A stretch of 64,000 nucleotides of DNA from Patescibacteria group bacterium. Its GTDB lineage: Bacteria > Patescibacteriota > Patescibacteriia > Magasanikbacterales > GWA2-37-8. Every line of letters begins with the position of its first letter. Position 1 is the first letter of the stretch. The position numbers were made by a program, and so were the translations under genes. Positions 1 through 64,000 of this stretch are shown one piece after another. Where the stretch lies: NCBI GenBank assembly GCA_028705565.1, contig JAQWDH010000001.1, forward strand, positions 20,363 to 84,362. Reading direction: 5' to 3'. The notes under the pieces were generated by a model that was not told where the DNA came from, ran no database searches, and saw nothing but the letters and a program-made list of their open reading frames with translations.

Positions 1-10
1 GGATAATTTG

Positions 11-43
11 GACAGAGATCCCTCTCTATGGCTCGGGATGACA
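11..43. repeat. Right half of a MITE-like palindromic element (GGACAGAGATCCCTC...CGGGATGACA) at the window edge; same family as 2709-2802 and 36859-36892
   Basis: Near-identical to the right arm of the 2709-2802 element, read directly. Confidence 0.6.
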
Positions 44-106
44 ATTGTATAATTATCATTTTGACCGAGTGAAATGAGTATGGAAATGACAAAATAAAAC
101 TAGATT

Positions 107-137
107 GCCGCGCTCCCTACGGTCGCTCGCAATGACA
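107..137. repeat. Half-palindrome GCCGCGCTCCCTACGGTCGCTCGCAATGACAA (TTGTCATTGCGAG-type terminus), related to 32135-32176
   Basis: Shares the TGTCATTGCGAG terminus in reverse complement. Confidence 0.45.
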
Positions 138-162
138 ATAGTTTTTTAAATTAAATTTTTTT

Positions 163-1911
163 ATGAAGAAAATCCTCGGTTTAATTTGGAGACATAAAAT
201 TTATTCTTTGATTGTTTTGGTTATTTTGGGAACTGGCGGATATTTCGGATATCAAAAATGGTTCGTATCCGAAGAATCTGTGCGTTATATAACCGCAAAA
301 GCGGAGCGAGGCGTTCTAACAACTTCAATCAGCGGCACAGGTCAAATTTCCGCTTCCAGTCAAGTTGACATAAAAACAAAAACTTCCGGAGATGTAACTT
401 ATGTTGGCGCGAAAACAGGGCAGGAAGTAAAAAGCGGAACGCTTTTAGTGTCGCTCAACACAAAAGAAGCGTTAAAAACAGTACGCGACGCGGAAGAAAG
501 TTTGGAAACGGCAAAATTATCATTGGAAAAATTACTGCAACCGGCGGATGAACTTACGCTTTTGCAAGCTGAACATTCGTTGGAACAGGCAAAAGAATCA
601 AAACAAAAAGCCGTAGAAAGTTTAAAAAAAGCGTATGACGACGGATTTAACGGAGTCGCGAACGCTTTTTTAGATATCCCATCTGTTATGACAGGTATGC
701 AGGATTTGCTTTACAGTAATAATTATACAAATACGCAGATGAACTTTGAATACTACGCCGAGCAGGTAAGAAGTAGATTGTTTGATGAAAAAGCGTTGGA
801 ATATAAAAATGACGCAAATGTAAAATATCAGGCGGCGCGAGAGGCGTATAACAAAAATTTTCAAGATTATAAATCAGCGAGCAGATTTTCGGATAATGAA
901 ACGATAGAAGCGCTTATTGTTGAAACTTATGATAGTGTAAAAACAATCGCCGAAGCGGTAAAAAGCGCGAACAACTTAGTTCAATATTATATTGATAAAT
1001 TCACAGAAGCAAATTTAAAAACACAAACTCTCGCTACTACCCACCTTTCAAGTTTAAGCAGTTACACAGGCAAGACAAATTCGCATTTACTTAGTTTGCT
1101 TTCAACAAAACAAACATTTCAAACGAACAAAGAAACCATAATAAACGCCGATAGAACCATCGCTGAAAAAACAGGGTCGCTCGCGGATTTGAAAGCCGGC
1201 GCCGACCCGTTGGATGTTCGTTCTCAAAACTTATCCATTAAACAGAAAGAATACGCGCTCGCTGACGCGAAAGAAAAATTGGCTGATTATTATGTTTACG
1301 CGCCTTTTGATGGAACAATCGTGGCGTTTGATGTAAAAAAAGGCGATTCGGTTTCCGCCTCGGCGGTTTTAGGCACAATTATTACAAAACAGCGCATAGC
1401 CACAATTTCGCTTAATGAAATTGATGTCGCGAAAGTGAAAGTCGGACAGAATGTTATTCTTACTTTTGACGCTGTTGATGATTTATCAATTACAGGCCAG
1501 GTTGCGGAAGTGGACGCGTTGGGCACAACCAGCCAGGGAGTCGTGAGCTATAATGTTGAAATAGTTTTTGATATACAAGACGAAAGAATCAAACCCGGTA
1601 TGAGCGTAAGCGCGAGTATAATTTTAGAAAGCAAGCAGGATGTTTTAATGGTATCAAGTTCTGCCGTAAAAACGCAGGGGACGAATAGTTATGTTGAACA
1701 ACTTGATTCAGCCGGGGCGCTTGTCCGTAAAACAGTGCAAATTGGCGCAAGTAATGACACAATGACTGAAATTACGGAAGGATTGACAGATGGCGAGGAA
1801 ATTATTGCTCAAAAAATTTCAACAGGCGCCGCCTCCACGAGTAAAACCACCACGAATAACAGCTCTTCCGGTCCGGGCGTGGGCGGAGATATGATGAGAA
1901 TGATGAGATAA
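163..1911 (+). CDS. Efflux transporter periplasmic adaptor subunit (HlyD/membrane-fusion family, MacA-like)
   Basis: N-terminal TM anchor, long coiled-coil region, C-terminal beta-barrel/lipoyl-like motif (YVYAPFDGTIVAFDVKKGDSV); immediately upstream of a MacB-like ATPase and an FtsX-type permease. Confidence 0.7.
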   Translation: MKKILGLIWRHKIYSLIVLVILGTGGYFGYQKWFVSEESVRYITAKAERGVLTTSISGTGQISASSQVDIKTKTSGDVTYVGAKTGQEVKSGTLLVSLNTKEALKTVRDAEESLETAKLSLEKLLQPADELTLLQAEHSLEQAKESKQKAVESLKKAYDDGFNGVANAFLDIPSVMTGMQDLLYSNNYTNTQMNFEYYAEQVRSRLFDEKALEYKNDANVKYQAAREAYNKNFQDYKSASRFSDNETIEALIVETYDSVKTIAEAVKSANNLVQYYIDKFTEANLKTQTLATTHLSSLSSYTGKTNSHLLSLLSTKQTFQTNKETIINADRTIAEKTGSLADLKAGADPLDVRSQNLSIKQKEYALADAKEKLADYYVYAPFDGTIVAFDVKKGDSVSASAVLGTIITKQRIATISLNEIDVAKVKVGQNVILTFDAVDDLSITGQVAEVDALGTTSQGVVSYNVEIVFDIQDERIKPGMSVSASIILESKQDVLMVSSSAVKTQGTNSYVEQLDSAGALVRKTVQIGASNDTMTEITEGLTDGEEIIAQKISTGAASTSKTTTNNSSSGPGVGGDMMRMMR

Positions 1912-1925
1912 TTTTAATTCGTTGC

Positions 1926-2633
1926 TTGGAAAAATTAGCAAAAGTTATGATTAAATGCGAAAATATTACAAAAATTTATCAACTCGGAATAAACAATTCA
2001 GTGGAAGTGTTGAAAGATATAAATTTTGAAATTGAAAAAGGCGAGTTCGTGGCGATAATGGGACCGTCCGGTTCGGGAAAATCAACTTTAATGAATATGC
2101 TCGGAGCTTTAGATAGACCGACAAGCGGAAAATATTTTTTGGATGAAAAAGATGTTTTTGATATGTCGGATGAAGATTTGGCCGCGATCCGTTCGGAGAA
2201 AATCGGTTTCGTGTTTCAGTCATTTAACTTATTGCCTCGCTCAACTGTTTTAAGAAATGTGACTCTGCCTTTTATTTATAACAAGCAAACTCCGAAATCG
2301 GAGAGAAAAGAAAAAGCCGTGAAATGTTTGCGCGATGTTGGTTTGGATGAAGACAGGTGGGAACATTTGTCAAATCAATTATCAGGAGGACAGATGCAGA
2401 GGGTGGCGATAGCTCGCGCTTTGGTGAATGACCCTGGTATTATTTTAGCAGATGAGCCAACTGGAAATCTTGATACAAAAACAGGGCAGATTGTATTGGA
2501 AACCTTTAAAAAACTTAATCGGGAAAACGGACATACGATTATTTTAATCACGCACGACAAATATGTGGCTGACCACGCGGATAGAATTATTGAAATAAGA
2601 GATGGCGCCATTATTTCCGATAAAAAGAAATAA
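1926..2633 (+). CDS. ABC transporter ATP-binding protein (MacB/LolD-like)
   Basis: Walker A GPSGSGKST, signature LSGGQMQRVAIARAL, Walker B ILADEPTGNLD, H-loop ITHD. Confidence 0.85.
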   Translation: MEKLAKVMIKCENITKIYQLGINNSVEVLKDINFEIEKGEFVAIMGPSGSGKSTLMNMLGALDRPTSGKYFLDEKDVFDMSDEDLAAIRSEKIGFVFQSFNLLPRSTVLRNVTLPFIYNKQTPKSERKEKAVKCLRDVGLDEDRWEHLSNQLSGGQMQRVAIARALVNDPGIILADEPTGNLDTKTGQIVLETFKKLNRENGHTIILITHDKYVADHADRIIEIRDGAIISDKKK

Positions 2634-2708
2634 TAATAGTTGGTGTTAATTAAATTGTTTATTTTGTTAAAATATTATTATAAAATTACACAGTGTTTCC
2701 CATTAATT

Positions 2709-2802
2709 TGTCATCCCGAATGAAATGAGGGATCTCTGTCCGGTTAGTAATATCCCATAATTGCAAATGGGACAGAGATCCCTCATTTCATTCGGGATGA
2801 CA
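2709..2802. repeat. MITE-like nested palindromic element (TGTCATCCCGAATGAAATGAGGGATCTCTGTCC ... GGACAGAGATCCCTCATTTCATTCGGGATGACA)
   Basis: Near-perfect ~33-bp inverted arms with TGTCAT/ATGACA termini separated by a ~27-bp loop; related copies elsewhere in the window. Confidence 0.7.
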
Positions 2803-2887
2803 GTAAATGTATGATTCGCCAAATAGTTAGAATCGTTTGGGCTGTCATTCATATAAAAAATAATTTCATATTATTCCAAATCAATTT

Positions 2888-4111
2888 ATGTTATTTTCGG
2901 ATTTATTTGAAGAAACAATGTTTTCTCTTTCTGCCAACAAGTCGCGTTCCGCGTTGACTATTTTAGGCATTGTTATCGGAATCGGTTCTGTAATTGCAAT
3001 GATTTCTATTGGCCAGGGAGCAACAAAAAATATTACGGATCAAGTGCAGTCGCTTGGCACAAATTTATTGTCAGTAATGCCCGGGAACCAAAAACAATCA
3101 GGAAATATAGTTAAAGGCGGAATGGGTTCGGCGACAAGTTTGACAATGGAAGACTCTGAAGCGATAAAAACATCAATTGCGGAGGCGGTCGCGGTCGCTC
3201 CGACTGTAAGCTCAAGAAAACAGGTGACAGCGAAAGGGACGAATACAAATACAAGTATTTATGGAATTGACGAAAGTTATTTCGGCGTGAAAAACGTTGA
3301 AATTGAAAACGGTTCCAGCATAACTGAACAGCATACAAAATCGCGTTCAAAAGTGGCTGTTCTAGGTCCGACAACGGTAACTGATTTGTTTGGAGAAGGA
3401 TCAAATCCGCTCGGACAAAAAGTTCGCATTGGCAGTCAAGAATTTTCGGTTATTGGCACAACCGTCGCCAAAGGAGGAAGCGGAATGGGGAGTTCTGACG
3501 ATTTGATTTATATTCCGATTACCACGGCTCAACAATATCTTACCGGAAGCGAATCAGTGAGTACTATAAATGTGCAAATATCAGAAGAAAATTTAATGAC
3601 TTTGGCGCAAGAAGAAATCACCGCTTTACTTTTAGAACGGCATAATATCGCCGATTCAACAGCGGCCGATTTCAGCATTATGAATCAAGCTGATATGGTT
3701 GAAACAATGTCTTCGGTGACTGAAACAATGACTTTGCTTTTAGGCGCGATAGCAGGAATTTCTTTACTGGTCGGCGGTATCGGCATTATGAATATGATGC
3801 TTACAACAGTGACCGAGAGAACAAGAGAAATCGGTTTGCGCAAATCATTGGGCGCGAACAGCAAAAATATAACCTTGCAATTTTTAGCTGAATCGGTTTC
3901 CCTTACATTTTTGGGCGGTGTGATAGGTATTGTCTTGGGAAAAGTCGCGGCATGGCTAATAAGCATATTCAGCAGTTTAACAACTGTCGTGAGCTATTCT
4001 TCAATTTTATTGGCTTTTGGAATTTCGGCTTTGATAGGTATAGTGTTCGGATATTATCCGGCAAAACGCGCAGCGAAACTTAACCCGATTGACGCTTTGC
4101 GTTATCAGTAA
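2888..4111 (+). CDS. ABC transporter permease (FtsX/MacB-type, large periplasmic loop)
   Basis: N-terminal TM, ~250-aa periplasmic domain, three C-terminal TMs with the motif TEREIGLRKSLGA typical of the FtsX/MacB permease family. Confidence 0.8.
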   Translation: MLFSDLFEETMFSLSANKSRSALTILGIVIGIGSVIAMISIGQGATKNITDQVQSLGTNLLSVMPGNQKQSGNIVKGGMGSATSLTMEDSEAIKTSIAEAVAVAPTVSSRKQVTAKGTNTNTSIYGIDESYFGVKNVEIENGSSITEQHTKSRSKVAVLGPTTVTDLFGEGSNPLGQKVRIGSQEFSVIGTTVAKGGSGMGSSDDLIYIPITTAQQYLTGSESVSTINVQISEENLMTLAQEEITALLLERHNIADSTAADFSIMNQADMVETMSSVTETMTLLLGAIAGISLLVGGIGIMNMMLTTVTERTREIGLRKSLGANSKNITLQFLAESVSLTFLGGVIGIVLGKVAAWLISIFSSLTTVVSYSSILLAFGISALIGIVFGYYPAKRAAKLNPIDALRYQ

Positions 4112-4133
4112 CGTGATTGTCGCCGAATGTGTT

Positions 4134-4243
4134 TGTCATTCCCGCCCCGTCATCCGACGGGGTAAACTCCAATTATTGTCATTCCCGCGAAAGCGGGAAT
4201 CCATATAATCGAACGATGGATTCCCGCTTTCGCGGGAATGACA
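4134..4243. repeat. Compound MITE-like element: two left arms (TGTCATTCCCGCC..., TGTCATTCCCGCGAAAGCGGGAATCC) and one right arm (GGATTCCCGCTTTCGCGGGAATGACA)
   Basis: Inverted repeats read directly; the 61-aa ORF 4117-4302 is translated from this repeat and is probably not a gene. Confidence 0.7.
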
Positions 4244-4324
4244 GAATGAACGATTTTCGTTATTCGGCGACAGTCCCTTGGTCGGGGTATCGGATTTATT
4301 AATTTATTATTTTATTTTTTCAAT

Positions 4325-4996
4325 ATGCGTAAACAACACCTGTTGACAATTTTACTCGTCGGCATTATGGTCGTTTCCGGTTGTGAAATAAAAAATTCGG
4401 AAACGCAAAAAAATAAAGAGCAAAATAAAAGCGGTGAGACGAATTTGGAAAATCAAATCAACGCGCCTACGAGCACTAATAAAAACGGAAACGGCGTAAA
4501 GGGAACTGATAATGATTTGACTCTCGGGAAAAATGTTATGGTTTTTGGAACATTAAATCAGGATGGAAGCGTGAGCGCGACAAGAATTATGATTGGAAAA
4601 ATTGAGGATTTTAATTTCAGCACGAGCACGCGCAGGGCGCCGGTTGGAGATGGGGCGCAAAACAACGGTTCGCAAACTACTACGCAAGGCATTGAAAACA
4701 GGGGCGAAACACGGACATCCAACAGGCCGAGCGGACAATTTAATCGCAACGGCGGCGGACAAATCGGTCAAAACGGAAAAACAATGGCAGGCGGGCAGGA
4801 AGTTGGCGGAAGTTTTAAAAGCATGACTAATTTTATTGGAGAGATTATTAAAAAAGAAAATAACAGCTTGATTTTGAAATTAAAAGATGGAGGTTCTAAA
4901 ATCGTGTTTTACACCGAGAAGACGGAAATTTTTTTAGTCCAGCCGATGAAGCAATCGGAAACTCCGAATGAACCTCCACCGAGCGAAAACAATTAA
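4325..4996 (+). CDS. Hypothetical lipoprotein, G/N/Q/T-rich low-complexity
   Basis: Signal peptide with lipobox (VVSGC); low-complexity mature region. Confidence 0.45.
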   Translation: MRKQHLLTILLVGIMVVSGCEIKNSETQKNKEQNKSGETNLENQINAPTSTNKNGNGVKGTDNDLTLGKNVMVFGTLNQDGSVSATRIMIGKIEDFNFSTSTRRAPVGDGAQNNGSQTTTQGIENRGETRTSNRPSGQFNRNGGGQIGQNGKTMAGGQEVGGSFKSMTNFIGEIIKKENNSLILKLKDGGSKIVFYTEKTEIFLVQPMKQSETPNEPPPSENN

Positions 4997-5012
4997 AAAG
5001 TTTTAATTAAAA

Positions 5013-5042
5013 TACACCACTTGTTCAGTGGTGTGTTTTTTA
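5013..5042. terminator. Bidirectional rho-independent terminator (ACACCACT-TGTTC-AGTGGTGT + T-tract) between convergent genes
   Basis: Perfect 8-bp stem followed by TTTTTT; A-run on the other side. Confidence 0.6.
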
Positions 5043-5474
5043 ATTTATTGTATTGTCGTTTTTTTGGAGGAACCTGATACAAGTATTTTCTGTTTCCTCC
5101 AATCTTGTTTTTTCTTCTATATTAAATTTTTCTATTTTCATTTTTTGTTGTTCCAATACTAATTTTTTTTGTTCTACATATTCTATTTTTTCCTCAATTT
5201 CTTTTTTTTCTTTTTCACTTTTTAGATGTTCTTTTATTTTTTTATAAATTTTTATTTCATTTTTCCAATCTATTATTTCTTGACTGATTTTTTTAATCAA
5301 TGCATTTCTTTTTTTTAATTCTTTTTCGGCTTTTTTTTCCGCCTCTTCAAGCTTCATATTTATTGTTAGGTTGTCAATGAAAGTTGAAATTTCTATCTCA
5401 ACCTCCTTCATCATTTCTTCCCAGCTCTTTTTTTTATATTTATTATCTTTATTTTTACTACTTTTTTTTGTCAT
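5040..5474 (-). CDS. Hypothetical K/E-rich coiled-coil protein
   Basis: Highly charged heptad-like sequence; no recognisable catalytic motif. Confidence 0.4.
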   Translation of the reverse strand: MTKKSSKNKDNKYKKKSWEEMMKEVEIEISTFIDNLTINMKLEEAEKKAEKELKKRNALIKKISQEIIDWKNEIKIYKKIKEHLKSEKEKKEIEEKIEYVEQKKLVLEQQKMKIEKFNIEEKTRLEETENTCIRFLQKNDNTIN

Positions 5475-5617
5475 TTTTTACTCCTTTCGCCAATGGCGAA
5501 TTTTAATTTTTAAAGAACTATTATAAGTTGACCTTACACCGAAAAACAATTTTTGTCAATGCTTTATATTGACAAAAAATTTTTATTTTAGTATGATATG
5601 GGTGCGTTTCATAATGC

Positions 5618-5689
5618 GCAGGTGTAGTATAATGGTTATTATGCGTCCTTGCCAAGGACGAGACGGCGGTTCGATTCCGCTCACCTGCT
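5618..5689 (+). tRNA. tRNA-Gly (anticodon GCC); CCA not encoded
   Basis: Perfect 7-bp acceptor stem GCAGGTG/CACCTGC, anticodon stem CGTCC/GGACG with loop TTGCCAA, T-loop TTCGATT. Confidence 0.75.
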
Positions 5690-5695
5690 CTCAGT

Positions 5696-5830
5696 GTCTG
5701 TTTGTCTGTCAGATGGTCTAGGGTCTACAGTCTATGGTCTGCGGTCAATGGTCTGCGGTCAATGGTCTATGGTCAATAGTCCACTGTCTATAGTCTATAG
5801 TCCATCGTCCAAAATAGTCCATCGTCCAAA
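5696..5830. repeat. Degenerate tandem GTCYAYRG-type repeats (GGTCTATGGTCTGCGGTCAATGG...) between the two tRNAs
   Basis: Read directly; related tracts at 18361-18470 and 36340-36375. Confidence 0.6.
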
Positions 5831-5836
5831 ATACAT

Positions 5837-5909
5837 CGCGGGGTAGAGCAGTTGGCAGCTCGTCAGGCCCATAACCTGAAGGTCGCCGGTTCAAGTCCGG
5901 CCCCCGCAT
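5837..5909 (+). tRNA. Initiator tRNA-fMet (anticodon CAT); C1:A72 mismatch, C33 in the anticodon loop
   Basis: Near-identical to E. coli tRNA-fMet over most of its length (CGCGGGG...GCTCGTCAGGCCCATAACCTGAAGGTCGCCGGTTCAAGTCCGGCCCCCGCA); characteristic 1:72 mismatch. Confidence 0.85.
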
Positions 5910-5918
5910 CAAACATAA

Positions 5919-5946
5919 AAACCCTCTCCAAGAGGGTTTTGTGTTT
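5919..5946. terminator. Bidirectional terminator hairpin (ACCCTCT-CCAA-GAGGGT + T-run)
   Basis: Perfect stem followed by TTTTGTGTTT; serves the tRNA cluster and the convergent minus-strand gene. Confidence 0.55.
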
Positions 5947-5951
5947 ATTGC

Positions 5952-6194
5952 TCACTTTTTTTCTTCATCTTTATACCCGAGTTTATAAACAATCGTCAGC
6001 AACAGGACGAGTATGGTACCACAATAAATGAACATCTCCCAAAAGAAACCGTTTCCAAATGGTTCTTTTCCATTTGACGCTCGCATCATATCATAGACGC
6101 GGCATCCGAAAAAAAGAAAAGTTAAAAGAACAAGTTCCAACCAAAATACCGCGCGAAAAAATTCAACTAGGTATTTTTTTATTTTTTTTGTCAT
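5952..6194 (-). CDS. Small hypothetical membrane protein (2 TM)
   Basis: Two hydrophobic helices; lies directly downstream of the giant surface-protein gene. Confidence 0.35.
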   Translation of the reverse strand: MTKKIKKYLVEFFRAVFWLELVLLTFLFFGCRVYDMMRASNGKEPFGNGFFWEMFIYCGTILVLLLTIVYKLGYKDEEKK

Positions 6195-6197
6195 TTT

Positions 6198-9100
6198 TTA
6201 TCCTCCTTGCGCGGAATTGATTTTTTTCTCAGTCCACGCTTTTGTTTTTATATGAAAAATACCTGTTCCTTTTTTGAGTTTTAGCGGTTTTAAAATTTCT
6301 TCCGCGTATATTTCTTGCAGACGGATAATTGCTTTTTTTGTAAGAGTTCCAAAATATCCGGATATTATTCCTTCGGGATAAATATCTTTGCCCATTGATT
6401 TAAGAAATATTTGCAGATATTTTACATCTTGTCCAACCGCGCCTCTCCACAAAAATCTTTCAAAAGAAAAATTATCCGGAATGCCGAGTGTTGTTTTTAA
6501 AGATGAGGAAACGGTTTGAATCGTTGAAGACGTCAAAATTGTTGAAGAAGCGAGATTGATATCTTTTTCAAGAGTTGACGTGGACAAAGTTGATGTCGTT
6601 GATGTGGCTGAACTTTCCCCGAAAACACCGTAAAGACCGAAATTTTTTGTTTTGGATGTTATTTCATTCGCAAGAGTATTGTCGCTTTTAAGAGGAACCC
6701 ATATTTTTTTTGTTTCGTCCCAACGATAAATTTCCATAGCGTTTTTTTTGATTTTACCGTTCTTTACCAATTCCTCATTGTAAGTAAATGAAAGTTTCAT
6801 TTCGTTGTTAATTTTTTCAATTTCTTTTCCTCCGACAATAGCTTTAATTTCCGAAACAATATCCCCAAGGATATTAAGATTGGTCGGGAGGGGGTGATTT
6901 TTTATAATTTCCATCGGGTCCAAAGTTATAATTTCCAGAACAGCGGTGCCGACAATACTTTGCGGCAGGAATTTTATAACGCCGGTCGCTCCGGATTGAA
7001 ATATTTTTTTCACTTCTCCACCGAGGTTTTCCGTAATGTTGCCAGAACCGGAAGATGATGATGGCGGTATAATGCCTCCACCTCCGCTGATAATCGCGAT
7101 TGTCCATGTTGATGTTGATTGCGTCTTGTTTCCTGCCTTATCCACGGCTTTTACATACCAAGTATGATTGCCGTTTCCGATTTTTGAAGATACGGTTTTT
7201 GAAACGCCGGTAAGATTATCGTCTTTCAAAACATTATCCACATAAAGTTCATAATGGTCAAAATCCGCATCAGACACGGCATTCCATATAAAAGTTGGCT
7301 GTTCATTTCCCAATGTTGAATAATCGCTTGGAGAAGATAATACAAAAGCGGACGGACCTTCGGTGTCTTCGGCCACGGTAAAAGTTTTTGCTGAAAATCC
7401 TCCGTTGTAAGTGAAAGTGATTTTACCGGCGGAGTCGGATTGGTAGGAATTAAAATGAGAACCGTCAACTTTTATTGAATACCATGTATTATTTTTTGAA
7501 ACAGCCACAACATAATCAATCGTGGTCGTGGAAATTGTGCTGGATGCCGTCCATTGGTCGGTATATCCGTTGGAAATGTCGCTGTCATTAAAAGCCAAAG
7601 TGATTTCTCCAATGGAAGGAATAATTTTTATTGTGTTTGTCGCGGCAGTGCCGAGTGTTAAACTTTTTGTGCTGGAAACATTTACAGTAAGAAGATTCGC
7701 CGCTACATTCATCCAATCCCACTCCGAAGTTGGCAAAACATTAAAAGAAGTTGAAAAGCCGCGCGTGGTCAAATCAAAATTTGCGTTGGTGGATGTTGGC
7801 GCGACATTTACAGCGCGAGTGGTGGAAGCGTTGGTTCCGGAAGTGTCACGGAGGTAAACAGTGTATTCATTGCTGCCTTCAGTTAATCCGGAAAATAAAA
7901 TAGACGGATTGCTGTAAACGCTTGCGTTGTAGGAAGCGCGAATCTCATCTTGTGAAAGCGCACGTTTCCAAACTCTTACTTCATCAAGCAAACCCTTGTA
8001 ATAAGCATACGCGTTGGAGCTTGGAACCGCGCCGTTTGTCCATCTGCCTAACTGGCTGTATCCATCATAATAATCGCATATATTTCCGGTTTGACTTACC
8101 GAGTCCTCTAAAATTCCGTTAAAATAAAATTTTATTGTCGTTCCATCGTATGTGACCGCCAAATGATTCCAAGTTGTGGTTGAAATATATGATGTGCTGC
8201 TTACAATCGGCCAGTCGGTGTTGTTCATGCATAATTGCGCCGCGGCTTCGGCGCGTATATCATTTTCGCCCAAGTCGGTGTAATCGGATTTCAAATACAT
8301 TTGGTATTGAGGAAAGTTGGCGATAAATGTGATGTTGTAATCAGAATCCACGGAAGTCGGTTTTATCCACGCTTCCACTGTCAAATCATCTCCTGTCATA
8401 TCAGTGGATGAAGGGCCGGTTAAAGAAACAAAGTCATCAATACCGTCAAAAAGCAAAGCGTTTCCGAATTTTCCTGCCGCCCATTGCGGTAAAGTTGTAT
8501 TCTTATAAATATGAAAACTGTCTCCGGTGGCAAAGCCGGTGAGCGCGGATGCCAAAGTAATGGTTTTATCCGTTTCGCTGGTCGCCGTATAATCGCTGAT
8601 AGTCGTGGTTGAACCATCCGCAGCCCCGGAAGTCGCTTCAAAAATCCAATTGTTATAAAAATCGTTATTTGTGCTGAGAACTATATAAGATGTTTCTTTT
8701 ATAACAGATTCCGTGGTGCCGGCATCGGCAGTGCCGTAATCGCCATAGTCAAATGTTCCTGTATGTCCGGCAATACTATCAGACACGGAAGTTCCGGAAG
8801 TTTCGTCAAATTTCCAATATCCTATCGGTTTGTTATCCCCCCAAGTAATGAACATACTTGAATCACCGGTGGAAGAGATCGTCATATTCAAAAGAGTCCA
8901 ACTTCTGTTGATATATGAACTATTATATTCAGTAGAAGAAGCGAAAGCGATTGACAGGCGAGCCGGCGTGCATAAAGAAGTGTCAACCGATAAACAATCA
9001 TCACGGCATCCGAGCGTTCCGCCCGTGTAGCTATAATCAACGCAAACAGCGTTTCCTGTGTCGTTGTCATCGCACACCTCGCCGGTTTCTTTGACTCCGT

Positions 9101-10862
9101 TTCCGCAATACGCGTCATATTCTGGAGCCGAACCCTCGTCTAAAAAATAGAGAATATAATTTTTCATTTCCGCGCGAATGGTATCCAAATTTTCATTTTT
9201 TAAATCCTTTTCTCTTAATTTACGCACATAATTTTCAGCAGAAACGGTTGATTTTACGCCATCAATTTTTGCTTGGGCGATTAAATTATTTAAAGTGGTT
9301 AAATATTTTACATCATCCACGCCTTCGCGAAATCCTTCCCATTGAACCGTGTCTATAACACCATCCGTTGTCGGGTAAGTAAACGCTCCATCTTTGCGAT
9401 CGACATAATCAAAATCATCCCAAATGTTTCCGTGATATGCTTGATAAGCCCAGTCGGCGGCGCCGTCATAACCGGCCTGCCAAAGCATCAATCCGTAATT
9501 TCTGCGGTATTTTTCAGGTCTTTCCTCGCCGCCTTGAGGGTCTGCGTAAGAATATATTTTATTGCCATAGCTGTGGTATGTTGCCGCAAGATCTGGACGC
9601 AACACGCCATAAACTATCGCTATATCTAAAATATCAGCGGCTCTTTCAGCCATTGAATAATTTGCTTGCGCGTCAATAACTTTTCCGCCGACATCGTGCA
9701 CGGCTTCAATTTGCGCGCGAGTGGTAGTGCTAATTTCCTGCTCATCATACCCGTAACAATAAACATCAACATCTCCGTTAAGAGTCGTAGTCGCGATATT
9801 TATTGTGCTTGTAACCGCGGCTTGCGTTAGCGCGTTGGTGGCATATCCGGCCAAACTGCATCCAACATAAAAAAGCGTAGTAGTGTCCATACCGACTGAA
9901 TTGGCGATTGTAAGCGCGTCGTCAAGACTTCCGTCATTAGGCGCGGCTTGATATTGCGCATAATATAAAGGAGCTGTAATACCATGATTGTATAAATTTT
10001 GCAGCTCAGCGGTGAATTGAGCAGTATTTTTCCAATCTCCTGAAATCTCGCTGTATCCGCTGACATGGAGTCTGCTTGCGTAATAAAAAGAATAAGTTAG
10101 CGACGGCGAGTCCAAAGTAATCGGCAACACCGTAAGATTAAAAGTAAGATTTTTTGTGAAGACATCGGATGTAAGCTGAATTTGTCCGTTGTAAGTCCCG
10201 GCGGTTGTGGTGGTCGGCACTTCCACCGTAATCCAAATTTGTTTATTCGTGTTTGCTGTAATATCAATCGGTTGAAGTTCGGATGTATCTTCAATATGAA
10301 ATTCCGATGGAAGCATGTGCCACTGGTCCGCGACGCCTGAAATGCCGCTTGCGTTGCTTATTAAAACATAGGAGCCGTCCACCAAAGCGTAGTTTTGCGA
10401 ATCTTCAGTTTTAATCAAGTCGTCATTTTTGACAAGCAGTTCCGGCGTCAAATGTTTGTTGGAAACATCATAAAGAGTATATCCTGTTTGATACCAAATT
10501 TTTACAACTCTGATGTCCAAACTGCTTGAGGCAATCGTGCCGTTGTCTCCAATCAAATCAGTTGAAGTGACATTTAAACCTGTAATGGTTTCATTCGCGT
10601 GAATAACAAAAGTTGCGGGTTCAAATTCGCCAGGAGCCGCGCTCATGGTAATCGTGTCGGAAATATATTCGCTTGAAATACTTGAATCAGCGAGTATTTT
10701 TGTGTCCGTTATGGTTGAAGGAACGTAAATTGTCGCTGAACTGGAAGAGGCGAAAATAATATTGTAAAAAAAAGCGGACAAAGGCAAACAGACGATTGAT
10801 ACAAAAAAAATCGATAAAAATCTAAAAATTTTAGAGCGTCTTTTACGTTCTATAAAAATCAT
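6198..10862 (-). CDS. Giant (1554 aa) secreted/cell-surface protein with a glycoside-hydrolase-like region, LamG/concanavalin-like domain, Ig/FN3-like repeats and a C-terminal peptidoglycan-binding (PG_binding_1-like) domain
   Basis: N-terminal TM/signal. LamG-like motif ...GKFGNALLFDGIDDFVSLTG...DDLTVEAWIKP. C-terminal LWRGAVGQDVKYLQIFLKSMG...GYFGTLTKKAIIRLQ matches the PG-binding pattern. Confidence 0.55.
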   Translation of the reverse strand: MIFIERKRRSKIFRFLSIFFVSIVCLPLSAFFYNIIFASSSSATIYVPSTITDTKILADSSISSEYISDTITMSAAPGEFEPATFVIHANETITGLNVTSTDLIGDNGTIASSSLDIRVVKIWYQTGYTLYDVSNKHLTPELLVKNDDLIKTEDSQNYALVDGSYVLISNASGISGVADQWHMLPSEFHIEDTSELQPIDITANTNKQIWITVEVPTTTTAGTYNGQIQLTSDVFTKNLTFNLTVLPITLDSPSLTYSFYYASRLHVSGYSEISGDWKNTAQFTAELQNLYNHGITAPLYYAQYQAAPNDGSLDDALTIANSVGMDTTTLFYVGCSLAGYATNALTQAAVTSTINIATTTLNGDVDVYCYGYDEQEISTTTRAQIEAVHDVGGKVIDAQANYSMAERAADILDIAIVYGVLRPDLAATYHSYGNKIYSYADPQGGEERPEKYRRNYGLMLWQAGYDGAADWAYQAYHGNIWDDFDYVDRKDGAFTYPTTDGVIDTVQWEGFREGVDDVKYLTTLNNLIAQAKIDGVKSTVSAENYVRKLREKDLKNENLDTIRAEMKNYILYFLDEGSAPEYDAYCGNGVKETGEVCDDNDTGNAVCVDYSYTGGTLGCRDDCLSVDTSLCTPARLSIAFASSTEYNSSYINRSWTLLNMTISSTGDSSMFITWGDNKPIGYWKFDETSGTSVSDSIAGHTGTFDYGDYGTADAGTTESVIKETSYIVLSTNNDFYNNWIFEATSGAADGSTTTISDYTATSETDKTITLASALTGFATGDSFHIYKNTTLPQWAAGKFGNALLFDGIDDFVSLTGPSSTDMTGDDLTVEAWIKPTSVDSDYNITFIANFPQYQMYLKSDYTDLGENDIRAEAAAQLCMNNTDWPIVSSTSYISTTTWNHLAVTYDGTTIKFYFNGILEDSVSQTGNICDYYDGYSQLGRWTNGAVPSSNAYAYYKGLLDEVRVWKRALSQDEIRASYNASVYSNPSILFSGLTEGSNEYTVYLRDTSGTNASTTRAVNVAPTSTNANFDLTTRGFSTSFNVLPTSEWDWMNVAANLLTVNVSSTKSLTLGTAATNTIKIIPSIGEITLAFNDSDISNGYTDQWTASSTISTTTIDYVVAVSKNNTWYSIKVDGSHFNSYQSDSAGKITFTYNGGFSAKTFTVAEDTEGPSAFVLSSPSDYSTLGNEQPTFIWNAVSDADFDHYELYVDNVLKDDNLTGVSKTVSSKIGNGNHTWYVKAVDKAGNKTQSTSTWTIAIISGGGGIIPPSSSSGSGNITENLGGEVKKIFQSGATGVIKFLPQSIVGTAVLEIITLDPMEIIKNHPLPTNLNILGDIVSEIKAIVGGKEIEKINNEMKLSFTYNEELVKNGKIKKNAMEIYRWDETKKIWVPLKSDNTLANEITSKTKNFGLYGVFGESSATSTTSTLSTSTLEKDINLASSTILTSSTIQTVSSSLKTTLGIPDNFSFERFLWRGAVGQDVKYLQIFLKSMGKDIYPEGIISGYFGTLTKKAIIRLQEIYAEEILKPLKLKKGTGIFHIKTKAWTEKKINSAQGG

Positions 10863-10877
10863 ACCGATAAATTTTTT

Positions 10878-11933
10878 TCAGTTTCCGTTATGCGAAAGTT
10901 CTTTTTGGAAATAATTGTCATACATTTCCCAAAAAGACAAAAGCAGAGCCGTGATAATCGGCCCTATCACAAATCCGGAAACGCCAAAGAAAATCACTCC
11001 TCCCAAAGTTGAAAATAAAATTAGAAGCGGATGCATTTGCGTGTCTTTGCCTATTAAAATCGGACGCAATAAATTATCAATCGTGCTGATAAACAAAAAT
11101 CCGAAAACCAAAACCGCCAATCCTTGCCAGAGTTGCCCTGTAAGGAGAAGTATGATACCGGCAGGAAGCCAAATAATTGCGCAACCCACACCCGGAATAA
11201 TCGCGAAGACCATCATAATTACGCTCCAAATCAGCGCTCCTTGAATTCCGGTCGCCCAAAACAACAATCCGCCTAACGCGCCTTGAATTCCGCCGACAAT
11301 CAACGTGCTTTTTAACGCGGAACGCGCGGTAGAGGTAAATTTTTGGTAAAGCAGTTTTTCATATTTATCCCCAAGCGGGCATAAGTGCATCGCTTTTTTC
11401 AAAAATTTTTCCCCATCGCGCAGGAAGAAAAAAAGCGTGTAAAGCATTATGATAAACATCAATGCGAAAATTAGAGAATTTTGCGTAAGATTTTTCAACG
11501 CGGTGAATAAGTAATTGGTGATGCTCTGCGCGGTTTCCGCGAATTTTTCAGTCCAAAATTGTTCGTCAATATTTAGCTGTTGCGTGTAGGGGTTGTGTTT
11601 AATTGAGTTTAATGTGTTTTGCACGCTTTCTTTGATATGGCCGTTTGTATTCATTGAGGTGTAAATATCAACCGACTCATTGAAAAGCAAGCTGCCGAGC
11701 AATCCCAATGGAAGAATAATAATTATGATTACGGCGGCCATTGTGATAATTGAGCTGATGCCGGCGTGTCCTATCCATTTATTCATCCGAGCGTAAAAAG
11801 TATGAAACAGAGTCGCGATGACCGCGGCCCAGAAAACCGGATAAAAAAACGGTTTGATTATAAAAAGAAATAAAATTGTAACTAATCCGAGCGAACTAAA
11901 AAAAAGTATATTGCGGATCTTGGCAAAATCCAT
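10878..11933 (-). CDS. AI-2E family transporter (UPF0118/PerM-like) membrane protein
   Basis: Eight or more TM helices with the family-typical architecture. Confidence 0.55.
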   Translation of the reverse strand: MDFAKIRNILFFSSLGLVTILFLFIIKPFFYPVFWAAVIATLFHTFYARMNKWIGHAGISSIITMAAVIIIIILPLGLLGSLLFNESVDIYTSMNTNGHIKESVQNTLNSIKHNPYTQQLNIDEQFWTEKFAETAQSITNYLFTALKNLTQNSLIFALMFIIMLYTLFFFLRDGEKFLKKAMHLCPLGDKYEKLLYQKFTSTARSALKSTLIVGGIQGALGGLLFWATGIQGALIWSVIMMVFAIIPGVGCAIIWLPAGIILLLTGQLWQGLAVLVFGFLFISTIDNLLRPILIGKDTQMHPLLILFSTLGGVIFFGVSGFVIGPIITALLLSFWEMYDNYFQKELSHNGN

Positions 11934-11988
11934 AAAAATGTTGGTTAATATTAAAACACAGTTATTTTAATGTATTTTATCAAATTTT

Positions 11989-13431
11989 TTAAGGTTGAGC
12001 AACCGGATTGTTTGATTTAGGAGGGCGAGATATTATTTCTTTTATTGTTTCTTTGGAAATAATGTTGAGAAGCAAGGCTAAAACACCATAAATTATTATC
12101 CCAAACGCGATTGATAAGACGATATTCATCGGTTGAAGGAGATAAACCGATACGCCCATTGTCAAACTCGCGAGAGATATCTTGAAAAAAGTTTTAAAAC
12201 TTGGCCAAAATCGCGCGAAGCGATTAACCGTAATCATTAAAAATAAACCGGCGTAAATTTCAGAAAAAACAGTCACCATCGCCGCGCCATAAGCGCCGTA
12301 TTTCGGGATTAAAAACGCGTAAGCGATCGCGCTTAAAATCGCGTCGGAAAGATAAATCCAAATCACATTTTTTTGTCTGTTTATCGCCAAGGCCAAATAT
12401 CCAAAGACATTTCCAAAAGCAGTGCCAACAATGGCGATGCCGAGCAGTGCGAGTATTTTACCGGAGTTTACGAATTCGTTGCCGGCAATAAGTTTCATAA
12501 TTGGAGTCGCGAGCGTAATAATACCGACAGCCATTGGTATAAGCAACATCAAGATTAAATCAAAACTTCTTTGGTAATGGAGCTTGAATTCATCGCGAAG
12601 ATTTTGCGACCAAGCGCGCGCGGTAAGAGGCAGCATTATTCCCATTACCATGGCGGCAACCTGTATTACTATTTCAGTGACGCGATACGCGGCGCCTGCT
12701 AATCCAACTTCGCTTTGCGAAACAAATAGAGGCAGTAAAATTCTTCCGCCTTGCAGATAAACGGCGTTGAAGATAATTTCAATCGCCATCGGCCAAGTTT
12801 TATAATAAAGCGCGCGTGATATTCCCCAATCAATTTGAAAACGAATTTTTTGACTTTTGAGCCAAAGAAAAACAGTATAAATTAAAGATGACGTTGAAAC
12901 AATCGCCATCATCGGCAAAAATCCATCGTAATTTTTATAAGCAATGGCGAAGATGCCGACAAGCATTGTCGCTCGGGATAAAAATTCTCCGATAACCTGA
13001 ATGTGCATTTTTAATTTTGTTTGATAATATCCGACAAGCACTTGATTCAAAGCAGTGCTGAAAAAAGAAACAGAAAGAATGGCCGCGGCGATTTTGACCG
13101 GAGCTGGATATGGAAAAAACAGGATTAAAATCGGAGACAAGCCGTTGAAAAAAAACGCGGTTAAAAATCTCCATGTAAAAAGAGTGTTGTAAATTTTTTG
13201 TTTATCAAATTTTTCTTCAGAAAGCATGCTCGCGGTATTGGCTGTAAATCCGAAATCGTTCGCCACCGCGATAAATTGCAAAAAACTGCTGGCGGTCACA
13301 AACCAGCCGAATTTTTCCACGCCCAAAGAGCGGGTCATCAAAGCCACAATTAAAAGCCCGATTCCCGTGTTTAGCGATTTTCCGGCAAGTTGAATTGCCG
13401 TGTTGAAAGCGATTTGCCGTTTTAGAGACAT
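11989..13431 (-). CDS. Polysaccharide biosynthesis protein / oligosaccharide flippase (Wzx-like, MOP superfamily)
   Basis: About 12-14 TM helices, typical length and hydrophobicity. Start placed at MSLKRQIAFN; the ORF-track N-terminus (VIGHWSL)n is a translation of the upstream heptanucleotide repeat. Confidence 0.6.
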   Translation of the reverse strand: MSLKRQIAFNTAIQLAGKSLNTGIGLLIVALMTRSLGVEKFGWFVTASSFLQFIAVANDFGFTANTASMLSEEKFDKQKIYNTLFTWRFLTAFFFNGLSPILILFFPYPAPVKIAAAILSVSFFSTALNQVLVGYYQTKLKMHIQVIGEFLSRATMLVGIFAIAYKNYDGFLPMMAIVSTSSLIYTVFLWLKSQKIRFQIDWGISRALYYKTWPMAIEIIFNAVYLQGGRILLPLFVSQSEVGLAGAAYRVTEIVIQVAAMVMGIMLPLTARAWSQNLRDEFKLHYQRSFDLILMLLIPMAVGIITLATPIMKLIAGNEFVNSGKILALLGIAIVGTAFGNVFGYLALAINRQKNVIWIYLSDAILSAIAYAFLIPKYGAYGAAMVTVFSEIYAGLFLMITVNRFARFWPSFKTFFKISLASLTMGVSVYLLQPMNIVLSIAFGIIIYGVLALLLNIISKETIKEIISRPPKSNNPVAQP

Positions 13432-13488
13432 AAAATAAATCCCAAATCCCCTGCCTACCGGTTTACATACCGTAGGTATGCAGGCAGG

Positions 13489-13580
13489 CAATGACCAATG
13501 ACCAATGACCAATGACCAATGACCAATGACCAATGACCAATGACCAATGACCAATGACCAATGACCAATGACCAATGACC
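13489..13580. repeat. Tandem heptanucleotide repeat (CAATGAC/GTCATTG) x ~13 at the 5' end of the flippase gene
   Basis: Read directly; in frame with the flippase ORF as (VIGHWSL)n. Confidence 0.9.
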
Positions 13581-13620
13581 GTTTAATTTCATATTCATTT
13601 TACCGCTTTTTTGGAATAAA

Positions 13621-13650
13621 AAAAAGCCCTGAATTAAGGGCTGTTGTCGT
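13621..13650 (-). terminator. Rho-independent terminator for the 13651-13908 gene (minus-strand AGCCCT-TAATTC-AGGGCT + TTTTTTTT)
   Basis: Hairpin plus T-run on the minus strand. Confidence 0.5.
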
Positions 13651-13908
13651 TTATTCCTTTTTTTCCTCTTTTACCTCGCCAACTCCTTTCATCAGCCATA
13701 TTAACAATAATATCAACAACGAGATATCAATCAAAAGCCCGAGGAAAACGGATACTCCGAATAGTACGGAGATTTTATTTACAGTAGCATAAAGGTGCAG
13801 TGTCGGAATTGCGCCGATAGTGAGGGAATATCCGACAAAAAAAACAAACCATCCGAAAATTTTTAATACAATTTTTCCGATTTTTTTCATTTTTTCTCCT
13901 TTGTTCAA
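13651..13908 (-). CDS. Small hypothetical membrane protein (2-3 TM)
   Basis: Hydrophobic helices; short. Confidence 0.35.
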   Translation of the reverse strand: MNKGEKMKKIGKIVLKIFGWFVFFVGYSLTIGAIPTLHLYATVNKISVLFGVSVFLGLLIDISLLILLLIWLMKGVGEVKEEKKE

Positions 13909-13999
13909 GGTGCTGAATGTATAATAACAAAAACCGAAGTATTGTCAACAACACACAGACGGGAAGGAATTATTATGTTATAATGGCTATAGACGTTTT

Positions 14000-15934
14000 T
14001 TGTCATTGCAATTTCCAATGTCAAATCAAATTCAAATATCAAATATCAAATCTCAAGTTGTCGTTGCGTATACAATAAAGCGATACTGTTTTTTTATTTC
14101 TTTTTTGTTTTTAATGTTTTTTTGCGCGCCGGTTTTCGCGGCGGATTTTACGCCCCCGCCTTTTAAAGATAAAAATTATGCCGGTAAATATGTAAGCCAA
14201 TCAATTCCAGACCCGATAACAATCAAAGCCGGAGAAACGAAAGAAATCGTTGTAAGAATTAAAAATACTGGCAAAACGACTTGGTCCGCGACCGGTAAAA
14301 ATTTTGTTTCAGTTTATACTGTCGCGCCGAATTATCGCGAAAGCGTTTTTGCGGGCAAAAATTGGATGAATAAATCGCAAGCCGTAAAAATCAGTAGTTC
14401 CATAAGCCCCGGAAAAATCGGGGAAGTTAGAATTAAACTTAGCGCGCCGCAAAAAACCGGAGATTATTTGGAGAGATTTTATTTGGCGGCGGAAAACAAA
14501 ACTTGGATACAAGGAACATATTTTTATTTTAAAATTAAAGTCGTAAAAAATAACGTCGTCGCCGCGTCAATTGATACGGAAGAAAACGGCCGAGGAGACG
14601 GCGAAATAAAAGATGAGGCCGTGGAAATAAACAAAGAATACAAATCCGATATGCTGGCTTTTTCCGCCCGCAAGATATTTGCTTCCGGAGGAGAAAAAAT
14701 AAATTTTATCGTTCAATATCGCAATTCAGGAACTAAAAAATGGAATAACTATCTTTGGCAAGAAGCCGGAAGCCGCGCGGAAGAAGACGGAACGAATTCA
14801 ACCGCGATTAAAGCGAATTTGTCGGATGAGTCGTGGGTTTCGCAGGTTAAAATAAAAACTGAAAATAAAATAACGGCTCCGACCGAATCGTTGCGCGTGG
14901 AGTTTGTTTTTCGCGCGCCGGCAAAAAAAGGAAATTATGTCGCGCGTTTTCAACTTACGGCTGACGGGCATACTTTGGACGGCGGAATTTTGGAATTGCC
15001 GGTAATTGTAACGGCTGACGCGCCATCAGGATATACTGAACCGGTTTTCACGAGCGCGCGAACGCTCGTGTCCGAACCGAATGTTCGCATCGGCCTTTTC
15101 AAGGCCGAAAAACCGGTTAAATTCAAATCGTCTTTTGATTACCAAGTTTGGAGCGGAGGAATTTTAAAGGGATTTTTATCAGCCGGAATTTCGGCGACTT
15201 TAAATTACGGAGACGGAATTTACAATTTTACAAGCGAGGCGTTGAGTTTTAATTCGCGCGATTTTGTCCGTTTAACGCCGTATAATTTAAACGATTATTT
15301 TACTTTGCCTGACTACGAGCGTCATATAAGTTGGAAGGGAAGTGTAAATTTTAACGCTTATCGCGGAATTTTTGAATACATATATTCTCCAAAAAGCGAC
15401 GCGCCTTTTGTCGTCAATGAATTGCCGATGGATTTGTATATCGCGGGAATCGGCGAAACATCCGGAGGCGCGGCGATGGAATATATTAAAGCGATGCTTG
15501 TCGCGGCGCGTTCATACGCGTATTATCATTTGAACAACGGCGTGCCGGCGGACAAAAGAACCTTTGATTTATACGCGACAACCGCCGACCAGCTTTATTT
15601 GGGATACAATTCAGAAACTATGATGCCGCGCGTGGCGCAGGCGGAGCAGGCGACTTTTGGCGAGATGGTTACTTATGGAAGCAATGTCGTGGTTACGCCT
15701 TATTTTGGACATTCTGACGGGCATACTCGTTCTTGGGCAGAAGTTTGGGGCGGAACGGAAAAGCCGTGGATTAAGAGCGTGGAGTGTTTTTACGACACAG
15801 GCGAAAAAATGTTGGGGCACGGTGTCGGCATAAGCATGCAGGATGCGGCTTCGCGCGCTGACAAAGACGGCTGGACATACGACCAAATTCTGGAGTATTA
15901 TTACACAGGAGTGGAAATTGAAAAAATTTACTAA
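14000..15934 (+). CDS. SpoIID/LytB-domain protein with N-terminal secreted beta-rich domains
   Basis: Signal peptide. C-terminal region (...AMLVAARSYAYYHL...DLYATTADQLYLGYN...TPYFGHSDGHTRS) resembles the SpoIID/LytB amidase-enhancer domain. Confidence 0.5.
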   Translation: MSLQFPMSNQIQISNIKSQVVVAYTIKRYCFFISFLFLMFFCAPVFAADFTPPPFKDKNYAGKYVSQSIPDPITIKAGETKEIVVRIKNTGKTTWSATGKNFVSVYTVAPNYRESVFAGKNWMNKSQAVKISSSISPGKIGEVRIKLSAPQKTGDYLERFYLAAENKTWIQGTYFYFKIKVVKNNVVAASIDTEENGRGDGEIKDEAVEINKEYKSDMLAFSARKIFASGGEKINFIVQYRNSGTKKWNNYLWQEAGSRAEEDGTNSTAIKANLSDESWVSQVKIKTENKITAPTESLRVEFVFRAPAKKGNYVARFQLTADGHTLDGGILELPVIVTADAPSGYTEPVFTSARTLVSEPNVRIGLFKAEKPVKFKSSFDYQVWSGGILKGFLSAGISATLNYGDGIYNFTSEALSFNSRDFVRLTPYNLNDYFTLPDYERHISWKGSVNFNAYRGIFEYIYSPKSDAPFVVNELPMDLYIAGIGETSGGAAMEYIKAMLVAARSYAYYHLNNGVPADKRTFDLYATTADQLYLGYNSETMMPRVAQAEQATFGEMVTYGSNVVVTPYFGHSDGHTRSWAEVWGGTEKPWIKSVECFYDTGEKMLGHGVGISMQDAASRADKDGWTYDQILEYYYTGVEIEKIY

Positions 15935-16012
15935 CTGCTTTCGTCAAAATATCGCTTTTTGACTCAATATTATTAAAAAACTATTTTTTTTACTTTATTA
16001 ATTAAATTTAAT

Positions 16013-16318
16013 ATGAAAGAAACATTGTTATTCGTCAATCCGGAAAACATAAACAAAAAACAGCCGATAGAAAAACAAAAAATGAATATTCAATCGCGTT
16101 CCGAGGCGGTTTTTAAAAGCGATGACAAAAAAAGAGAAGTTTTAAAAAAAATCAATAAGCTGATAAAAGAGCATCAAGAAAAAAATACATTTAATTCGTT
16201 CGCAAAAAAGGGTAATATTGAGAACACGAATGAGTGGAAAAAAGAATGGGCGGAAAAACTTGACGAATTATTGGCGGCGAAAGAAAAAATTGAGAAGCAA
16301 TTGCCGAAGAAAAGTTAA
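16013..16318 (+). CDS. Hypothetical K/E-rich protein
   Basis: ORF followed by a clean terminator; no motif. Confidence 0.35.
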   Translation: MKETLLFVNPENINKKQPIEKQKMNIQSRSEAVFKSDDKKREVLKKINKLIKEHQEKNTFNSFAKKGNIENTNEWKKEWAEKLDELLAAKEKIEKQLPKKS

Positions 16319-16325
16319 AAATAAA

Positions 16326-16362
16326 AACCGCCTTGTTAAATGATAGGGCGGTTTTTTTATTT
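16326..16362. terminator. Rho-independent terminator (AAACCGCC...GGCGGTTT + T-run)
   Basis: 8-bp stem followed by TTTTTTTATTTTT. Confidence 0.6.
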
Positions 16363-16899
16363 TTATCTTCCGTGAAAATTTTTGTCTTCCGAAGCCATAT
16401 CCAATATAAATTTTCTCAAGCCGTTCGGGTCCGGCACGTTTTTTAAAATGAATTTAGGCACAGCGCCGGCTGTTTGCAAGGTTATGGTGCCGTAATCAAA
16501 TATGGAAGGAAAAAAACCCTTCACTTCCGAAGTAATATCCTGTATTTGGTAAAGGTCAACTTCGGAAACGCTGCGTCCGAACAAGCTGATTTGTTCAATA
16601 TCAACCAACCTGTCGTTGGTGATAACCCACATATCCAGATAAAACGAAATAAAATAAGAATAAAGAAAAAGCAATACGGAAAGACAGTAGACGCTTCCGA
16701 AAAGAATGAGAATGATAAACACGGTTGGGCTTTGCATCAGAGTAGGGAATATTCTCTGCAAAAGAAAGTTCACTCCCACGGGCGCTGCCGCGAGCAAAAT
16801 AAAAAGCGCGAGCGGCGGAACGAAAGTGATAAGGTCTCGGCGCACGATTTTGAATGTTTTTTCGTAAGATTTCGGATGTATGATTTTTTCCGCTGTCAT
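16363..16899 (-). CDS. Membrane protein with C-terminal bacterial PH-like (bPH_2/DUF304-like) domain
   Basis: Start set at MTAEKIIHP (ATG one nucleotide downstream of the preceding stop); two TM followed by a soluble domain. Confidence 0.4.
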   Translation of the reverse strand: MTAEKIIHPKSYEKTFKIVRRDLITFVPPLALFILLAAAPVGVNFLLQRIFPTLMQSPTVFIILILFGSVYCLSVLLFLYSYFISFYLDMWVITNDRLVDIEQISLFGRSVSEVDLYQIQDITSEVKGFFPSIFDYGTITLQTAGAVPKFILKNVPDPNGLRKFILDMASEDKNFHGR

Positions 16900-16900
16900 A

Positions 16901-17194
16901 TTAAAACAAATTAGAATTGAATGAAATCCATTCGTTGTTCCAAACTGTAATCGGCTGTTGCCAATCCGCGTTTTGCAGAAATTGCCAAGTGAAAAATAAA
17001 ACAATAACCGAAAGCGCCGAAACGAAAAAAGTGGCGACAAAGCTTACCATTGTAAGCGCGCCGGTACTCACTAAATGATAAATATTAACTAACGAGTAAA
17101 AAACGAATACCGCCAAAAACGCGAAATAAATAAATAGAAAAATATAAATAGGAGCGGAGACCATATAAAAAATTAAAATTTTTAATAAACGCAA
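16901..17194 (-). CDS. Small hypothetical membrane protein (3 TM)
   Basis: Hydrophobic helices; tightly packed between ruvB and the following gene. Confidence 0.35.
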   Translation of the reverse strand: MRLLKILIFYMVSAPIYIFLFIYFAFLAVFVFYSLVNIYHLVSTGALTMVSFVATFFVSALSVIVLFFTWQFLQNADWQQPITVWNNEWISFNSNLF

Positions 17195-17197
17195 AAA

Positions 17198-18241
17198 TTA
17201 CAGCAAGGTATTTTTCGGCTGTTCGCACCCCAAATGTTTATACGCCGCTGGCGTGGCTTTTCGTCCTCGCGCGGTGCGTTCCAAAAATCCAAGCTGAATC
17301 AAAAACGGTTCATAAACGGTTTCAATTGTTTCCATTTCTTCGGAGATGGCGGCGGAAAGAGTGTTTAAGCCGGCCGGTCCGCCGTTGAATTTTTCAATTA
17401 AAGTTTTAAGCAAATGGCGGTCAATTTCATCCAAGCCGTATCCGTCTATTGTAAGCATTTTCAGCGCCTCTGACGCGGTGTCGGTATTTATCAAACCGTT
17501 GTTTTTGATTTGCGCGTAATCGCGAACTCTTTTTAAAAGGCGATTGGCGACGCGCGGAGTTCGGCGCGAGCTTTTAGCTATCATCCGGCGCGCGTCTTCA
17601 GCGGACTCAACTTCCAACAATAGCGCGTTGCGTTCCAAAATTTTTTCTATTTCGTTTTCTTCGTAAAAATTCAAATGAAAATGAAAACCGAAACGGTCGC
17701 GCAAAGGAGCTGACAGCAAGCTTAATTTTGTGGTGGCGCCGATTAAAGTAAAACGCGGAAGCGGAATGCGAATCACGCGCGCGGCAGGTCCGGCTCCGAT
17801 GATAATATCCAAAGCGTAATCTTCCAAAGCCGGATACAAAACTTCCTCAATGGTTTTGTTGAGGCGATGTATTTCATCTATAAAAAGAACCTCGCCTTCC
17901 TGCATGTTGGAAAGTATGGCGGCAAGGTCGCCGACTTTTTCCAAAGCCGGACCGGAAGTCATTTTGATTTTACTTTCCATTTCTTTGGCGATGATGTGGG
18001 CGAGCGTGGTTTTGCCAAGCCCGGGATTGCCGCAAAGCAAAACATGCTCCAACGACTCTTGCCTTTTTTTGGCGGCCTGGATGGCGATGCTCAGATTTTC
18101 TTTGATTTGATTTTGCCCAACGAAATCAGACAGCTGGCGCGGACGCAAAGTATTTTCCAAAAGCGTTTCTTCGGCGTTCTCCCCATCTATTTGCGGCTCC
18201 ACTATTCGGTCGGGGCATTCATTTTGTAATTCTTCTTCCAT
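17198..18241 (-). CDS. ruvB: Holliday junction branch-migration DNA helicase RuvB
   Basis: Walker [12 protein letters not shown], sensor motifs, typical length; strong family match over the full length. Confidence 0.93.
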
Positions 18242-18263
18242 AATAGCAATGTTAAATAATGCT

Positions 18264-18330
18264 TGTCATTCCCGTGAAAACGGGAATCTGTTGTCTGATT
18301 GTATGGATTCCCGTTTTCACGGGAATGACA
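18264..18330. repeat. MITE-like element TGTCATTCCCGTGAAAACGGGAATC ... GGATTCCCGTTTTCACGGGAATGACA
   Basis: Perfect ~25-bp inverted arms, each itself palindromic. Confidence 0.7.
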
Positions 18331-18360
18331 GTTAATATGGTTATTATAATTCCAAAAACG

Positions 18361-18470
18361 AACAAAGTCCACTGCTTGTTACGGTCTATGGACTATGGTC
18401 TGCGGACTATGGTCTATGGTCTATAGTCTATGGTCCAACGTCCAACGTCCACAGTCCACGTCCGATTTCC
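18361..18470. repeat. Degenerate GTCYAYGG / GTCCAACGTCCA tandem repeat tract
   Basis: Read directly; same family as 5696-5830. Confidence 0.6.
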
Positions 18471-18528
18471 CTGTGGATAAAATAAGTTGACAATATTCGT
18501 TAAATTATTTTCTAATTTTTTAAAAATT

Positions 18529-18560
18529 TTGATTTTATTTTGCGCATAGTTTATACTATG
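18529..18560 (+). promoter_or_regulatory. Candidate nrdDG promoter (TTGATT-17-TATACT) overlapped by a 16-bp palindrome CATAGTTTATACTATG (possible repressor operator)
   Basis: Sequence-only; the palindrome spans the -10 element. Confidence 0.3.
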
Positions 18561-18641
18561 TTATACTAAGGTTGCGGCGGATGAATTATAAATTACAAAT
18601 TATAAATACGATAAAAACTACAAATTTAAAAATTTAAATTT

Positions 18642-20753
18642 ATGATGGTCAAAAAAGAAAAAAAACACATCAAAACCGTGGAAAAAAGAAACGGTGGTTT
18701 GGATAAATTCAATCCGAAAAAAATTTATGACGCGATTTTTAAAGTGCTCACGGCAACTGACGCCGGCGACAGCAAGCTTTCGCGCAAACTTACGCGCGAA
18801 GTCGTGTCTTTGTTAAACCGTCGTTTTAAAAAGAAAGAATCACCGAAGATTGAAGACATACAAGATACTGTGGAAGAAGTTTTGATGCTGAATGATTTGT
18901 TGGATTCCGCGAAGGCGTATATTATTTATCGCGAACAGCATCGCAATATGCGCGAAGCCAAAGTCGCGACAGACGAAGCCATTGATTTGGTCGGGCAGTA
19001 TATCGGCGAGTTGAGTTGGGATGTGAAAGAGAACAGCAACATGACATATTCTTTGCAGGGTTTGAATCATTACGTTTCTTCTTATGTGGTAAAAAAATAT
19101 TGGCTGAATAAAATTTATCCTCCGGAGATTCGCAAGGCCGGACAGGACGGAGATTTTCATTTGCATAATTTGGATATTCTCGGCACATATTGTTGCGGAT
19201 GGGATTTATATGATTTGCTCGCGCGCGGTTTCGGAGGCGTGTCAGGAAAACTTCAATCCAAACCGGCGAGCCATTTGCGTCCGGCTCTTGGACAAGTTGT
19301 AAATTTTTTCTATACCTTGCAAGGAGAATCGGCAGGGGCGCAGGCGCTTTCAAATTTTGATACTTTGCTCGCTCCTTTTATCCGTTATGACAACTTATCT
19401 TACAAAGAAGTAAAACAGGCGTTGCAGGAATTTCTTTTCAATTGCAATGTGCCGACCAGAGTCGGTTTTCAAACGCCGTTCACCAACATTACTTTGGATT
19501 TGAACGTGCCGGGGCATTTGAAAAATTTGCCGGTGCTTAAAAGCGGAAAACCGCAGAAAGAAACATACGGAGAATTTCAAAAAGAAATGGATATTTTGAA
19601 TAAGGCGTTGGCCGAAGTTTATTTGGAAGGAGACGCGGCCGGTCGCGTATTCACTTTTCCGATTCCGACAATAAATATCGGCAAGGATTTTGAATGGGAT
19701 AATCCTAATTATAACGGTATTTGGGAAATGACTGCTAAATACGGCATTCCATATTTCGCCAATTTTATCCATTCTGAAATGAAGCCGGAAGACGCGCGCA
19801 GTATGTGCTGTCGTTTGCGTCTGGATAATCGCGAACTTTATAAACGCGGCGGAGGACTTTTTGGCGCGGCTCCGCTTACGGGCAGTATCGGAGTTGTTAC
19901 GGTTAACTTGCCTCGCATAGGTTATTTGTCAAAAACAAAAAGGGATTTTTTCAACCGTTTGACAAAAATTATGGATTTGGCGAAAGAGTCGCTGGAAATT
20001 AAAAGAAAAATTTTGGAGAATTTTGTTGAAAAAGGACTTTATCCTTATTCCAATTATTATCTCGCCAACGCCAAAAAACAAAGAGGAGTATTTTGGGGCA
20101 ATCATTTTTCCACAATCGGACTTATCGGAATGAATGAGGCGCTTTTGAATTTTTTGGGGAAAGACATCTCCACGAAAGAGGGGGTGATGTTCGCTTCGGA
20201 GGTTTTGGATTTTATGCGCGACCGATTGGTAAAATATCAAAAAGAAACAGGCAGTCTTTATAATTTGGAAGCGACTCCCGCTGAAGGCACTTCGTATCGT
20301 TTGGCTTTGAAAGATAAACAAAAGTATAAAGATATAATCACGTCCGGCGAAGCAGAACCGTTTTACACAAATTCAACGCAATTGCCGGTTGATTTTACAG
20401 AAGATTTGTTCGCGGCTTTAAAATTACAGGATGATTTGCAAGTAAAATATACCGGCGGAACCGTGTTTCACGCTTTCATCGGAGAAAAATTGGTTGACAC
20501 GAATTCCGTAAAAAGTTTAGTGAGGAAAGTTTTTGAAAAATTCCGTTTGCCTTATTTTACTTTAACTCCGACTTTCAGCGTTTGTCCCGTGCACGGATAT
20601 ATCGCAGGCGAACATCATAATTGTCCGTTGTGTCCGAACGCCCAGCCGTGTGAAGTGTATTCACGCATCGTCGGTTATATTCGTCCCGTAAGCCAGTGGC
20701 ATAGGGGCAAGCAGGAAGAATTTAAGATGAGAAAAACATTCGCGCCGTGTTGA
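18642..20753 (+). CDS. nrdD: Anaerobic ribonucleoside-triphosphate reductase (class III RNR)
   Basis: N-terminal ATP-cone, C-terminal Cys4 zinc ribbon and glycyl-radical motif RIVGY; followed by the activase. Confidence 0.9.
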   Translation: MMVKKEKKHIKTVEKRNGGLDKFNPKKIYDAIFKVLTATDAGDSKLSRKLTREVVSLLNRRFKKKESPKIEDIQDTVEEVLMLNDLLDSAKAYIIYREQHRNMREAKVATDEAIDLVGQYIGELSWDVKENSNMTYSLQGLNHYVSSYVVKKYWLNKIYPPEIRKAGQDGDFHLHNLDILGTYCCGWDLYDLLARGFGGVSGKLQSKPASHLRPALGQVVNFFYTLQGESAGAQALSNFDTLLAPFIRYDNLSYKEVKQALQEFLFNCNVPTRVGFQTPFTNITLDLNVPGHLKNLPVLKSGKPQKETYGEFQKEMDILNKALAEVYLEGDAAGRVFTFPIPTINIGKDFEWDNPNYNGIWEMTAKYGIPYFANFIHSEMKPEDARSMCCRLRLDNRELYKRGGGLFGAAPLTGSIGVVTVNLPRIGYLSKTKRDFFNRLTKIMDLAKESLEIKRKILENFVEKGLYPYSNYYLANAKKQRGVFWGNHFSTIGLIGMNEALLNFLGKDISTKEGVMFASEVLDFMRDRLVKYQKETGSLYNLEATPAEGTSYRLALKDKQKYKDIITSGEAEPFYTNSTQLPVDFTEDLFAALKLQDDLQVKYTGGTVFHAFIGEKLVDTNSVKSLVRKVFEKFRLPYFTLTPTFSVCPVHGYIAGEHHNCPLCPNAQPCEVYSRIVGYIRPVSQWHRGKQEEFKMRKTFAPC

Positions 20754-20785
20754 AAGGGGCGGGCAGGATTAGTATGGATCTCTGT

Positions 20786-20851
20786 TGTCATTCCCGCGAA
20801 AGTGGGAATCCATTTGCGATTGTTTGGATCCCCGTTTTCACGGGGATGACA
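20786..20851. repeat. MITE-like element TGTCATTCCCGCGAAAGTGGGAATCC ... GGATCCCCGTTTTCACGGGGATGACA
   Basis: Inverted arms read directly. Confidence 0.65.
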
Positions 20852-20914
20852 ATTGCGATCGTCCGAATCCCGACATGGTCGGAATGGCGACACATTACTT
20901 ATTAATTTCGTTTT

Positions 20915-21616
20915 ATGCTTATCGGCGGGTTGGAAAAATTAACCCTGATTGACTATCCCGGGAAAGTCGCGGCTACGGTTTTTACTTCAGGCTGTAATTT
21001 TCGCTGTCCGTTTTGCCACAATCCGCGTTTAACGACAATTTCGGAATTTGAATCGCCGGCTTTTTCCGAAAAAGAAGTTTTGGATTATTTGAACACGAAC
21101 AAAGATTATTTGGAGGGCGTGTGCGTTACGGGAGGGGAGCCGTCTTTGCAGGCGGATTTAAAAAAATTTTTGGCTGAAATAAAATCGCTCGGGCTTTTGG
21201 TAAAATTGGACACGAATGGAAGCAATCCGGAAGTTTTGGAAAATTTATTGGCGGAAAGATTGGTGGATTATATCGCCATGGATGTGAAGTCGCCTTTGGA
21301 AGAAGAAGCGTATAATTATTTTTTACCCGGTTTGAATTTTGAAAATATCGCGCGTTCGGTGGATATTATTAAAAATTCAGGCGTGGATTATGAATTTCGC
21401 ACCACGGTTTTTCCGTTGTTGGCGGAAGAAGACATCTTGGAAATCGCCGAATCGCTCGCCGGTTCGCGCGCTTATTATCTCCAACGTTTTTCCGATGAAA
21501 ATGAATTGATGGACGAAGGGTTGAGAGGTAAAAAATATTTGCAAAGGGAAGATTTGGAAAATATCTGTGAAAAAATAAAAGACAAGTTTGATTATTGCGG
21601 AGTGAGAAACGGATAA
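20915..21616 (+). CDS. nrdG: Anaerobic ribonucleotide reductase-activating protein (radical SAM)
   Basis: CNFRCPFCHN radical-SAM cluster motif; gene order after nrdD. Confidence 0.85.
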   Translation: MLIGGLEKLTLIDYPGKVAATVFTSGCNFRCPFCHNPRLTTISEFESPAFSEKEVLDYLNTNKDYLEGVCVTGGEPSLQADLKKFLAEIKSLGLLVKLDTNGSNPEVLENLLAERLVDYIAMDVKSPLEEEAYNYFLPGLNFENIARSVDIIKNSGVDYEFRTTVFPLLAEEDILEIAESLAGSRAYYLQRFSDENELMDEGLRGKKYLQREDLENICEKIKDKFDYCGVRNG

Positions 21617-21687
21617 AACAAAAAAAACGAGTAAAAAAAGAACCCACCCTCGGCGATTATGTTTAAATCGTCAAGAGTGGGTGTATT

Positions 21688-21727
21688 GGGTCAAACAATT
21701 CTTTTGGATGGCCTTGTTTGACACGAC
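21688..21727. repeat. Hairpin repeat copy 1 (GGGTCAAACAATTC...GGCCTTGTTTGACAC)
   Basis: 9-bp stem GTCAAACAA/TTGTTTGAC; three copies within 640 bp. Confidence 0.7.
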
Positions 21728-21736
21728 TATTTTTTT

Positions 21737-21880
21737 TTATTTTTTCTCTTCTTCTTCTTCTTCTACATCCTCTTCGTCTTCTTCTACTACTACTACTACT
21801 TTTCTTTCTTCTTCAATTTTCTCCAGCTCTCTTTCGAGAGCTTTTTCCCATTCTTTAAAATCATAATATTCTTCACTCAT
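21737..21880 (-). CDS. Possible small acidic protein (MSEEYYDFKEWEK...EEEEEEKK)
   Basis: ORF with a purine-rich stretch upstream (aaaggaaaaaaaagag); low complexity, may be spurious. Confidence 0.2.
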   Translation of the reverse strand: MSEEYYDFKEWEKALERELEKIEEERKVVVVVEEDEEDVEEEEEEKK

Positions 21881-21894
21881 CTCTTTTTTTTCCT

Positions 21895-21960
21895 TTCCGC
21901 TTTTAAAGCGGATTTGTTGTTGGGTCAAACAATTCCTTGGGATGGCCTTGTTTGACGCGG
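21895..21960. repeat. Hairpin repeat copy 2, preceded by a CCGCTTTTAAAGCGG hairpin
   Basis: About 65-bp unit shared with copy 3. Confidence 0.7.
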
Positions 21961-22249
21961 TTAAGAACAATGGATGGTTATTATATTAAAGAAAGAGATC
22001 TTTTGATTTTATGCATCCTTTGTTCTATAATATGACGTATTATCTTCTCTGTTATTTTTATATTGTCCATATCAGGAAACGGGGGTGTATGCCCCGCTAT
22101 AATAGACATACAATATAGGTCTATTATAGTATATATAAAATTTTTTTCGTCCTCCTTTTCTTGTGAAAAAAAATTTTTATATTCATTACACTTTTGTTTC
22201 CCCTCCTCCCTGTTTTTTTTGTTATGGTTTTTTCTCATCCTTCCTCTCT

Positions 22250-22320
22250 CTTCCGCTTTTAAATAAAGCGGATTGGTTGTGGGTCAAACAATTCCAGTAT
22301 GGCCTTGTTTGACGCGACAA
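22250..22320. repeat. Hairpin repeat copy 3, preceded by a CCGCTTTTAAATAAAGCGG hairpin
   Basis: Same unit as copy 2. Confidence 0.7.
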
Positions 22321-22593
22321 TAAAATCCCGAATAATATCGGGAGTAACATTTTTAAATTTTCAAAGTTCTTCTGTTTTCGTCCTTTCGGACTCATCAGTC
22401 CAGATACACATCTGGAGAACAGGGGGAAGTTTTTTTAGAGAACTTCCGAAACTCTTTTATTTTTTTGAGGCTCTGCTTCCTCGGGGCTCTCCATTTGCTT
22501 AAGGCGCAAACGGGGACAAAAACCTTTTACCCATATTTTGACGCTGGTGGATTTTCCAGCAACTCACTTATGTGAGGATTGTGCGACTACCGG

Positions 22594-22896
22594 CTAGTCG
22601 ATCAGGTCCCCGACAGTGTACTTGTCACCGTGGGCGATCGCCACGACATACTTTGATAGCTTCGGGTCAAAGCATGCCACCGCCTGGTAGCGGTGTGCCA
22701 GCTTGTGTGCCAGCACCATCGCTACCGGCAGTGAAGCCGGACCATTAATCCGGATCACTTCGCCGCCGAGTTCTCCAAGCTTGGCCATTTCGTCTAGACG
22801 CGCTTCGGCGTCCTTGACGATCTGGTCGTTCTGGGCCGGCGAACCGAACCCGATTTTCAGCGTGCCCTCGGTGAGGACGATGTTGTATGTACTCAT
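22594..22896 (-). CDS. Hypothetical 100-aa protein in a GC-rich islet; tentatively Csx3/Crn3-like (unverified)
   Basis: GC ~55% against a ~45% background. Good RBS (AAGGAGAA). Central motif VIRINGPASLPVAMVLAHKLAH; family assignment is from memory only. Confidence 0.55.
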   Translation of the reverse strand: MSTYNIVLTEGTLKIGFGSPAQNDQIVKDAEARLDEMAKLGELGGEVIRINGPASLPVAMVLAHKLAHRYQAVACFDPKLSKYVVAIAHGDKYTVGDLID

Positions 22897-22975
22897 TGCA
22901 ATTCTCCTTTGCCGTTTTTTTCACCATTAAACGGCATTTTTTATTTTTTTTCACCAGTAGTGGTCTGATAAAATA

Positions 22976-23560
22976 TTATGTTTTTTTGGTAAGCTCGACG
23001 AGAAAACTCGCGAGCACTTTTATTAGCGGTCTTTCGGCAATCTTTTCACCTCTTTCGAGGTGATGAACTGATCCCCGAAGGATTCCGTCTTGGGCAACGC
23101 CCTCAACTTTATCCTCCGTCCCGTGATAATCCGAATGAATCTCGGCAATCACGGTCAGACCACCGACTTTCTTGGCGAATTCGCGCCACTCCGGCATCTT
23201 GCTGGTGTCGCCAGCGAGGATAACCATGTGAGTGGCCCCCGAGCAGATTTTTTCATTTTCAACAGAGGTTATACCTCCAATATCAACGAGCGTCAGCTCG
23301 AGCGAGCACTTCTCGACCGAAGTCTTGATGCGCTCTACAAATTCCGGCGTGAATTTAGCTTTATAGACCGCCTTACACGCCGCCGCGAGTTCCGGATTTT
23401 GGTTCACAGTTTCCTGGAACCAGGCCCCTTCGCCGTCCGGACAAGCCGTGATGACATAGGGGTAGGGGGCTCCGGGGATTGCGCGGATGGCCTGTTTCAG
23501 CCCCTCGCGCATGCAACTCTTACCGGACCTTGGCGGACCGGCGAGAACAACTTTTATCAT
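22976..23560 (-). CDS. P-loop NTPase (194 aa) in a GC-rich islet
   Basis: Walker A LAGPPRSGKS at the N-terminus, Walker B-like hhhhD (HMVILAGD); GC ~52%; operonic with the 100-aa gene. Confidence 0.6.
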   Translation of the reverse strand: MIKVVLAGPPRSGKSCMREGLKQAIRAIPGAPYPYVITACPDGEGAWFQETVNQNPELAAACKAVYKAKFTPEFVERIKTSVEKCSLELTLVDIGGITSVENEKICSGATHMVILAGDTSKMPEWREFAKKVGGLTVIAEIHSDYHGTEDKVEGVAQDGILRGSVHHLERGEKIAERPLIKVLASFLVELTKKT

Positions 23561-23847
23561 TTTTTCTCTCCTTTCCGTTTCGCCATTGGCCGGCGATCGC
23601 CAGAAATCGTATTTTGCGACCTCTCACGAATTGGTTTGTTAATAACCCTCTCGTGATAGGTCGCAGACTTAAATATAAATTTTTCAAAGAACACTCAATT
23701 ATAGCATATTTTGGCGATTTTGTCAAGGGTTTGGTTTGGCTAAAATTAGCCAAAAAGAAAAAACCCACCAAATGCGATGAGTTGAACATTTAGACTGTTT
23801 TGGGCTTAAATGGTTTAGTACAAGCCCAACCATCCGATTTATTTTTG

Positions 23848-23929
23848 TGCCCGGAGCCGGAATCGAACCGGCACGGATTGCTCCATTGGATTTTAAGTCC
23901 AACGCGTCTACCAGTTCCGCCATCCGGGC
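23848..23929 (-). tRNA. tRNA-Leu (anticodon TAA), long variable arm; CCA not encoded
   Basis: Minus-strand GCCCGGATGGCGGAACTGGTAGACGCGTTGGACTTAAAATCCAATGGAGCAATCCGTGCCGGTTCGATTCCGGCTCCGGGCA; 7-bp acceptor, anticodon loop CTTAAAA. Confidence 0.8.
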
Positions 23930-24033
23930 ATTTTCTTGATAAATTTATATCATAAATAAAAAATGAAATCAAGTTTTTGTATTAAAAAAGGCGGAGAATG
24001 GCGTCCGCCGGATATTTTTCGTAAATTCAGGTT

Positions 24034-24228
24034 TTAGTTTTTTTTAATTTCCTTCCCGCATTTAGTGCAGTATTTTTCGTGCGGAAATATTAAAGAGCCG
24101 CATATACATTTAGGGTCGGGTGTCTCCCCGAGTTTTTTTCCGCACTGATCACAATAACTGTCAGAAAACAAAAATTTTTCATTTTCTTTATTTCTTTTGC
24201 ATTCTGTATTTTCGCATACTTTTGCCAT
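24034..24228 (-). CDS. Small zinc-ribbon protein (multiple CxxC pairs)
   Basis: CENTEC...CDQCGKK...CICGSL...CTKCGKE. Confidence 0.45.
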   Translation of the reverse strand: MAKVCENTECKRNKENEKFLFSDSYCDQCGKKLGETPDPKCICGSLIFPHEKYCTKCGKEIKKN

Positions 24229-24341
24229 TATACTTCTCCTTTTAAAGAACTAAACTTAAAAAAAGTATATATAATTTTTATTTTTTTGTCAATGCGCGTT
24301 GCGCGCGTGTAAGTAGTTGTTTTTTTTGGTATAATAGAATT

Positions 24342-26138
24342 ATGGCAATGAATGGAAAATTTATCAGAGGATTCGCGTTACTGGAGGTGGTAGTCGCCAC
24401 AGCCGTATTTTTATTGTTCGCGCTCGGTGTCTATGGAGGAACCCAGCTTATATTTAAAATCGTTTATCAATCGCGCATGCGAATTTTGGAAACTTCAATT
24501 TTAAGCGAGGAATTGGAAGTGGTTAGAAACTTAAAATTTGACGAAGTCGGCGTTGTCGGCGGAATACCGGACGGAGTTTTAGAGCATGAAAAAACCGTCA
24601 CGCGCAACAATACGATTTTCAATATTACAACCACGGTTCGCAATATTGACGACCCGTTTGACGGCATCATCGGCGGAACTCCGAATGATACCGCGCCGGC
24701 GGATTATAAATTGGCGGAGATGTCCATAATTTGTTCCAACTGCAATCAGCAAGAGCCGGTGATTTTAAGCACGCTTGTGTCCCCGAAAAATTTTGAAGGT
24801 GAAAGCGACAACGGCGCTCTCTTCGTTCATGTTTTTGATATGAACGGGTTGCCTGTAGTCGGAGCGAACATTCATATAGAAAACACGAACGCTGAGCCGG
24901 ATATTATTATCAATGAAGTGACGGACAATGACGGAATGTTGCGCGTGATAGATACGCCCACCGGCACTTTCAGCTATAATATCACCGTGAGCAAATCCGG
25001 ATATTCAAGCGATTACACAATTTCTCCGACATCGCAAAATCCGTATCCGACCAAATTGCCTTCCACCGTGGCAAGCCAATACATTACTGAAATTAATTTT
25101 TCCATTGATCATACGGGCAATATGCTTGTAAAAACTTTAAGCCCGTCGTGTTCAGCTTTGGCGAGCAAAACTTTCAGCATCTACGGCAATAAAATAATAG
25201 GCGTTGACCCGACAATTTATAAATTTGACGGTTCGCATATTACAGACGGTTCTGGCGAGAAAAATTTTGTCAACATGGAATGGGACCATTATTATTTAAG
25301 CGCGTCCGGCACGGCTTACGACCTCGCCGGTTCAATACCTATGTCGCCGGTACATTTAACTCCCGGTTTAAGCCAAGATGTTTCTTTAATTTTGCGCGCT
25401 CACACAGACAACTCGCTTTTGGTAAAAGTAAAGGATGCCGGAACCGGTCTGCCGCTTTCAGATGTTTTCGCGCGTTTAACAGGAACCGGATATGACGAAA
25501 GTTTATCAACGGATTTGGGTTATACTCGCCAGACAGATTGGTCAGGTGGAGGAGGGCAAAGCGATTTTATAAATGAAAATCAATATTTCATAGACAATGG
25601 AAATTTGGAAACCGATTCTCCGGATGGAGATTTAAAATTAAAAAAAGTAAGCTCGCGGTATTTAACGAGCGGCTGGCTTGAGTCGTCAACTTTTGATTTG
25701 GGAGCCGGCGTTAATTTTCGCAATATAATTTGGGAGCCGCTTGCTCAGCCGGAAGACACGGGAGTCAATTCCATTCTTTTTCAAATCGCGACTGACAACT
25801 CTCCGAATCCGGCATCGTGGGAATTTATCGGTCCGGATGGCGCTTCCACCACTTTCTACACCACGACTTCCACTTTAATTTATAACGGTCATAACGGCAG
25901 AAGGTATATGCGTTACCGAGTTTATTTAAGCACGGAAGACGACAGATACACGCCGATGTTGTCAGAAGCCGCGTTCACTTTTACGAACAATTGCACTCCT
26001 CCGGGTCAAGTTTTTTTCTACGGTTTTTCATCAGGAAATTATAATTTGGAAGTAAGCCGTTCTGGTTACAGTTCAAGCAGCGGACCGTTGGATATTTCCG
26101 GAAATATGGATGTGGTCGTTAATTTATCGCCGAGCTAG
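24342..26138 (+). CDS. Large prepilin-type protein (type IV pilin-like N-terminus)
   Basis: N-terminal class III signal KFIRGFALLEVVVATAVFLL (G/FxLxE cleavage/methylation motif); long beta-rich C-terminal domain. Confidence 0.6.
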   Translation: MAMNGKFIRGFALLEVVVATAVFLLFALGVYGGTQLIFKIVYQSRMRILETSILSEELEVVRNLKFDEVGVVGGIPDGVLEHEKTVTRNNTIFNITTTVRNIDDPFDGIIGGTPNDTAPADYKLAEMSIICSNCNQQEPVILSTLVSPKNFEGESDNGALFVHVFDMNGLPVVGANIHIENTNAEPDIIINEVTDNDGMLRVIDTPTGTFSYNITVSKSGYSSDYTISPTSQNPYPTKLPSTVASQYITEINFSIDHTGNMLVKTLSPSCSALASKTFSIYGNKIIGVDPTIYKFDGSHITDGSGEKNFVNMEWDHYYLSASGTAYDLAGSIPMSPVHLTPGLSQDVSLILRAHTDNSLLVKVKDAGTGLPLSDVFARLTGTGYDESLSTDLGYTRQTDWSGGGGQSDFINENQYFIDNGNLETDSPDGDLKLKKVSSRYLTSGWLESSTFDLGAGVNFRNIIWEPLAQPEDTGVNSILFQIATDNSPNPASWEFIGPDGASTTFYTTTSTLIYNGHNGRRYMRYRVYLSTEDDRYTPMLSEAAFTFTNNCTPPGQVFFYGFSSGNYNLEVSRSGYSSSSGPLDISGNMDVVVNLSPS

Positions 26139-26150
26139 TAGAATAGTATT

Positions 26151-26759
26151 ATGAATTTTGAATTTAATAAAAAAGGTTTTACGATTTTGGAGGCCATCGT
26201 GGCTGTCGCTATTTTCGCTTTGTTGGCGATAGCGATAATATCTCTTTATCTTTTCAGCGATTATTCAAAAAATGTCGTTTGGGAACAATTATCAACTCAA
26301 AATGAAGGCAGAAAAACCGCGCAGGATTTTGGGAACGAATTGCGCACCGCAAAAATTTCCGGCGTTGGAGCGTATCCTTTGGAATCGGCCGCGAGCCAGC
26401 AAATAATTTTTTATTCCGATATTGACGCTGACGGTTTGGCTGAGAGAGTCAGATATTTTAAAGATGCAACAAATTTTAAAAAAGGAGTGATTGAGCCGAG
26501 CGGGTCTCCTATTTCGTACAATCCGGCAAATGAAGCGGTAACAATAATCGCGCATGATGTTGCCAATGGAAGCGACCCTGTTTTTTATTATTATAATGAA
26601 AACTTTAGCGGCTCGGAAGAACCGCTTGCCCAGCCGATCAATGTGACACAAGTGAGAGTGGTAAAAATTTCATTGATTTTGGAAGAAGACCCGAATATGT
26701 CGCCCGTGCCTTTCCGCATTGAAGCGAAAACGATGATTAGAAATTTGAAAGGGAATTAA
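26151..26759 (+). CDS. Prepilin-type N-terminal cleavage/methylation domain protein (minor pilin-like)
   Basis: NKKGFTILEAIVAVAIFALL canonical prepilin motif. Confidence 0.7.
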   Translation: MNFEFNKKGFTILEAIVAVAIFALLAIAIISLYLFSDYSKNVVWEQLSTQNEGRKTAQDFGNELRTAKISGVGAYPLESAASQQIIFYSDIDADGLAERVRYFKDATNFKKGVIEPSGSPISYNPANEAVTIIAHDVANGSDPVFYYYNENFSGSEEPLAQPINVTQVRVVKISLILEEDPNMSPVPFRIEAKTMIRNLKGN

Positions 26760-26765
26760 ATAATT

Positions 26766-28154
26766 ATGTCAATTAGGAAGAAAAATTTTTTTAAATTGTT
26801 TTACGGAGACAAATCCGGCAGCATTTTATTGTTCGCTCTTGTTTTCGGTTCGCTCGCTTTTACTCTTATTGTTGTCGGCGTTTCGGGCTACGCGATTTTT
26901 GAAAATCGCGCTTCAACGCGAAAACATAATCGCGAGATGGCTTTTCAAATCGCCGATGCCGGCATAAATTATTACCGTTGGCATTTGGCGCACGATGACG
27001 ATGACTATCAAGACGGGACAGGGATTTCAGGTCCTTATGTTCATGAATATAAAGATAAAGACGGAAATGTTATCGGACATTTTTCTTTGAATATCACTCC
27101 GCCGGCGAGCGGTTCAACGGTTGTAACCGTGGAATCCACAGGATGGCTGGATACGCAGGTGGAAAGTTTAAGAATAATAAAAGCCAGAATAGGTTTTCCT
27201 TCTTTGACTGATTACGCTTTTTTGACTGACACGGATGTTTGGATAGGAGACACGGAAACAACGCATGGAAAATTTCATTCCAATGGCGGCATTCGTTTTG
27301 ACGGAGTTTGCGACGCGCCAGTCACAAGTATGATGCCGACTTATACTTGCAAAGTATTTCACGGATGCAGTAATCAAACCAGAGACGGGGTTTGGGGCGA
27401 TGGCGAACCGAGCGATTATTGGCAGTTTCCAATGCCAGAGGTTGATTTTGACGCGGTTACCGCCAAACTTGGAGAAATAAAGGAGGCCGCGGATCCTGAC
27501 AACGGCGGAATTTATTTATCTTCATCCGGAAAGCAAGGGTGGCATTTGCAATTTTTGGATAACGGAAAAATAAGCATCAGAAAAGTTAAAACAGCCGATT
27601 GTTATTGGGGCAAGGATATCGGCGACAGCCATCATCATTTATATTGCATAGACGCAAAAACTTTTGATACCGCGACTCTTTATGATATGCCGTCAAACGG
27701 TTATATTTATGTGGAAGACAATGTGTGGGTTGACGGAACAGTGAACGGACGCGCGACCATAGGCACGGCCGAAGGCAAGTCCATAATTATAAATGGCAAT
27801 ATCACTTATCACGCTAAAGATGGTAACCATGTTCTGGGTTTGATAGCCGACCAAAATATTTTAGTTCCATATAATTCCCCGAATGAATTGGAAATTGACG
27901 CGGCGCTTCTCGCTCATAGCGGCGCGGCTAAAAGGTATGATTATCCGGGAAACAAAAAGGATAATTTGTATATTTACGGTTCGGTCATAAGCGCGGGAAT
28001 TTGGACTTGGAGTTGGGCTTCCGCGGCAGGAGTGGTGACATCGGGTTATATAAATACGAACTCCACTTATGATTCCAATCTTTCTTACGGTCCTCCGCCG
28101 GGTTTTCCTGTTGGCAAGCAGTATGTTTTGATAAGTTGGGAAGTGATAAAATGA
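26766..28154 (+). CDS. Pilus-associated protein with PilX-N-like N-terminus
   Basis: N-terminal hydrophobic helix followed by an A..AdAGI motif; third gene of the prepilin operon. Confidence 0.4.
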   Translation: MSIRKKNFFKLFYGDKSGSILLFALVFGSLAFTLIVVGVSGYAIFENRASTRKHNREMAFQIADAGINYYRWHLAHDDDDYQDGTGISGPYVHEYKDKDGNVIGHFSLNITPPASGSTVVTVESTGWLDTQVESLRIIKARIGFPSLTDYAFLTDTDVWIGDTETTHGKFHSNGGIRFDGVCDAPVTSMMPTYTCKVFHGCSNQTRDGVWGDGEPSDYWQFPMPEVDFDAVTAKLGEIKEAADPDNGGIYLSSSGKQGWHLQFLDNGKISIRKVKTADCYWGKDIGDSHHHLYCIDAKTFDTATLYDMPSNGYIYVEDNVWVDGTVNGRATIGTAEGKSIIINGNITYHAKDGNHVLGLIADQNILVPYNSPNELEIDAALLAHSGAAKRYDYPGNKKDNLYIYGSVISAGIWTWSWASAAGVVTSGYINTNSTYDSNLSYGPPPGFPVGKQYVLISWEVIK

Positions 28155-28172
28155 ACAATGGGGTGAAAATTC

Positions 28173-28205
28173 AGAGTTTGCCTTAAATCCGGGTTTTGGT
28201 ATAAT
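28173..28205 (+). promoter_or_regulatory. Candidate sigma70-type promoter with extended -10 (TTGCCT-16-TGGTATAAT)
   Basis: Sequence-only, upstream of galU. Confidence 0.3.
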
Positions 28206-28340
28206 AATATCGTCGTCCAAAAAATTTTTAATTTTTAATTTTTTAAATAAATTTTAATGCTTAAATTTTTAAACCGTTTTTGACATTTTGGTTTTGAGCT
28301 TGATTAAAAATTTGATATTTGAAATTTATTTATATATTGT

Positions 28341-29207
28341 ATGTCTCACATTAAAAAACTCGTTATACCGGTTGCCGGACTTGGCACAAGATTTTTGCCA
28401 GCCACTAAAGCGCAGCCGAAAGAAATGTTGCCGGTCGTGGATAAACCGATTATTCAATATGTCGTTGAAGAAGCGGTACGCGCCGGAATTGAGGATATTA
28501 TTCTTGTCACCGGTCCAAGCAAGCGCGCGGTGGAAGATCATTTCAGTCCGAATTATGAACTTTCAAATTGGCTGAAAAAACAAGGAAAAGACGAAATGGA
28601 AAAAGAAGTCGGCAAAATCGCTGAAATGGCGAATTTTATTTTTATTCGTCAAAAAGGCCCGTATGGCAACGGAACGCCCGTGCTTTGCGCGAAAAATATA
28701 ATCGGAGACGAACCTTTCGCGGTTGTATGGGGAGACGAGTTTTTTTACGCGGAAAAAAAACCGCAACTGAAACAATTGATTGATGTTTTTGAAAAATACG
28801 GCGACCCGGTTTTGACCGCGTATAAGGTGGACAAAGAAGGAACAAAAAAATACGGAATTTTAGACGGCTTGAAAATAGAAAAAGATATTTACCAGGTGAA
28901 AAACATCATAGAAAAACCAGGGCCGGAAAAAGCTCCGTCATTGCTTGCGAGCTTGGGCGGTTATATTTTAACGCCTGATATTTTTGAAGCGTTGGAAAGC
29001 ACAAAGCTTGGAAAAGACAATGAGCTTTGGCTTGTTGACGCGATTTTTAAACTTTTGAAAAAGAGGCCGATTTACGCGCGTTTGATTGATGGAGTTTATT
29101 ACGACACAGGCTCCAAACTCGGCTATCTTAAAGCAAATGTTGATTTCGCGTTGCGCGATAAAAAATTGGCGGAAGATTTTAGAAAATATCTTAAAAGTGT
29201 GATATAA
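28341..29207 (+). CDS. galU: UTP--glucose-1-phosphate uridylyltransferase
   Basis: VIPVAGLGTRFLPATKAQPKEMLPVVDKPIIQYVVEEA matches the GalU N-terminus; typical length. Confidence 0.85.
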   Translation: MSHIKKLVIPVAGLGTRFLPATKAQPKEMLPVVDKPIIQYVVEEAVRAGIEDIILVTGPSKRAVEDHFSPNYELSNWLKKQGKDEMEKEVGKIAEMANFIFIRQKGPYGNGTPVLCAKNIIGDEPFAVVWGDEFFYAEKKPQLKQLIDVFEKYGDPVLTAYKVDKEGTKKYGILDGLKIEKDIYQVKNIIEKPGPEKAPSLLASLGGYILTPDIFEALESTKLGKDNELWLVDAIFKLLKKRPIYARLIDGVYYDTGSKLGYLKANVDFALRDKKLAEDFRKYLKSVI

Positions 29208-29258
29208 TATTAACAGTCAATTTTCAATTCCGCAACGACGATTAAAAAATTTTTAAAT

Positions 29259-30641
29259 ATGTTTAAAAAAGTTTTGTTAATTTTTTTGGCAAGCGTTTTT
29301 ATCACGACTGGATTCGGCTGTAAAACAGCGTCGCCGGAAGAACAGGCGGCGGCAAAGCCGGTTACTTTGGAATACTGGACGGTTTTTGACGATGTGGACG
29401 CGTTAAAAAGTTTGATTGCCAAATTTAAAATTGACCATCCGCAAATAACCGTGAATTTACGCCAGCTTCGTTATGAAGAATTATATCCGCTTTTGGTTGA
29501 AGAATTGGCGGAAGACAAGGGACCGGATATTATTTCAGTCCGCAATCGTTGGATGAAAGAATTTCAAACGAAATTAGCGTCTATGCCGGCGAGCGCGAAG
29601 ATAGCCCGCACGACAGTTGAAAAAGGAATGGTTGGCGAAAAAGCGATTATATCAATGGAAACGCAAAGTTTGCCGACAGTCAGCCAGATAGACAAAGAAT
29701 ATGTTTCCGCTGTAAAAAATGATGTTGTGATTGACGGAAAGGCGTATGGTTTGCCGTTATCTTTTGACACAATGGCGGTTTATTTTAATAAAGATTTATT
29801 GGACAGAGCCGGCGTAGCCGAAACGCCGACAAGTTGGGAAGATTTTCAAGCGGCTGTTAAAAAAATTACCAAATATAACAAGACCACCGGAAAAATAATT
29901 CAGTCAGGCGCGGCTTTGGGAACAGGCAATAATATACCGTCGGCCGAAGACATACTTTACATACTTTTCAAACAAAGCGGATTAAATTTCACCGACAGCT
30001 CCGGTAAAGCGATATTCAACTCCGTTACGCAATTCAGCGCGGGCGGAGAATCTCCCGCAATGGGCGTAATGAATTTTTATTCCGATTTTGCCAATTCAAC
30101 TCGCGATACATATACTTGGAACGAAGAAATGGGCAATGCTTTGGATAGGTTTGTAAACGGTTCGGTTGCTTTTTTCTTCGGTTATCAGCATCAATATTCC
30201 GTAATCAAAGGACTCGCTCCGCAATTGAATTTTGGCATTATCCCAATGCCGCAATTGAATCCGGAAAAACCGGTAAACGCCGCGAATTATTGGGTTCAAA
30301 GCGTGGTGTCAAAATCAAAATATCAAAATGAAGCGTGGGCGTTCATAAATTATATCGCTCATTCCAAAGCCAACAAAGAATATCTGGATCAGTCAGGGCG
30401 ATTAACGGCTATGCGAATTTATATTACAGAACAAAAAGATAATCCGGATTTGGACCCGTTTATTTCTCAATTGCTTGTCGCGGAAAGTTGGTATAAAGGT
30501 AAAAATTATGAATCAGCCGCGCGAGCGATTACCGATATGGCGCACGAATGGTTGCAGACACCGGCTGAACCGTCAAGAATTTTGGAATACAGGCAGGGAA
30601 TTTTGGACCGCGCCGCGGCAAAAGTGAATCAGACATTATAG
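29259..30641 (+). CDS. ABC transporter extracellular solute-binding lipoprotein (family 1, sugar-type)
   Basis: Lipobox (GFGC), SBP family-1 architecture. Confidence 0.55.
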   Translation: MFKKVLLIFLASVFITTGFGCKTASPEEQAAAKPVTLEYWTVFDDVDALKSLIAKFKIDHPQITVNLRQLRYEELYPLLVEELAEDKGPDIISVRNRWMKEFQTKLASMPASAKIARTTVEKGMVGEKAIISMETQSLPTVSQIDKEYVSAVKNDVVIDGKAYGLPLSFDTMAVYFNKDLLDRAGVAETPTSWEDFQAAVKKITKYNKTTGKIIQSGAALGTGNNIPSAEDILYILFKQSGLNFTDSSGKAIFNSVTQFSAGGESPAMGVMNFYSDFANSTRDTYTWNEEMGNALDRFVNGSVAFFFGYQHQYSVIKGLAPQLNFGIIPMPQLNPEKPVNAANYWVQSVVSKSKYQNEAWAFINYIAHSKANKEYLDQSGRLTAMRIYITEQKDNPDLDPFISQLLVAESWYKGKNYESAARAITDMAHEWLQTPAEPSRILEYRQGILDRAAAKVNQTL

Positions 30642-30672
30642 ATTGTAGGCAGTGGACGGTGGACGGTTGGCG

Positions 30673-30714
30673 ATGAATTATGAATTATGAATTATGAATA
30701 ATGAATTACGAATG
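30673..30714. repeat. Tandem heptanucleotide (ATGAATT) x ~6 spanning the start codon of the first pilin-like gene
   Basis: atgaatt atgaatt atgaatt atgaata atgaatt acgaatg, read directly. Confidence 0.85.
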
Positions 30715-31386
30715 ACAAAAATTTTTACATCAATCGCGGTTGTGTTTCTCGCGAGCGTTTTTTTCACATTTTATTCAGTTCCCGTCGCGCAGGCGGCGAA
30801 TAGGTGTTTTTGTTCCAGTAATTTGGAACAGGCAACCGCGGAAAATTTAACAGGGCATCGTTTTGACGCGACATGCACAACCAATAATTCGGAAGACACA
30901 TGCAACGGACAATCCGAAGCGATATGCGCTCGTCTTGATTTTGATTTTTGTTCCTGTTTGTTAAAAAATACGGATGAAAGTTGCGCGAACAATGTGAGCG
31001 CTTGGCGCGCAAGATATGAAACAATTCAAAGACAAAGCGCCGCGGATGAAAGCGAGGCATCGTCCGGAGGAATTGTCGGGGCGTTTTTGCCGAGATGCGC
31101 CACCGAAGATAATTTGAGCGGCGAATGCAGAAGCGTGGATGTTTTTATAATTTTGGCGATTAACATCGGCCGGTGGCTGTTTTCCATTATCGGCGCTTTG
31201 GCTTTAGGCGCGTTTGTTTTCGGCGGTTTTACTTTGGTGATGTCAAGCGGAAATCCTGAAGAAGTAAAAAAAGGAAAAAACATAATGATTGCCGCTGTAA
31301 CTGGGTTGCTCGTGGCTTTCGGCGCTTATCTTTTAATCAATTTTTTAGGCGATGCTGTTGGCGTAAAAGGGGAGTTTAAATTGTAA
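30694..31386 (+). CDS. VirB2/TrbC-like pilin paralogue 1 with Cys-rich ectodomain
   Basis: Signal peptide, Cys-rich middle region, C-terminal hydrophobic hairpin ...ALGALALGAFVFGGFTLVMSSGNPEEVKKGKNIMIAAVTGLLVAFGAYLL. Confidence 0.5.
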   Translation: MNNELRMTKIFTSIAVVFLASVFFTFYSVPVAQAANRCFCSSNLEQATAENLTGHRFDATCTTNNSEDTCNGQSEAICARLDFDFCSCLLKNTDESCANNVSAWRARYETIQRQSAADESEASSGGIVGAFLPRCATEDNLSGECRSVDVFIILAINIGRWLFSIIGALALGAFVFGGFTLVMSSGNPEEVKKGKNIMIAAVTGLLVAFGAYLLINFLGDAVGVKGEFKL

Positions 31387-31389
31387 TTT

Positions 31390-32109
31390 ATGCGTTCATT
31401 GTTTTTCTTTTGTTTCATTTTTATAATATTTTTTGCGTTTTCAACGCCTGTTTTTGCCGGTAATGTTTTGGTTCCATACGGTTGCGTTCAGCGCGAGAGA
31501 ATCGTAAACAACAGCGGAAGTGAATCTTTTCGCGAAACAAGTTGCGATGAAAAATCTTTAACATGCGACCCGACCGCGAGTATGAGTTGTCAGCCGATAT
31601 GCATCGGAGAAAATATATTGATGCGATGGGGAGTTTGTTCCGGTGGGGCAGTTGTTTATAAATGTGAAAGTAAATTAACCGGCGAATGTTCCACAGTCAC
31701 GCTTAGAGAAAATATAGGAGTTTTTAGCGCTTGCGTCGCCGGAACCGTGGAAAGAGGAGATTGTCCATCGGCCAGTCCGGAAGTTATTGAAAACACGCAA
31801 GAGGAATCCGCCGGAGGACAATCGTCGGCTTCGGGTATTGATTTGCGCGCGGAAGCCCGAAGTTTGAACCCGATGAATTTTGGAGATATATCGGAGCTTG
31901 TTGGTCGCGCGATAAACGCGTTGATGGCTTTTATCGGCTCAATAACTTTGGTCCTTTATATTTTCGCCGGATTTTTGTGGATGACCGCGGCAGGAGCCAA
32001 AGAAAAAATTGTAAAAGCAAAAAGCATATTTATTTGGACAAGTATGGGTGTCGTCGTGATGCTTGGCAGTTATATTTTGGTAAAATTCGTTTTTGATATT
32101 TTGGGATAA
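31390..32109 (+). CDS. VirB2/TrbC-like pilin paralogue 2 with Cys-rich ectodomain
   Basis: Signal peptide, 14 or more Cys, C-terminal ...LVLYIFAGFLWMTAAGAKEKIVKAKSIFIWTSMGVVVMLGSYILV. Confidence 0.5.
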   Translation: MRSLFFFCFIFIIFFAFSTPVFAGNVLVPYGCVQRERIVNNSGSESFRETSCDEKSLTCDPTASMSCQPICIGENILMRWGVCSGGAVVYKCESKLTGECSTVTLRENIGVFSACVAGTVERGDCPSASPEVIENTQEESAGGQSSASGIDLRAEARSLNPMNFGDISELVGRAINALMAFIGSITLVLYIFAGFLWMTAAGAKEKIVKAKSIFIWTSMGVVVMLGSYILVKFVFDILG

Positions 32110-32134
32110 ATGAAATATAAGACGACTTATAAAT

Positions 32135-32176
32135 TGTCATTGCGAGGAGCGAGCGAAGTAAGCGACGAAGCAATCC
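32135..32176. repeat. Half-element TGTCATTGCGAGGAGCGAGCGAAGTAAGCGACGAAGCAATCC of the TGTCAT repeat family
   Basis: Shared TGTCATTGCGAG terminus. Confidence 0.45.
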
Positions 32177-32239
32177 CATGGTTCGGTAGTGCCGGCAATG
32201 TATTTCTGAAACATTAATAGTCGGAATAACAAAAATTTT

Positions 32240-32836
32240 ATGTTCAGAAAGAAAACAAAAGTTTTAACATCAATCGCGATTGTATTTTTTCTCGGTGTTT
32301 TTTTTGCTTTTTCGGCTGTTCCGGCGAAAGCGGAAATTTCCGAAAGTTCATCAAGTAACGACGAGGCAAGTTTTATGTGCGTTTGCGCCGACAGTTGTGA
32401 TAATTACACGACCCAAGCCGCGGCAGAAGCGAATTGCCAGATGTCCGGATGCCAGCCGCTTTCAGGAACTTGCGCGATAGAATCAACAACACAACAACAA
32501 TCATTGCCAAATCAATCGGAAGAAAGCGCGAGCGGGCAAACGGAAGAGTCCGGTTCTTCCGGAGAAATTCGTCTTGTAAATCCTTTGAGCAGCGGAGCTA
32601 CGGACTTGCCGGTTATTTTGGGGCAAGTTATTAAAGGCGCTTTGGGCGCGCTCGGTTCGTTGGCTTTGTTGATGCTCGTGTGGGGCGGTTTTCAATGGCT
32701 CACTTCCGCCGGCAATCCGGAAAAAGTAAAAAAAGGAACGCAAACAATGATTTGGGCCGCTGTTGGTGTTGCAATCGCTTTAGCGAGTTATTTCTTGGTG
32801 TCAACTGTAATAAAGGCTTTAAGCGGAAGTATTTAA
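32240..32836 (+). CDS. VirB2/TrbC-like pilin paralogue 3 with Cys-rich ectodomain
   Basis: Signal peptide; C-terminal ...LLMLVWGGFQWLTSAGNPEKVKKGTQTMIWAAVGVAIALASYFLV. Confidence 0.5.
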   Translation: MFRKKTKVLTSIAIVFFLGVFFAFSAVPAKAEISESSSSNDEASFMCVCADSCDNYTTQAAAEANCQMSGCQPLSGTCAIESTTQQQSLPNQSEESASGQTEESGSSGEIRLVNPLSSGATDLPVILGQVIKGALGALGSLALLMLVWGGFQWLTSAGNPEKVKKGTQTMIWAAVGVAIALASYFLVSTVIKALSGSI

Positions 32837-32882
32837 GTGATATAATAAACTTGAATTAGAATTCATTTTGGGTTTCACCAAT

Positions 32883-32915
32883 TGTCATTCTGAGCAAAGC
32901 GAAGAATCTCTGTCC
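32883..32915. repeat. Left arm of a MITE-like element (TGTCATTCTGAGCAAAGCGAAGAATCTCTGTCC)
   Basis: Shares the TGTCAT...ATCTCTGTCC structure. Confidence 0.5.
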
Positions 32916-32976
32916 AATTGGCAAAATAACAGCATGAGTTATTAGTTAATCATTAATTTAGAGAGGGGGTGAGAAT

Positions 32977-33360
32977 ATGATAAAGAAATTTTTAGTGTTC
33001 GCGGTATTGGCGTCTGTTTTGTTATTGGCGACGCCGGTTCTCGCTCAAACGAATCCTTGCGGCGCGAATGACCCGTTATGTTTACAGCCAGCCCAACAAA
33101 TAGGATTAGGCACTTCCGATATACGCGTTACCATAGCTAGAATAATAAAAGTGGCCATGGGACTTTTGGGTATAGTTGCGGTCGTGATAGTTTTGATAGG
33201 CGGTTTCACTTGGATGACTGCCGGCGGTGATGAAACAAAAACCGGAAATGCCAAAAAATGGATTTTCGGCGGCGTAATCGGCTTGGCAATTATATTGTCG
33301 GCTTACGCGTTGACCAGTTTTGTCATTAACAGCTTAATGAGCGCTACAACAGGAGTATAA
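32977..33360 (+). CDS. VirB2/TrbC-like pilin paralogue 4
   Basis: Signal peptide; ...MGLLGIVAVVIVLIGGFTWMTAGGDETKTGNAKKWIFGGVIGLAIILSAYALTSFV. Confidence 0.55.
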   Translation: MIKKFLVFAVLASVLLLATPVLAQTNPCGANDPLCLQPAQQIGLGTSDIRVTIARIIKVAMGLLGIVAVVIVLIGGFTWMTAGGDETKTGNAKKWIFGGVIGLAIILSAYALTSFVINSLMSATTGV

Positions 33361-33512
33361 AATTAAAAAGCGGATAGGCGCGTTTGTTTCGTCGGCATAA
33401 TCATGGGAAACAGGCGCGCCGTTCTCGCTCGTTGATTTTTTAATGGTTTTATTTTTAAAATATTCGGACGAATTTTTAATAATGGAACGATTAAAAAAAG
33501 GAATTATTTTTT

Positions 33513-34091
33513 ATGAAAAAAAGAGCTTTAAAAATATTTTTGTTCGCCGCGGTTTTGGTTTTAGTCGCGCCGATTTTCGTTTTTGCCACAAACGGAAGCG
33601 ATAAATACGGAATTGAAAGAGCGGCTGACACGGCCGGACTGCAAAGAAGCATCGGAGGCGAAACGACAGTGCCCGGAGTAATCGGCTCCGTTATATCAGC
33701 CGGACTCGCTCTGCTCGGCGTATTGTTTTTTCTTTTGATTTTATACTCCGGTTTTATTTGGATGAAAGCGATGGGCAAATCGGATGAAGTGACAAAAGCG
33801 AAAGATACCATGGAAGCGGCGGTTGTCGGTTTGGTGCTTGTGCTCGCGGCTTACGCTTTGGCGAATTTCGTTTTTGGAAGTTTGACAGGTGGTGGCGAAG
33901 AAGTACAAACGACAACCGCGCCTTGCGCGCAAAGGACTGAGAGTAATTGTTTATCGGGGGGAGAGTGTATGTATGACAGTGTAAATGGTTGTTATAGTAC
34001 TGAAATAATACCTTGTGAAGAAAGAACAGAAAGCAATTGCGTCGCCGATGGTGAGTGTTTTTATGCTGATAACGAATGTTCTCCAATTTAA
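33513..34091 (+). CDS. VirB2/TrbC-like pilin paralogue 5 with C-terminal Cys-rich tail
   Basis: Signal peptide; ...LALLGVLFFLLILYSGFIWMKAMGKSDEVTKAKDTMEAAVVGLVLVLAAYALANFV followed by a tail with 8 Cys. Confidence 0.5.
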   Translation: MKKRALKIFLFAAVLVLVAPIFVFATNGSDKYGIERAADTAGLQRSIGGETTVPGVIGSVISAGLALLGVLFFLLILYSGFIWMKAMGKSDEVTKAKDTMEAAVVGLVLVLAAYALANFVFGSLTGGGEEVQTTTAPCAQRTESNCLSGGECMYDSVNGCYSTEIIPCEERTESNCVADGECFYADNECSPI

Positions 34092-34114
34092 AAAATAACT
34101 TTTATTTAAAATTT

Positions 34115-34513
34115 ATGAAAAAATATATAGCAGTTTTAATTGTTTTTTCATTTTTGATTTTATTGCCGATGGCTTGCGCGGAAGCGAAAGGGCTCGGAGA
34201 TGCTATGGGAAATTTACAACAGGCCGCAGGCGATACTGGCCTTGAAAGCAATCTTACATCAAGCGTTGGAACTATAATAAAAATCGCGTTGGGAACGCTC
34301 GGCACCGTGTTTTTGATTTTAATGGTTTATGCCGGTTATCTTTGGATGACAGCTGCCGGAGATGAAAAGAAAACAACAAAAGCGAAAGATATAATCAAAG
34401 CCGCGGTAATAGGTCTTGTCATCACGGTATCAGCCTATGCCATTACTTCTTTTGTAACGACAAAAATTGCGGGCGGAAGCAGCGCGGCATCGGAGGCTGG
34501 CGCGTCAAATTAA
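34115..34513 (+). CDS. VirB2/TrbC-like pilin paralogue 6
   Basis: Start set at MKKYIAVLIV; ...LGTLGTVFLILMVYAGYLWMTAAGDEKKTTKAKDIIKAAVIGLVITVSAYAITSFV. Confidence 0.55.
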   Translation: MKKYIAVLIVFSFLILLPMACAEAKGLGDAMGNLQQAAGDTGLESNLTSSVGTIIKIALGTLGTVFLILMVYAGYLWMTAAGDEKKTTKAKDIIKAAVIGLVITVSAYAITSFVTTKIAGGSSAASEAGASN

Positions 34514-34542
34514 AATTTAAACCAATTTTTAATTTTATATTT

Positions 34543-34938
34543 ATGAATAAAAAAATATTGCATGGTTTGGCGATTTTAAGTTTGGCGTTCGCGATTTTGG
34601 CTCCGACAGCGTCTTTGGCCGTGTTAAACATCAACGAGCTTACCGAGGGTGTAGCGCAGGAAGCGGGATATGAACCTGCCACCGGTGGCGGAAGTTTGGC
34701 GGCGACTGTCGGAAACATAATTAGAATCGCTTTATCAATTCTTGGCACCGTGTTTTTAGTGCTTATTCTTTACGCCGGATTTTTGTGGATGACCGCGGCA
34801 GGGGACGAAAAAAAGACAACCCAGGCGAAAAGCATTATCACTTCTTCGGTGATAGGGTTGCTTATTATTTTGTCGGCTTACGCCATTACTTATTTTGTGA
34901 CGAATTCTCTCCTTGAAGCTACAACAGCGCAGTATTAG
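34543..34938 (+). CDS. VirB2/TrbC-like pilin paralogue 7
   Basis: ...LSILGTVFLVLILYAGFLWMTAAGDEKKTTQAKSIITSSVIGLLIILSAYAITYFV, nearly identical core to paralogue 6. Confidence 0.55.
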   Translation: MNKKILHGLAILSLAFAILAPTASLAVLNINELTEGVAQEAGYEPATGGGSLAATVGNIIRIALSILGTVFLVLILYAGFLWMTAAGDEKKTTQAKSIITSSVIGLLIILSAYAITYFVTNSLLEATTAQY

Positions 34939-36029
34939 CCGCCCAAAAGATTTTTGAAGATAATTTCGTTTGGGTTCGCGCAATTAAAATTATTATTTTC
35001 AGAAGGCGTTTTAAGCAACGCCTTTTTTGTTTCAGCGACAAGTTCTTCAATCGTGTCAACGCGAACGCCAAAATTGTTTTTTACCAAAAATTCGGCGTTA
35101 TGTTCTTCCTGCCCCGGTATTGGATTGATAATAATCATCGGTTTGTTTAAAAAAAGACATTCGGCCGTTGTCATGCCGCCGGGTTTGGTTATAACAACTT
35201 TCGCGATTCTTTTCCATTCGTCAATGTTGTCCGCGTATTCCAAAGGTATGTAGCGCGTTGTCGGTATTTCCTTGATATTTTTTAATCCGCGATATAATTC
35301 TTTGTTATTTTTTCCGGATATGGCAATGAGGTTAAGATTTCCGATTTCCAAAATTTTTTCCGCCGCTTCCGTCATATCAATGGAATTTATCCCTCCCACC
35401 TGTGATGGTTTTAAAAGTATCGTCGGCCATTCTTTTTTTATTCCCAATTTATTTTTCAGTTCCGCGATATTTTTTTGTTTAAAAAATTCCGGATTAACCG
35501 GCAATCCGCTCGCTAACGCTTTCATTCCCTTTTTTTCAAAAGTTTTTTTCATTTCTTCTGTGGCGACAAAAAATTTTCTGGCGGATGAGGAAAACCAAAA
35601 TTTATGCGCGCGATAGTCGGTGATGACGACATCAATCGGAATTTTAAAATCCGAAGGCAAAAAATGAGGCGGTAAAAAATAAGTGGACACTATTAAATCC
35701 GGTCGGCTTTCTTTTATTTTTTTTAAAAATTTGCCTGACACTACGCGAAACATTGATTTCATTTTATGCGGAAGAGAGTCGGGCAAGAGAAAACTGTCGG
35801 TGGCGTAATAGGCGGCTCCGTAAAGATTCGGGAAGTGCCGTATCAAAAAATCATAAAAAGACGAGAAAAAATTTTTCATCAATTTTCCAGTGTAATCGTT
35901 GATGTCAACATGCTCAAATTCAATTAGCGGATAATTTTTTCGTCCATAACAAAAAAGAGCGTTGGCGGCGGCAGTATGCCCGGAACCGGCCGAACACGAA
36001 ACAAAAAGTATTTTTTTTATTGAAGACAT
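34935..36029 (-). CDS. MGDG-synthase/UgtP-like diacylglycerol glycosyltransferase (GT28 family)
   Basis: N-terminal KILFVSCSAGSGHTAAANAL motif of the MGDG_synth N-domain plus a GT-B C-terminal half. Confidence 0.55.
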   Translation of the reverse strand: MSSIKKILFVSCSAGSGHTAAANALFCYGRKNYPLIEFEHVDINDYTGKLMKNFFSSFYDFLIRHFPNLYGAAYYATDSFLLPDSLPHKMKSMFRVVSGKFLKKIKESRPDLIVSTYFLPPHFLPSDFKIPIDVVITDYRAHKFWFSSSARKFFVATEEMKKTFEKKGMKALASGLPVNPEFFKQKNIAELKNKLGIKKEWPTILLKPSQVGGINSIDMTEAAEKILEIGNLNLIAISGKNNKELYRGLKNIKEIPTTRYIPLEYADNIDEWKRIAKVVITKPGGMTTAECLFLNKPMIIINPIPGQEEHNAEFLVKNNFGVRVDTIEELVAETKKALLKTPSENNNFNCANPNEIIFKNLLGG

Positions 36030-36034
36030 AATCG

Positions 36035-36106
36035 GGTGGCTACTGGGAGTTGAACCCAGACCAGCGGGACCACAACCCGCTGTTCTACCGCTAAACTATA
36101 GCCACC
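36035..36106 (-). tRNA. tRNA-His (anticodon GTG) with encoded G-1 and C73
   Basis: G-1/G1TGGCTA acceptor pairing TAGCCAC+C; anticodon stem GCGGG/CCCGC with loop TTGTGGT. Confidence 0.75.
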
Positions 36107-36188
36107 ATGTATTGTTAATTTACGACTTTTTTGAATTTTAATCAACCCTGTCTGTTGCCATTGGCGCATAAATCGGAGGGCAGATCAG

Positions 36189-36260
36189 TGTCCCCAGTAG
36201 GAATCGAACCTACATATCCAACTTAGAAGGCTGGTGTTCTATCCATTGAACTATGGGGAC
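36189..36260 (-). tRNA. tRNA-Arg (anticodon TCT)
   Basis: Acceptor GTCCCCA/TGGGGAC, anticodon stem CCAGC/GTTGG with loop CTTCTAA, T-arm GTAGG-TTCGATT-CCTAC. Confidence 0.8.
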
Positions 36261-36382
36261 GAAATTTGTTTAAAACAAAACATACCAAATATAATAATAC
36301 ATTTTGGCGAAAAAATCAAGGGAGTGGTATAATAAACGGATGATGGACGGGCGGACTATGGACTATGGACTGTAGACGATGC

Positions 36383-36396
36383 TGTCATCCCGAATG
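36383..36396. repeat. Fragment of a TGTCATCCCGAATG element, preceded by a GGACTATGG repeat tract (36340-36375)
   Basis: Read directly. Confidence 0.4.
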
Positions 36397-36484
36397 CAGC
36401 AGTAGTCCTTTTTTCAATTTCAAAATCCTAATTTCAAATTTCCAATAAAGCCAAAAATTCAAATGTCAAAAAATAATTTGAAGT

Positions 36485-36826
36485 ATGTTTAAAAAATTTT
36501 TATTAATTTTATCGGTTGGTATTTTGATTTGCGTTCCGGCGTTCGCGCGCGATTATGGTTTGCAAGAAACCGGCTCTGTCGCGGAATATTCGCAATCTTC
36601 CGTTTATAAATCTGCCAACAGCATTGTGTCGGTGTTTTTGTCGATTTTGGCGATTTTATTTTTAGGTCTGATGCTGTATTCGGGAATTCGCTGGATGACG
36701 GCGCACGGCAATGAGGAAATGTTGACCAAAGCCAAAAATATAATGGAAGCCGCGATAATCGGATTGATTATAGTAGTGGCGTCTTACGCAATTTCAAATT
36801 TTATTCTTGAACGCCTTATACAATAG
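36485..36826 (+). CDS. VirB2/TrbC-like pilin paralogue 8 (separated from the array by the UgtP-like gene and tRNAs)
   Basis: ...FLSILAILFLGLMLYSGIRWMTAHGNEEMLTKAKNIMEAAIIGLIIVVASYAISNFI. Confidence 0.55.
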   Translation: MFKKFLLILSVGILICVPAFARDYGLQETGSVAEYSQSSVYKSANSIVSVFLSILAILFLGLMLYSGIRWMTAHGNEEMLTKAKNIMEAAIIGLIIVVASYAISNFILERLIQ

Positions 36827-36858
36827 ACAATAGTCCGCAGGCCAATTAACCCGCCACC

Positions 36859-36892
36859 GGACAGAGATCCCTCTCTGCCGTTCGGGATGACA
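36859..36892. repeat. Right arm of a MITE-like element (GGACAGAGATCCCTCTCTGCCGTTCGGGATGACA)
   Basis: Matches positions 11-43. Confidence 0.6.
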
Positions 36893-37032
36893 GTATCGTC
36901 CACCGTCCACCGTATTGACATTTTTTGGGAATAGGAGTAATATTGAGGTGTTTAATAATTCCGCGTTATTTATAAGCGGGACCGAACTGTTAGGAAACAT
37001 GCTCTTAACGAGCTCGGTTAACAAAAGCATGT

Positions 37033-37401
37033 ATGCTAAACAAAAACAAGAAACAGGACCTAATTAAAAAGTTTCAAACTCACGCCGGGGACACAGGGTC
37101 CAGCGAAGTGCAAATAGCCATTTTGACCGCGGAGATTGACGAATTAATAGGCCATTTAAAAAATCATCCGAAAGACCATTCTTCGCGCCGAGGTCTTTTG
37201 CGCAAAGTAAGCTCAAGGCGCCATCTTCTTCGCTATTTATTGTCCGAAAACCCGGAAAGCCACGAGAAGTTAACAAAGAAATTAAAAATCAAACAGCCGC
37301 GAGCCGCGGTTAAAGCCGTTGAGCCGGCGGAAGAAGAGTTGGAAGAACTGGAAAAAGACACTGAATTAAACGAAAAAGAAAATGAAACAGCCGTTGAATA
37401 A
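37033..37401 (+). CDS. rpsO: 30S ribosomal protein S15 with a K/E-rich C-terminal extension
   Basis: [49 protein letters not shown] matches the S15 core; rpsO-pnp synteny. Confidence 0.85.
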
Positions 37402-37933
37402 AAAATCGCATCCTTTGAAACACCCTGAGCAAAGAGTAGGGGTGTTTATTGATGTACAAAATATGTATTACAGCGCCAAAAATCTTTTTGGGGCTAAAGT
37501 TAATTTTGGAAATATCGTGAAAGAAGCCACCGCCGGGCGTAAATTGATTCGCGCCATCGCTTATGTGGTTCGCACAGAGACCAAAGAAGAACAGCCGTTT
37601 TTTGACGCGCTCTACAATTTGGGCATTGAAACCAAAGAAAGACCTTTGCAAATTTTTTACGGCGGTGAAAAAAAAGCGGATTGGGATGTTGGTATAACTG
37701 TTGATGCCATTCGCTTATCTCCAAGTATAGACACGGTTGTATTGATAAGTGGAGATGGAGATTATTTGCCGCTCGTTGATTATTTGCGAAATCAAGGCAA
37801 ACAGGTGGAAGTAATGGCTTTTGGCGACACGACATCAAGCAAGTTGAAAGAAGAAGTTGATGATTTTATTGATTTAAGCGAAGACAAACCGAAGTTTTTG
37901 ATATTGAACAATAATAAGAGGTATAAAAAATAA
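37382..37933 (+). CDS. NYN-domain (LabA/PIN-like) protein
   Basis: [17 protein letters not shown]...IRAIAYV...VLISGDGDY pattern of NYN/LabA nucleases. Confidence 0.6.
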
Positions 37934-38025
37934 TTAAATTTAATGAAGCTGGTCGGAAAACAGATAGATTCTCAAATAAATTTTGAGGTCTGTAGTTTTC
38001 AGAGCAGCTTCCGAAAGGAAAATAT

Positions 38026-40230
38026 ATGGGTATAAAATCTTGGTCCATGGAGTGGGGAGGAAGAACTTTATCCGTGGAAATCGGCAAGCTGGCTTTGCAA
38101 GCCAATGCTTCTTGTTTGGTGCGCTATGGCGACACCGTTCTTTTGGCGACAGCGACAATGAGCAAGCAAACTCGCGATGGCATAGATTTTTTTCCGCTCA
38201 TGGTGAATTTTGAGGAAAAACTTTACGCCGCCGGCAAAATCAAAGGCAGTAGATTTATCAAACGCGAAGGCAGACCAAGCGAAGAAGCAATACTTTCCGG
38301 ACGTTTGGTTGACCGCGCCATCAGGCCGCTGTTTAATGAAGCGATGCGCAACGATGTGCAGGTTATTTTAACCGCGCTGTCGTTTGATGGTGAAAACGAT
38401 TCACAAATTCCGGCAATGATAGCCGCTTCTTTGGCTTTGGCAATATCGCCGATTCCTTGGAACGGACCGATAGCCGGCGCGAGAGTGGGGCGGGTGAACG
38501 GTGAATGGAAATTAAATCCGAATATCGCCGAACGCGAAAGCGGCGACACTGATATCGTGGTTGCAGGAACGCCTGACAAAGTTATTATGGTTGAAGCCGG
38601 CTGTAAGGAAGCTTCGGAAAAAGAAGTGATTGAAGGAATGAAATTCGGCGCTGAAAATTTGTCCGCGGCGCTGGATTTTATCAAAAAAATTCAATCCGAA
38701 GTCGGACAACAAAAAATAAATTGGGAAGAAAATTCCGATGAACGGGAAATAAAATTAAAACAAACGGAAAAAGAAGTTGATGAGTTTATAAAAAGTCACG
38801 TGGATGATTGGATTTTTGATTCTCCAAAAAAGAACAGAGCCGAAAGAGTGAATATGGTGGACAAATTCAGCAAAGAAATTGAAAAGATTTTAAAAGAAAA
38901 AGAAACGGATGAAACGATTGTAAAAATAGTTTTGGGGCGAATAAAAGTTTATATTGAAAAATATATTACGGAAAGAATACTTAAGAAAAATCAGCGGTTG
39001 GACGGACGAGGAATTGAAGATGTCCGCGATTTGAATATTGAAGTCGGACTTCTTCCGCGAACGCACGGAACAGGTCTTTTTCAGCGCGGCGACACGCAAG
39101 TTTTATCTGTTGTCACTTTGGGCGCTCCCGGGGATATGCAAACTTTGGACACGATGGAAGAGGACAGGATTAAGCGGTATATGCATCATTATAATGATAC
39201 GCCGGCGACTTACGGCGAAACAGGTCCTTTGCGCGGTCCGGGCAACAGGGCAATCGGGCATGGAGCTTTGGCGGAAAGGGCGTTGTTTCCGGTTTTGCCT
39301 TTGGAAAAAGATTTTCCTTACGCTATTCGCGTGGTTTCCGAAGTTCTCGGTTCAAACGGTTCCAGTTCAATGGCTTCAACCTGTGGTTCCACTTTGGCTT
39401 TGATGGATGCGGGTGTCCCTATAAAAAAACCAGTTGCCGGTATTGCTATGGGTTTGGCGAGCGATGGAAAAGGAGATTGGAAAATAATTACCGATTTACA
39501 GGATGTGGAAGATGGACCGGGTGGTATGGATTTTAAAATTGCAGGCACGCGCGACGGCGTCACTTCAATTCAAATGGATACAAAAACCGATGGCTTGATT
39601 TGGGAAATAGTGGAAAAAACATTTAAACAATCAAAAGAAGCGCGCTTAAAAATTTTGGACGCGATGGCAAAAGTTATTTCAGAACCGAGAAAAGAATTGT
39701 CGCCGTACGCTCCTCGTATAATCACCATAAATATCAATCCGGATAAAATACGCGATGTCATCGGTCCCGGCGGCAAAATGATAAATAAAATCATCGCTGA
39801 AACAGGTGTGGAAATAGATATAGAAGATGATGGACGCGTGATTGTCACTTCCGTGGATAAAGTGGCGATGGAAAAAGCTTTAAATTGGATTAAAGAACTG
39901 ACGCACGAAGTCGCGGCCGGAGAAATTTACGAAGGCGCTGTAAGTCGGTTGGAAGATTTTGGAGCGTTTGTGAATATCTTGCCGGGACAAGACGGACTGG
40001 TTCATGTGAGTGAAATCGCGTGGGCGCGCACGAATAAACCGAGTGATGTTTTGAAGCTCGGCGACAAAGTGAAAGTGCAAGTGAAAGAAATTGACAATCT
40101 CGGCAGAATAAATTTAAGCATGAAAGTTTTACTTCCAAAACCTGAAGGTTATGTTGATGAACCGCGCAGAGATTTCGGCGGCGGACGCGGCGGTAGAGGA
40201 GACAGAAAACCTTTCAGGGGAAGATCGTAA
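38026..40230 (+). CDS. pnp: Polyribonucleotide nucleotidyltransferase (PNPase)
   Basis: Two RNase PH domains, KH and S1 domains (C-terminal ...GEIYEGAVSRLEDFGAFVNILPGQDGLVHVSEI), G/R-rich tail. Confidence 0.92.
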   Translation: MGIKSWSMEWGGRTLSVEIGKLALQANASCLVRYGDTVLLATATMSKQTRDGIDFFPLMVNFEEKLYAAGKIKGSRFIKREGRPSEEAILSGRLVDRAIRPLFNEAMRNDVQVILTALSFDGENDSQIPAMIAASLALAISPIPWNGPIAGARVGRVNGEWKLNPNIAERESGDTDIVVAGTPDKVIMVEAGCKEASEKEVIEGMKFGAENLSAALDFIKKIQSEVGQQKINWEENSDEREIKLKQTEKEVDEFIKSHVDDWIFDSPKKNRAERVNMVDKFSKEIEKILKEKETDETIVKIVLGRIKVYIEKYITERILKKNQRLDGRGIEDVRDLNIEVGLLPRTHGTGLFQRGDTQVLSVVTLGAPGDMQTLDTMEEDRIKRYMHHYNDTPATYGETGPLRGPGNRAIGHGALAERALFPVLPLEKDFPYAIRVVSEVLGSNGSSSMASTCGSTLALMDAGVPIKKPVAGIAMGLASDGKGDWKIITDLQDVEDGPGGMDFKIAGTRDGVTSIQMDTKTDGLIWEIVEKTFKQSKEARLKILDAMAKVISEPRKELSPYAPRIITININPDKIRDVIGPGGKMINKIIAETGVEIDIEDDGRVIVTSVDKVAMEKALNWIKELTHEVAAGEIYEGAVSRLEDFGAFVNILPGQDGLVHVSEIAWARTNKPSDVLKLGDKVKVQVKEIDNLGRINLSMKVLLPKPEGYVDEPRRDFGGGRGGRGDRKPFRGRS

Positions 40231-40264
40231 TTTAATTGAAAATTTTCAAAATTCGCGATAAATT

Positions 40265-40296
40265 TTAAAAATCCTCGGTGTTTGCTGAGGATTTTT
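40265..40296 (+). terminator. Rho-independent terminator after pnp (AAAATCCTC-GGTGTTTGCT-GAGGATTTT + T)
   Basis: 9-bp perfect stem followed by a T-run. Confidence 0.6.
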
Positions 40297-40338
40297 AATT
40301 GATTTTTTTGAAGTTTTGTGGTTGAATAATACGGCGAT

Positions 40339-40425
40339 GCCGGGGTGGCGAAATTGGCAGACGCGGCAGGTTTAGAACCTGTTGGGAGAAATCCCGTGGG
40401 GGTTCAAATCCTCTCCCCGGCACCA
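40339..40425 (+). tRNA. tRNA-Leu (anticodon TAG), long variable arm, CCA encoded
   Basis: GCCGGGG/CCCCGGC acceptor, anticodon loop TTTAGAA, variable-arm hairpin, T-loop TTCAAAT, terminal ACCA. Confidence 0.8.
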
Positions 40426-40783
40426 GAATTAATTTGCCGATTGATTCGGCCGCGCGAAGCGTGGCAGAAAACGGAAACACTGGCTATACAGGACAGCTTT
40501 TTATATAACATAAAAGGGAAGAATAACAAATAAACTGTCTCAGCGTTGCATGGTTACGGCTACAGATATATCAGAACAGATGATAAAGCATGTCCAGGTT
40601 CTTGGGTTTCAAAATGTTTGTGCTAAAAAAGCAGATGTTGAACATTTACCATTTCCCAATGCCGTTTAAGCTAAAAAACAATATAATTATTTCACCAAAA
40701 TTATTTTCTTTAATTAAACCATTAAATAACGCTTTAGAAAAAATTCCACTACTTAACCGTTTGGCAACATATATCTATTTGGT

Positions 40784-41776
40784 ATGTCAAAAATAAAAAG
40801 AATTATTATTGGTGTTCCAGCAAGGAACGAAGAATTAACTATAACAGAAAGCCTTGGCTCTATTTATCGATCAATGCTCTATAGTGGTAGAGCCGAAATG
40901 GTTCTCGTTGTTTGTATAAATGGCTGTAAGGACAGAACACTAATTTTAGCGAAATCTTTTCAAGAAAAGCACCAGGATATTAAATTTGAAATTATTCAAA
41001 GTGGTGAAGGACTCGTTAATGCCCAGCGAGAAATCGTCAAAAAATATCCAGCAGATGTTTATGTATTTCCGGACGCAGATAGTACGATAGATGAAAAATC
41101 AATTGAGCTCCTTTTATTAAATCTAGAGAATCATTCCGAGTGTATTGTCGCTTATGCCAAAACTATCACATTGGAGAATCAGTATAATAAATCTATTTTT
41201 CAAAAAATCGGCTTGTTGTATGATTCTCAAAAAATTTTAACTCCACGATATTATTTTCATGGACGGTTATTTGCGACGAAAGAATGGTTTTTCCCTGAAA
41301 ATAAAGAGATTTTAGGTAGAGCGATGAAGAATAGTTATACGCGAGAGCTGCTTAAATATTCTGAGAAAAATATTTTTCTTTATGTTGACGATATTTTTAT
41401 GTCCAGTTATATTTTAGATAAGTATGGCCAAAGGGCAATAAAACAAATTGAAGATGCGCACTGCTTTTCCTATACCGTAGGTTCATTTCATGATTGGCTT
41501 AATACTTATCGTCGAAGAAATATTGAAATGGAAAAAATGTACCGTTGGTTTCCCGAATATAATTATCTTTGGCCGTTGCTTAATAGAAAAACAGACTGGC
41601 AAAAATGGCCGAAGGCTTCATTGGTTGATAGATTACGATGGATGGTCTTTTTATTTATGAAGATGATTTTTTATGTGTATCTTAATATAGAATTACTGCT
41701 TGTGAAATTTAACTCATTTAAACCAAGAGGACAATGGCAGGTTACTGCCACTACAAAAAATGAAATACATCAATAA
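40784..41776 (+). CDS. Glycosyltransferase (GT-A fold, GT2-like)
   Basis: IIIGVPARNEE...VLVVCINGCKDRT resembles the GT2 N-terminal pattern. Confidence 0.4.
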   Translation: MSKIKRIIIGVPARNEELTITESLGSIYRSMLYSGRAEMVLVVCINGCKDRTLILAKSFQEKHQDIKFEIIQSGEGLVNAQREIVKKYPADVYVFPDADSTIDEKSIELLLLNLENHSECIVAYAKTITLENQYNKSIFQKIGLLYDSQKILTPRYYFHGRLFATKEWFFPENKEILGRAMKNSYTRELLKYSEKNIFLYVDDIFMSSYILDKYGQRAIKQIEDAHCFSYTVGSFHDWLNTYRRRNIEMEKMYRWFPEYNYLWPLLNRKTDWQKWPKASLVDRLRWMVFLFMKMIFYVYLNIELLLVKFNSFKPRGQWQVTATTKNEIHQ

Positions 41777-42566
41777 ACTTATTTTATTTGATATTGATGG
41801 TACGCTTACGGTCAAAGATCGAAACGTATTATTAACCAATCTTAAAAAAGTAATCGGTCTGTATAAGGATAGAGGAACTTTATTTGGTATTAATACCAAC
41901 AGACCAATTAAAGATGCTTTGTCATTGTATCGGGCACTTAAGCTTAATGGTCCGATTATTGTTGAAGATGGCGCTTATTACAAAGTGAATATGTCGATGC
42001 CTTCAAAAGTTACAGTAAGAGGAACTCTGAAACTTAATAGACAAATAACCAATTTCTTGCGAAATTGGTCAAAAACAAAAATTGGTCGCAAGTTTACTTT
42101 TAAGGTGAGTGACAACAAGGATTATCTTTCAAACAAATGTATTTCCGCCCTGATATTGATTACTCCCCAAAGAATTTTTACAGCGAGTATATACATAAGG
42201 ATTCGAGGTAAAAAAAACATCAAAGCTTTACAGGTAATATATAAGTTGCTTCAAAAAAAATTTCAAAATAAGTTTAAACTAGTAATTTTTAAAAAAAATT
42301 TATTGCAGGGTAAAATTCTTATCGGTAATTTGAAGACAAATCGTTTCAATACCCTTCATCAAATCGGATATAAATTTTTTAAATCCCGTGATATGCTATT
42401 AATCAGCGATGATGAGTGTGTACCGCGTGTTATATCTGATCCCAAAATTCATTTTGCTTCTGTTAGTAATGGAACAGCGGAATACAAAAAGCACTGTACA
42501 TATATTGCAAATCAAAATGGAGCAAATGGAATCATTTGGCTTGTAAAAAAATTTTTAGAATCGTGA
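41760..42566 (+). CDS. HAD-superfamily hydrolase-like protein
   Basis: LILFDIDGTLT motif I; remainder divergent. Confidence 0.5.
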   Translation: MKYINKLILFDIDGTLTVKDRNVLLTNLKKVIGLYKDRGTLFGINTNRPIKDALSLYRALKLNGPIIVEDGAYYKVNMSMPSKVTVRGTLKLNRQITNFLRNWSKTKIGRKFTFKVSDNKDYLSNKCISALILITPQRIFTASIYIRIRGKKNIKALQVIYKLLQKKFQNKFKLVIFKKNLLQGKILIGNLKTNRFNTLHQIGYKFFKSRDMLLISDDECVPRVISDPKIHFASVSNGTAEYKKHCTYIANQNGANGIIWLVKKFLES

Positions 42567-42578
42567 TTTTATATAAAT

Positions 42579-43208
42579 ATGGATATAGAAAGGTTAAAAA
42601 ATGCACCGGAGATAAAAGAGGTAATTCCAAAACGCGAGATTGCCTTTGCTTTTATTAAACCGGATTTTCTGGAAGACCTGCCGGTAATTGAAACTATTTT
42701 ATTAGAACATGGCCTAGAGGTTATATACCGCGACAAGGTTCACTTAAATGAAATGGCTGTGGATAGTATATATAAAGAAAGTAAAAACGAGCACTTTTAT
42801 GATACAATGAAAAAATATCTTACTACACATGAAGTGATTGTTTTGATGGTTGGTGGCAAGGGCTTGGAAGCGCAAAAAGTTCTTCTAAACTTGAAAAAAA
42901 CAGGCGACAAGAATGGTATTATTCGAGAACGGTTACAAAAAGAGCCTCCTGTGAAACAAGAGGACGTAGAATTGTGGGAAAGAAAAGAGCACCCTAATCA
43001 AGACGAAGTTTCTATTCTGCTTACTCAAAGTAATGTAATTCATACTGCTGATTCTACTGAAGAAGCTTTGGCTAGCTTAAAGTTAATTTTTGGTGATAAA
43101 TTTGAGGATATGAAGAAAAAAGGCAATCTTCCCGCAGAATTATGGGACATCTTTGAAAAAGATAATACCTTCGCCACTCCATCATATTCATCGGAAATTA
43201 ACAAATAA
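42579..43208 (+). CDS. Nucleoside diphosphate kinase-like protein
   Basis: IAFAFIKPDFLED...VIYRDKVHL...VIVLMVGG...NVIHTADSTEEA parallels the NDK fold motifs, including a His at the catalytic position. Confidence 0.45.
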   Translation: MDIERLKNAPEIKEVIPKREIAFAFIKPDFLEDLPVIETILLEHGLEVIYRDKVHLNEMAVDSIYKESKNEHFYDTMKKYLTTHEVIVLMVGGKGLEAQKVLLNLKKTGDKNGIIRERLQKEPPVKQEDVELWERKEHPNQDEVSILLTQSNVIHTADSTEEALASLKLIFGDKFEDMKKKGNLPAELWDIFEKDNTFATPSYSSEINK

Positions 43209-43248
43209 TTATATTTGATAATTTAAGTCATTAAATATTTTAATATAT

Positions 43249-43743
43249 ATGAATCAAAAAGAAACTTTGGTATTTGATGGTAGAGAGGTTTTTTTAGAAT
43301 GGACTGAATCTAATTCTATCCCGAATAATATTAGAATTTCACAAGTTGTGGGGTATTGTATTGATAATGCTGGTAAGATATTAATTGTTAAAAATAAAAG
43401 AGGATGGGGTTTTCCCGGTGGACATCCAGAAATAGGGGAAAAACCCGAAGATACTTTGCGCAGAGAGGTAGCCGAGGAGGCCTATGTTACTTTAAAAGAA
43501 CCAAGGCTTATAGGATATATGGAAGTGAAAGATCCACAAAATGAATCTATCGAGGGCACTCATTATATTCAATTAAGATACTTGGCAAAAATTGAAACTG
43601 TTAATGAATTTAAAAAAGAATTTGAAACTTCAGAAAGAGATTTTGTTGATGTTAACTCATTGTCTCAATATATATCATGGATTAATTTTCCAACTGGAGA
43701 AGGACAAATTGAGACACTGGTAAGATATATTGCAGAAAAATAA
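43249..43743 (+). CDS. NUDIX hydrolase
   Basis: Nudix box GWGFPGGHPEIGEKPEDTLRREVAEEAYV. Confidence 0.75.
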   Translation: MNQKETLVFDGREVFLEWTESNSIPNNIRISQVVGYCIDNAGKILIVKNKRGWGFPGGHPEIGEKPEDTLRREVAEEAYVTLKEPRLIGYMEVKDPQNESIEGTHYIQLRYLAKIETVNEFKKEFETSERDFVDVNSLSQYISWINFPTGEGQIETLVRYIAEK

Positions 43744-43752
43744 AATATTCAA

Positions 43753-44880
43753 ATGAAAATAGCAATCTTTCAACCGCGAGTAAGTTATTATATCGGCGGA
43801 GGTGAAGTTATTCCACTTGAGCATACTCATTTTTTATCTTTGCGAGGTCATAGTGTGACAATAGTTACAACCCGAGCCCCGTTCATTAAGGAAAGTGAAT
43901 ATTTTAAAAATTTTTGCGTTGAAAATAAAGATGTTCGAATAGCTTATATTGATGTGCCGAAATACTTATCTTGGATATATCATATAACGCCAGGCATTAA
44001 TTGGTGTCGATGGCATTTGGAAAGTTTGCGTGTTGGGCAATTAGCTTTTAAATATTTCCTTAAACATAAATTTGACTTGGTAGTTGTTCATAATGTTTTG
44101 GACATAATTAGTCTGCCAGGAGAACAAAAATCTATTATGCATCTTCATGGTTACCCTTCTTATATAGACCCGATTTATGAGGCATGTCTTTCTCTTCCGG
44201 ATCGTCTTGTTGCGGTCTCGAAATATATTAAAAATCAGTGGCAATCGAAGATGAAATTAAATAAATGTAATTTAGCTACAAATGGTGTTCGTTCTGATTA
44301 TTTCAAGCCTAATCCAAGCTTATTAAAACAGTATGATGTTTTATATATCGGTCGTCTCGTGCCAATCAAGGGCTTGAGCTATCTTATTGAGGCAATATCC
44401 AAAATATATAAACAAATTCCCAATTTACGAGTTGTTATTGCTGGCACTGGCCCAGAGGAGGCGCCATTAAAAGCGCTGAGTAGAAAGTTAGGACTTTCTG
44501 GTCAGATTAAATTTGTTGGCCATGTTAATTCATCAGAACTTTCTGATTTTTATAATTCGGCGCGTATAGCAGTTTTTCCATCTTATGATAGGGAGGGAAT
44601 ACTAACCACAATGCTCGAGGCGGCTTCTTGCGGTTTGCCAATTATTACCACAACCGCTTGCAGCATGAAAGAATTTTTACATCACAATAAAAATGGGTTG
44701 CTTGTGCAACCCAAAAACAGCGCTCATCTTGCGCGTGCAATTCTGAAATTGTATCGCAGCGAAAAATTACAGCGCAGACTTGGAATGGCGGCCAGAAGGA
44801 GTGTTATAAATGGATGGGATTGGAATAAAAAAATTAAAAGTTTAGAAAAAATATATGAACAAGCGTCGCATAATAATTGA
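43753..44880 (+). CDS. Glycosyltransferase family 4 (GT-B)
   Basis: C-terminal EGILTTMLEAASCGLPIITT...(E-x7-E-like) motif, typical length. Confidence 0.7.
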   Translation: MKIAIFQPRVSYYIGGGEVIPLEHTHFLSLRGHSVTIVTTRAPFIKESEYFKNFCVENKDVRIAYIDVPKYLSWIYHITPGINWCRWHLESLRVGQLAFKYFLKHKFDLVVVHNVLDIISLPGEQKSIMHLHGYPSYIDPIYEACLSLPDRLVAVSKYIKNQWQSKMKLNKCNLATNGVRSDYFKPNPSLLKQYDVLYIGRLVPIKGLSYLIEAISKIYKQIPNLRVVIAGTGPEEAPLKALSRKLGLSGQIKFVGHVNSSELSDFYNSARIAVFPSYDREGILTTMLEAASCGLPIITTTACSMKEFLHHNKNGLLVQPKNSAHLARAILKLYRSEKLQRRLGMAARRSVINGWDWNKKIKSLEKIYEQASHNN

Positions 44881-45736
44881 TTCTGCTGGGGCCAAAGTTT
44901 TGATAACGTCAACGGACTTTAATATAAAAAAACTAGAACAATCTGAGTTTTTACAAAGATATGTACCAAATTGTAAAATATTATATGACTCAGTGTCTGC
45001 TGTGGCTAATATCACACTTAAAACTGGAAAACCCGATTTTTTTCTAAAATATCCTAAAGCAAAATACACTAATATTTTTTATGAAGATAAAGATATTGTT
45101 TCTTTGATAGAATTTTTACTTGAAGGCGTTCGACAAGAAACTGGTATCTATTGTTTGCATTCTTCTAGCACTGTCATGAATGGGAAAAGTATTATTTTTT
45201 GGGGCAACGCGAGTGGAATGGGCAAAACACGATTGGCACTTACTCTTAGTGAAAAATTTGGCGCTCAAATGTATTCAGATGAAAAAACCTTATTAAATCT
45301 TCAAGAAAATATTGTCATTGGTGGAATAGCTTCAATTTATTTATCAAAACCCTATCTTCAAGATAAATTTGGTAACGCTGATTTTTATAACTTTACGCAA
45401 CCTGGACAGCCTTTTTCTGTGGGTTTTTTTGTTTACCCTCATATTGATGAAGATAGTAAATCAATCTATGTTGAGCGTTGGGATGCAAATAAATTTAGCT
45501 GGCACTTATATGAGGAATTATCTAGAAAAATACGGGGTACATCTCGAAGAATATTTAATAACACCTTGCCAGTATCTTCTATAGATTCTATACCAATTGC
45601 TACACAAAGATCCTTGGCGGTGGAGGCTTATGTAAAATCAACTCCTTGCTATTATATGAGGGGTAGCGAAGTTTTAATTTGTGAAAATATTTTAAAATTG
45701 TGCGATAAATTTAATGAAACAAAAAAAACTTTTTAG
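44855..45736 (+). CDS. Hypothetical protein with P-loop (HPr-kinase C-domain-like?)
   Basis: GNASGMGKTRLALTL resembles the HprK/P-loop carboxykinase motif; weak. Confidence 0.3.
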   Translation: MNKRRIIIDSAGAKVLITSTDFNIKKLEQSEFLQRYVPNCKILYDSVSAVANITLKTGKPDFFLKYPKAKYTNIFYEDKDIVSLIEFLLEGVRQETGIYCLHSSSTVMNGKSIIFWGNASGMGKTRLALTLSEKFGAQMYSDEKTLLNLQENIVIGGIASIYLSKPYLQDKFGNADFYNFTQPGQPFSVGFFVYPHIDEDSKSIYVERWDANKFSWHLYEELSRKIRGTSRRIFNNTLPVSSIDSIPIATQRSLAVEAYVKSTPCYYMRGSEVLICENILKLCDKFNETKKTF

Positions 45737-45894
45737 TCTTTAACTGGTGGTAAATTTGTTCCAAAAATCAAAAAATGTAAACCGGCGGCGCATTTCGCAA
45801 AGCGAAATACGAAATTCGGCGGCGGTCAGTTCCATTCAAAAAATGTTCGCGCAAAGTGTATGATTACGGCACTTATCCACAGGTTCATTTTAAC

Positions 45895-45925
45895 CCTCTT
45901 GACAAAAATTTTAAAATATGATAAC
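45895..45925 (+). promoter_or_regulatory. Candidate promoter upstream of the 23S rRNA (TTGACA-17-TAACAT)
   Basis: Consensus -35; -10 at 4/6; sequence-only. Confidence 0.3.
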
Positions 45926-46488
45926 ATCTCTCTTGTCATAAAAATCTCTCTTTTTAGGAGAGCCAAGTCCAAAATAAAATCGCGAAAGCAAGTTTGGACC
46001 TCTGGGTAAAGTCCTTAACGGACGCTTTAATATCAAATAAAAAATGTTACAGATATTAAATATTTACTTAGAGTGTTCAAGCGGCTGACGCCATACTTTT
46101 GGCGAATAGTTTTGAAGGCCGCTGTCAAGCGGTTCTTTATTTTTTAAAAATGATTTTGAACGGAGCAAAAAATTTTCGCGAATGAAAATTTTTTGCCTCG
46201 TTCAAAACGATTGAAAAGAATTGAGCGGGTGTAAGAACTTTGACAATCAATTAGTAAGTTTCAACAAAAAGGGTAGAACTCCCGCGCTGATTTTATTCGC
46301 GCGGGAAAAATAAGAAAGCACAATTTAGTGTTTTCGTAGTATGCAATTTTAACAAGAGCGCATGGCGGATGCCTTGACACCAAAAGACGATGAAGGACGC
46401 TGCAGGGTGCGATAAGCCTCGGAGAGGTCCCAAGCAACCTTTGACCCGGGGATTTCCAAATGGGGAAACCCGCCGGTGCGTAGCACCG

Positions 46489-46600
46489 GAATTTACCAAT
46501 TTACAATTTTCAATTTACAATCAACTCCAATTATCAATAATTTATTGAAAATTGCCGCATTGTAAATTTATTGAAAATAATTGAAAATTCCAGTGTTATG
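46489..46600 (+). other. 23S intervening sequence 1 (AT-rich CAATTT-repeat hairpin in the E. coli helix ~130-150 region)
   Basis: Insertion relative to conserved flanks GGGGAAACCC ... CTGAATACATAGG. Confidence 0.55.
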
Positions 46601-47154
46601 CATCGGCACTGTACACTGAATACATAGGTGTATGGAGAAGACCTGGCGAAGTGAAACATCTCAGTAGCCAGAGGAAAATAAATCTATAGAGATTCCCTTA
46701 GTAGTGGCGAGCGAAAAGGGAAAAGCTTAAACCATATAAGTGTTTCTTTGAGAATGATTGGTCTTAGGATTAGTCTAGTATTAAAGATTAAAGGGATAGG
46801 TCGTTGCTTATATGGGGTTGTAAGATATTGGCGCTGACTGCCTACTCAGTCAGATGATTGAATAACCTTCCTAGTAGAATGCTCTGGAAAGAGCAACCAT
46901 AGAGGGTGATAGTCCCGTACGCGAAAGGAGTTACAAAATCATAGCCGTTATTCTTGAGTAGGACGGAACTCGTGAAATTCCGTCCGAAGCCGGGCCGACT
47001 ATGGTCCAAAGCTAAATACTTTTGGTGATCGATAGTGGACAAGTACCACGAGGGAAAGGTGAAAAGCAGCCCGGAGAGGGCGATGAAATAGTATCTGAAA
47101 CCGTGCGTTTACAAAGAGCGGAAGGTCAACCACATCTCGCTTTGTTTGATGTGG

Positions 47155-47215
47155 AATTTCCAATTTCCAATTTATTTAGTTATTGATTTTTGGAGTTTGG
47201 TAATTCTTACACGTC
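47155..47215 (+). other. 23S intervening sequence 2 (GGAATTTCCAATTTCCAATTT... at the helix-25 region)
   Basis: Insertion at a classical IVS site; same motif family. Confidence 0.5.
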
Positions 47216-47757
47216 AAATGAAGTGAGATGTGGCGACCGACCGTGTTCCTATTGAAGAATGAGCCTGCGAGTGTATGTGTGCCGCTTTGCTTAAGGGCCT
47301 ATGGTCCGGAGGCGTAGCGAAAGCGAGTCTTAACGGGCGTATACCTTGTATCTTTATGGTGCGAGGTTTGTGGCACGTATATAACCCGAAACCGGGTGAG
47401 CTATCCATGACCAGGATGAACCCCGCCGAAAGGCGGGGGGAGGTCCGAACCCACGCGCCGTGCAACACGCGGGGATGAGTTGTGGATGGGAGAGAAATTC
47501 TAATCGAACTCGGTGATAGCTGGTTCTCCTCGAAATAGCTGTAGGGCTAGCCTCAAATGTTTCTATCGGTGGTAGAGCACTGGATGAAAATCGGGTCCTT
47601 CGGGATACCATTTTCAATCAAACTCCGAATACCGGTAGCCAAAATTTGGGAGTCAGACAGTGACGGCTAAGCGCCATTGTCAAAAGGGAAACAGCCCAGA
47701 TCGCAAGCTAAGGCCCCTAAATCCATGTTAAGTGTAACAAAGGTGGTTCTAGTTCTC

Positions 47758-47794
<37 letters not shown>

Positions 47795-47924
47795 TAAAGA
47801 AAGCGTAACAGCTCACTGGTCAAGAGTTTTAGCGCCGAAAATGTACGGGACTCAAACATGGTGCCGAAGCTGCGGACTATCCGTGCTTCACTAATGTTCA
47901 GCACAAATTTTCAAGTATCCTGCC

Positions 47925-48045
47925 TACCGGCAGGTAATTATCAATTTTCAATCAATTATCCAATTATCAATTTTTAAATTTCATTTTGGGTCATTAAAAT
48001 TTATTGAAAATTGTAAATTGTAAATTTTGTGGCGAGCGTTAGCGA
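47925..48045 (+). other. 23S intervening sequence 3 (helix-45 region, ~E. coli 1170)
   Basis: AT-rich CAATTATC/CAATTTT repeat hairpin between conserved blocks. Confidence 0.5.
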
Positions 48046-48552
48046 GGCACGGGTATTGGTAGAGGAGCGTTCCTAACTGCGCAGAAGTCCTAGGCGTGAG
48101 CCGGGATGGAGTGTTAGGAAGCGAGAATGCAGGCATAAGTAGCAAAAAGGCAGGTGAGAATCCTGCCCGCCGAAAACCCAAGGTTTCCTGGGCAACGAGA
48201 ATCGACCCAGGGTTAGCCGATCCTAAGGCCAGCCCGTCGCAAGGCGGGGTAACCGATGGAAGAGCTGGTTAATATTCCAGCGCTATATGCAGTTTGGTTT
48301 TTACTGCGCATCTTTAATTTTTAAGCGTGTTTTGGTTATACGCGCGCCGCAAGGCGGAGACAAAGCCCTCGGGTGGAGTCAACTTAAAATAACAAGGTGC
48401 CTAGAAAAGGTAAAAATCGTTAAGCTGCATGTAATCGTACCGTAAACCGACACAGGTGGGTAAGTCGAGTAGACTAAGGCGTATGAGAGAACCCTCGTTA
48501 AGGAACTCTGCAATACAGCGGCCGTAACTTCGGGATAAGGCCTGTCCGACCG

Positions 48553-48692
48553 TGCCTCACTGCGTTTGACGCGGAATGACCAATATAATTTTCAATTACC
48601 AATTTTCAATTTAAGAGTCCGACCGAGTCGGACACAATAGTTGATCATTGGAAATTGGAATTTGGAAATTCCGCCCGAGCATAGCGAGGTGC
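48553..48692 (+). other. 23S intervening sequence 4, a ~140-bp element (copy A)
   Basis: CCTCACTGCGTTTGACGCGGAATGACCAAT...GTCCGACCGAGTCGGAC...GGAAATTCCGCCCGAGCATAGCGAGGTGCGG. Confidence 0.6.
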
Positions 48693-48817
48693 GGTTGGAT
48701 TACAACAAAAGACCTCAAGCGACTGTTTACCAAAAACACAGCTCCCTGCAAAAGCGTAAGCTGAAGTATAGGGGGTGATGCCTGGCCAGTGTCAGAACGT
48801 TAAAGAGAGAGGTGAGC

Positions 48818-48957
48818 CGTACCTCACTGCGTTTGGTACGGAATGACCAATTTTCAATTACCAATTTTCAATTTAAGAGTCCGGTCGAGCCGGACACAAT
48901 AATTGATCATTGGAAATTGGAATTTGGAAATTCCGCCCGAGCATAGCGAGGTGCGGC
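48818..48957 (+). other. 23S intervening sequence 5, a near-identical second copy (copy B) of the 140-bp element in a different helix
   Basis: About 95% identical to copy A; separated by genuine 23S sequence (GACTGTTTACCAAAAACACAG). Confidence 0.6.
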
Positions 48958-49569
48958 GTAGCCTTGAACTGAAGCGCTGATGAACGCCGGCGGTAACTAT
49001 AACCGTCCTAAGGTAGCGCAATTCCTTGTCGGGTGAGTTCCGACGCGCATGAATGGTATAACGATTTGAGGACTGTCTCAACGAGGGACTCAGTGAAATT
49101 GCAAGGAAGGTGAAGATGCCTTCTACCCGCAACTAGACGAAAAGACCCCGTGAAGCTTTACTACAACTTGGCATTGGTATAAGGTTAAATATGTTCAGAG
49201 TAGGTGGAATCCCGACTTAGTCGGGAGACAATGAGACACCACCCTTACTTAATTTTATGCCTAATCTTCCGACTTGAATCAGCCGGAGGAGACAGTGTCT
49301 GGTGGGTAGTTTAACTGGGGCGGTTGCCTCCTAAAATGTAACGGAGGCGTTTACAAAGGTCAGCTTAGCTCGGATGGAAATCGAGCTGGACGTGCAAACG
49401 CAAAAGCTGGCTTTACTGCAAGGGCTACAACCCGAGCAGTCGCGAAAGCGGAAGTTAGTGAACCGACCATCCTATATAGGAAGGTGGAAGATCAACGGAT
49501 AAAAGCTACTCCGGGGATAACAGGCTGATCTAGCCCGATAGTCCACATAGACGGCTAGGTTTGGCACCT

Positions 49570-50420
49570 TAATACATCGGGGTGCTGCAGTAGTGATACT
49601 GCACCAAAAATTCGGCTTATAACGGTGAACCCGTCATTAAATGTATGGTATAATTAAAATAATAATCCATTTAATCGGCAACACCGTGGGAAGTCTTAAT
49701 CAAACACAAAAATCAATACTTATCGGAAGTCTCTTGGGAGATGGAAATTTGAGATTGGCAGAAGGAAAAACAAATGCTTTGTTTGAAGTAAATCATTCAA
49801 TCAAACAAAAATTGTATGTTGATTGGAAATATAATCAATTACGCCCATTCATTTTAACGGCTCCGAAAGCGAGAAGTTGTAATGGAAAACGAATTGCTTA
49901 TCGGTTTACGACACGCAGTTTGCCTGTATTTACTTCGCTCTACAGGGAATTCTACAGGGATAGTATAAAAGTAATTCCTTGTAATCTCACATTGACACCA
50001 TTAGCGCTCGCGGTATGGTTTATGGACGATGGCAGTAAAAGCCGTTCATCTATTTATCTAAACACGCAGCAATTCAACATTGAAGAACAAATTCGTTTGC
50101 TTCAATTATTGAAAAAGCAATTTAACTTGTCAGGCGCGCTAAATAAGGACAAGAAGTATTTTCGTATAAGAATAACATCGTCAAGCACAGCGCTATTTAA
50201 AGAAATAGTGCGGCCGTATGTTATAAAAATTTTTAATTATAAACTTGATTAATGACCCCGTAACGACTGACCCGAAAGGGGAGGTTCCGACCTTTTATGT
50301 CGGAACAACACGCCGACGCTTGTTTTACAAAAACCGAGATTATGCCGTTTAAGTCGGCTACGATCCGGAACAAGCAGAAGATATAGTCTACCCCATGAGA
50401 AATCATGGAATAATCGACAG
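49570..50420 (+). mobile_element. Group-I-type intron in the 23S rRNA (inserted after GGCACCT, near E. coli position ~2449) encoding a LAGLIDADG homing endonuclease
   Basis: Exon sequence GGCACCT | ... | CGATGTCGGCTCATC is interrupted by 851 bp containing the ORF; intron ends in G. Confidence 0.75.
49641..50252 (+). CDS. LAGLIDADG-family homing endonuclease (intron-encoded)
   Basis: Two LAGLIDADG-like motifs ([11 protein letters not shown] and [10 protein letters not shown]). Confidence 0.75.
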
Positions 50421-50467
<47 letters not shown>

Positions 50468-50480
50468 TGGCTGTTCGCCA

Positions 50481-50532
<52 letters not shown>

Positions 50533-50906
50533 CTATCTGTTGCGGGCGTTGAACATTGAGAAGACTCACTCCTAGTACGAGAGGACCGGAGCGGACGAAC
50601 CTCTAGTGTACCAGTTGTCCTACCAAGGGCATTGCTGGGTAGCTACGTTCGGCACGGATAAACGCTGAAAGCATCTAAGCGTGAAGCCGTCTTCAAGATT
50701 AATGTTCGTCATAGACTCCTTGTAGACTACAAGGTTGATAGGCGCTATGTGTAAGTTTAGTAATAAACTGAGCAGAGGCGTACTAATAAGTCAAGCATAC
50801 TACGAAAGCGCTAAGCGGTGCTTTTTGCACCCTTTTAAGTCCGCCCTGTCTGCCGACAGGCAGGCTTTGGCGGAAAGCCATTATAAAACAAAATTGAGTA
50901 TGAAGT

Positions 50907-50961
<55 letters not shown>

Positions 50962-51022
50962 CCCGCCAGAGGCGGGTCCGCCTTTGGCGGAAAGCCATTA
51001 TAAAACAAAATTGAGTATGAAG

Positions 51023-51132
<110 letters not shown>

Positions 51133-51228
51133 CCTTGTACTCAATTTTTTTGTTGCCAAAATTTTTGTTTGACTTAAACGATAAAAATGTGATAATCTAA
51201 GGGCAGATTTTAGTGATTTTTTAAATTT

Positions 51229-51882
51229 ATGCGCGATAATCTTATTCAAAAAACCGCGGAGTTTGTAAAGAAAAAATTATATAATGAAGCGACTGGCCAC
51301 GATTGGTATCATGTGGAGAGGGTTTGGAAAATGGCAAAAAGATTGCAGATTGAAGAGGGCGGCGATTTGGAATTGATAGAATTAACCGCGTTGTTGCATG
51401 ATCTTGGCGATTACAAACAATATGAATTCAACGAATTCAAAGGTTCTTTGGTTTTGCACGGCATGATGGATGTGATGGGTATAGAACCGAAAAAACAGGA
51501 AAAAATTTTACAAATCGTTTCCGAAGCGCAATACAACGGGGACGAAACAAAAACGCCTAAAACAATTGAAAGCAGAATCATACAAGACGCGGATTGGTTG
51601 GACGCGTTGGGCGCTATCGGTATCGCGCGCACTTTTGCCACTGGCGGACGCATCAAAAGAATGATACACGACCCGAAAAGGAAGCCGCGAAAAAAATTAA
51701 GCAAAGCTGATTATCAAAAACGTAAACAAGAAGGCACGAGTTTTAATTATTTTTTTGAAAAAGTTTTAAAACTTCCAAAAATGTTGAACACCAAAACGGC
51801 GCGCAACATCGCCGGTCAGCGTTCACAATTTTTAAAAAAATTTATAAAAGAATTTTTGGAAGAGTGGGAAGGAAAAAAATAA
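51229..51882 (+). CDS. HD-domain phosphohydrolase
   Basis: HDWYHVERV ... LHDLGD metal-binding motifs. Confidence 0.7.
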   Translation: MRDNLIQKTAEFVKKKLYNEATGHDWYHVERVWKMAKRLQIEEGGDLELIELTALLHDLGDYKQYEFNEFKGSLVLHGMMDVMGIEPKKQEKILQIVSEAQYNGDETKTPKTIESRIIQDADWLDALGAIGIARTFATGGRIKRMIHDPKRKPRKKLSKADYQKRKQEGTSFNYFFEKVLKLPKMLNTKTARNIAGQRSQFLKKFIKEFLEEWEGKK

Positions 51883-51941
51883 TTCATTTTTTTGTATTTT
51901 TATACCTTTCGCAGTTTGTAAGTAGTTAATAATTTTATAAT

Positions 51942-52766
51942 ATGGATTTACGCGAATTTCAAATACAAAATAAATTTCTTATGCTCGCGCTGGACCACCG
52001 CGGCAGTTTTAAAAAATACGTAAATAAAAATAATCCGGAATCCGCGAAATACGAAGATGTTGTTTCAACCAAAGCGGCAATCATCGGCGCGGCGAACGAA
52101 ACTGTGAGCGGAATGTTGCTAGACCCGGATTTCGGAGTTCCAGCCTACAAAAAATCCGGAGCCGACAAACCCTATCTGATTTGTTTGGAAAAAACAGGTT
52201 ATCAGGAAACATCCGGCGAGCGTTTTACGGAATTACAATACACGGCCGAGGAATTAAAAAAACAAGGCGCGTCCGGAGCAAAAATTTTGGTGTATTTCAA
52301 CCCGGCGGCGAAAAATTGCGCGGCGCAAATTGAAACCTCGCGAAAAGCGTTGGAGGATGCCAACAAGAGAAACCTACCTCTTTTTTTGGAAATTGTCACA
52401 TACGGAAATGAAGAATTGAACAAAAGCCGAGGCGAATGGATTTTAAAATCTTTGAAAATGTTTTTGAAGGCCGATGTTTTGCCGAATGTTTGGAAACTTG
52501 AATACCCGGGAGACGCGGAAGGATGTAAAAAAATTACCGAACTTGTCGGCAAAACTCCGTGGATACTTCTCACGCGCGGAGAGCGATATGATGTTTTTAA
52601 AAATCAACTGAAAGACGCTATTTCAAACGGAGCAGGAGGTTTTCTCGCCGGCAGAGCTGTGTGGCAAGAAATCGGGGATTACGATGAGATGGAACAAAAA
52701 CGAAAATTCGCCGATGAAACAGTTAAAAAAAGATTTAAAGAATTGGCCGACATAGCGTTAAAATAA
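51942..52766 (+). CDS. Class I aldolase, tagatose-1,6-bisphosphate aldolase (LacD)-like
   Basis: LMLALDHRGSF and VSGMLLDPDFGVPA parallel the LacD motifs (AFDQRG..., ILLDPEYGLPA). Confidence 0.45.
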   Translation: MDLREFQIQNKFLMLALDHRGSFKKYVNKNNPESAKYEDVVSTKAAIIGAANETVSGMLLDPDFGVPAYKKSGADKPYLICLEKTGYQETSGERFTELQYTAEELKKQGASGAKILVYFNPAAKNCAAQIETSRKALEDANKRNLPLFLEIVTYGNEELNKSRGEWILKSLKMFLKADVLPNVWKLEYPGDAEGCKKITELVGKTPWILLTRGERYDVFKNQLKDAISNGAGGFLAGRAVWQEIGDYDEMEQKRKFADETVKKRFKELADIALK

Positions 52767-53548
52767 TGAAATTAAAATTTAGTATGAATGTTTTTTCCAA
52801 TTCTCTCAAAGATGCCGGCATAGTAATTTTGGCCGCCGGAAAAGGCACCCGCCTTAACTGCGTGGATATGCCGAAAGTGATGATAAAAGTGGGCGGCAAG
52901 CCGATAATAAGTTATTTTATTGAAACTTGCAAAAAAATCGGATTTAAGAAAGACAGAATATGTTTGGTTATCGGTTTTCAAAAAGAAAAATTGATGGATT
53001 ATTTTGGAGATGAAGTTTCTTACGCGGTTCAAGAAGAACAGCTTGGCACCGCGCATGCCGCTTACACGGGGATCAAAGTTTTACCGAGTTTTGTAAAGCG
53101 TGTCTTGGTTGTAAACGGAGATGACAGCGCTTTTTATCGTCCGGAAACGATTAAAAATTTTTTCGCGAATCACAAAAAAGACGGCAATGTTCTTAGTTTA
53201 TTGACGACAGAGATTGAATCGCCGGTTCAATATGGAAGAATAATCAGGTACCAGGACGGACGAGCGGAAATAATTGAAAAAGAATATCTGACGGAAGAAC
53301 AGAAAAAAATAAAAGAAATCAGCACGGGAACGTTTTGTTTTGACAGAAACTGGTTTGAAGAAATTTTTCCGCGTATGCCGAAAATGAGAAAATTGGGAGA
53401 ATTCGGATTGCCGGCCGCGGTGTCAATGGCGAGAGAGATGAACGCGCCGATAAAATTCGTAAAACTTGAAGACCCGAATGAGTGGTGGGGAGTAAACACG
53501 AAAGAAGAACTAGAAGAAGCGGAAAGAAGAAAAAATAACATAAAATAA
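52766..53548 (+). CDS. Sugar-phosphate nucleotidyltransferase
   Basis: GIVILAAGKGTRL nucleotide-binding motif of GlmU-N/MobA-like transferases. Confidence 0.6.
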   Translation: MKLKFSMNVFSNSLKDAGIVILAAGKGTRLNCVDMPKVMIKVGGKPIISYFIETCKKIGFKKDRICLVIGFQKEKLMDYFGDEVSYAVQEEQLGTAHAAYTGIKVLPSFVKRVLVVNGDDSAFYRPETIKNFFANHKKDGNVLSLLTTEIESPVQYGRIIRYQDGRAEIIEKEYLTEEQKKIKEISTGTFCFDRNWFEEIFPRMPKMRKLGEFGLPAAVSMAREMNAPIKFVKLEDPNEWWGVNTKEELEEAERRKNNIK

Positions 53549-53591
53549 TATCCGCGCAGCAATCGTAAGGCAATATTTTTTTAAAAAATTT

Positions 53592-54647
53592 ATGGTAAAT
53601 TCAAGACAATTTTTAACCGGCTCAGAGGTGTTTGTCCGAGCCGCGATTGATTCGGGCGCAGGTTTTATGTTTGGTTATCCGATTACTCCGGCTTCGGAAA
53701 TTTTGAGCGGTTGGATAAATAGCGGAAAAAAATATCTGCAAACCGAAGATGAAATAGCGGCCGGTTTTGCCCTTTGCGGAGCTGTTTTGGGCGGTGAAAA
53801 AGCGTTCACCGCGACTTCTGGTCCTGGAAATATTTTAATGCAAGACGGTCTTTCTATGGCAGAAGGAATGCGTTTGCCGTTTGTAATGGTGGCGGCTCAG
53901 CGAGGCGGTCCATCTTCGGGAACGGTTATTTATTCCCAACAAGAAGTTATTTTGTCGTGTTTCGGAGGAAACGGCGAAGGTATGCGCTTTGTTTATTCCC
54001 CTTCTAATTTATCCGAACTTTATAAATTTACGCGGAAGGCGTTTAACGACGCTTGGCATTATCGTTTTCCGGCGATAATTTTAACTGACGGTTATTTGCT
54101 TAAAACCAAAGGCGTGATTGATTTCGCAAAAATTGGAGAAATTAAAAATATTTCGCCGCGCGCTTTGGTGCCGAAAGACAGCGTTGTTCATTGGCCGAAT
54201 ATCTATACTTTTGAAGAAGAACTTTATCAGGAAATAAAATTAGCAAAAGATGATTTTGAAAAAGTCGCGGAAGACATAGCCGATTGCGAATCATATCAAA
54301 CAGACAAAGCGGATATTTTATTGGTCGCGCACGGAATTGTCGGCGCCGCGGCAAAAGAAGCGGTTGATGAATTGAGAAAAAAAGGAATCAATGCCGGACT
54401 TTTTCGTCCGATTACTTTAAGGCCTTTGGCGCGAAAAAAATTGGATAAAATCGCCGGACAGGAAAGCGTGAAAAAAATAGTCGTGGTAGAATCAAGTTTG
54501 GGACAGCTCGCGAGAATAATTCGCGACCAAATTGCTCCGGAAATTTGCGCCGAGTTCGCGTATATGCAATATCCCGGTTTGGGTATTGAAACCGAAGCGA
54601 TTGTTGATTTTGTCGCGGGATTGCGAGTCGTGAGCGGGGAAATATAA
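53592..54647 (+). CDS. korA: 2-oxoacid:ferredoxin oxidoreductase subunit alpha
   Basis: FMFGYPITPASEI and domain order typical of KorA/PorA; operon with TPP-binding beta and gamma subunits. Confidence 0.75.
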   Translation: MVNSRQFLTGSEVFVRAAIDSGAGFMFGYPITPASEILSGWINSGKKYLQTEDEIAAGFALCGAVLGGEKAFTATSGPGNILMQDGLSMAEGMRLPFVMVAAQRGGPSSGTVIYSQQEVILSCFGGNGEGMRFVYSPSNLSELYKFTRKAFNDAWHYRFPAIILTDGYLLKTKGVIDFAKIGEIKNISPRALVPKDSVVHWPNIYTFEEELYQEIKLAKDDFEKVAEDIADCESYQTDKADILLVAHGIVGAAAKEAVDELRKKGINAGLFRPITLRPLARKKLDKIAGQESVKKIVVVESSLGQLARIIRDQIAPEICAEFAYMQYPGLGIETEAIVDFVAGLRVVSGEI

Positions 54648-54673
54648 ATTATGAACAATGAATTAAATGAGAT

Positions 54674-55357
54674 ATGAATGATAATAATCAAAATTCTCCA
54701 TCAAAATTTTGCGCAGGTTGCGGACATCCGATTGTTCTTTTGGCGTTGGGAAAAACTTTGGAAGAAATGGGTTTATCAAAGCAAGCTGTTTTAGGTTTGG
54801 ATATAGGATGTTCTCTTTTGGCAATAAATTTTTTGCCAATTAACACTTTCCACACTCATCACGGGCGCGTGAGTCCGACAATGGTAGGATTTAAAAAAGC
54901 GAGGCAAGATTCAATTTGTTTGGGATACACAGGCGATGGAGGAGCGTATGCAATCGGTCTGCAAAGTTTATTACATTCCGCGAAAAGAGATGAGCCGATT
55001 ACCGTTTTAGTCGTAAACAATACGGTTTACGCAATGACCGGAGGGCAAACCGCGCCGACAACTTTAAAAGGACAAAAAACAATTACAGACCCGGATGGCT
55101 GTAAGAACGCTCCGATTTTAGGGCCCGAGCTTATGCGGCAAGTGGCAGACCCGAAAGCGTTTTTGGCGCGTACGGCCGTGAATGATATTAAACAAGCGCG
55201 CGAATTTATTAAAAAAGCGATTGAAACGCAACAGGCGGGACATTTTTCTTTGATTGAATTTTTGTCTTTTTGTCCGACGAATTGGCGCACCAAAGGGCAA
55301 GAAACTTTGGAATATTTGGAAAATTTAAAAAAAGTTTTTAAAATCGGTGTCATTTGA
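54674..55357 (+). CDS. korB: 2-oxoacid:ferredoxin oxidoreductase subunit beta (TPP-binding)
   Basis: CAGCGHP motif and TPP-binding region GDGGAYAIG. Confidence 0.7.
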   Translation: MNDNNQNSPSKFCAGCGHPIVLLALGKTLEEMGLSKQAVLGLDIGCSLLAINFLPINTFHTHHGRVSPTMVGFKKARQDSICLGYTGDGGAYAIGLQSLLHSAKRDEPITVLVVNNTVYAMTGGQTAPTTLKGQKTITDPDGCKNAPILGPELMRQVADPKAFLARTAVNDIKQAREFIKKAIETQQAGHFSLIEFLSFCPTNWRTKGQETLEYLENLKKVFKIGVI

Positions 55358-55847
55358 TATGTTAATCAAAATACTTATTGCCGGAGACGGCGGACAGGGA
55401 GTGCAAACAATTTCAGACATAATTTGCCAGGCCGCGTTTGAGAACGGTTTTTTTGTAAATCATATTCCAAATTACGGATTGGAACAACGCGGTGGAGTTT
55501 CTTTGTCTTACATTACAATCGGTGATAAAGAAATCACATACCCAAAATTTTCAATGCCGGATATTTTGGTTGTATTGTCAAAGCAAGCTGATAACAGAAC
55601 AAAACAATATCAAAAAGAAAGCGTGAAGATGCTGAATATCGAAGATTATAAAAAAGATTTGGAAAAACAATCGGTAAAGCCGCAAAATTATAACATTTTC
55701 TTTTTGGGTTTATTGGCAAAAATTTTGGTTGAGAAAAAAATTTGCGGAGAAGATTGTGTTTTAAAATTATTGGAAAAAAAATTCGGTAAAAAAGAAAATT
55801 GGGAAGAAAAGAAAAATGTATTTGAATTAAGTTTAAATTATGTCTGA
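55347..55847 (+). CDS. 2-oxoacid:ferredoxin oxidoreductase gamma subunit
   Basis: ILIAGDGGQGVQTISDII N-terminus typical of gamma subunits. Confidence 0.6.
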   Translation: MSFDMLIKILIAGDGGQGVQTISDIICQAAFENGFFVNHIPNYGLEQRGGVSLSYITIGDKEITYPKFSMPDILVVLSKQADNRTKQYQKESVKMLNIEDYKKDLEKQSVKPQNYNIFFLGLLAKILVEKKICGEDCVLKLLEKKFGKKENWEEKKNVFELSLNYV

Positions 55848-56727
55848 TTTAACAATTTTGACAACGCGCGCGGAAAACGATTACGAGCTTTTGGACAGCG
55901 GAGAAAACGAAAAATTGGAACGATATGGAAAATATGTTTTATCCCGTCCGGACCCGCAGGCGTTATGGCCGAAAATGTTAAAAAAAGAAGCGTGGCAAAA
56001 AGCAGACGCTGTTTTTTCGCATGAAAGCAAAGGCGGTTTTTGGAAATTAAAACTCGGTGTGCCGGAGAAATGGAAAATTGAGTTTGGCGGTTTGAAATTT
56101 TGGATTCGGCCGACTGTTTTTAAACATACGGGTTTATTTCCGGAGCAGGCGAGTAATTGGGACTGGATTTATAAACTAATCCATAGTCAAAAGTCCATAG
56201 TCAGCAGACATATCAACATACTTAATTTATTCGGCTACACAGGCGGAGCCACGCTCGCGGCGGCGAGAGCCGGCGCCGATGTATGTCATGTTGACGGTTC
56301 TAAAACAGCTATCGGTTGGGCGAGAGAAAATGCCGAATTATCAGGGTTGGCAGACAAACCGATTCGTTGGATTTTGGATGACGCCGCGACTTTTGTTCGC
56401 CGAGAAATAAAGCGCGAAAAAAAATATGACGGAATTATTATGGACCCGCCCGCCTTTGGGCACGGACCAAACAAAGAGATGTGGAAAATAGAAGAGAATT
56501 TTTTGAATTTGTTGGAGTTGTGCGAACAAATTTTATCCGATGAGCCGTTGTTTTTTCTTATCAACGGTTATGCTTCCGGATATTCGTCCATCGCGTATGA
56601 AAATAATTTATTGGCGTTGAAAAAGAAATACGGCGGAGAGATTGAAAAAGGGGAATTAACTATCGCGGAATCAAAAGGCGAGCGGCTGTTGCCTTGTGGT
56701 ATTTTCGCTCGGTGGAGTAAATCGTGA
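55840..56727 (+). CDS. Class I SAM-dependent (r)RNA methyltransferase, RlmI/YccW-like
   Basis: LNLFGYTGGATLAAARAGADVCHVDGS SAM-binding motif; ...IMDPPAFG catalytic motif. Confidence 0.55.
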   Translation: MSDLTILTTRAENDYELLDSGENEKLERYGKYVLSRPDPQALWPKMLKKEAWQKADAVFSHESKGGFWKLKLGVPEKWKIEFGGLKFWIRPTVFKHTGLFPEQASNWDWIYKLIHSQKSIVSRHINILNLFGYTGGATLAAARAGADVCHVDGSKTAIGWARENAELSGLADKPIRWILDDAATFVRREIKREKKYDGIIMDPPAFGHGPNKEMWKIEENFLNLLELCEQILSDEPLFFLINGYASGYSSIAYENNLLALKKKYGGEIEKGELTIAESKGERLLPCGIFARWSKS

Positions 56728-56791
56728 TTTAGTTTTTGGTTGGCGCGTTACTTTTTAATCTTGGCTTCAAAATAAATGTTTACGCAGCTTA

Positions 56792-57112
56792 TCAGGTGTC
56801 ATGTAATGTATTTTTTGAAATCTTATATTTTACTTTTAGATTTTTTATTCGTTCAATAATTTTATTATAGTGTTCTTTTAGCAAAAGCCCTTGCTTAAAA
56901 GTTGATTCAGCCGTCATTTCCAGTTTTTGCATTAATTTTTCATCAATTGCCACATCTTTTTCTTTTCTGGTTGCAAAAAGCAGAGCCCCAGGAAATGTTT
57001 CAGCAAAAACCGGATCGTTGGTGTTTTCTAACGCTGAAATTATTTCAAATAATCCGTCCACGGAATAAAATTGAGGCGGAATGTATTCGTTTTTGTTTTC
57101 TGAATTTTTCAT
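56792..57112 (-). CDS. Hypothetical protein
   Basis: ORF only. Confidence 0.3.
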   Translation of the reverse strand: MKNSENKNEYIPPQFYSVDGLFEIISALENTNDPVFAETFPGALLFATRKEKDVAIDEKLMQKLEMTAESTFKQGLLLKEHYNKIIERIKNLKVKYKISKNTLHDT

Positions 57113-57299
57113 ATTTAGTGAAATAGGGCTGTTTTTTGAGTTGCTCGAGTAAAATTTTTCTATACTTCATATTTATGACGATGCCGTATCATAAATGAAA
57201 TATGGTATCAATAGACTTAACAAGTCATACTAATTTTAGTGAAAATAAGTTCTCCATAATTGAAAAGTAAATTTTGAAAAATAAAGAATATTTTTTGTT

Positions 57300-57545
57300 A
57301 TTTCAGCCAACGTTCGCCATATTCGATGTTTTTGCGACCAACGGGAGCAAAAACATGGGAGAGGAAAATGGCGATTCCATTGAAAAAATTATTTATCGCC
57401 ATTTTCTGAACCGCATATATTGTGTTAGGCGTTGTAAAATTTTTACACTTTTTGTTTTTTTTTCGCTTACAGTTCAATCACGGGGGGCAAGGGGGGCCGA
57501 ATCCGTTCACTCAATATGGCGAAGGGGCAGAGACCTGCCCGCATA
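57300..57545. repeat. ~215-bp element copy A with terminal inverted repeats (TTCGCCATATTCGA ... TCAATATGGCGAAGG), 3' of fic
   Basis: About 90% identical to 58855-59080; internal 12-bp perfect hairpin GAAAATGGCGAT/ATCGCCATTTTC. Confidence 0.7.
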
Positions 57546-57618
57546 CCTACGGTATGTAAACCGGTAGGCAGGCAGGGGTAAGTGGGGTATGCTCTATAGC
57601 CATATCAATTATAATATT

Positions 57619-58530
57619 TTAGATGTGCTTTTCTGGTTTGTTTTTATCACTTTTTTGCGTGACACCAATTTTCCACACGCCTTTTTCCAGAAAGGCTTCT
57701 ATTGTCTGGCGCGTAGCTTTATTGATCAAATTAGAGTGTGAAATTTTATTCATTTTTCCATATTCAGCGAGTGTCATAATCTGCGCGCCCTCTAAATACG
57801 CCAGCCGTTTGTGGTAACTATTGGTAAGCGCCTTGCCGACTATTTCTTCCATAATATCCGTCGCGCCTTTGGCATCAAATTCTCTAAACGCTTCATAATA
57901 TTTATTTCTGTCAATAAATTTGATGTTTATCGGCACGAATCCTTCACGTATCAATAAATAATTATTTATTACACGTCCAATTCGGCCGTTACCGTCGCAA
58001 AATGGGTGGGTATATTCAAAAGCCAGATGCAATTTTGCAATCCTCTTGATTATATTTTCATGGCTCGTGGCATTGTATTCGGAAAGCATTTTTTCCAGCC
58101 GACCGACTACTTCTTTGGGGTTAGGAGCGATATGGCTGCCAACGCGCACAAATTCATTATCTTTTCTAAATCTTCCGGCAATATCATCACGGATATTTAA
58201 AATCAACATTTTATGAAGTGACAAAATTATTTCCAGGGTAAGCTCCTGTTCTTTGGCTCTTTGGTCAATATATGTTACTACTCGCGCTAAATTTTTTGCC
58301 TCAAACATTTCTCGTTCAGAGATGTATCGATCCAAATCTATCTGTAAAAGTATTTTTTCGGTTTCTTCCAATGTGAGTGTGCTGTTTTCGATAGCATTAG
58401 AGTTGTATACTTGCTCGGCTACTTCGGCTTCGCTGATTAACTTTAAAAGCGCCTGTTTACCAACAGCCACGGTATAGAAGCGTTCTCTTAATTTGGAGAT
58501 TGTGTTAAAAATATGTAGTATTTTAGGCAT
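57619..58530 (-). CDS. fic: Fic-family protein (putative AMPylator) with an intramolecular inhibitory motif
   Basis: Canonical HPFCDGNGRIGR Fic motif; upstream SNAIEN matches the (S/T)xxxE(G/N) inhibitory helix. Confidence 0.85.
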   Translation of the reverse strand: MPKILHIFNTISKLRERFYTVAVGKQALLKLISEAEVAEQVYNSNAIENSTLTLEETEKILLQIDLDRYISEREMFEAKNLARVVTYIDQRAKEQELTLEIILSLHKMLILNIRDDIAGRFRKDNEFVRVGSHIAPNPKEVVGRLEKMLSEYNATSHENIIKRIAKLHLAFEYTHPFCDGNGRIGRVINNYLLIREGFVPINIKFIDRNKYYEAFREFDAKGATDIMEEIVGKALTNSYHKRLAYLEGAQIMTLAEYGKMNKISHSNLINKATRQTIEAFLEKGVWKIGVTQKSDKNKPEKHI

Positions 58531-58854
58531 ATCTATTGTTAATAGTGAATAGTAATTCTACTATACACTATTTTCACTCTTTTGTCAAGATAACCGTGAA
58601 AAACTGTAAGAAATAAGTAATTTTTACGGTTATGGTGTGCTGTATGGCTCTATATCACTCAACCGATATAGTAATGTCAAGTGGTTAAGGCAACAGGTGT
58701 GCATTAGATAGATTTAATTTAGGATAACTCGTCTCGTCCGAGAATACGATGGGGTATTATACTTCCTCCCAATTTACTCAATCACATTCGCCCCCCCCTT
58801 CGTCAATCACCAATCACAAAAAAATAAAAAGTATAAAAATTTTATTTTGCATAA

Positions 58855-59080
58855 CGTTCCAGCGTATGCGATGTTTTTGCGACCAACGGGAGCAAAAATA
58901 TGGGAGAAGAAAATGGCGATGCCATTGAAAATAATATTTATCGCTATTTTCTGAACCGCATATACCGTGTTAGGCGTTGTAAAATTTTTACACTTTTTGT
59001 TTTTTTCGTTCGTCGTTCAATTGTGGGGGGGGGCGAATCCGTTCACTCAATATGGCGAAGGGGCAGAGGGGGTAGGGGTG
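58855..59080. repeat. ~215-bp element copy B, between fic and the AAA-ATPase gene
   Basis: Direct repeat of copy A. Confidence 0.7.
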
Positions 59081-59106
59081 AATGCCACGTAGCCATATCG
59101 CTCACA

Positions 59107-60540
59107 CTATATCAACAAGAAATAATCCAACGGGACTTTTACAATATTAGCATCTTCTAACAATGTCAGTTCATTATTACATATCACGATACCATACTTG
59201 GCTGAATGTACTTTTTTCATTGTATTTCTCACTTGTGTACCGAGTTTATCACCCATACCAACTTCAATTGGAATTATACTTTTTTCCGCGATGGTTAGAA
59301 TAAAGTCAGCGCCGCCTTTTGAACCGTCATGATTGAGAGCGCCGCGACTGCTGGCGACAAATTCCCGGTGTAATGTCATAGCCACGATATCTTCCATCAG
59401 GCGGCCTTTTTGACCGATGAAAATTTGTTCATTACCGGCGACAGAAAGAAACGCCGACCGCATCGCCGATGACATAAATTGATAACGGGATGGTTTTCTA
59501 ACTTTTTTGGAATTTGAGCCGTACGGCATAATGCGGATAAGCAACTCCGCCTGCTCCAGTACTTCAAGAATATTAGCGATAGTGTGCACGGTTGTCTCAA
59601 GTGTCACGGAAAGTTTTTGTACGCTTACCACATCGGATTCGGCTAATAAAAATAACACTCTTTTGATATAACCGAGTGTTTTATTATCAAAACGGCCCAA
59701 ATTCTGAACATCTTGGTTAATTACTTTGTCTAAGAGCAAGGAAATTGTTTGGTAAACCCGCACTTCATCTTTCATGCGAATTGCGAATGGTAATGTGCCA
59801 ATTTTTAAATATTCATCAACATAATGACGATCAATAGATGACCACGCGCTCATTACGCTTTGTTCATATTTTTTTAATTTTTCGTAGGCGTCTTTAGCAG
59901 AATCGGCACTAAATAAAGCTTCTTTTAAATTTCTCTTAAGATCTTTAACGGGAAATTTACCATCGCGAATCATTAAAAATTCAGTGAAACTGGTTGGAAA
60001 AAGTTTTTGGAAAATTGAACGACGAATTACATCGGGATTTGTTTGTAAAGAGACAGCCGACGAACCACTACAGACAACAAAAACTTTGTTTGATCGGTCG
60101 TAAACAGTTTTTAATACTGACGCCCACTTTGGATCGTACTGCGCTTCATCAATAAATATAAATATCGGTTTGGTAAGTTTTTCAAAACTTTCACCTATTA
60201 TTTTTTCGTAAGCTGTTAAAACATCTTTGAGAGATGAACCTAAAACATTTACCACTTCATCAAGTGAAATGTAAAGCATTCTTTGTTGGTCAACTTCTTG
60301 ATAATGATTTAGAAAAAGTTGAGCCAATATAGTGGTTTTGCCAACGCCACGAAGACCTGGAATAATAATCCACCGATCGTGGGCTTCTGGGTTATGCAAA
60401 AAATCTCTCAAGTATTTATCTATTTTAATATAGATATTTCTTTGGGGATATTTTTTGCCCTGTTCATCTTGTACATATGTTCGCAAGCGAAAGGGGATTT
60501 GGACTAACTGATTTTGTAGATATTTAAGGATTTCCTCCAT
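59107..60540 (-). CDS. AAA-family ATPase of the DUF4143-containing type
   Basis: Walker A IIPGLRGVGKTT (GxRxVGKTT type), Walker B IFIDEAQ; length and C-terminal region typical of the family. Confidence 0.65.
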   Translation of the reverse strand: MEEILKYLQNQLVQIPFRLRTYVQDEQGKKYPQRNIYIKIDKYLRDFLHNPEAHDRWIIIPGLRGVGKTTILAQLFLNHYQEVDQQRMLYISLDEVVNVLGSSLKDVLTAYEKIIGESFEKLTKPIFIFIDEAQYDPKWASVLKTVYDRSNKVFVVCSGSSAVSLQTNPDVIRRSIFQKLFPTSFTEFLMIRDGKFPVKDLKRNLKEALFSADSAKDAYEKLKKYEQSVMSAWSSIDRHYVDEYLKIGTLPFAIRMKDEVRVYQTISLLLDKVINQDVQNLGRFDNKTLGYIKRVLFLLAESDVVSVQKLSVTLETTVHTIANILEVLEQAELLIRIMPYGSNSKKVRKPSRYQFMSSAMRSAFLSVAGNEQIFIGQKGRLMEDIVAMTLHREFVASSRGALNHDGSKGGADFILTIAEKSIIPIEVGMGDKLGTQVRNTMKKVHSAKYGIVICNNELTLLEDANIVKVPLDYFLLI

Positions 60541-60811
60541 ATATTTGTATGTTAGTTAAGTGATATAGTAATAGCACTTACTATACTACTATACTGATAT
60601 AGTAATGTCAAGGGGTAGTTTTTTTGGTTAAAATATGGGGTTTTGTGACTATTTACTAAATTGAGTAAAGAATAAGTGTCGCTTGATTAGTGATAAATTT
60701 GTTTCGGTGGTAAACAGCTGAGAATTTTTTTGGACAGATTTTTTGTGTTTTCAACATAATGTCTTTCTATCCCCGACTGGATGTCATCATTATTCTCTTA
60801 TTAATAAAAAA

Positions 60812-61591
60812 TCAGAAATCGATATCGGAAAAAACTATTTTTCCGTCTCTATATGAAAACTCCAAAGAAATTGTCATGTCGTTAACTGATTTATTTTTGC
60901 TTTTTGTTATTATATTTATAATGGTTTCTATTTTTTCTCGATATAGATTTAAAAAATTATAAATTTCTCTAATCTCTTCTTCTTTTATTAAAGAATCTTT
61001 GTCTAACTTCTTGGTTGGTTTTAAAAATTCACCAGTTTTTTTAATGAATGTCTGAAAATTTGGATCATTAACATTAACATTGTTCAATATACCGGTACTT
61101 CTTGCGCCTTTATATATATCGAGTACTTCTTGTGTGGGCAACATCTCACCTTTTTCAAATGAAATTCTTCCTGATATTTTATCTTTTGTTTTTTCGGCAG
61201 GAGTTGCTTCTTGTAATATTAAGTACTTAACACTTGAATCGCTTTCAAATAAGGTATGAATTTTTTCAACTATTTTATTTATTTCTTCATCGTTCATCTC
61301 TTTTTCTAAATAGAAAAAAGGCATAGAAAGTTTATCTGGCATACAGGCAAACCTAACAACTAGCGGGGAATCGTGTGCTTGTAATTCTTCAAATATCTTA
61401 CCTTCTAACAGTTTAATTTCTGTTTTTTCAAAATAATCTGTTTTGGGGATTGGTAGTCCAACAGTTTCCAACAATTTAGTTTTTTTTATTTTATATGGAA
61501 TTTCAGGATCATTAAATCTTTCAATCATTTTATCAACCACTAATTCTTTTGGATCACCCTGTTCATTCATTGTATATTTTTCTTGTCTCAT
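60812..61591 (-). CDS. Hypothetical protein (259 aa)
   Basis: ORF only; AT-rich block. Confidence 0.35.
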   Translation of the reverse strand: MRQEKYTMNEQGDPKELVVDKMIERFNDPEIPYKIKKTKLLETVGLPIPKTDYFEKTEIKLLEGKIFEELQAHDSPLVVRFACMPDKLSMPFFYLEKEMNDEEINKIVEKIHTLFESDSSVKYLILQEATPAEKTKDKISGRISFEKGEMLPTQEVLDIYKGARSTGILNNVNVNDPNFQTFIKKTGEFLKPTKKLDKDSLIKEEEIREIYNFLNLYREKIETIINIITKSKNKSVNDMTISLEFSYRDGKIVFSDIDF

Positions 61592-61610
61592 AACATTATT
61601 TACAAAAAAT

Positions 61611-62030
61611 TTATTTTAACTTTTTGTATAGCTTATATTTATTAATAGAATTTTTATATCCCTCTCGCATGTTTAAATTTTCAACATCATCTAAAGATAC
61701 CCATGCATATTCTGTTTGTTCATCATTTAAATTATTTAATTTTATTATTGTGTCACCCATAAAGCATTCAAAGACAAGAATAATAAAATGATAATCTGTA
61801 TTATTAGCCGTTACTTCAAAAGACCAAGAGTCGATTATATCACCAATCTCAATATTTTTTAAACCTAATTCCTCCTCACATTCACGCTTTAACGCATTTT
61901 TTGGCGTCTCACTAAACTCAATACGACCGCCTGGTAGTTCCCACTTTCCCTTATGATCTTTAACAAAAAGTATTTTTTTATCACGATAGAATATCCCCTT
62001 GGTTGTCACTCTCTGAATTTGATTGTTCAT
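61611..62030 (-). CDS. NUDIX hydrolase
   Basis: Nudix box ELPGGRIEFSETPKNALKRECEEELGL. Confidence 0.8.
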   Translation of the reverse strand: MNNQIQRVTTKGIFYRDKKILFVKDHKGKWELPGGRIEFSETPKNALKRECEEELGLKNIEIGDIIDSWSFEVTANNTDYHFIILVFECFMGDTIIKLNNLNDEQTEYAWVSLDDVENLNMREGYKNSINKYKLYKKLK

Positions 62031-62034
62031 ATTT

Positions 62035-62919
62035 TTATATATTATTTAGTAAAATTTTATACATTGCCCAATTGTAGATATATAGACTGTAATCTTCCTT
62101 TTTTAATTTATCTGTTTTGGTTAAAATCTCTGATAACAATGTTCTCCTTTGTGTAAGATGATCCACAATTACAGAGGAGCCTTTCTCGGAGACTTTTTTT
62201 AAATCATGAAATAGACGCTTAATATCTTTATGTTGTACTGAATTATGCCAACATATCCAATCTAAAACATTTGATAAATAAATAAAATTGAAGGATTCTT
62301 TTTTAAAAATATCAGAAAGAGATTCTTTACAAAATGGATTTAAGTTAAAAATAAAAAATTTTATTAGTTGAATATTTTTTTTAACTTTTTTGTAATTTTC
62401 TTTATCGGAAAAAAAAGAACATTCTGAATTATTTTTTAATATTAAGTCTCTTTTTGTTAATTCGTGATTACGAGGAACGAATGGACGTAAAATATTTGGA
62501 ATTTTTGTGATTATTTTTCTTCTCATTAATTTTACCCACTCTGTTCTTATGCCATTTTTATTATAACCAAAGAAAATCAAAAATTCTTCATATTCTAAAT
62601 TAATTATAGAATTTTTAACAAGATAATTGTAAGCTACTTGTTTTGGTGAATAATCAAAGCCGAGTATAAACTTGGGAATGCCGTTGCTTTCGTTCAACAA
62701 ACTAAATAGTGGTATCCCGCTGCCAGAGGTGGCGAGTATTCTTTTATTATGCATATCGCCAATAAAGTCTTTTAATCTCCTAATATTTCTATTTGTCATT
62801 CTGTATTTAAAGCGTCTTTTTAGACCTTTATTAGAAAATCCAAAACATTGGTGTGTAAGGTTTATAAAATCTTCGTCGCTGTATTCTAAATAATCATTGG
62901 TACAAACTTTATTTTCCAT
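62035..62919 (-). CDS. Hypothetical protein (294 aa)
   Basis: ORF only. Confidence 0.35.
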   Translation of the reverse strand: MENKVCTNDYLEYSDEDFINLTHQCFGFSNKGLKRRFKYRMTNRNIRRLKDFIGDMHNKRILATSGSGIPLFSLLNESNGIPKFILGFDYSPKQVAYNYLVKNSIINLEYEEFLIFFGYNKNGIRTEWVKLMRRKIITKIPNILRPFVPRNHELTKRDLILKNNSECSFFSDKENYKKVKKNIQLIKFFIFNLNPFCKESLSDIFKKESFNFIYLSNVLDWICWHNSVQHKDIKRLFHDLKKVSEKGSSVIVDHLTQRRTLLSEILTKTDKLKKEDYSLYIYNWAMYKILLNNI

Positions 62920-63820
62920 ATGTTTTTATTTTAATCATTGGTGGTAATTTTTTATCCGCAATTTTTTGTTTTTTTGAAATAAAATCAGTTCCATTTTCCG
63001 ATATAAAATTTATTAATGTATCTGGTAATTTATTTGTATCTATTTTTAACCTCTTATTATCGTTAGCTATTCTTAAAAGTGTATGCAAAATATTAGAACT
63101 CATTTTGCCTAGCGAGATAACGCTTTGTAGCGCGTGGATTCTTTTTCCTAAATAAACCTGGGCAATCTCTGAACTTTTTAACTTAAAAACAGATTGGAGC
63201 AATACCGCCATTTCAACGCTATATCCTGAATAAAAATCAATCTTTTCTAAATATTTTTTTCTTCCACCATATTCACCAGACAACGGCTGGATAAAATCAA
63301 TTAATTCAGGGAATATTAAATTAATAAATGGCCTAACCATTATTTCCGTAACTCTGGCATCATTTTTGGGGCGATGATAATATCCTTTAACAAAATTAAT
63401 CTTGTTGTCCATAATCATCGGACCAACAACACCAGTTATAAATTGCTCGCCGACGTTCTGTATGTCTGTATCTATCCAAAAAATAATATCAGTATTTAAG
63501 TAGTATAAACTTGCCCACAAATTCCATCCTTTACCGCTTTGTAAAGAAACATTTATTTCTTTTGCTGATTGCTTGTCGGTAATTGTGTTAATGTTGAATT
63601 TTTTGCAAATTTCTATACTACCGTCAGACGACCCACTATCAATGGCAATAATCTCGTCTATTAAATTGTCGCATCTTTTAACGACCTGAATTGTTTTTGC
63701 TATTGTTGCTGCTTCGTTATAAATAGGCAAACACAAACCAACTGACAATTTGTTCTTTTCTTTATACGTAATTAAATCTTTTAAATTGTATTGTTTATAA
63801 CTAAAATATTTCATAATCAT
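62909..63820 (-). CDS. Glycosyltransferase family 2
   Basis: LSVGLCLPIYNEAATIAKTI...AIDSGSSDGS (GT2 DxD-type motifs). Confidence 0.7.
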   Translation of the reverse strand: MIMKYFSYKQYNLKDLITYKEKNKLSVGLCLPIYNEAATIAKTIQVVKRCDNLIDEIIAIDSGSSDGSIEICKKFNINTITDKQSAKEINVSLQSGKGWNLWASLYYLNTDIIFWIDTDIQNVGEQFITGVVGPMIMDNKINFVKGYYHRPKNDARVTEIMVRPFINLIFPELIDFIQPLSGEYGGRKKYLEKIDFYSGYSVEMAVLLQSVFKLKSSEIAQVYLGKRIHALQSVISLGKMSSNILHTLLRIANDNKRLKIDTNKLPDTLINFISENGTDFISKKQKIADKKLPPMIKIKTYGK

Positions 63821-64000
63821 TCGTTTAATAATGAAATTCCATTTTTTAATTTAGGTAAATTGAAATTGGAACAAATAGTTTGTCCTACGTCCGCAAAGGT
63901 ATTTCTGATTCCTAAATCCTTGCCCGTATTCAACGATTTAGAATATAAGAGTATAGGAACAAATTCTCTAGTATGTCCTCTTAAATTTATTGTAGGATCA

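Follow-up and report, generated by a model that had tools for sequence, protein, structure and literature searches.

Two repeats around a fic gene in a Patescibacteria genome as probable attC-like sites of an integron-like gene-cassette system

Introduction

Two features define integrons: an integrase that carries a special extra domain, and hairpin sites of loose sequence conservation. They have been reported mostly from Proteobacteria, from a few other phyla and, recently, from Archaea. The classical site is closed by two inverted boxes, R'' (RYYYAAC) and R' (GTTRRRY), and has extrahelical bases and an unpaired central spacer by which strand choice is set; the Vibrio cholerae array is a sedentary chromosomal integron with VCR-type attC sites. 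Xer recombinases act on one ~28-bp double-stranded dif site per chromosome. The IntI-specific additional domain comprises ~35 residues near patch III (PMC4889954, PMC9668308), and the IntegronFinder category CALIN denotes at least two attC sites with the integron-integrase absent (PMC4889954). Archaeal integron-integrases keep the additional domain, and IntegronFinder detected the accompanying attC sites, which conform to the classical fold (Ghaly et al. 2022, PMC9668308). Our literature search found no report of integrons in the CPR.

Here we analysed two repeats, A and B, in a 64-kb window (the whole stretch of DNA under study), together with their relatives in public metagenomes and MAGs. 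We consider it likely that both are recombination sites resembling attC and belong to an integron-like system of gene cassettes, one that occurs widely among Patescibacteria (CPR). Site structure and its covariation, array architecture, the positions of cassette boundaries, linkage to a recombinase and the differing cassette content of relatives were all computed here.

Two direct repeats in the window

The original prediction placed two copies, ~90% alike, downstream of fic and of an ATPase gene. Pairwise alignment bore this out: the alignment of the direct copies A (57320-57532) and B (58865-59068) spans 213 nt, including 9 gap positions, at 87% identity, which rises to 94% within the first 142 nt. 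Each lies 3' of one minus-strand gene, A after fic and B after the ATPase gene. The predicted size of ~215 bp was too small for what are two real repeats, with similarity reaching from ~57302 to 57610 in one copy and from ~58846 to 59100 in the other (blastn, E=1e-74). In copy A, similarity is broken by a 39-nt palindrome (57534-57572), a second copy of which lies at 13450-13488. An internal perfect 12-bp hairpin, also predicted, is perfect in A and contains one G:T pair in B (GGCGAT/ATCGCT). The case that had been named as refuting the prediction, two copies only and a simple local duplication, proved false: a third site lies on the same contig, 8.4 kb further on and just beyond the window, and public metagenomes and MAGs hold more than 150. 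The search for further copies that had been suggested returned many, and these separate cassettes in CPR arrays.

Two small plus-strand ORFs within the repeats (57274-57567 and 58900-59160) had been judged unlikely to be genes, and our data agree. The indels between A and B measure 2 nt and 7 nt, so the reading frame differs between the copies, and 5 of the 7 coding differences read off the alignment within the first 142 nt are non-synonymous. Together with length variation across the family in non-multiples of three, these frame shifts and mostly non-synonymous substitutions led us to reject the ORFs as genes. What had been taken for a GGGAG ribosome-binding site plus ATG is instead the P2 loop and the conserved junction TATGGG of the structure described below. 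A second coding candidate, a C-terminal remnant of a minus-strand gene (..VFAPVGRKNIEYGERWLK), was abandoned after the covarying structure became clear.

Site structure and covariation

A covariance model of the site, R1, detected 128 full sites in 57 sources, so that related loci hold at least 128 copies. The site core measures 89-145 nt across the family, and cores of ~130 nt stand at the start of each window repeat. In the model, the core is folded on the cassette-antisense strand: an R box of AAC/GTT closes the site, helix P1 of 11 bp follows, and the hairpins P2 and P3 complete a three-way junction with conserved junction bases (A(T/A)G, T(A/T)TGGGnGA and GAAC). Paired cells amount to 93.1%, compared with 72.1% in shuffles and 27-49% with partners slid; 24 of 28 pairs have changed on both sides, and compensatory cells number 588 against 147±9 in shuffles. 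On the motif strand, G:T pairs outnumber A:C pairs (99 versus 54, p=3e-4), a modest asymmetry that comes from a model-fitted alignment of non-independent copies.

Like the sites of sedentary chromosomal integrons, the CPR sites are imperfect palindromes with RYYYAAC/GTTRRRY-like boxes. Among 126 distinct sites, the box consensus is RY(A/C)TAAC...GTTR(T/G)RYG, with AAC and GTT 96-100% conserved and one degenerate position per box departing from the classical consensus. Pairing stands at 97-100% at AAC:GTT and falls to 88% and then 62% at the next two positions outward, as chimeric sites would lead one to expect. Unlike those of sedentary chromosomal integrons, the CPR sites have a conserved three-way junction as their interior, where classical sites have a terminal structure that varies freely. 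Another difference is the asymmetric spacer that separates the R box from the helix after it (3-4 nt versus 1 nt), with GT plus 1-2 nt unpaired on the 5' side and T on the 3' side; the site alignment contains no consistent bulged bases inside P1, and we identified no extrahelical bases. A branched fold with conserved sequences at its junction is more typical of functional RNA than of classical attC sites.

The core could alternatively be a structured non-coding RNA, for instance a 3'-end or antisense RNA whose target is the cassette gene convergent to it, with arrays existing since the RNA gene travels with accessory genes. Such an RNA would account for the strong covariation, the three-way junction, the nearly invariant junction bases and the folding z-scores of the window copy (-4.0 and -4.5), and a TTGACA-N17-18-TATAAA-like stretch can be read from the alignment on the motif strand of the commonest subtype. 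Folded single-stranded DNA predicts covariation equally, however, and an RNA leaves unexplained the AAC/GTT boxes, the G|TT junctions, the drop in pairing outside AAC:GTT and the recombinase at nine array heads. Moreover, Rfam gave no match at gathering scores for the window and 16 related loci and nothing relevant for the window even at E<=10, and a consensus scan found no plus-strand promoter-like site ahead of either window core. We therefore regard an RNA as unlikely and retain the reading of the cores as attC-like sites. The hairpin sequence itself had no match in the literature.

Arrays and cassette boundaries

The family is widespread. A 20-mer from the P2 hairpin was found at no fewer than 120 metagenome and 119 genome loci, and further R1 sites occur in MAGs named Saccharibacteria, Uhrbacteria, Gracilibacteria, Peregrinibacteria and Patescibacteria. 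Genome contigs contained no match to a 22-mer taken at the right end of the repeats, and viral contigs none to an 18-mer of the same region, so this region is specific to the sub-family of the window. Arrays hold 2-7 sites with a median spacing of 888 bp, co-oriented in 36 of 37 multi-copy loci and in 70 of 71 adjacent pairs. Exactly one ORF occupies 50 of 70 intervals, 78 of 89 ORFs are antisense to the motif strand, and several putative cassettes carry 2-9 genes. Sedentary chromosomal integrons likewise show mostly one-ORF intervals with ORFs opposite the folding strand, and the high similarity of many sites within one lineage recalls the VCR array of V. cholerae. The CPR cassettes differ from theirs in commonly having their own promoter and a conserved 3' stem-loop.

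This architecture bears on the terminal inverted repeats that the original prediction assigned to both copies. They are present in copy A only (TTCGCCATATTCGA / TCAATATGGCGAA); the left end of copy B, TTCCAGCGTATGCGA, does not pair with its right end. A MITE, whether it had inserted on two occasions or moved fic within a composite element, would fit the 11+2-nt inverted repeat of copy A (57313-57326 versus 57511-57523) and a multi-copy element that breaks assemblies. We find it barely credible: the left arm is missing in copy B, the supposed terminal repeat is not conserved family-wide and its left arm is the 5' strand of P1, and transposon insertions would not give co-oriented neighbours that lie antisense to the adjacent ORF. 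The TAAC boundary showed no target-site duplications, and no transposase is linked. In place of a MITE-like anatomy, each element combines an attC-like folded core with the 3' module of the upstream cassette; nor do the elements bracket fic symmetrically, being direct repeats that each form part of the 3' end of the preceding gene.

Comparison of related loci located the cassette boundaries. Break points of similarity cluster at TAAC. One cassette, the Ltp cassette, stands behind four unrelated upstream sequences, always with the junction N|GTTGTGCG (also given as N|GTTGTGCGAAAT), and ends in ...ACGTTA followed by divergent downstream DNA. One locus, L027, is 90.7% identical to window positions 60787-63490, yet has other cassettes at the junction. 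Both the G|TT cassette junctions and the chimeric sites have counterparts in sedentary chromosomal integrons.

A recombinase at array heads

A gene for a ~270-aa tyrosine recombinase stands divergently at the array head of nine loci (L033, L088, L008, L095, L099, L246, L248, L249 and L250), as expected of a sedentary chromosomal integron, in which a divergent tyrosine recombinase gene adjoins an array of co-oriented sites. At L033, L088, L008, L095 and L099, it adjoins the first cassette and lies on the motif strand. Eight homologues were fetched by protein alone, and sites are present at all four with usable upstream DNA (L246, L248, L249 and L250), with 1-4 sites on the divergent side and 0 on the other; the remaining four contigs, which end 67-1128 nt upstream of the recombinase gene, are outside this count. 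The motif strand is the sense strand of the recombinase in 9 of 9 loci. The platform is chromosomal and lies beside the housekeeping genes lepA, uvrB and cca, and cargo comprises accessory, toxin and restriction-modification genes; sedentary chromosomal integrons resemble it in both respects.

By sequence comparison, the recombinase is related to both XerA and IntI. Among solved structures, it matches the XerA proteins from Pyrococcus (4a8e, 148 bits) and Thermoplasma (5hxy) best, and 3 of 4 recombinases tested passed NCBIfam NF040815 (XerA_Arch). The N-terminal half aligns well to VchIntIA (2a3v, 84 bits), and two separate stretches match TIGR02249 with 187-220 bits, under the cut-off of 265. 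In the alignment to VchIntIA, the IntI-specific domain is absent, with 23 residues where IntI4 has 66; this absence, at a length of ~270 aa, sets the protein apart from the integrases of sedentary chromosomal and archaeal integrons alike. Like archaeal integrons, the CPR arrays show an integron architecture in uncultured, MAG-derived lineages that lie beyond the bacterial phyla in which integrons are classically found. The closeness to XerA is a likeness to archaeal XerA and bacterial XerC/D, whereas arrays of 2-7 structured sites of 90-145 nt that separate accessory genes are unlike Xer/dif. The recombinase belongs to a very large family (7351 proteins at E<=1e-30), which might serve, additionally or even exclusively, as the Xer that resolves chromosome dimers in the CPR.

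Sites and cassettes in the window

Both window cores score far above chance in R1. Site A (57302-57431, plus strand) matches over its full length at 60 bits (E=1e-17) and is also an nhmmer match. It consists of an R box CCAAC...GTTAG, a poorly paired P1, P2 (TTTTTGC/GCAAAAA), the conserved junction CATGGGAGA and P3 (GAAAATGGCGAT/ATCGCCATTTTC), with 4-5 non-standard pairs in P1 and the R box. Its motif (folding) strand is the plus strand, antisense to fic, and the predicted crossover lies between 57310 and 57311 (AA|C). Site B (58846-58976, plus strand; 82 bits, E=3e-25) has an R box ATAAC...GTTAG, a partly paired P1, and P2, junction and P3 like those of A; its crossover is predicted between 58854 and 58855.

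The left 56-58 nt of Site B are 100% identical to the commonest family type (for example, L055 and L039) and its right half is of the L252/L114 type, which makes it a hybrid. Because both window sites have a hybrid appearance and poor P1 pairing (P1 and R box together contain 3-5 non-standard pairs), they have probably decayed; that they still serve as efficient substrates is less likely than that they are remnants of earlier cassette movement. The hybrids are better accounted for by homologous recombination of one site with its neighbour. A crossover inside the core was rejected as a general rule for hybrids, since P1 is 93.6% paired in arrays with very different P1 sequences, so that both P1 strands travel together.

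Fic/Doc proteins share the active site HxFx(D/E)GNGRxxR and an inhibitory helix (S/T)xxxE(G/N). The fic gene (57619-58530, minus strand; Pfam PF02661; NCBI 'Fic family protein' MDD4476606.1) encodes 303 aa that contain both HPFCDGNGRIGR and SNAIEN, as had been noted from the letters. The predicted fic cassette spans 57311-58854, between the crossovers of Sites A and B, with its gene on the minus strand. Its start (58818-58855, plus-strand coordinates) reads GTTATGCAAAATAAAATTTTTATAC... on the minus strand, and an inverted-repeat scan paired this stretch, at 82% complementarity, with 58969-59006 across core B; the flanks of core B could thereby lengthen the R-box helix. A promoter-like site internal to the cassette (58560-58588, minus strand; TTGACA-17-TATAGT) agrees with the consensus at 11 of 12 positions, a consensus match only.

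The neighbouring AAA_14/DUF4143 ATPase gene (59107-60540, minus strand; 477 aa; Pfam PF13173 and PF13635) belongs to a cassette that ends at 58855 and has lost its upstream boundary: likeness to the intact L252 cassette begins at 60644, and an unfiltered R1 search of 60541-60811 found no site closing it. A promoter-like site (TTGACA-17-TAGTAT) lies at 60583-60611 on the minus strand, and the motif CTTGACATTACTATATC is common to this region and to 58650-58685 upstream of fic. Beyond Site A, a probable next and last cassette (56792-57310, minus strand) starts with GTTGGCTGAAAT..., compared with the usual cassette start GTTnnnnGAAAT and the family-wide left-flank consensus TTC-RY-(A/C)TAAC. Its 106-aa ORF (56792-57112) matched no Pfam family, and no further R1 match follows.

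Between core and stop codon lies a 3' module. That of the fic cassette (57432-57610, plus strand), delimited by the blastn comparison of A with B, comprises one AT-rich and one G-rich stretch as well as a terminal stem-loop (57514-57605) with the conserved loop AGAG..GGGGT.., which the 39-nt palindromic insertion disrupts. The ATPase module (58977-59100, plus strand) shares 86% nucleotide identity with the same module in L252-L254, and its stem-loop is intact (59050-59098; ATATGGC...GGGGCAGAGGGGGTAGGGGTGAATGCC...GCCATAT), ending 8 nt from the ATPase stop codon. These features could suggest an intergenic REP-like or terminator module, locally copied, that stabilises or terminates accessory-gene mRNAs and has no recombination role: each copy stands directly 3' of a gene, a long covarying stem-loop adjoins the stop codon in the window and at ~50 other loci, and a 3' end signal is plausible because cassettes have their own promoters. 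Yet no T run follows the stem-loop on either strand, and a terminator scan matched neither stem-loop nor core A, its sole match being a 6-pair stem in the P3 hairpin of core B (58926-58912, minus strand). Such a module would cover the 3' module only and not the three-way-junction core, the AAC/GTT boxes, the junctions or the recombinase linkage, and we hold it to be very unlikely for the element as a whole. The terminator or regulatory role that was originally suggested may apply to one sub-part, the predicted stem-loop directly after each stop codon.

Read as attC-like sites with the boundary and recombinase data of related loci, the window elements would make fic and the ATPase gene cassettes of a CALIN-like cluster. 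Each with its own promoter-like site, the two probably lie at the tail end of a cluster that comprises at least three co-oriented sites and has no recombinase close by. The likeness to CALIN (two co-oriented sites in the window, a third 8.4 kb on, no recombinase) is conditional on accepting the sites as attC-like; CALIN sites are those recognised by the IntegronFinder attC model, and those of the window are degenerate hybrids recognised here with R1. A tblastn search found no array-type recombinase within the 64-kb window, so nothing local shows activity. In essence, the suggestion of a mobilised fic cassette with the elements as its limits is supported: fic lies between two co-oriented recombination-type sites, and Fic genes recur as cargo in the related arrays L250, L152 and L245. 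The same applies to its neighbour: in Magasanikbacteria MAGs, another CPR lineage, the ATPase cassette lies between two R1 sites at 86% nucleotide identity, with different neighbours.

Proposed mechanism and implications

We infer a mechanism in which the cassette-antisense strand would fold as single-stranded DNA through the R box, P1, P2 and P3, and the array-linked ~270-aa recombinase would recombine the sites at G|TT. A gene and its site would be excised as a circle, which would then be inserted at an attI-like GTT beside the recombinase gene.

With slightly less than even confidence, we propose that Patescibacteria carry a distinct, previously undescribed integron lineage, with a short XerA/IntI-like recombinase that lacks the IntI-specific domain and long three-way-junction sites with AAC/GTT boxes. 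Such a lineage might be sister or ancestral to classical integrons, or an independent invention from Xer, and would be a main exchange route for defence, toxin and surface genes in tiny genomes. If true, it would show which features of integrase and site single-strand cassette recombination really needs, bear on how integrons arose from Xer recombinases, and explain the shuffling of accessory genes (fic, restriction-modification systems, NUDIX, methyltransferases) in ultra-small symbiotic bacteria. In practical use, the R1 model shows where cassettes begin and end in CPR MAGs and accounts for breaks between their contigs.

A plasmid collection gave no match to a class-1 element or to a mob-associated hairpin region, and an oriT/relaxase origin of the CPR element was not adopted, relaxase genes occurring only beside unrelated 'class 2' hairpin loci. 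The P2 hairpin also occurs beside relaxase genes in Bacteroidota, which hints at a shared single-strand DNA signal.

A family of structured sites

Two direct repeats in the window (57320-57532 and 58865-59068; 87% identity over 213 aligned positions, E=1e-74) each lie just 3' of a minus-strand gene. Copy A follows fic (57619-58530, minus strand; Pfam Fic) and copy B follows an AAA_14/DUF4143 ATPase gene (59107-60540, minus strand; Pfam), in agreement with the original prediction, as are the motifs HPFCDGNGRIGR and SNAIEN in fic. Identity is 94% across the first 142 nt, and similarity reaches beyond the repeats to ~57302-57610 and ~58846-59100, split in copy A by a 39-nt palindrome (57534-57572) whose sole other window copy is at 13450-13488. 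The TIR-like ends proposed for both copies occur only in copy A; the internal 12-bp hairpin pairs perfectly in A and contains a single G:T pair in B. The small plus-strand ORFs are indeed unlikely to be genes, since similarity crosses frame-shifting indels and differences are mostly non-synonymous.

The 20-mer of the first hairpin (TGCGACCAACGGGAGCAAAA) matched at least 120 loci in metagenomes and at least 119 in genomes, which divide into classes; about half resemble the window element over its entire left part and far beyond, with the consensus ATTTCnnnTAAC-GT-[P1]-GATG-[P2]-TATGGGAGA-[P3]-GAAC-[P1']-T-GTTAnnCG. A covariance model, R1, built on 15 diverse copies with the window copies left out, found exactly two sites when run on both strands of the window, core B (58846-58976, 82 bits) and core A (57302-57431, 60 bits), both on the plus strand. 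The same genome holds a third site, on the same contig just beyond window position 64000 (L002 3069-3174, 86 bits), and 128 sites were found in 57 sources, so the repeat is a member of a large family rather than a simple local duplication with two copies only. Genome loci L125-L204 added 34 sites, mostly in MAGs named Saccharibacteria, Uhrbacteria, Gracilibacteria, Peregrinibacteria or Patescibacteria (CPR). No Rfam family matches the element. Near-identical sites of the commonest type (104–118 bits) also occur on six contigs (L167, L138, L165, L158, L134, L164) binned as Micrarchaeota, Gammaproteobacteria, Bacteroidales and Deltaproteobacteria, reflecting either mis-binned CPR contigs or cross-lineage cassette transfer.

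The core, 89–145 nt in the well-paired set, is a three-way junction of an R box (AAC/GTT), helix P1 and hairpins P2 and P3. Across these four helices in the 128-site alignment, which was fitted to R1 so that pairing is somewhat inflated, 93.1% of cells are paired (72.1±0.5% in shuffles, 27–49% with slid partners), 24 of 28 pairs have changed on both sides (19.3±1.1 in shuffles), and so have 588 cells (147±9 in shuffles). Raw sequences contain many different, perfectly complementary P1 sequences inside single arrays, and junction bases are almost invariant in the family alignment. The core structure is real. G:T pairs exceed A:C pairs on the motif strand (99 vs 54, p=3e-4), a modest sign that this may be the folding strand. 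A structured RNA encoded by the core would account for the covariation and conserved junctions but leaves unexplained the closing boxes, cassette junctions and recombinase linkage described below, and we consider it unlikely.

Cassette arrays and boundaries

Of the 37 loci that have at least two sites, 36 carry all of them on one strand; among adjacent pairs, 70 of 71 share an orientation, and the median start-to-start spacing is 888 bp. Of 70 intervals, 50 contain a single ORF (at least 50 aa), and 78 of 89 ORFs run antisense to the motif strand; each gene is therefore followed by a site with the non-coding strand as putative folding strand. L041, for example, packs seven sites into 4.4 kb, and L035 has six within 5 kb. 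This orientation bias, together with a copy B devoid of TIRs, leaves hardly any room for the view that the elements are MITEs. Cargo includes restriction-modification, DNA and small-molecule methyltransferases, NUDIX, radical SAM, Ltp lipoprotein, Bro-N and Fic. The third site of the window genome is preceded by an Eco57I-type restriction-modification gene, a 246-aa gene and an AAA_15/AAA_21 ATPase (L002 1-3174); L246, whose array is complete, has a similar Eco57I-family gene (654 aa) and a 245-aa gene together in one cassette.

Sites are closed by the family consensus RY(A/C)TAAC ... GTTR(T/G)RY, very close to the R''/R' consensus of integron attC sites, RYYYAAC/GTTRRRY. AAC:GTT is paired in 97–100%, and the next two positions outward in 88% and then 62%, a drop that fits a flank beyond AA|C contributed by the next cassette. 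In pairwise comparisons of loci, the points where similarity ends cluster at TAAC. One Ltp cassette, ~90% identical across L033, L088, L045 and L008, stands behind four unrelated upstream sequences, joined every time at N|GTTGTGCGAAAT, and terminates in ...ACGTTA before divergent downstream DNA. As the L033 and L088 recombinases are only 40% identical, this cassette resides in two different platforms.

A linked tyrosine recombinase

Clustering of all ORFs in site-bearing loci placed a ~270-aa tyrosine recombinase among the most recurrent families. It lies on the motif strand, divergent from the first cassette, in L033, L088, L008, L095 and L099, with no R1 sites on its other side. As an independent linkage test, eight homologues (58–65% identical) were fetched via the protein alone: all four with >1.2 kb of upstream DNA (L246, L248, L249, L250) have one to four R1 sites, oriented as predicted, on the divergent side, and the remaining contigs (L244, L245, L247, L251) end 67–1128 nt upstream of the gene. 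Such breaks fit repeat-rich arrays starting there and suggest that CPR MAGs under-represent such arrays. The genes downstream of the recombinase are housekeeping ones (lepA, uvrB, cca), so the platform is chromosomal.

The recombinase family is very large (7,351 proteins at E<=1e-30). Three of four tested members pass NF040815 (XerA_Arch, ‘tyrosine recombinase/integron integrase’), and the NCBI automatic name already mentions ‘integron integrase’; TIGR02249 (integron integrase) scores 187–220 bits in two stretches, below its cut-off of 265. In an alignment with VchIntIA (2a3v), 23 residues of the recombinase stand against 66 of IntI4; it thus lacks the IntI-defining additional domain (PMC4889954; PMC9668308). 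On this one defining test, the IntI-specific domain, the CPR system falls outside the integron family, and its sites differ in their conserved branched interior.

The window elements are nonetheless probably attC-like sites of an integron-like system. Sites probably folded as single-stranded DNA would undergo site-specific exchange at G|TT, putatively catalysed by the array-linked recombinase and passing through circular intermediates, much as in a sedentary chromosomal integron. Computation establishes the structure, array layout, cassette boundaries, recombinase linkage and turnover, and the DNA folding, catalysis and circular intermediates are inferred. No paper that connects CPR/Patescibacteria with integrons or attC sites turned up in our literature searches, which is no proof of novelty.

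The window cluster and its turnover

Read along the minus strand, a seven-gene block ends with a 259-aa gene (61591-60812), with no site between it and the ATPase promoter. A promoter-like site (60611-60583) precedes the ATPase gene, followed by a stem-loop (59098-59050) and site B. The fic cassette starts at 58854 (GTTATGCAAAAT...), with a promoter-like site (58588-58560), fic, a stem-loop and site A; the last cassette starts at 57310 (GTTGGCTGAAAT...) and carries a 106-aa ORF. The minus-strand motif CTTGACATTACTATATC is common to the upstream regions of fic and the ATPase gene (58650-58685, 60581-60616); the site at 58588-58560 is a better promoter-like sequence, nearer the fic start.

Cassettes turn over between relatives. 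L027, 90.7% identical across window 60787-63490, has a full site directly after the 259-aa gene and then quite different cassettes, including a second site that is divergent in sequence and intact in structure. The ATPase cassette recurs in Magasanikbacteria MAGs (86% nucleotide identity), where an R1 site lies on either side of it and its neighbours differ. In the window, similarity to that cassette runs from 60644 to 58946, inside core B. On one Magasanikbacteria-related contig, an IS110-family transposase (DEDD_Tnp_IS110 and Transposase_20; L253 41-982) adjoins the upstream site of this cassette.

The left 56–58 nt of core B are identical to the commonest family type and its right half belongs to the L252/L114 type, which leaves its P1 mismatched; core A and the downstream site of L252 also have mismatched P1. 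We read such sites as hybrids from homologous recombination between neighbouring sites, which would also delete cassettes. With that origin, the window sites would be decayed. No recombinase was found near their cluster, which fits the CALIN category (attC sites lacking an integron integrase). The window proteins are MDD4476601-607 from a Patescibacteria group bacterium MAG. Contigs of three other samples are 100% identical wherever shared, and three of the four identical contigs stop inside a repeat or at its border, because repeats cause such breaks.

Associated hairpins and a 23S rRNA insertion

Many cassette genes have a stem-loop directly after their stop codon (window 57514-57605 and 59050-59098; ~50 loci, for example L039 4632 and L250 8260), with a covarying stem, a conserved loop AGAGGGG-N(3-7)-GGGGTGAAT and then CTCCTTATT. 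The stem-loop is at times tandem (L002 2895 and 2966), and neither strand has a T run after it. A terminator or REP-like module may describe this stem-loop but does not describe the core, and as an account of the elements it is highly improbable. The loop of site A's terminal stem-loop holds the GC-rich 39-nt palindrome (CCTGCCTACCGGTTTACATACCGTAGGTATGCAGGCAGG) at 57534-57572; the copy at 13450-13488 adjoins ~13 tandem CAATGAC copies (13489-13581), and the palindrome may be a small mobile hairpin.

The P2 hairpin TTTTGCGACCAACGGGAGCAAAA (window 57329-57353 and 58874-58898), itself variable in sequence inside the CPR family, recurs with 20–25 nt of identity in unrelated settings (‘class 2’ of loci L005-L124, and L125-L204). 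It lies upstream of mobC/relaxase genes on Bacteroidota-like contigs, oriT-like and followed by a second long hairpin; within a different multi-copy repeat in Lentisphaerota/Victivallaceae MAGs; and once just ahead of an rpoC-like start in a Rickettsiales MAG. Possibly it is a shared single-strand DNA signal.

Elsewhere in the window, the 23S rRNA match (46342-50806) spans 4,465 nt against a 2,925-nt model, implying ~1.5 kb of insertions. Introns with homing endonucleases are common in CPR, and a 203-aa ORF within the match (49641-50252), with the LAGLIDADG-like motifs LLGDGNL and FMDDGS, suggests one here.
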